A stretch of DNA of 63,846 nt, the filler included, from Octopus bimaculoides (lineage: Eukaryota): the NCBI RefSeq assembly GCF_001194135.2. It is 6 parts of 4 records of this genome, joined end to end, with 100 filler letters (N's around TTAATTAATTAA, not from the genome) between each part and the next. Parts side by side here need not be neighbours in the genome. Positions count along the whole stretch, not along the records: positions 17,713 to 37,355 come from NC_068992.1; 5 more parts are not named here. One strand, given 5' to 3'. Every line of letters starts with the position of its first letter. The first letter of the stretch is position 1. This document shows, one piece after another, positions 1-63,846 of the stretch. A model generated the notes under the pieces. It was not told where the DNA came from. It did not search any database and saw only the letters and a list, made by a program, of their open reading frames with translations. The translations under genes and the position numbers were made by a program.

Positions 1-12991: not shown

Positions 12992-14236
12992 TTTATGTTT
13001 GACTTTTGTACAAGTTGGATCCAAGTCTCACCCAGAGACCTCAAGAGACNNNNNNNNNNNNNNNNNNNNNNNNNNNNNNNNNNNNNNNNNNNNNNNNNNN
13101 NNNNNNNNNNNNNNNNNNNNNNNNNNNNNNNNNNNNNNNNNNNNNNNNNNNNNNNNNNNNNNNNNNNNNNNNNNNNNNNNNNNNNNNNNNNNNNNNNNNN
13201 NNNNNNNNNNNNNNNNNNNNNNNNNNNNNNNNNNNNNNNNNNNNNNNNNNNNNNNNNNNNNNNNNNNNNNNNNNNNNNNNNNNNNNNNNNNNNNNNNNNN
13301 NNNNNNNNNNNNNNNNNNNNNNNNNNNNNNNNNNNNNNNNNNNNNNNNNNNNNNNNNNNNNNNNNNNNNNNNNNNNNNNNNNNNNNNNNNNNNNNNNNNN
13401 NNNNNNNNNNNNNNNNNNNNNNNNNNNNNNNNNNNNNNNNNNNNNNNNNNNNNNNNNNNNNNNNNNNNNNNNNNNNNNNNNNNNNNNNNNNNNNNNNNNN
13501 NNNNNNNNNNNNNNNNNNNNNNNNNNNNNNNNNNNNNNNNNNNNNNNNNNNNNNNNNNNNNNNNNNNNNNNNNNNNNNNNNNNNNNNNNNNNNNNNNNNN
13601 NNNNNNNNNNNNNNNNNNNNNNNNNNNNNNNNNNNNNNNNNNNNNNNNNNNNNNNNNNNNNNNNNNNNNNNNNNNNNNNNNNNNNNNNNNNNNNNNNNNN
13701 NNNNNNNNNNNNNNNNNNNNNNNNNNNNNNNNNNNNNNNNNNNNNNNNNNNNNNNNNNNNNNNNNNNNNNNNNNNNNNNNNNNNNNNNNNNNNNNNNNNN
13801 NNNNNNNNNNNNNNNNNNNNNNNNNNNNNNNNNNNNNNNNNNNNNNNNNNNNNNNNNNNNNNNNNNNNNNNNNNNNNNNNNNNNNNNNNNNNNNNNNNNN
13901 NNNNNNNNNNNNNNNNNNNNNNNNNNNNNNNNNNNNNNNNNNNNNGATGGGTAAGGGCTTTGTCAATATCTGGATTATTCACTCTCTTTGGGTATTTGCC
14001 ATTGAGAGGTTTTCCATGCCATTTTTCAGTCATAATATCTAAGGCAGCAATTTTAGCACGGGTTTTCAAGCGCTTAGCTTTTTCTGCAGGTGTTTCTAGT
14101 TCGTCTAATTCTTGAATTTGTTGCAATTGGAATTCACTTAGATATTCCTTTGCCTGTTTTGTTACTGAGTAAGATGCTTTCTTGCTTTCATGTTTTGAGA
14201 CAAGTTTTAGCATCCAGTCCTCAGAGTTTTTCAGAG

Positions 14237-14240
<4 letters not shown>
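12992..14240 (-). mobile_element. 5'-truncated R4/Dong-clade (RLE) non-LTR retrotransposon inside (AAT)n; middle hidden by a 896-nt gap
   Basis: Peptide ...TEKWHGKPLNGKYPKRVNNPDIDKALTH (WxxKPLHGKY-type motif upstream of the CCHC/RLE region); far side of the gap ends in an (AAT)n tail; AAT tracts on both sides. Linking both sides of the gap is inference. Confidence 0.7.
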
Positions 14241-14308
<68 letters not shown>

Positions 14309-14469
14309 TATTTTTATTACTACTACTACTACTGCTATTACCATCATCATCATCTTCATCATTTGTTTCTACTTCTTTGTTTTCATCTTCTTATTTGTCT
14401 TCTTTGTCGCCTTCTTTTTCTTTTTTCTCTTTCTTCTTTTTCTCCTTATTATCAATATTGTTATTGTTG

Positions 14470-14524
<55 letters not shown>

Positions 14525-14713
14525 CATTATTATTATTATTATCATCATCATCGTTATTATTCTTATCAACATCGTGTCTTTCAACAGTTTCATGCAAGCT
14601 TTTAGAACGCAACCAGTTGCGCATCCATGTTTACTGAGGTGTGTAGCAGCATTGTCTTTTGGGAACACACTATTGTGGCCTCTACGCTTTTGTCGTAATA
14701 ACGCTTGATTACA

Positions 14714-14778
<65 letters not shown>

Positions 14779-14832
14779 TATCACCGTTATTTACCATTAT
14801 TACCATTCTTATCATCATCATCATCATCTTCA

Positions 14833-14882
<50 letters not shown>

Positions 14883-14956
14883 GCTATTTATTCATCTGTT
14901 CTGCTATATATTNNNNNNNNNNNNNNNNNNNNNNNNNNNNNNNNNNNNNNNNNNNN

Positions 14957-15002
<46 letters not shown>
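14241..15002. repeat. (ATT/ACT/ATC)n tracts and (AG)n
   Basis: Direct reading. Confidence 0.9.
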
Positions 15003-15006
<4 letters not shown>

Positions 15007-15319
15007 GGAAAGTAAAAGACGAAGTTACACCATTATCCCTGGTCGCTTCGGCATGGAGATTTTAAAAGAACGTGACAAGGCTGCTGATAGTTCAAAGACT
15101 ACAGTAGCACCAACATACCATTCCATTCCATTCCATACCATTCCATTACGACTCTTTGCAGTTTTTCATAAAGTGTCCTCTTTTATGCATTTTTATTGAA
15201 TATGTTCATTTGTTACGTGTAAACTGGCTCCGCACAGTTGAGAATGCCGTTTATCCGTATTGCAACCATATCTGTATATACAGATATATATGCAAGAGGG
15301 TGGGCGTCTCCGGGCTATA

Positions 15320-15429
15320 AGTGTGTATATGTGTGTGTATCTGTGCGTGTATATTTGTGTGTCTGTGCGTGACTGTGTGTCTGTGTGTGCGTGTGTGTAT
15401 ATGTGTTTGTACGTATGCGGTGGCAATGG

Positions 15430-15479
<50 letters not shown>

Positions 15480-15605
15480 TATATGGAGAGAGAGGGAGAG
15501 AGAGAGAGAGTCATGTATGTATGTATGTATGTATGTATAGATAGATAGATATGAAGTTATGTGTATATATAACTCTAAACACATATATATATGTATGTGT
15601 ATTTA

Positions 15606-15686
<81 letters not shown>

Positions 15687-16490
15687 NNNNNNNNNNNNNN
15701 NNNNNNNNNNNNNNNNNNNNNNNNNNNNNNNNNNNNNNNNNNNNNNNNNNNNNNNNNNNNNNNNNNNNNNNNNNNNNNNNNNNNNNNNNNNNNNNNNNNN
15801 NNNNNNNNNNNNNNNNNNNNNNNNNNNNNNNNNNNNNNNNNNNNNNNNNNNNNNNNNNNNNNNNNNNNNNNNNNNNNNNNNNNNNNNNNNNNNNNNNNNN
15901 NNNNNNNNNNNNNNNNNNNNNNNNNNNNNNNNNNNNNNNNNNNNNNNNNNNNNNNNNNNNNNNNNNNNNNNNNNNNNNNNNNNNNNNNNNNNNNNNNNNN
16001 NNNNNNNNNNNNNNNNNNNNNNNNNNNNNNNNNNNNNNNNNNNNNNNNNNNNNNNNNNNNNNNNNNNNNNNNNNNNNNNNNNNNNNNNNNNNNNNNNNNN
16101 NNNNNNNNNNNNNNNNNNNNNNNNNNNNNNNNNNNNNNNNNNNNNNNNNNNNNNNNNNNNNNNNNNNNNNNNNNNNNNNNNNNNNNNNNNNNNNNNNNNN
16201 NNNNNNNNNNNNNNNNNNNNNNNNNNNNNNNNNNNNNNNNNNNNNNNNNNNNNNNNNNNNNNNNNNNNNNNNNNNNNNNNNNNNNNNNNNNNNNNNNNNN
16301 NNNNNNNNNNNNNNNNNNNNNNNNNNNNNNNNNNNNNNNNNNNNNNNNNATATACATATACATATATACATATATATACATACATATATATACATATATA
16401 TACATATATAAATATATATATATATATACACACACACACATACACATATGTATGTATGTATGTATGTATCTATATGTATATATGCGTGCA
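15320..16490. repeat. (TG)n/(TA)n/(TATG)n cluster around an N gap
   Basis: Direct reading. Confidence 0.9.
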
Positions 16491-16945
16491 TGTCGGCTAT
16501 GCGTTCCTACTCAGATTTTCTAGAAATCTTTGCGTCGCTTTTATGTTAAAACACATCAAGACAAAGATTTGCTGAAGTGTACTCAGGCGAAAAGTCTTTC
16601 CAATATTGATACACGATTTCTGCTTTTCCATTGAAGATCATATGACAAGGTATGTACATAATTCAGTGAAGTAAGAACGTTCGATTGGATGAAATATATC
16701 GATTAGTCGTATTGGTATTAGCTAAGGAAATGAAGAAACTTGGCGACGAGAACATACCCAGGGAACGCTTTCGCAATGAAAAGCAAATAGTTAAGTTTAA
16801 TAAATAATGGTTTTTCTACTAGGTCAAGAAAAAATATCAATTTTGTTAATTGTAATTAAACAAGGATGGTGAATTGGCTATATTCAACACGACTAACCAC
16901 TGCATCTCAAATTACTGGCCTTTTGACAAAATTTTAAATAAAATA

Positions 16946-17095
16946 ACTGGCAGAATCGTTAAAGTGACGAAAGAAATGCTTAGCGGCAATTCTTCCAGCT
17001 GTTTACATTCTGAGTTCACATTCCAATGAGGTCGACGATGTCTACCATTGTTTTGGAATCGATAAAATAAGTATTACTTGGGCACACTGGGGCTG
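16946..17095 (+). mobile_element. Degenerate SINE family A abutting the Tc1 relic
   Basis: actggcagaatcgtta...aaatgcttagcgg...gagttcacattcc...gaggtcgac...cactgggg. Confidence 0.65.
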
Positions 17096-17097
17096 AT

Positions 17098-17549
17098 ACA
17101 TTCTTCCACTGCTCTGGGGACCAATTCAGTAGATTTTTACTCCACTCTAAACGCTTTGTAATGTTTGTTTTTGAAAGTAGTGGTTTTCTGATTGTAGCAC
17201 CCCACCCCCACCACGTTAAATCCAGCTTTGCGCAGCTCCGGCGAAGAGTTTTTGTGGAAAGTGGGTTCTCGAGGTGGTCATTAAGTTCTGCAGCAATTTT
17301 GGAAGCTGTACTTTTGTGATCCTTTCTAACAATTCGTGTAAGAGTCCGACGGTCCGTATCTGAAAGTTCTGGGTTTTTTCCGGAGTTTTGTTTCGACGAG
17401 GAAGTTTTTCCCTCTTTCTCAAAGGCTGTCATTACTTTCGAGACAGTACTTATTGATACATCAAACATTTCGGCTGTTTTCGTTACGCTAGCGCCTGCCA
17501 TACGAGCACTAACAATTTGAATTCTTTGAAAGTCCGATAGATCTGTCAT
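17098..17549 (-). pseudogene. Tc1-like transposase, N-terminal DNA-binding region only
   Basis: MTDLSDFQRIQIVSARMAGAS...SISTVSKV...SGK...LSDTDRR...KPLLS...KRLEWS...WSPEQWKNV: paired-like HTH, basic linker and the segment that normally precedes FSDES; truncated there. Confidence 0.85.
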
Positions 17550-17612
17550 TCTAATGAATTTTAATGACCTTTTTCTGATGATATCTGAAACGAAACAGCA
17601 ATTTTAGCAAAA

Positions 17613-17712
17613 NNNNNNNNNNNNNNNNNNNNNNNNNNNNNNNNNNNNNNNNNNNNTTAATTAATTAANNNNNNNNNNNNNNNNNNNNNNNNNNNNNNNN
17701 NNNNNNNNNNNN
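17613..17712. other. Artificial 100-bp join: N44-TTAATTAATTAA-N44
   Basis: Identical construct five times in the window. Confidence 0.97.
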
Positions 17713-20700
17713 GTATTCCCAGTACAATGACGGATGAACGAAGTCGATTATCAGAAAGAGAGAGTACTATTAGATCGATATCAGATCAGCGAAGTCAGAT
17801 ATCGGGAAAAATGAGTATTCCCAGTTCAATAACGGACCGTCGGAGTGAAGTATCTGAAAGAGAGAGTATTCCCAGTACAATGACGGATCAACGAAGTCGA
17901 TTATCAGAAAGTGAGAGTACTATTAGATCGATATCAGATGGGCGAAGTCAGTTATCGGGAACAATGAGCATTCCCAGTTCAATAACGGACCGTCGGACCG
18001 AAATGTCTGAAAGAGAAAGTATTCCAAGTACAATGACGGATCAACGAAGTCGATTATCAGAAAGAGAGAGTACTATCAGATCGATATCAGATCAGCGAAG
18101 TCAGATATCTGGAACAACGAGTATTCCCATTTCAATAACGGACCGTCGAAGTGAAATATCTGAAAGAGAGAGTGTCCCAAGTACAATGACTGATCAACGA
18201 AGTCGATTATCTGAAAGAGAGAGTACTATCAGATCGATATCCGATGATCAAATTCATATATCGGGAACAATGAGTATTCCGAGTCCTATGATAGACCAGC
18301 GGAGTGAAGTATCTGAAAGAGAGTCTATCGTAAGTTGGATGCCAGACCATAGAAGTAGATTATCAGAAAGAGAGAGCACTGTCAGGTCGATATCAGATCA
18401 GCGAAGTCAAATGTCCAGAACAAGGAGTATTCCAAGTTCAACAACAGACCGTTGGAGTGAAGTAACTGAAAGAGAGTCTGTCCCCAGTACAATCACGGAA
18501 CAACGAAGTCGGTTATCGGAAAGGCAGAGTACTCTCGGATCGATATCAGATGAGCGGAGTCAGATATCCAGTTCAATGAGTATTTCCACTTCGGAAGCAG
18601 ACCGACGGAGTGATGTAACTGAAAGAGAGAGTATTCCCAGTACAATAACTGCTCATCGAAGCCGTTTATCAGAACAGGAGGTTACTCAGTCTCCTGTACC
18701 TGACGTTCAGAGTCCGATATCACAGAGAGAGAAAATCCATAGTTTGGTACCAGAAAAGTGGAGTCAAATATCAGAAAAAGAGAGAATGCTCGTCTCTACT
18801 GCAGACCAACGAAGCGCAACACCTAGCAAACGTACTATTCGCAGTTCAATAGCCGATATTCGTAGTCAAATATCCCGAAGTGTGAGAAGTCTCATATCTC
18901 CGTTAGATAAGCGGAGTCGCATATCAGAAAGGGAGAGCATTCAGACGGCGATAGCCTACCAGCTAAGTCAATTACCTGGTAAGGAGAACATTCCTAGTTC
19001 TCCGCCAGTCGAAGTGAGTCATATATCTGAAAGAGAGAGTATTCCTAGTTTAATGAGAGACCAACGTAGTCAGATATCTGGACGAGAGAGTATTCCCATT
19101 TCAATGGCTGACCAACGAAGTCAGATATCTGTAAAAGAGAGTACCCCCAGTTCAATGATTGACCAAGGAAGTATGTCATCTAGAAGAGAGAGTATACGTA
19201 GTTCAAAAGAAGAACAGCTTAGTCCAATAACAAGAATACAAAGTATCTCTAGTGAAATGGGAGATCAACACAGTCAGATTACTGGACGAGAGAGTACTCT
19301 TAGTTCAACAAGTGAACGGCGTAGCCGTGTGTCTCTAAGGCACAGTACTCCTAGTGCGATTGCACTCCAACACAGTATGTTATCGAGAAGCGACAGCAAT
19401 CTGAGTTCTGTACAAGATCAAGAAAGCCATATATCTGAACCACCACCTATTCGAGGTTCGCTCTCAGAGGAATGGAGTCAAATATCCGGAAAACATAGTA
19501 GAGTTAGCACAGTAACAGAACAATGGAGTAAATCATCGCGAACTGAGAGCCTACGTATTTCTGTACCAGACGAGCAGATAAGTGGAAGAGAGAGTATTCA
19601 AAGTCCACTGTCTCTCCAAAGGAGCGAAATGTTTCAAAGAGAAAGAATATATAGTAGTGTATTAGGTCAAAGGAGTCGGGATGATGAAAGTGCATCATTT
19701 AAAACTTCTATACCAGAACAGCAAAGTCGAATAACAGAGAAAGAGAGTATTGTTCGTTCAGTACCAGACCAACGAAGCCGGCTTTATGAAATGGTGAGTA
19801 CTGAGAGACCTTTCGCTGAAGAACGTCAGTTATCTAAAAGCGAAAGTAGTATTCAGTCTGGTTCAGACGAACGGAGTTATACATCTAGAAGAGAGATTAT
19901 TCGTAGTTCAACAACAGAACCGAGCCTAATATCAAGAAGAGAAAGTATTCCTGGTTCAATGATAGACCAACGTAGTCAGATATCTGGAAAGGAGAGCACC
20001 CTCAGTTCAATGACAGACCAACGAAGTCAAATATCTGGAAGAGAGAGTACTCCCAGTACGATGAGAGACCAACGAAGTCAGATATCTAGAAGGGAGAGTN
20101 NNNNNNNNNNNNNNNNNNNNNNNNNNNNNNNNNNNNNNNNNNNNNNNNNNNNNNNNNNNNNNNNNNNNNNNNNNNNNNNNNNNNNNNNNNNNNNNNNNNN
20201 NNNNNNNNNNNNNNNNNNNNNNNNNNNNNNNNNNNNNNNNNNNNNNNNNNNNNNNNNNNNNNNNNNNNNNNNNNNNNNNNNNNNNNNNNNNNNNNNNNNN
20301 NNNNNNNNNNNNNNNNNNNNNNNNNNNNNNNNNNNNNNAACGTCAGTTATCTAAAAGCGAAAGTAGTATTCAGTCTGGTTCAGACGAACGAAGTCAGATA
20401 TCTGGAAGAGAGAGTATTCCCAGTTCAATGAGAGACGAACGAAGTCAGATATCTGGAAGAGAGAGTACTCCCAGTTCCATGAGAGACGAACGAAGTCAGA
20501 TATTTGGAAGAGAGAGTACTCTCAGTTCAATGAGAGACGAACGAAGTCAGATATCTGGAAGAGAGAGTATTCCCAGTTCCATGAGAGACGAACGAAGTCA
20601 AATATCTGGAAGAGAGAGTATTCCAAGTTCCATGAGAGACGAACGAAGTCAGATATCTGGAAGAGAGAGTACTCCCAGTTCAATGAGAGAACAACGAAGT

Positions 20701-22980
20701 CAGATATCTGGAAGAGAGAGTACNNNNNNNNNNNNNNNNNNNNNNAAGTTCCATGAGAGACGAACGAAGTCAGATATCTGGAAGAGAGAGTACTCCCAGT
20801 TCAATGAGAGAACAACGAAGTCAGATATCTGGAAGAGAGAGTACTCCCAGTTCAATGAGAGACGAACGAAGTCAGATATTTGATCGAATGCGCAGTTCTA
20901 TACCAGACCAAAGAAGTCATATTTCTGAACGAGATAGTATTTACAGTTCAGAGCAGCACAGTCACGTATCAGAAAGAGACAGTCACTTTAGTTCAATACC
21001 AGAACAACGGACACAAACATCGAGAAGTGAGAGTAGTCTTAGTTCAATAGTAGGTCAACCGAGTGAGGCATCTGTATCTGAGAGTATGCTTCGTTCTACT
21101 CCCGATGAACAGCTTCAGATATCTAGAGGAGACAGTGTTCGTAGTTCAATTCCCAGCCAGCGCAGTCAGATATCAGATAGATGGAATACATTTAGTTCTA
21201 TGCAAGACCAGCAGAATCAGGTCTCTGGTACAGAGAGTATTCTTAGTTCGATACCAGATCAGTGGAGTCGGGTATTTCTCAGAGAGAGTATTCAAAGATC
21301 AGTACCAGACCAGTGGAGTCAGACATCTGAAAGTGAGAATATTCGCCAAACTATAGCACCTCATTTGACATACATATCTGCAAGAGAGAGTACTCCCAGT
21401 TTAATAGTAGAACGAGGGAGTCATACATCTGAAAGTTCTATATCTGACCAGCGGAGCCAGATTACTGGAAAGGAGAGTTTTGTCAGTTCATTACCAGATC
21501 AAGGAAGTCCAGTAACAGACCGACGGAGACAGGCGTCTGAAAGAGAGAGTAGTTTTAGTTCAGTTCCAGGTCACCGCAGTCAAATATTCCAAAGTGAGAG
21601 TATTCCAAATTTAGCAGCTGACGAAATGAGCCACATATCTGGAAGTGAGAAAGTTTACACTCCTGTATCTGACGAATGGAGACAATCATCTAGAAATGAA
21701 AGCATTGTAAGTTCAACACCATTTCAACGGAGTCAAATATCAGGAAGAGAGAGTACTCACAGTTCTATTCCAGAGCAGCGGGGTTTGATGTCTAAAAGCC
21801 AGAGTATTTCCAGCACAATTCAAGATCAACTCAGTCAAATATATGGAACCGAGAGTATTCATAGTGGAATAGTAGGCCAAGGAATGTCTTCAATAGAGAG
21901 TGCTCCAGATTCTGTACTTAGCAGATATAGTCCCATGTCTGAAAGAGAAAGGTCTCCCAGATCTGTGTCAGACCAGCAGAGTCAACTATCTGATATAAAG
22001 AGTATTCATTCAATACCAGAACAACAAAATCAAATACTAGAAAGAGAGAGACTACACAGTTCTATTACGAGCCAACGAAGTCAGATATCTGGAAGAGAGA
22101 GTACACCTAGTTCAATGATACTTCAACGGAGTCAGATATCCGGAAGAGAGAGTATACCTGGTTCCATGATGGACCAGCGGAGTCAGATATCTGGAAGAGT
22201 GAGTACTTCCAGTTCAATGAGAGACCAACGAAGTCAGATATCTGGAAGAGAGAGTATTCCTAGTTCAGTGACAGACCAGCGGAGTCAGATATCCGAGCGA
22301 GAGAGTACCTCCAGGTCAATGACAGACCAACGAAGTCAGATATCTGGAAGAGAGAGCACTCTCAGTTCAACGACAGACCAACGAAGCCAGATATCTAGAA
22401 GGGAGAGTATTCCTAGTTCAAACCAGCGAAGTCAGATATCTGGAAGAGAGAGTACCCCCAGTTCAATGAGAGACCAACGAAGTCAGATATCTGGAAGAGA
22501 GAGTACCCCCAGTTCAATGAGAGACCAACGAAGTCAGATATCTGANNNNNNNNNNTCTGGAAGAGAGAGTACCCCCAGTTCAATGAGAGACCAACGAAGT
22601 CAGATATCTGAAAGAGTGAGTACACCAAGCTCAATGACAGACCAACGAAGTCAGATATCTGAAAGAGTGAGTATACCAAGCTCAATGACAGACCAACAAA
22701 GTCATTTATCTGGAAGGGAGAGTATTCCTAGTTCAATGATGGAGCAGCAAAGCCAGATATCTAGAAGAGAGAGTACCCCCAGTTCAATGAGAGACGAACG
22801 AAGTCAGATATCTGGAAGAGAAAGTACTCCTGGTTCAATGATGGGCCAGCAGAGTGAGATATCTGGGAGAGAGAGTATCCCCAGTTCAATGAGAGACGAA
22901 CGAAGTCAGATATCTGGAAGAGAGAGTACTCCCAGTTCAATGAGAGAGAGTACTCCAAGTTCAATGAGAGAGAGGAGTCA
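17713..22980 (+). repeat. Coding 51-bp tandem repeat array; 153-bp higher-order repeat at 17715-18630
   Basis: Unit agtactcccagttcaatgagagaccaacgaagtcagatatctggaagagag; near-identical blocks at about 19950-20880 and 22070-22980. Confidence 0.95.
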
Positions 22981-24259
22981 CAGTTCAAGAACACAACTCT
23001 CTGGCAGTAGAGCTTCAACAGCTTCATCATCAAAATCTTTCCATCACTCATCCAAAGATGGCACTGATAGTAATCTATCGCCAGACAACCTGAGTTCAAG
23101 ATCCACCTCACATAAAGCAGTATCAGAAATATCAAGTGGCAGATCTATTAGGCAGGACAAGAACACTTCTGTTACTGAAGTCCTTGATGAGCTTAGTAGA
23201 AGTTCTCGCACTCAATCATCATCGACTGATTTGCCAGCTGGAATTCAACCAAGAGATTCATCTGTAGCCTCATCTCAACAATTCAGATCTGAAAGTGATG
23301 TTGCTTTAACTGAGGTATCGAATGAATCTTCTAGATCTCAACAGACTACGGTAGTTGGGAATGAGTCTGATTCTGTACGTTCTCTTTCAAAATCAAACAG
23401 TAGTCATTCTTCGCAAGCATCAAAGAGTGCCTCTTCAGATAAAATTAGCACCAACTCAAATGCTTTAAAAAGTACTCTTGACAAAAGTCAAAATAATAAT
23501 ATGACAAGTGCTAAAAAATATGCCTGGAAAACTGCAAAGAAATTTGACAAACCTGGTACCTCCCAAAAGAAAAAAAGTACTAACTTAAATAGCAAGAATT
23601 TTCCTGGTAACAGAAAGAAAAATCAAATTGATTCAAGTCAAAATGCAGACCAAGACAGATCTAATGACCAAATAGATAAGCCAGAAAATACTAGTTCAAC
23701 TGCTGCAGCTGAACGAAATGTAAAAAGTTTGTCAGATGGTTTCTCAAAGAAACAGGCAAAAAAGTCCCAAGGAAGGGAAAATATTAGTGAAGGAGAGTAT
23801 GTTTGTGAAGAAAATACTGAATCCAATCTTGACAACAATTCTAGCAATAATAAAGTGGTTGCATCTACATCTAGGTTTTGCAAAGATACTATAAAAGTAT
23901 GTAGTGAATCAGCTCATGGAATGCAGTCTTCAACAACAGACAAAGAATATGTTAACAAACTGGTCAAATCTGAAAAAGTCTATTATAATTTTCCAGAATC
24001 CTCTCGTAACCTCATAAACTCTGGAGATAAATTCAGTCTTTATGGAGCCCTTCGAAAAGATGGGAATCGTTATGTTTTCCGCTTAATGCAATACCTTGAA
24101 CAGACCTATGAAAACATTGATGGAGTAGCACGGCCATTGCAAGGAAGGAAAATATTAATTTCAAACTCTTACGTGTTTAACAGATATCTTGATTGCTCTG
24201 GAGTACTTTCATTCATTACAAAGAAGCCCAAGTACCCATGTCTGAATAATCCAGATTAA
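17713..24259 (+). CDS. Giant repeat-protein coding segment (over 2000 aa): about 100 x 17-aa Ser/Arg/Glu/Gln repeats, linker, unique C-terminal domain; 5' end missing
   Basis: The same repeat frame is open in every sequenced block (17713-20099, 20339-20723, 20746-24259); frame changes occur only at N gaps; in-frame indels; stop TAA at 24257-24259; open right up to the upstream gap. Confidence 0.85.
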
Positions 24260-24443
24260 AACATAATCGTATATGAATTGTAATTATCCTTGTACCTATG
24301 ATCTTTTTTCTGAGAGTTTTTATCCAGAGCCCGATTTGAAGATCAAAAGAATGTCAAATTTTAGAATGAAAACTTTATCAAGACTATCCTGTCTCTAAAG
24401 GCAAAATCGACTTTAGTAAAATAATCAGAACAAATCAAACATT

Positions 24444-24449
24444 AATAAA
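24444..24449 (+). promoter_or_regulatory. Candidate polyadenylation signal AATAAA for the repeat gene
   Basis: AATAAA about 185 nt after the stop; common by chance in AT-rich DNA. Confidence 0.3.
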
Positions 24450-25062
24450 TTATTTATATAACGGAAAAAGTTCTTAATTTTAATGAATACAAGTTTCCTC
24501 ATTTATGCATACATATACATTTTTTTTTATTTTGAAAGAGAGAGAGAGAAGAACATGGGCTTAAATTTGTAATGCTGAAACATATGTAACAGATGAAAAA
24601 ATCATCTGCTACATATGTTTCAGTATTCAGTTACACATGATATCTCACTATAGATGCAATCTGTACACACACAGCATAAGGGCAGCATGCATTAGCAAAC
24701 ACATCTCCAGATATAGGATATGGTACCCTTATGAAGATGCATCTACAGATTGTATCGATTGTAAGACATCATGTGTTACCCAATGCCAAAACATATGTAA
24801 CAAATGAAATAGAGGAGTACCAGGTTCAAGCCCATGTTCTTTTTCCTCTCATTGCTGATGTGCTCATATATTACATTATCGCCCACATCAGACAGCACAG
24901 AACCCATGTAAATATGTAACAGCGGAAATTTAATGGGATTAACAATAATAGTCGAACCCTGAATGAAATAATTGTTGGGTGCTTAGCGCATCAAACTCTG
25001 TGTGTGTGTGTGTGTGCACGCATGTGTGTGTGTGCATGCATATATATATATATATATATATT

Positions 25063-25388
25063 TTGAGCGTGGCCGTTGCCAGTACCGCCTGACTGGCTCC
25101 CATAGGATTTTCGAGCGAGATCGTTGCCAGTGCCCCTGGACTGGCTTGTGCGGGTGGCACATAAAAGACACCATTTCGAGCGTGGCCGTTTTCGTGCGGG
25201 TGACACGTAAAAGCACCCACTACACTCTCTGAGTGGTTGGCGTTAGGAAGGGCATCCAGCTGTAGAAACTCTGCCAAATTAGACTGGAGCCTGGTGTTGC
25301 CATCCGGTTTCACCAGTCCTCAGTCAAATCGTCCAACCCATGCTAGCATGGAAAGCGGACGTTAAACGATGATGATGATGATGATGAT
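25063..25388 (+). mobile_element. Family D retroposon 3' part (RTE-like tail) ending in (GAT)n
   Basis: Near-identical to 59610-60018: aaaagcacccactacactctc...ggcgttaggaagggcatccagctgtagaaac...catgctagcatggaaagcgga. Confidence 0.85.
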
Positions 25389-25500
25389 ATCATCATCATC
25401 ATTTAACATCCATCTCCCATGCATGCATGGGTAGGACGGTTTACAAGAGCTGGCCAGGTAGGAAAACTGCCCTATGCTATTGTGTCTATTTTGGTAGGGT
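25389..25500 (-). mobile_element. Diverged family D-like tail in opposite orientation
   Basis: (ATC)n-atttaacatccatctcccatgcatgcatgggtaggacg is the inverted counterpart of the adjacent tail. Confidence 0.6.
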
Positions 25501-25759
25501 TTATGTATTTTCACATGCGTATACCCCTGTGTGTGTCTATGTTTAGTAAGAGTGTGTGTGGGGGGAATGTGCCTGCATTATCTGTATCCCCTGTTTATAT
25601 ATGTTTGTTTAATTTGTTTTTATTTATTTTGTTAATGTATATAGTTATTTAATTCCATTTGTTTATCTATGTATTGTATTATATCATATTCGTGTTATCA
25701 GTTTATGGGGATTTTATTCTGTCATAGGTTGTTGTGTGTTGTGGGGATGTGCTAGTGTT

Positions 25760-25903
25760 TCATTCTAGTTTCCTATTCAGGCTGGGTTTATCTTCTATTA
25801 TGTGTATAGCTTCTGTAATTTGTCTAAGCGTTGCATCTGTTCTATTTGTGGACAAAATATTAACTTCTATGTTGTTGAGCGAACCCCCACATACAATAGG
25901 AAT
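25760..25903 (-). pseudogene. Penelope-like element GIY-YIG endonuclease C-terminal fragment
   Basis: IPIVCGGSLNNIEVNILSTNRTDATLRQITEAIHIIEDKPSLNRKLE*; RxIxEAIxI...PSLN is typical of the end of PLE ORFs. Confidence 0.6.
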
Positions 25904-26089
25904 ACAAAATGGCTGATCATTAGTAAGGAAAGACACACAAAAAAGAAAGAAGAAAGCAAAAGACCACTGATTAGTTCCCAGAAGTGTGACAAAAGAACTC
26001 TGGTCGAAATATGATTAATATAAAATAGAGCTGAAGCAAATGAACACCAAATATATAGTGCATGTGTTTCCATTGGCTAAACTGACAAC

Positions 26090-26245
26090 TTGACCATCTC
26101 CAAATACAACAATATCTGTTTCAACACACGAATTCACATCAAGAATCTTGCAAAATAAATATATAAATGTAATATATATATATGCATATACATACATACA
26201 GATATATATATACATATATAAATACATATACATACATATACATAC

Positions 26246-26298
<53 letters not shown>

Positions 26299-26515
26299 CA
26301 TATATGGGTACAGGATGTCACAAACAGTAAACAACATGAAATACGAAAACAAATGAGTTGAATACACAAACAACAAGAGAAACAAAAGGAAAACAGGACA
26401 AGTAGTATAAAGAACGACCCTTCATCAGTTGTCGGCTGCCTACCTACTCTTCATTTCAAGCACTGAATGACAAAGGAGGAGTCGATAGGCAGCAAACAAC
26501 TGATGAAGATATTGT
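26090..26515. mobile_element. Probable PLE-associated interspersed repeat with internal microsatellite and inverted end
   Basis: 26120-26160 is the reverse complement of 46975-47015 (gcaagattcttgatgtg..t.cgtgtgttgaaa); inverted arms cttcatcagttgt / acaactgatgaag. PLE link is inference. Confidence 0.5.
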
Positions 26516-26519
26516 TTCT

Positions 26520-27020
26520 GCTCTTCAGCATTGGTTACCAGTTTGTTGTATTTCTCCATCAGCTCTTCCTGCAATATTGCTTACCACTTTGAATTCCATA
26601 TGCGATATCTCTTGCATTCGCATAACTTTCATCATCACTCCATTCTTCAGTATTTTTTTCAAGAAATGTGCAAGGCACCTCCAGGATTTCAAAGAATCTT
26701 TTTGTGTTGGCAGTAAAGAAATCCTGCAGTTGTTTCTGCCCAACTGATTCAGGATTTATTGATGCTCGTTTGCTCGGTTTTGAGTCAACTTGGTTTTGCA
26801 TAGCATGCTTCATTTTTGTTTTTTGTCTCATGCAAAACAGCTGAATCAAAAGATGCAAGCGTTACAAGCTCCTCAGAGAGGTACCACAAATGTCTCAAAA
26901 ACTTACTGAGTGCAGCACTTGCAATATTGTCATCCTTTTGCTTGTAGAGCTGCAGACTTTGCACAAAATGCAAATCTGAACGGGGGTGAGGGGAGGCGCA
27001 TGAGGGTATGGCTACCAAGT
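26520..27020 (-). pseudogene. Frameshifted DNA-transposase relic, C-terminal part (hAT superfamily, possibly hATm-like)
   Basis: HLWYLSEELVTLASFD, LQDFFTANTKRFFEIL and FKVVSNIAGR (cf. LKVVNDxAER) across three frames. Confidence 0.55.
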
Positions 27021-27114
27021 ATCACTATCTGTTGTATATCACAGCTGAAAAGCAGCAAACATCTCTCAGTCCTTTTTCCTCTTTCTCTCAGTTAGTTTAA
27101 ACTGTGATTTAAAC

Positions 27115-27411
27115 CAGGGGTTTTCAAACTGTAATCCGCGGACCACAGGGGGTCCGCAAGGACAAGACAGGGGGTCTGTAGACAGCAAATACTTTTTATG
27201 GGCAATTTGATTTTATATATGTTTTTTAATCGAAATCTTTTAATTGACAATAAACCTATTTGTTAAATACTGTTAAATAAATAAATGTAAAAATATATGT
27301 TATTTTAAGCAAATATTTATGTTTAAATTTCATATGCATTTATAAGGGGGTCCCTAAGGTAAAGCCTGAAATATAAAGGGGTCCGCAAGTCAAAAAGTTT
27401 GAAAACCCCTG
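27115..27411. mobile_element. hAT (Charlie-type) MITE, 297 bp
   Basis: Perfect 16-bp TIR CAGGGGTTTTCAAACT / AGTTTGAAAACCCCTG and perfect 8-bp TSD ATTTAAAC (27107-27114; 27412-27419). Confidence 0.95.
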
Positions 27412-27459
27412 ATTTAAACATCTAAATTTTAATGCAGTAAAATTAGCTTGGCCATCTAT

Positions 27460-28918
27460 CATGCTCTGGTGATAACCGCCAGGTACTTTTAAGCTGATTC
27501 CTGATGGGTTATTGAATCCAGATATCAATTACAAAGCAGTGCCAAGCTCTGGATTACCTCAGGTATGGTCAGCTAATAGAGCTAGGCTCCAGATCATTGA
27601 TTCTAATTATGTCCACTAATAGAACCAAACTCTGTATTATACACTTTTAGGAGTGATTAGCTTATAAAAACAAACTCTGGATTATAGATCCCAGGTACGG
27701 TTACCTAATAGTGTCCAGCTCTGAATTACTGATTAAGGGTATGGTCACCCGACAGTACAATGCTGTGATTCTTTATACCAAATATGGTCACCTGATGCTG
27801 CCAAATTCTGGAGATATATAATAACATAAAACACTTGATTACTGATTTCTGATATGGTTGACCTTATTGTGTAAAATTCTGCATTATTGATCTTGACTAT
27901 TGTCGCCTAATATTACCAATTCTAAATTATTGATCCTAGCAATGTTTATCTAACAGTTCCAAGTTTTGGGTTATTGAGCTCAAGAATGGTCAACTAACAG
28001 AGCCAAACTTTAGATTATTGATCCCAGATATGAAAGGCCTAAAGGGTCCAATTCTGGATTATGGATTCTAAGTATTGTCATCTAATATTGTCAGGTTTTG
28101 GATTACTGATTACATATTTAGTCACCAGATAGTGCCAAGCTCTAATTGTTGATTTCAAGTATGGTTACCTACGAGTGTCAAGGGGTGGATTATAGATCCT
28201 AGGTATGATTGCCTACCTGTGCAAAGTTTGGGATTATTGATCCCAAATACAATCGCCTAATCATGTCAAGGTCTGGATTATTGATTCCAGTTATTGTCTT
28301 GTAATAAGTGCCAAGTTCCAAATTATTGATTCTAGATATATTGATCCAAGGTAAACGTCACCTAATAGTGTCAAGTTCTGGGTTATTGATCTCAAGTATG
28401 ATTGCATCATAGTGACATGGGCTGGCTTATTGCTACCAAGTATTGTTTATGTGATAATAATTCCAAGCTATGAATTATTGATCCCAAGTACACTTACCTA
28501 AGCGTGCTATACTCTGAATAATTATTTTCACCTAATAATGACAAGCTGTGGATCACTGGTCCTACCTATGTTCACCCAGTGGTGCTAATTTCTGGATTAT
28601 GAATCTCAAGTAATATCATTTAATGGTGCCAAGCTCTGGGTTATTACAAAACAATAACTGGAATAAATAATTCAGTGCTTGACATGATAAGGCAATCATA
28701 CATGGGATCAATGATCCTAAACTTTACACTAGTTGGTGATCATACTTAGGATCGATAATCTACAAATTGACCCTCTTGTCCAACAGTGTCAAGTTCTGAG
28801 TAATTGATTGCAAGTATGGTTGTTCAATTATGCCAAGCTCTGGAGCACTGATCCCAGATATGTTTACTTAATGATCAAGTTCTGGAGTTGAGAGACTAGG
28901 TATGGTCTCCTAATTGTG
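27460..28918. repeat. Highly diverged 44-bp tandem array (about 30 units) with an inverted block at 28649-28771
   Basis: Approximate consensus GTCAAGYTCTGGATTATTGATCCCARGTATGGTCACCTAATAGT; period counted by hand on several units. Confidence 0.85.
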
Positions 28919-29409
28919 AATTGGAGACATTAGTTGTGCCAACAGGGAGAGATTGAAAATTTTAAGACTGCTTCCGAGAACTAAGAAGAAAGAGTTATGA
29001 AGTAATCAACATAGAAGGGAATAGTAGGTTTGGCACCAACTTCAAACATTGAAATTTATGCACATCTCCTCAGTGCATGCCATTATGTGTTGGTGTTGGT
29101 GAAAATATTGTCCCTTTCTTGATGGCAAGGACTACGCATTGGATTATATTTGGTTCAATAAAACACAATTTATTCAGTATCTGCATTTGAAGCAGACTAC
29201 AAGATATTCCTAGGTATGGAACAAATGTCAATAGATTGAAGATGCATCAAGGAATTATATTATGCAAAGATTCCAGATTAACTGGAATCATAACCAGAAA
29301 GACAAAATGATGGCAGCAGCTTCATTTATTTATTATGTCGATACAGGCTTATCTGTTTTACTGCGGAACACAGATATATCATCGCAAATTTTCAGTACTT
29401 TTAACTCAC

Positions 29410-29629
29410 TTTACTCTCTCTTTCTCTTTTACTTGTTTCAGTCATTTGACTGCGGCCATGCTGGAGCACCGCCTTTAGTCGAATCAAATCGACCCCAGGA
29501 CTTATTCTTTGTAAGCCTAGTACTTGTTCTATCGGATATCTTTTTGCCGAACCGCTAAGTTACGGGGATGTAAACACACCAGCATCGGTTGTCAAGCGAT
29601 GGTGTGGGGACAAACACAGACACACAAAC

Positions 29630-29660
<31 letters not shown>

Positions 29661-29820
29661 TACGACGGGCTTCTTTCAGTTTCCGTCTACCAAATCCACT
29701 CACAAGGCTTTGGTCGGCCCGAGGCTATAGTAGAAGACACTTGCCCAAGATGCCACGCAGTGGGACTGAACCCGGGACCATATGGTTGGTAAGCAAGTCA
29801 CTTACCACACAGCCACTCCT
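29410..29820 (-). mobile_element. tRNA-derived SINE family B, full length, with internal (TA/CA)n
   Basis: Minus strand starts aggagtggctgtgtggtaag (A box), gggttcagtccc (B box), cttgggcaagtgtctt; ends gactgaaacaagtaaaagag; many partial copies elsewhere. Confidence 0.9.
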
Positions 29821-30954
29821 ACATATAATTTTTTTTCGAAATTTCATGTGATGTATGTCAGTATGTATGTGTATGAGCAAACCGATTACTTTTTCATATT
29901 AAATTCAGACAAAATCGTAATCTACACCATCTGAAGCGTATTTGTAGAAAATTTCATTACAAAACATTAATTTTTCTGGAAGTTATGAGGCAACAAAATC
30001 GTGTGTGTGACAGAGTACCGCATTTCTAGGTATGCTCCGCTAACATCGGTTGTCAAGCGGTGGTGGGCACAAACGCAAACACCCATCCATGCACACACAC
30101 ACACACGCACATGCTCGCACGTACGCACGCACACACACACACAATCTTTTATCTTTTGTTCCAGTCATCAGATTGCACAAATCGCCCTAATACTAATTCT
30201 CTCTCTCTCTCTTCCCCTCTCCCTCTCTCTCTCAATTTATATATTAAAATCAAAAGTTCTGCAAAACGATGTTTTATTGTACAGTCTAAGGGAGGTAACT
30301 CAAATCGGGGGCATTTACTCGTGTTAACATTTGGAATCTGTCGGCAACAAAAATTCTTCAAAACGCGTTTGTGAGATTATCGTCAGACCTTGAGATTGCA
30401 TTAGAATCTCATAAATTTCAATAAAATACTTCCAGAATAAACACAGTGTGATTATGCGTATGTTTATCCACGTCTAAATATGTTTATACACCAATATATA
30501 AGCTTCAGGCATGGTTATGTCGGGGAACAATTTTGCTTCGTAACTATGAATTTTTGGGATTAGTCTCACTACGCACGACATTGGAGCCAGTGTATGCAAC
30601 TAACGATTCGAGAATAACTAATATATCTTGTTTGTAGACAGATATATTGTGGAAAATCGTTGTAGATCGACGAATTATGAGAAACAGAAGACACGCTATA
30701 TACCGGTGATTTCGAATTAAAGTACATCGAAGTATATGTTCCGCATGGGACCCGCAATGCGGAAATAATTCCCTGTCGCTCTTCTCATCAAAGCTGGTAT
30801 TGGTAGACTAATGCACTGAAAAGCTTGTAATCAACGAAGTTCTTATCGAGAAAGTGATATGGTGTTACTGATAACGCTATTATTCACATTTTATTCACAT
30901 ATAAAATTGATAAAACCGTTATAACATTATAATGATGAAGGAAAATGTTGCATT

Positions 30955-31810
30955 CAGTGCTTAGGTGCACCACAACTGAATAGAAAAAAAAAAGAAAGAA
31001 GGGCCATCAGGTGTACTGTTGGCGGATTTCAGGAAGCATGGAAGTTTTGAAGTATGTAGTGTCTCGACAGCTAACAACTGATGCGGGTAGTTTATTCCGT
31101 GCTTCAGCAATTCTGAGCGTGAAAAAATGTTTCCGAAAGTCACGGGTGCTGTTTTTTAAAAAAATTTTATAAGCATGTCCGCGAGCATTTGCCACATGGA
31201 ATTCAAGAAGGTACCCAAGGTTGTTGCTGGAAAGATGGTAGATAATCTTGTGAGTGTCTACCAAGTTAGTTGCCGGACGTCTGAGCTTCAATGTATCCAT
31301 GCCCAGGGAAGCAAAACGCTCAGAGTATGATAAATGTCTGACGACGGGTATTCGTTTGGTTGCACGTTTCTGAACAGTCTCCAGGAGATTTATACGCTGA
31401 GCAAGATAGAGGTTGAAGACTGGAGATGCTAATTCCAAGTGTGGACGTACCATTGTCGTATACAATATTAAATAGATAGCTAGAGAGCGGCTGATAAAGG
31501 TCTTATTGAGTGATGCTAGCACCCCGCTCAGCCTTCTTGACAATTTTAGGGATGTGGTTTGTCCAACGCAGATCTTTGTTTACAATGGTGCCCAGATCAC
31601 ATCCGCTTGAAGACTTCTTGAGATTGGTGTTGCCGAGGGAGTATGTAAAGGCTGAATTTTTCCTCCCCAAATGAATGGGGACGCACTTGTCCACAGCTAG
31701 CTTGAGTTGCCAGTCAGAGATCAATTGCTGCATTGTATCCAGGTCTGATTGCAGGAAAGATCTATAGTGCATAGGATCTGTTGTTTTTATTTCGCGGTAC
31801 AGCTTGATGT
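30955..31810 (-). mobile_element. 5'-truncated CR1-group LINE (ORF2 from just after the YADD motif to the stop, plus short 3' UTR)
   Basis: LQSDLD...WQLKLAVDKC...DLG...DLRWTNHI; LYTTMVRPHLELASPV...LETVQKRATKRIP...LSYSERF...FFTLR...NKLP; one frameshift near 31520. Confidence 0.9.
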
Positions 31811-33043
31811 ATTGGTTGTTGTTTAGCACTCCCGGTCAAGGTCTGATCGAGCAGATATAAGATAAGCGCCATGGCAACCACGACCATCTCATCTTAGAGT
31901 TATTCCACGATTACCATTATCTAACGTTCCTTTTTTTACCTTTCCTTCGTAAAGTGTGTTGAGTGTTATTTAAGCGAGATTTAGCTGCTATTTCTGAAAG
32001 GTGAAGTTAAATGGCATTTTGTCGAATCATCTTCAACACATGCTTTCAATAATTTTATCATAATTTTGAATAACGAGTTAAATAGTGAGTCCACACAACT
32101 AGGGAATTTCCACAATTCATTTTCCGAATTATTTTTGCTCCAACTGTTACTCAGAGTTAATTCCCTTGATTTGAGTTACCTCCAGTTGACTGTACACTCT
32201 AGTATTATCTCNNNNNNNNNNNNNNNNNNNNNNNNNNNNNNNNNNNNNNNNNNNNNNNNNNNNNNNNNNNNNNNNNNNNNNNNNNNNNNNNNNNNNNNNN
32301 NNNNNNNNNNNNNNNNNNNNNNNNNNNNNNNNNNNNNNNNNNNNNNNNNNNNNNNNNNNNNNNNNNNNNNNNNNNNNNNNNNNNNNNNNNNNNNNNNNNN
32401 NNNNNNNNNNNNNNNNNNNNNNNNNNNNNNNNNNNNNNNNNNNNNNNNNNNNNNNNNNNNNNNNNNNNNNNNNNNNNNNNNNNNNNNNNNNNNNNNNNNN
32501 NNNNNNNNNNNNNNNNNNNNNNNNNNNNNNNNNNNNNNNNNNNNNNNNNNNNNNNNNNNNNNNNNNNNNNNNNNNNNNNNNNNNNNNNNNNNNNNNNNNN
32601 NNNNNNNNNNNNNNNNNNNNNNNNNNNNNNNNNNNNNNNNNNNNNNNNNNNNNNNNNNNNNNNNNNNNNNNNNNNNNNNNNNNNNNNNNNNNNNNNNNNN
32701 NNNNNNNNNNNNNNNNNNNNNNNNNNNNNNNNNNNNNNNNNNNNNNNNNNNNNNNNNNNNNNNNNNNNNNNNNNNNNNNNNNNNNNNNNNNNNNNNNNNN
32801 NNNNNNNNNNNNNNNNNNNNNNNNNNNNNNNNNNNNNNNNNNNNNNNNNNNNNNNNNNNNNNNNNNNNNNNNNNNNNNNNNNNNNNNNNNNNNNNNNNNN
32901 NNNNNNNNNNNNNNNNNNNNNNNNNNNNNNNNNNNNNNNNNNNNNNNNNNNNNNNNNNNNNNNNNNNNNNNNNNNNNNNNNNNNNNNNNNNNNNNNNNNN
33001 NNNNNNNNNNNNNTATACACACGCATATCTATACATATATACA

Positions 33044-33124
<81 letters not shown>

Positions 33125-33137
33125 ATATATATCCTCC

Positions 33138-33400
33138 CAGCCGCCTGGAGTACTGCTCTCAACTGTGGTCACAACATAGTGCCAAACTAACAGCGAGCCT
33201 GAAGCGAGCCAACGTCACAACACTCAAAAGACAGTTACAGTGCAGCAGATGAACTACTGGAAGAGGGTGACAAAGCGACGACATCACTCTTTGGATTGAA
33301 GATGCGACAGGTATGTAATAATCTATATGTGATAAATTCTGAAAATAGTTAATATCTAATTTCAGCTGAGAGTGTTATAGAGATTGCCTGATGGGTTATA
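33138..33400 (+). pseudogene. Degenerate CR1-group LINE ORF2 fragment
   Basis: RLEYCSQLWS, MNYWKR and RYVIIYM**IL motifs across frameshifts. Confidence 0.65.
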
Positions 33401-33425
33401 AAATACACAATGGTATCCCCTAACC

Positions 33426-33713
33426 CAGTGCTACTCAAAGTTTTAGTTAGACAGTCGGATTCCCCCAGTTCCGAGTCGACTGTTCACCGCCGGCCGAACG
33501 CCTGCCGCGCGTCGCTACCGGTATGCGGCGAGTTTCCAGAACAGAAAGAAATATTATAAAATGCTTATGAAATGCTTATCTAATATTGTATTATTTGTTT
33601 ACGAAATAAATATAAGATTAAAAAAAATTTGCCAACTTTTTTTATATTCATTATATATATTGTTTCCGGTATAAATTAATATTACTAAGAAATATTACCG
33701 GTCCCTGGCACAG
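33426..33713. mobile_element. Probable hAT MITE, left end; right end lost in the gap
   Basis: Starts CAGTGCTACTCAAAGT (hAT-like TIR) followed by GC-rich subterminal sequence; partner TIR not visible. Confidence 0.4.
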
Positions 33714-34342
33714 NNNNNNNNNNNNNNNNNNNNNNNNNNNNNNNNNNNNNNNNNNNNNNNNNNNNNNNNNNNNNNNNNNNNNNNNNNNGGGGAAACTGCT
33801 GGTACGCCACATTAGATAGTTTGAGAATCACTGCACTAAACCATCTAGTGTCAGTGGAGGTACTGTAAATAGGTTGGGGGTTCAAAGCCTCACAGCTCTT
33901 CAATACCCCGCAAAAAAAAAAAAGAAACATGTGCAATGTGGATGTGGATGTCTTCAAAAAGGAACTGGTGATTCTATTCTCTACGATATCAGATGAACCG
34001 ATTGCCCGGCATGAAGTATAGATGACGGAAAAGCACATACAGGAGTGATAATATGAAATCTTACCATCCTAAAAAGTCAGCCAAAGAAAATGTACAAAAT
34101 CACGATGGTGCTCCAGCATGACCACAGCCACGTTGCTGAAACGAATAAAAGAATATGTATGTATTGTGTCTTTCATTTTTTTTTCATTCATTTCAATCCG
34201 TTTCACCCTGCTTGCTTTTACGGATACTAATACCATGCTTAAAAATAAGTACCAGGATTGATCCGTTCAACTAAAGCCCCAATATTGCATGACGACAATC
34301 AAATGACTGGAACAAACAAAAGTATAAAAAGTAATATATATA

Positions 34343-34564
34343 CGAGAGGGTACTGAAAAGTTACTGGCTTTTACGATGTCCCAAAAGGCCTGGTTGGAGG
34401 CCCAACCTTCCGAGTTCTTTTACAGGGTTTACAAAAGCTGAAGGATCGCTGCAATAAGTAGGTGAATTTGAGAGGGGAATATGTTGAATAAAATCATAAT
34501 TAACTGATCCTCATGTATTTTGTTTTACTCAAACTTAAAACCAGGAGCTTTTCAGCATCCTTCG
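34343..34564 (+). mobile_element. mariner internal-deletion derivative
   Basis: Imperfect ~30-bp TIRs (ta-cgagagggtactgaaaagttactggcttt / aaaaccaggagcttttcagcatccttcg); internal GLQKLKDRCNK*VNLRGEYVE* is the mariner transposase C-terminus. Confidence 0.8.
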
Positions 34565-35104
34565 TGTATCTACATACATACATACATACATACATACATA
34601 CATACATACGTACATATNNNNNNNNNNNNNNNNNNNNNNNNNNNNNNNNNNNNNNNNNNNNNNNNNNNNNNNNNNNNNNNNNNNNNNNNNNNNNNNNNNN
34701 NNNNNNNNNNNNNNNNNNNNNNNNNNNNNNNNNNNNNNNNNNNNNNNNNNNNNNNNNNNNNNNNNNNNNNNNNNNNNNNNNNNNNNNNNNNNNNNNNNNN
34801 NNNNNNNNNNNNNNNNNNNNNNNNNNNNNNNNNNNNNNNNNNNNNNNNNNNNNNNNNNNNNNNNNNNNNNNNNNNNNNNNNNNNNNNNNNNNNNNNNNNN
34901 NNNNNNNNNNNNNNNNNNNNNNNNNNNNNNNNNNNNNNNNNNNNNNNNNNNNNNNNNNNNNNNNNNNNNNNNNNNNNNNNNNNNNNNNNNNNNNNNNNNN
35001 NNNNNNNNNNNNNNNNNNNNNNNNNNNNNNNNNNNNNNNNNNNNNNNNNNNNNNNNNNNNNNNNNNNNNNNNNNNNNNNNNNNNNNNNNNNNNNNNNNNN
35101 NNNN

Positions 35105-35144
<40 letters not shown>

Positions 35145-35280
35145 TACGTGCGTGCTGCTGTTTTTATCCCGACCGGCCGGTCTAATAGAGCAACTCAGTC
35201 ACTGTTGATCACTGTTTTTTAGTTAAAGCTATGGCTTTGAATTTGCCCGGAGTTGCCTCTCTTCGGTATTTTCCACTGAG

Positions 35281-36393
35281 AACATTCAACCCTCAAAAGT
35301 GAAGAATTGTGGCTAATTCTGATATGCCTCGGTTGGAGGGTGGTTAAAATAAAGGTAGCAAAGGTACAACCAGAAGTAAGCATCTCTTCACTGGTAGCAA
35401 CCGTATTATACGGCATAGAGAACAAAACAATAATTCTGCAAGTGCACAAAATGGAAAAGGAAAATTGGTCAGGCACAGGAATGGAATTATCGACACAGAT
35501 CAATTAGAAAGTATCGAAGCTATGCTGGATCTGATCAAGCTCCCTAATGGTACACAGCTATTCGTATCAGTCGAATGCAGAAAGCTGAGACGCCACATTT
35601 GTGGCGAGACAAACCACTCGCGTTGACGAAAACAAACTGGCTGGTCTGTTCCAGAGGACTTTCGGGTCGTGGCCTATGGATAATTTCCAGAAACCTCTGG
35701 CTTGATAGTGCTACTGGAGAGCATTGGTGGTTCGGGATAAACTTATCAGGCATGGGATTGCCGTCAGCTGGGTTTGGGTTTGTCAGAGATGCGTGCAGAG
35801 CGACAAAACTGGTCTGCACACTCTCGTCCGATGCTCTAGCATTACTGACTTGTGGATTTATGTCGAATACCAGCTATCGCGCGTAGGACGGATCCGGCTA
35901 TCTACTGAGTTCGTTGTGAAGAGCGTTCCACCGTCTTTGGCCGAGAAGAGCAGGTAGAGTTTCTTTGTCTGGTGGCCTTAGCGAAAGAGGTTGTATGGGG
36001 GTCCAGATTGAAAGGGCTGAAGATGGTTACTTTCCTCTTTGACCAAGTCCTCATCAACATTTTCAAGTTTCACTTGAAAAACCAAGTGTTGTTTGAGAGG
36101 GAAGTGCTACCTCCCAGCAATTTTATTGAACGCTGGGTGGTGAATGTGGCAAGAATGGTTCGAGTGGACAGGCCTATTCTAAGCATGGCTGAAGGAGTCC
36201 GATGAGGAGAGGGGCGACCTTGGTTTTGTGGACTTGTCACGAGCAGCCCAAGGGAGTCTCCCTTTTTTGGAGAATTTTACCTTGTTAAAATTTATTTTGT
36301 TTACACGCTTCGTTTTATGTAACTTCACGTTGTATTGTCCTGTACCGTCCTCAATGCTTTTTGTGAACCCTTAGTAGTTAATAAAGAAAACAC
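35281..36393 (+). mobile_element. L1/Tx1-like LINE derivative: ORF1 fragment joined to ORF2 C-terminus and 3' UTR
   Basis: LPNGTQLFVSVECRKLRRHICGETNHSR (gag-like knuckle remnant), then NFQKPLA**CYWRALVVRDKL...CQRC-x8-H-x4-C (zf-RVT type)...FIERW; AATAAA and (AAT)n tail. Confidence 0.7.
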
Positions 36394-36451
<58 letters not shown>

Positions 36452-36532
36452 TAGTTGTGATGCATGTGCCTGGTGTACCCTTATCAGACAGGTAGTCATG
36501 ATGGGTATACTGGGCTTCGTATATTTTACCCC
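36394..36532 (+). mobile_element. (AAT)n followed by a 5'-truncated copy of family F repeat
   Basis: 36452-36532 is the reverse complement of about 41510-41590 (gttgtgatgcatgtgcctggtgtacccttatcagac...). Confidence 0.8.

Positions 36533-63791: not shown

Positions 63792-63846
<55 letters not shown>

What the first reader, a model, noticed from the sequence alone, without database searches (positions are those of the whole stretch)
17713..24259. Giant, apparently intronless ORF of about 100 phospho-motif-rich 17-aa repeats: best candidate novel protein
Seen: over 6.5 kb of one open repeat frame, interrupted only by N gaps. The unit S[T/I]PSSM[R/T]D[Q/E]RSQISGRE lacks Cys and has almost no aromatics or Lys, with alternating Arg and Asp/Glu. 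Established: RxS/RRxS, S/T-P and SQ are basophilic, proline-directed and ATM/ATR-type kinase motifs, and such a composition predicts disorder. Inference: a very long polyampholyte that phosphorylation could switch, acting as a spacer, scaffold or condensate former. It recalls futsch/MAP1B-like or germline repeat proteins, but I recognise no homologue.
Basis: partly seen in the sequence, partly recalled or inferred. Interest (0 to 1): 0.75.

Follow-up and report, generated by a model that had tools for sequence, protein, structure and literature searches.

The report
Giant repeat tail of HAP2-like gene
The huge repeat-filled reading frame is real, but its last ~105 residues are the conserved tail domain of HAP2/GCS1 sperm-egg fusion proteins of molluscs, brachiopods and ribbon worms, so it is most likely the last exon of such a gene with a tail about four times longer than any relative found.

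Summary
The ORF is real. Four gap-separated segments (17715-20099, 20341-20721, 20747-22543, 22556-24259) each have exactly one stop-free + frame, 2,088 codons in all, ending at TAA 24257-24259. About 97-99 copies of a 17-aa unit fill 17713-22966. The last 1.3 kb is not repetitive. Continuity across the gaps is unproven: gaps 1 and 2 are out of frame as written and gap 3 is in frame, but both flanks of every gap carry the same repeat in the same codon register. Third-codon-position excess and pN/pS of 0.62 (1.14 and 0.85 off frame) indicate protein-level constraint.

The claim of no homologue fails. The last ~109 residues (23924-24250) match the extreme C-terminus of nine protein clusters (E 3e-17 to 4e-4), all HAP2/GCS1 ("hapless 2-like") proteins of bivalves, a brachiopod and nemerteans. 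A profile built without the window scores 107 bits. AlphaFold2 gives pLDDT 90, with no PDB fold match.

Homologues have tails of 268-595 aa and two or three introns in this domain. The window has at least 2,088 aa and none of those introns.

Best reading: the 3'-terminal exon of a probably molluscan HAP2-type gene with a hyper-expanded, disordered, Ser-rich linker. The ectodomain lies off the piece and is untested.

The parts
17715..20099 (+). ORF segment A, 795 codons, cut off at the piece's 5' edge. Units 1-18 form a 3-unit (153 bp) super-repeat, followed by degenerate units and then near-consensus units before gap 1.
   Evidence: Identity at lag 153 is 84-96% in the first 8 unit windows. 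There are 36 units in perfect register with no indel.
20100..20338 (.). Assembly gap 1 (239 N). The flanks are in the same repeat register, but the gap is out of frame as written. It would need 25 bases mod 51.
   Evidence: The 53 nt after the gap duplicate 19822-19874 exactly.
20341..20721 (+). ORF segment B, 127 codons, with young units 90-98% identical to the consensus.
20724..20745 (.). Assembly gap 2 (22 N). The repeat register needs 3 bases mod 51, so it is out of frame as written.
20747..22543 (+). ORF segment C, 599 codons. Young units lie at both ends, with about 24 degenerate units containing small in-frame indels in the middle.
22546..22555 (.). Assembly gap 3 (10 N). It is in frame as written. 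The 56 nt on each side are identical, so the contigs may overlap, and removing the overlap also keeps the frame.
22556..22966 (+). The last ~8 repeat units (start of segment D).
22967..23923 (+). Non-repetitive Ser/Asn/Lys-rich linker of about 319 aa. It includes Lys-rich patches such as KKYAWKTAKKFDKPGTSQKKK.
   Evidence: The 430-codon tail is open with P(no stop) = 2e-14.
23924..24250 (+). Conserved folded C-terminal domain shared with lophotrochozoan HAP2/GCS1 proteins (VYYNF...SG.KFSL.G...YEN.DG...P.YPCLN).
   Evidence: phmmer gives E 3e-17 to 4e-4 against 9 clusters. A profile built without the window scores 107 bits. The alignment is A1. AlphaFold2 gives pLDDT 90.3 and pTM 0.81. The VYYN-to-PxYPCLN spacing is 83 aa, against 81-83 in all homologues.
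24014..24120 (+). Positions of two introns conserved in Solemya, Mytilus, Lingula and Tubulanus HAP2 genes (about 24014-24019 and 24100-24120). A third, seen in Mytilus, maps to about 23918-23923. All are absent here, and the ORF runs straight through.
24257..24259 (+). TAA stop codon, 3 residues after PCLN. Homologues end 0-30 residues after the same motif.
24444..24449 (+). AATAAA, a candidate polyadenylation signal 185 nt after the stop.
   Evidence: This is a sequence match only.

Best explanation
The ORF is the 3'-terminal coding exon of a HAP2/GCS1-type ('hapless 2-like') gamete-fusogen gene from a lophotrochozoan, probably a mollusc. The signal peptide, class II fusogen ectodomain and transmembrane helix would lie upstream, off the piece.

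The part seen here would be the intracellular tail, which has three pieces:
- At least 97 copies of a 17-aa Ser/Arg/Glu/Gln-rich unit. They form a net-neutral, probably disordered polyampholyte of at least 1,660 aa.
- About 320 aa of non-repetitive Ser/Asn/Lys-rich linker.
- A ~105-aa folded end-domain that lophotrochozoan HAP2 proteins share.

Proposed mechanism, which is inferred rather than shown: the end-domain is the working part of the tail and binds a partner in the sperm cortex or cytoplasm that positions or gates the fusogen. The review PMC8777248 reports that changes to HAP2 cytoplasmic domains affect localisation and/or function, differently in different species. The repeat array would be a very long flexible tether or multivalent strip. 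Its size and charge could be changed by phosphorylating its roughly 440 serines.

The array grew by unequal exchange or slippage of 51-bp and 153-bp units. Selection kept the frame and key residues (Asp7, Arg9, Ser10, hydrophobic 12, Ser13, Glu16, Ser17). The ancestral 3' introns were lost.
For: Shown:
- Every segment has a stop-free frame.
- There is protein-level constraint. Codon-position-3 diversity is 0.50 against 0.36 for positions 1 and 2, Wilcoxon p = 0.012, in this frame only. pN/pS is 0.62 against 1.14 and 0.85 off frame. Ser13 is kept in 30 of 36 units while its third base is nearly saturated and all four TCN codons are used.
- The last 185 aa hit only 9 clusters among 1.84 billion representatives, and always at their extreme C-terminus.
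- Eight of the nine carry Pfam PF10699 HAP2-GCS1 (E 1e-13 to 7e-77). The ninth is a fragment whose cluster mate is a Tegillarca HAP2.
- The sources name these proteins 'hapless 2-like' in Pecten, Tubulanus and Lineus.
- A profile built without the window scores 107 bits on the window and hits nowhere else in the piece.
- Twelve columns are invariant, including P-x-x-P-C-L-N just before the stop.
- AlphaFold2 gives pLDDT 90.3.
- The homologues share the layout TM, juxtamembrane block, variable linker of 56-373 aa, then end-domain. The closest relative, P0001, itself has about 16 copies of a 10-aa repeat in that linker.
- PMC8777248 states that HAP2 cytosolic domains range from almost nothing to 500 residues or more, and that altering them affects localisation and/or function.
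Against: - The defining HAP2 ectodomain and TM helix are not in the piece, so the link to a fusogen is inferred from 9/9 co-occurrence only.
- The loss of all three conserved introns could mean a retrocopy or a tail-only derivative gene.
- No expression or peptide data could be checked.
- Frame continuity across gaps 1 and 2 is unknown.
- No protein more than 43% identical exists in the collection, so no gene model for this locus or a close relative was available.
- The homologues have a second conserved hydrophobic stretch after the TM helix. If it spans the membrane, the tail would be extracellular rather than cytoplasmic.
- Disorder, phosphorylation and tethering are all inferences.
Confidence: 0.6

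Rival explanations
1. This is a tail-only derivative or retrocopy. A processed copy or duplicated 3' part of a HAP2 gene now encodes a soluble, non-fusogenic repeat protein carrying the HAP2 end-domain, or is a second intronless HAP2 paralogue.
For: All two to three intron positions conserved in three phyla are missing. The whole 6.5 kb is one ORF. No HAP2 ectodomain or TM sequence is in the piece.
Against: - The domain was found only at the end of HAP2 proteins, 9 of 9.
- There is no poly(A) tract remnant after the AATAAA.
- 3'-biased intron loss in otherwise normal genes is a well-known process (established knowledge).
- The ORF runs off the 5' edge, so nothing says the ectodomain is missing.
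Confidence: 0.22
2. This is a decaying pseudogene or an exonic minisatellite that is open only because a stop-free 51-bp unit expanded recently. No functional protein is made.
For: The young blocks are 90-98% identical and would be open regardless of selection. There is no expression evidence. The locus is unannotated in the collection. pN/pS of 0.62 is only moderate constraint.
Against: - The degenerate parts (439 and 395 codons, units often only 50-65% identical to the consensus) have no stop, with P about 2e-13 and 3e-12.
- The 430-codon non-repeat tail is open, with P = 2e-14.
- The third-position excess and pN/pS below 1 appear only in the open frame.
- All invariant residues of the end-domain are intact.
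Confidence: 0.08
3. One reading: an unrelated novel cytoskeletal or condensate scaffold of the futsch/MAP1B kind, with no known homologue.
For: The repeat region itself has no detectable homologue and no Pfam domain. Its composition fits a disordered polyampholyte.
Against: There is a clear, full-length match of the C-terminus to the HAP2 tail domain. There is no MAP1 or other cytoskeletal domain.
Confidence: 0.04
4. The array is largely an assembly artefact, with haplotype copies or collapsed and duplicated repeat contigs stitched in tandem. The true tail would then be much shorter or of quite different length.
For: There is an exact 53-nt duplication across gap 1 and a 56-nt identical overlap across gap 3. 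All gaps lie in near-identical units.
Against: More than 50 degenerate units are each unique in sequence and cannot be duplicates of one another. Segments A and C alone give 1,394 contiguous-in-frame codons. Collapse of near-identical repeats usually under-counts copies.
Confidence: 0.06

Closest known systems
HAP2/GCS1 (hapless 2) gamete fusogens of Lophotrochozoa, for example Pecten maximus XP_033735139.1, Tubulanus polymorphus XP_074662084.1, Lineus longissimus XP_064623729.1, Solemya velum KAL5009314.1 and Lingula anatina XP_013385945.1
   Same: - The C-terminal ~105-aa domain is shared at 29-43% identity and aligns end to end.
- The VYYN-to-PxYPCLN spacing is the same (81-83 aa).
- The stop codon falls a few residues after PCLN.
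- A variable, charged, Ser-rich linker precedes the domain (23% Ser in Lineus).
   Different: - The linker is at least 1,970 aa, against 56-373 aa in the homologues. The whole tail is at least 2,088 aa, against 268-595 aa.
- The linker is made of about 97 copies of a 17-aa unit that has no counterpart in any homologue.
- The two to three introns in and before the domain are absent.
- The FSLCG cysteine is Tyr here.
- The ectodomain and TM helix are not visible in the piece.
P0001, an unnamed 1,163-aa HAP2-domain protein from RNA assemblies (Logan ERR14857104, ERR12370320/1); best hit, E 3e-17
   Same: It is the closest C-terminal domain by E-value and bit score (KPKYPCLN is identical). It has the longest tail among the homologues (595 aa). 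It carries a tandem peptide repeat (about 16 x 10 aa, TTGKQKEMSP) in the same linker.
   Different: The repeat unit is different and much shorter. Identity in the domain is only 37-41%. The species is unknown.
Long cytoplasmic domains of Chlamydomonas and Toxoplasma HAP2 (500 residues or more; PMC8777248)
   Same: Each is a large intracellular region on a HAP2 protein. The review reports that changes to HAP2 cytoplasmic domains affect localisation and/or function.
   Different: No sequence similarity was found. The cysteine-rich polybasic juxtamembrane motif described in that review could not be checked here, because that part of the protein would lie off the piece. The tail here is about four times longer and repetitive.
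futsch/MAP1B
   Same: Both are very long proteins with many short tandem repeats rich in phosphorylatable residues.
   Different: There is no sequence or domain similarity, and the C-terminus belongs to a different family.

Membership tests
HAP2/GCS1 gamete fusogens | Ectodomain with the HAP2-GCS1 domain (Pfam PF10699; class II fusion fold with fusion loops) | not testable with these tools
   It would lie upstream of 17713, outside the piece. tblastn of 14 HAP2 proteins finds no ectodomain match anywhere in 17713-37355.
HAP2/GCS1 gamete fusogens | Single-pass transmembrane helix between the ectodomain and the tail | not testable with these tools
   Upstream of the piece. The visible ORF has no hydrophobic segment (sequence).
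HAP2/GCS1 gamete fusogens (lophotrochozoan subgroup) | Conserved ~105-aa C-terminal domain ending in P-x-[YFH]-P-C-L-N close to the stop | tested here: met
   E 3e-17 to 4e-4 against 9 clusters, all HAP2. A profile without the window scores 107 bits. Twelve columns are invariant. Spacing is 83 aa against 81-83.
HAP2/GCS1 gamete fusogens (lophotrochozoan subgroup) | Gene structure: C-terminal domain split by two introns at conserved positions | tested here: not met
   The introns are present in Solemya, Mytilus, Lingula and Tubulanus at A1 columns ~61 and ~90-95. The window ORF is continuous through both. This is a structural difference, not a protein-level criterion.
HAP2/GCS1 gamete fusogens | Expression in male gametes and requirement for gamete fusion | not testable with these tools
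MAP1B/futsch microtubule-associated proteins | MAP1-type conserved N- and C-terminal regions | tested here: not met
   No Pfam family reaches significance in any segment. The C-terminus is the HAP2 tail domain instead.

The most novel reading that the evidence does not exclude
A gamete fusogen carries by far the longest intracellular tail found among its relatives here: more than 2,000 residues, about 100 selectively maintained 17-aa Ser-rich units. The tail ends in a confidently predicted domain confined to lophotrochozoan HAP2 as far as a single-sequence search shows, with no structural match in the PDB. The array would act as a phosphorylation-tunable tether or multivalent docking strip that controls where or when sperm-egg fusion can fire. 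That would be a new regulatory layer for HAP2 in animals.
Probability: 0.3. Interest if true: 0.7.

Novelty: new variant of a known kind. Interest (0 to 1): 0.5.

Why it matters
HAP2/GCS1 is the ancestral eukaryotic gamete fusogen. How its intracellular region controls fusion is still described as "under scrutiny" (PMC8777248). Full-text searches found no paper on molluscan, bivalve or cephalopod HAP2.

If the link to the ectodomain holds, this locus provides three things:
- A natural extreme of tail length, at least 2,088 aa against no more than about 600 aa in the homologues.
- A small folded tail domain of no known fold, conserved across three phyla, that can be tested as a partner-binding module.
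- An example of repeat expansion under purifying selection in a reproductive protein.

There is also a practical point. Because of the gaps and repeats, the gene seems to be missing from the protein sets searched, so HAP2 presence or absence calls for this lineage could be wrong.

Tried and rejected
- **Pfam on the three large ORF segments:** nothing significant.
- **Word-index protein search:** it found nothing with the non-repeat tail, with repeat segment A or with alignment A1. It even missed proteins that the exhaustive search did find, so those three negatives are weak.
- **AlphaFold2 on a single sequence of the last 185 aa:** pLDDT 33, unusable. It succeeded only with the 10-sequence alignment.
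- **Foldseek of the good model:** no match against the PDB (best E 0.37, TM below 0.32) or BFVD (best E 0.065). The PDB sequence profile search also found nothing below E 0.06.
- **Rfam on the whole piece:** no hit.
- **Pfam on five downstream ORFs:** no hit.
- **Exact look-ups of the Pecten and Lineus genes:** not on record.
- **Literature:** no paper on HAP2 in cephalopods, molluscs or bivalves, and none naming the run accessions behind P0001 and P0007.
- **Polybasic patch before the end-domain as a shared feature:** considered, but not consistent across homologues.
- **14-3-3 or PKA-type motifs as the main feature:** RRxS occurs only 5 times.
- **Species of origin:** could not be established. 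Identity is slightly higher to bivalves (41-43%) than to nemerteans or the brachiopod (36-38%).
Full report
**1. What is in the sequence**

The usable piece is 17713-37355. N runs at 20100-20338, 20724-20745 and 22546-22555 cut the finding into four segments.

Each segment has exactly one stop-free frame on the + strand:
- A: 17715-20099, 795 codons.
- B: 20341-20721, 127 codons.
- C: 20747-22543, 599 codons.
- D: 22556-24256, 567 codons, followed by TAA at 24257-24259.

Every other frame on either strand has 2 to 62 stops in segments A-C. The ORF is open from the first base of the piece, so its 5' end is cut off by the piece's edge.

**2. The gaps, tested first**

As written, the four open frames are in phases 0, 1, 2 and 2 (mod 3), so the ORF is not one frame in window coordinates.

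I compared the flanks with the 51-bp consensus:
- Gap 1 needs 25 bases mod 51. It is written as 239 N and is out of frame.
- Gap 2 needs 3 bases mod 51. It is written as 22 N and is out of frame.
- Gap 3 needs 46 bases mod 51. It is written as 10 N and is in frame.

At gap 3, the last 56 nt before the gap are identical to the first 56 nt after it. The contigs may simply overlap. Merging them removes 66 positions and keeps the frame.

At gap 1, the first 53 nt after the gap are identical to 19822-19874, a degenerate and otherwise unique unit (RQLSKSESSIQSGSDER) 278 bp before the gap. This is either a real segmental duplication or a haplotig or misjoin.

All three gaps lie in blocks whose units are 90-98% identical to the consensus. 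Short-read assemblies typically break in such blocks.

Continuity is therefore compatible with the data but unproven, and the copy number is uncertain. It is more likely under-counted than over-counted.

**3. The repeat**

The period is 17 aa (51 bp). Autocorrelation at lag 17 is 0.35-0.84. TRF reports periods of 51 and 153. An HMM of the unit finds 99 units. The repeat part (17715-22966 without gaps) is 1,658 aa, or 97.5 units.

The first 18 units form a 3-unit super-repeat. Identity at lag 153 is 84-96% in the first 8 unit windows and 73-80% in most of the next seven, against about 60% at lag 51.

The first 36 units are in perfect register with no indel, although many are only 55-70% identical to the consensus.

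Composition of the repeat part:

| Residue | Share |
|---|---|
| Ser | 26.5% |
| Arg | 12.5% |
| Glu | 9.2% |
| Ile | 9.0% |
| Gln | 8.5% |
| Lys | 1.2% |
| Cys | none |

Positive and negative charge fractions are 0.137 and 0.138. Mean scaled hydropathy is 0.382, below the Uversky boundary of 0.414.

**4. Coding or an accidental open minisatellite?**

Even with codon-position-specific base composition, the chance of no stop is 2e-13 for A, 1e-11 for C and 6e-14 for D. With bulk base composition it is 2e-13 and 3e-12 for the two degenerate stretches alone, and 2e-14 for the 430-codon non-repeat tail.

Among the 36 in-register units, nucleotide diversity is 0.36, 0.36 and 0.50 at codon positions 1, 2 and 3. 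The third-position excess is significant only in the open frame (Wilcoxon p = 0.012, against 0.87 and 0.89 in the shifted frames).

pN/pS is 0.62 in frame, against 1.14 and 0.85 off frame. It is 0.49 for super-repeat neighbours.

Some positions are held at the protein level:
- Ser10 is kept in 34 of 36 units.
- Ser13 is kept in 30 of 36 units while its third base is nearly saturated (0.69), and all four TCN codons are used.
- Asp/Glu7 is kept in 32 of 36 units with third-base diversity of 0.65.
- Aliphatic residues recur at positions 1, 5 and 12.

This is a coding sequence under moderate purifying selection.

**5. What it is**

The word-index protein search found nothing for the tail or the repeats.

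The exhaustive phmmer search of 1.84 billion cluster representatives, using the last 185 aa, found nine proteins at E 3e-17 to 4e-4. Each matched at its extreme C-terminus.

Eight of the nine carry Pfam PF10699 HAP2-GCS1, 'male gamete fusion factor' (E 7e-77 to 3e-13). The ninth is a fragment whose cluster mate is a Tegillarca granosa 'HAP2 domain-containing protein'.

The sources are:
- Bivalves: Pecten maximus 'hapless 2-like', Mytilus coruscus, Solemya velum and Tegillarca.
- The brachiopod Lingula anatina.
- The nemerteans Tubulanus polymorphus and Lineus longissimus, both 'hapless 2-like'.
- Two unnamed RNA-assembly proteins.

The alignment (A1) is collinear over about 105 residues. It has 12 invariant columns, including P-x-x-P-C-L-N a few residues before the stop.

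The distance from the VYYN motif to PxYPCLN is 83 aa in the window and 81-83 aa in all homologues.

A profile built from the homologues alone scores 107 bits (E 3e-33 in the piece's six-frame ORFs) at 23924-24250, and nowhere else. tblastn with 14 HAP2 proteins finds no ectodomain or TM match in the piece.

With the 10-sequence alignment, AlphaFold2 predicts a compact helix plus beta-rich domain at pLDDT 90.3 and pTM 0.81. Foldseek finds no significant relative in the PDB or BFVD. Pfam has no model for it.

**6. How it differs from its relatives**

In the homologues, the region from the TM helix to the C-terminus is 268-595 aa. It has a conserved juxtamembrane block, a variable charged linker of about 56-373 aa, and the end-domain.

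Here the visible tail is already 2,088 aa, and the array runs off the 5' edge. The review PMC8777248 describes 500 residues or more as 'extended' for HAP2 cytosolic domains.

The closest relative by score, P0001, has about 16 copies of an unrelated 10-aa repeat in the same linker. Repeat growth in this linker therefore has a precedent.

Gene structure also differs. In Solemya, Mytilus, Lingula and Tubulanus, the end-domain is split by introns at two conserved positions (A1 columns ~61 and ~90-95). A further intron precedes the domain. These map to window positions ~24014-24019, ~24100-24120 and ~23918-23923, where the ORF is uninterrupted.

That fits either 3'-biased intron loss or a retrocopy.

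A candidate AATAAA lies at 24444-24449. No poly(A) remnant follows it.

**7. Mechanism**

Shown: the open frame, the selection, the homology and predicted fold of the end-domain, the layout shared with HAP2 tails, and the loss of introns.

Inferred:
- The exon belongs to a gene that still encodes the fusogen ectodomain. This rests on the 9/9 association.
- The tail is cytoplasmic, by the canonical type I topology. The caveat is a second conserved hydrophobic stretch with a central Pro in the homologues.
- The repeats are disordered.
- The repeats act as a long tether or multivalent strip for the end-domain, possibly tuned by phosphorylation. SxxD/E occurs 129 times, RxS 79, S/T-Q 53, S/T-P 31 and RRxS only 5.

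The conserved aliphatic positions 1, 5 and 12 suggest that each unit may be a short binding motif rather than a pure spacer. [quoted passage not shown] The review PMC8777248 reports that altering HAP2 cytoplasmic domains affects localisation and/or function, differently in different species.

**8. Rivals**

- Tail-only derivative or retrocopy: confidence 0.22.
- Pseudogene or accidental minisatellite ORF: 0.08.
- Assembly artefact as the main cause of the array: 0.06.

The evidence for each is in the Rival explanations section.

**9. Novelty and verdict**

The locus is best filed as a new variant of a known kind: a HAP2-type gene with an unprecedentedly long, repeat-built tail and lost 3' introns.

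No protein more than 43% identical to its end-domain exists in the collection searched, so the gene appears unannotated. The paper searches found no study of molluscan or cephalopod HAP2.

Interest is moderate (0.5). The feature is striking, but the link to the ectodomain, expression and gap continuity are all untested.

Noticed in passing
window 31007-31829, minus strand: Two overlapping ORFs (178 and 108 aa) look like the C-terminal, post-RT part of a non-LTR retrotransposon ORF2. That resemblance is from memory (motifs like VRPHLE..SPV and QKRATK). Pfam gave no hit.
   Followed up: partly
window 19822-19874 and 20339-20391: An exact 53-nt duplicate of a degenerate, otherwise unique repeat unit sits on both sides of the 239-N gap. 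It is either a haplotig or misjoin, or a real segmental duplication inside the array.
   Followed up: partly
window 22490-22545 and 22556-22611: The 56 nt before the 10-N gap are identical to the 56 nt after it, so the two contigs may overlap rather than being separated.
   Followed up: yes
P0001 residues ~745-885 (locus L001, RNA contig): The closest HAP2 relative carries about 16 tandem copies of a 10-aa unit (TTGKQKEMSP) in the same tail linker. This looks like an independent repeat expansion at the same place.
   Followed up: partly
Homologues P0004 638-656, P0010 474-492 and equivalents in P0001, P0003, P0008 and P0009: A second conserved hydrophobic stretch with a central proline lies about 60-75 aa after the TM helix of lophotrochozoan HAP2 proteins. 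It could be a hairpin or a second TM helix. If it spans the membrane, the whole tail would be on the other side.
   Followed up: no
L005 (Solemya), L006 (Tubulanus), L007 (Lingula), L008 (Mytilus): Two intron positions inside the HAP2 C-terminal domain are conserved across three phyla. The Tubulanus gene is compact (4.6 kb), whereas the bivalve genes span 35-45 kb.
   Followed up: yes
L006 6403-6556, minus strand: The neighbour of Tubulanus HAP2 is a 1,471-aa DEAD/Helicase_C/Tudor protein, an architecture typical of germline helicases.
   Followed up: no
window 25005-25041, 26155-26295, 33031-33124, 34571-34616, 35105-35142, 36394-36451, 36834-36884: There are many microsatellites: (TG)n, (ATAC)n, (AT)n and (AAT)19. 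There are also four further N gaps downstream of the gene. This is typical of a repeat-rich short-read animal assembly.
   Followed up: no
tool behaviour, versus 17: The word-index homology search with alignment A1 returned nothing, although the nine HAP2 proteins exist in the same collection. Its negatives for this finding should be given little weight.
   Followed up: yes
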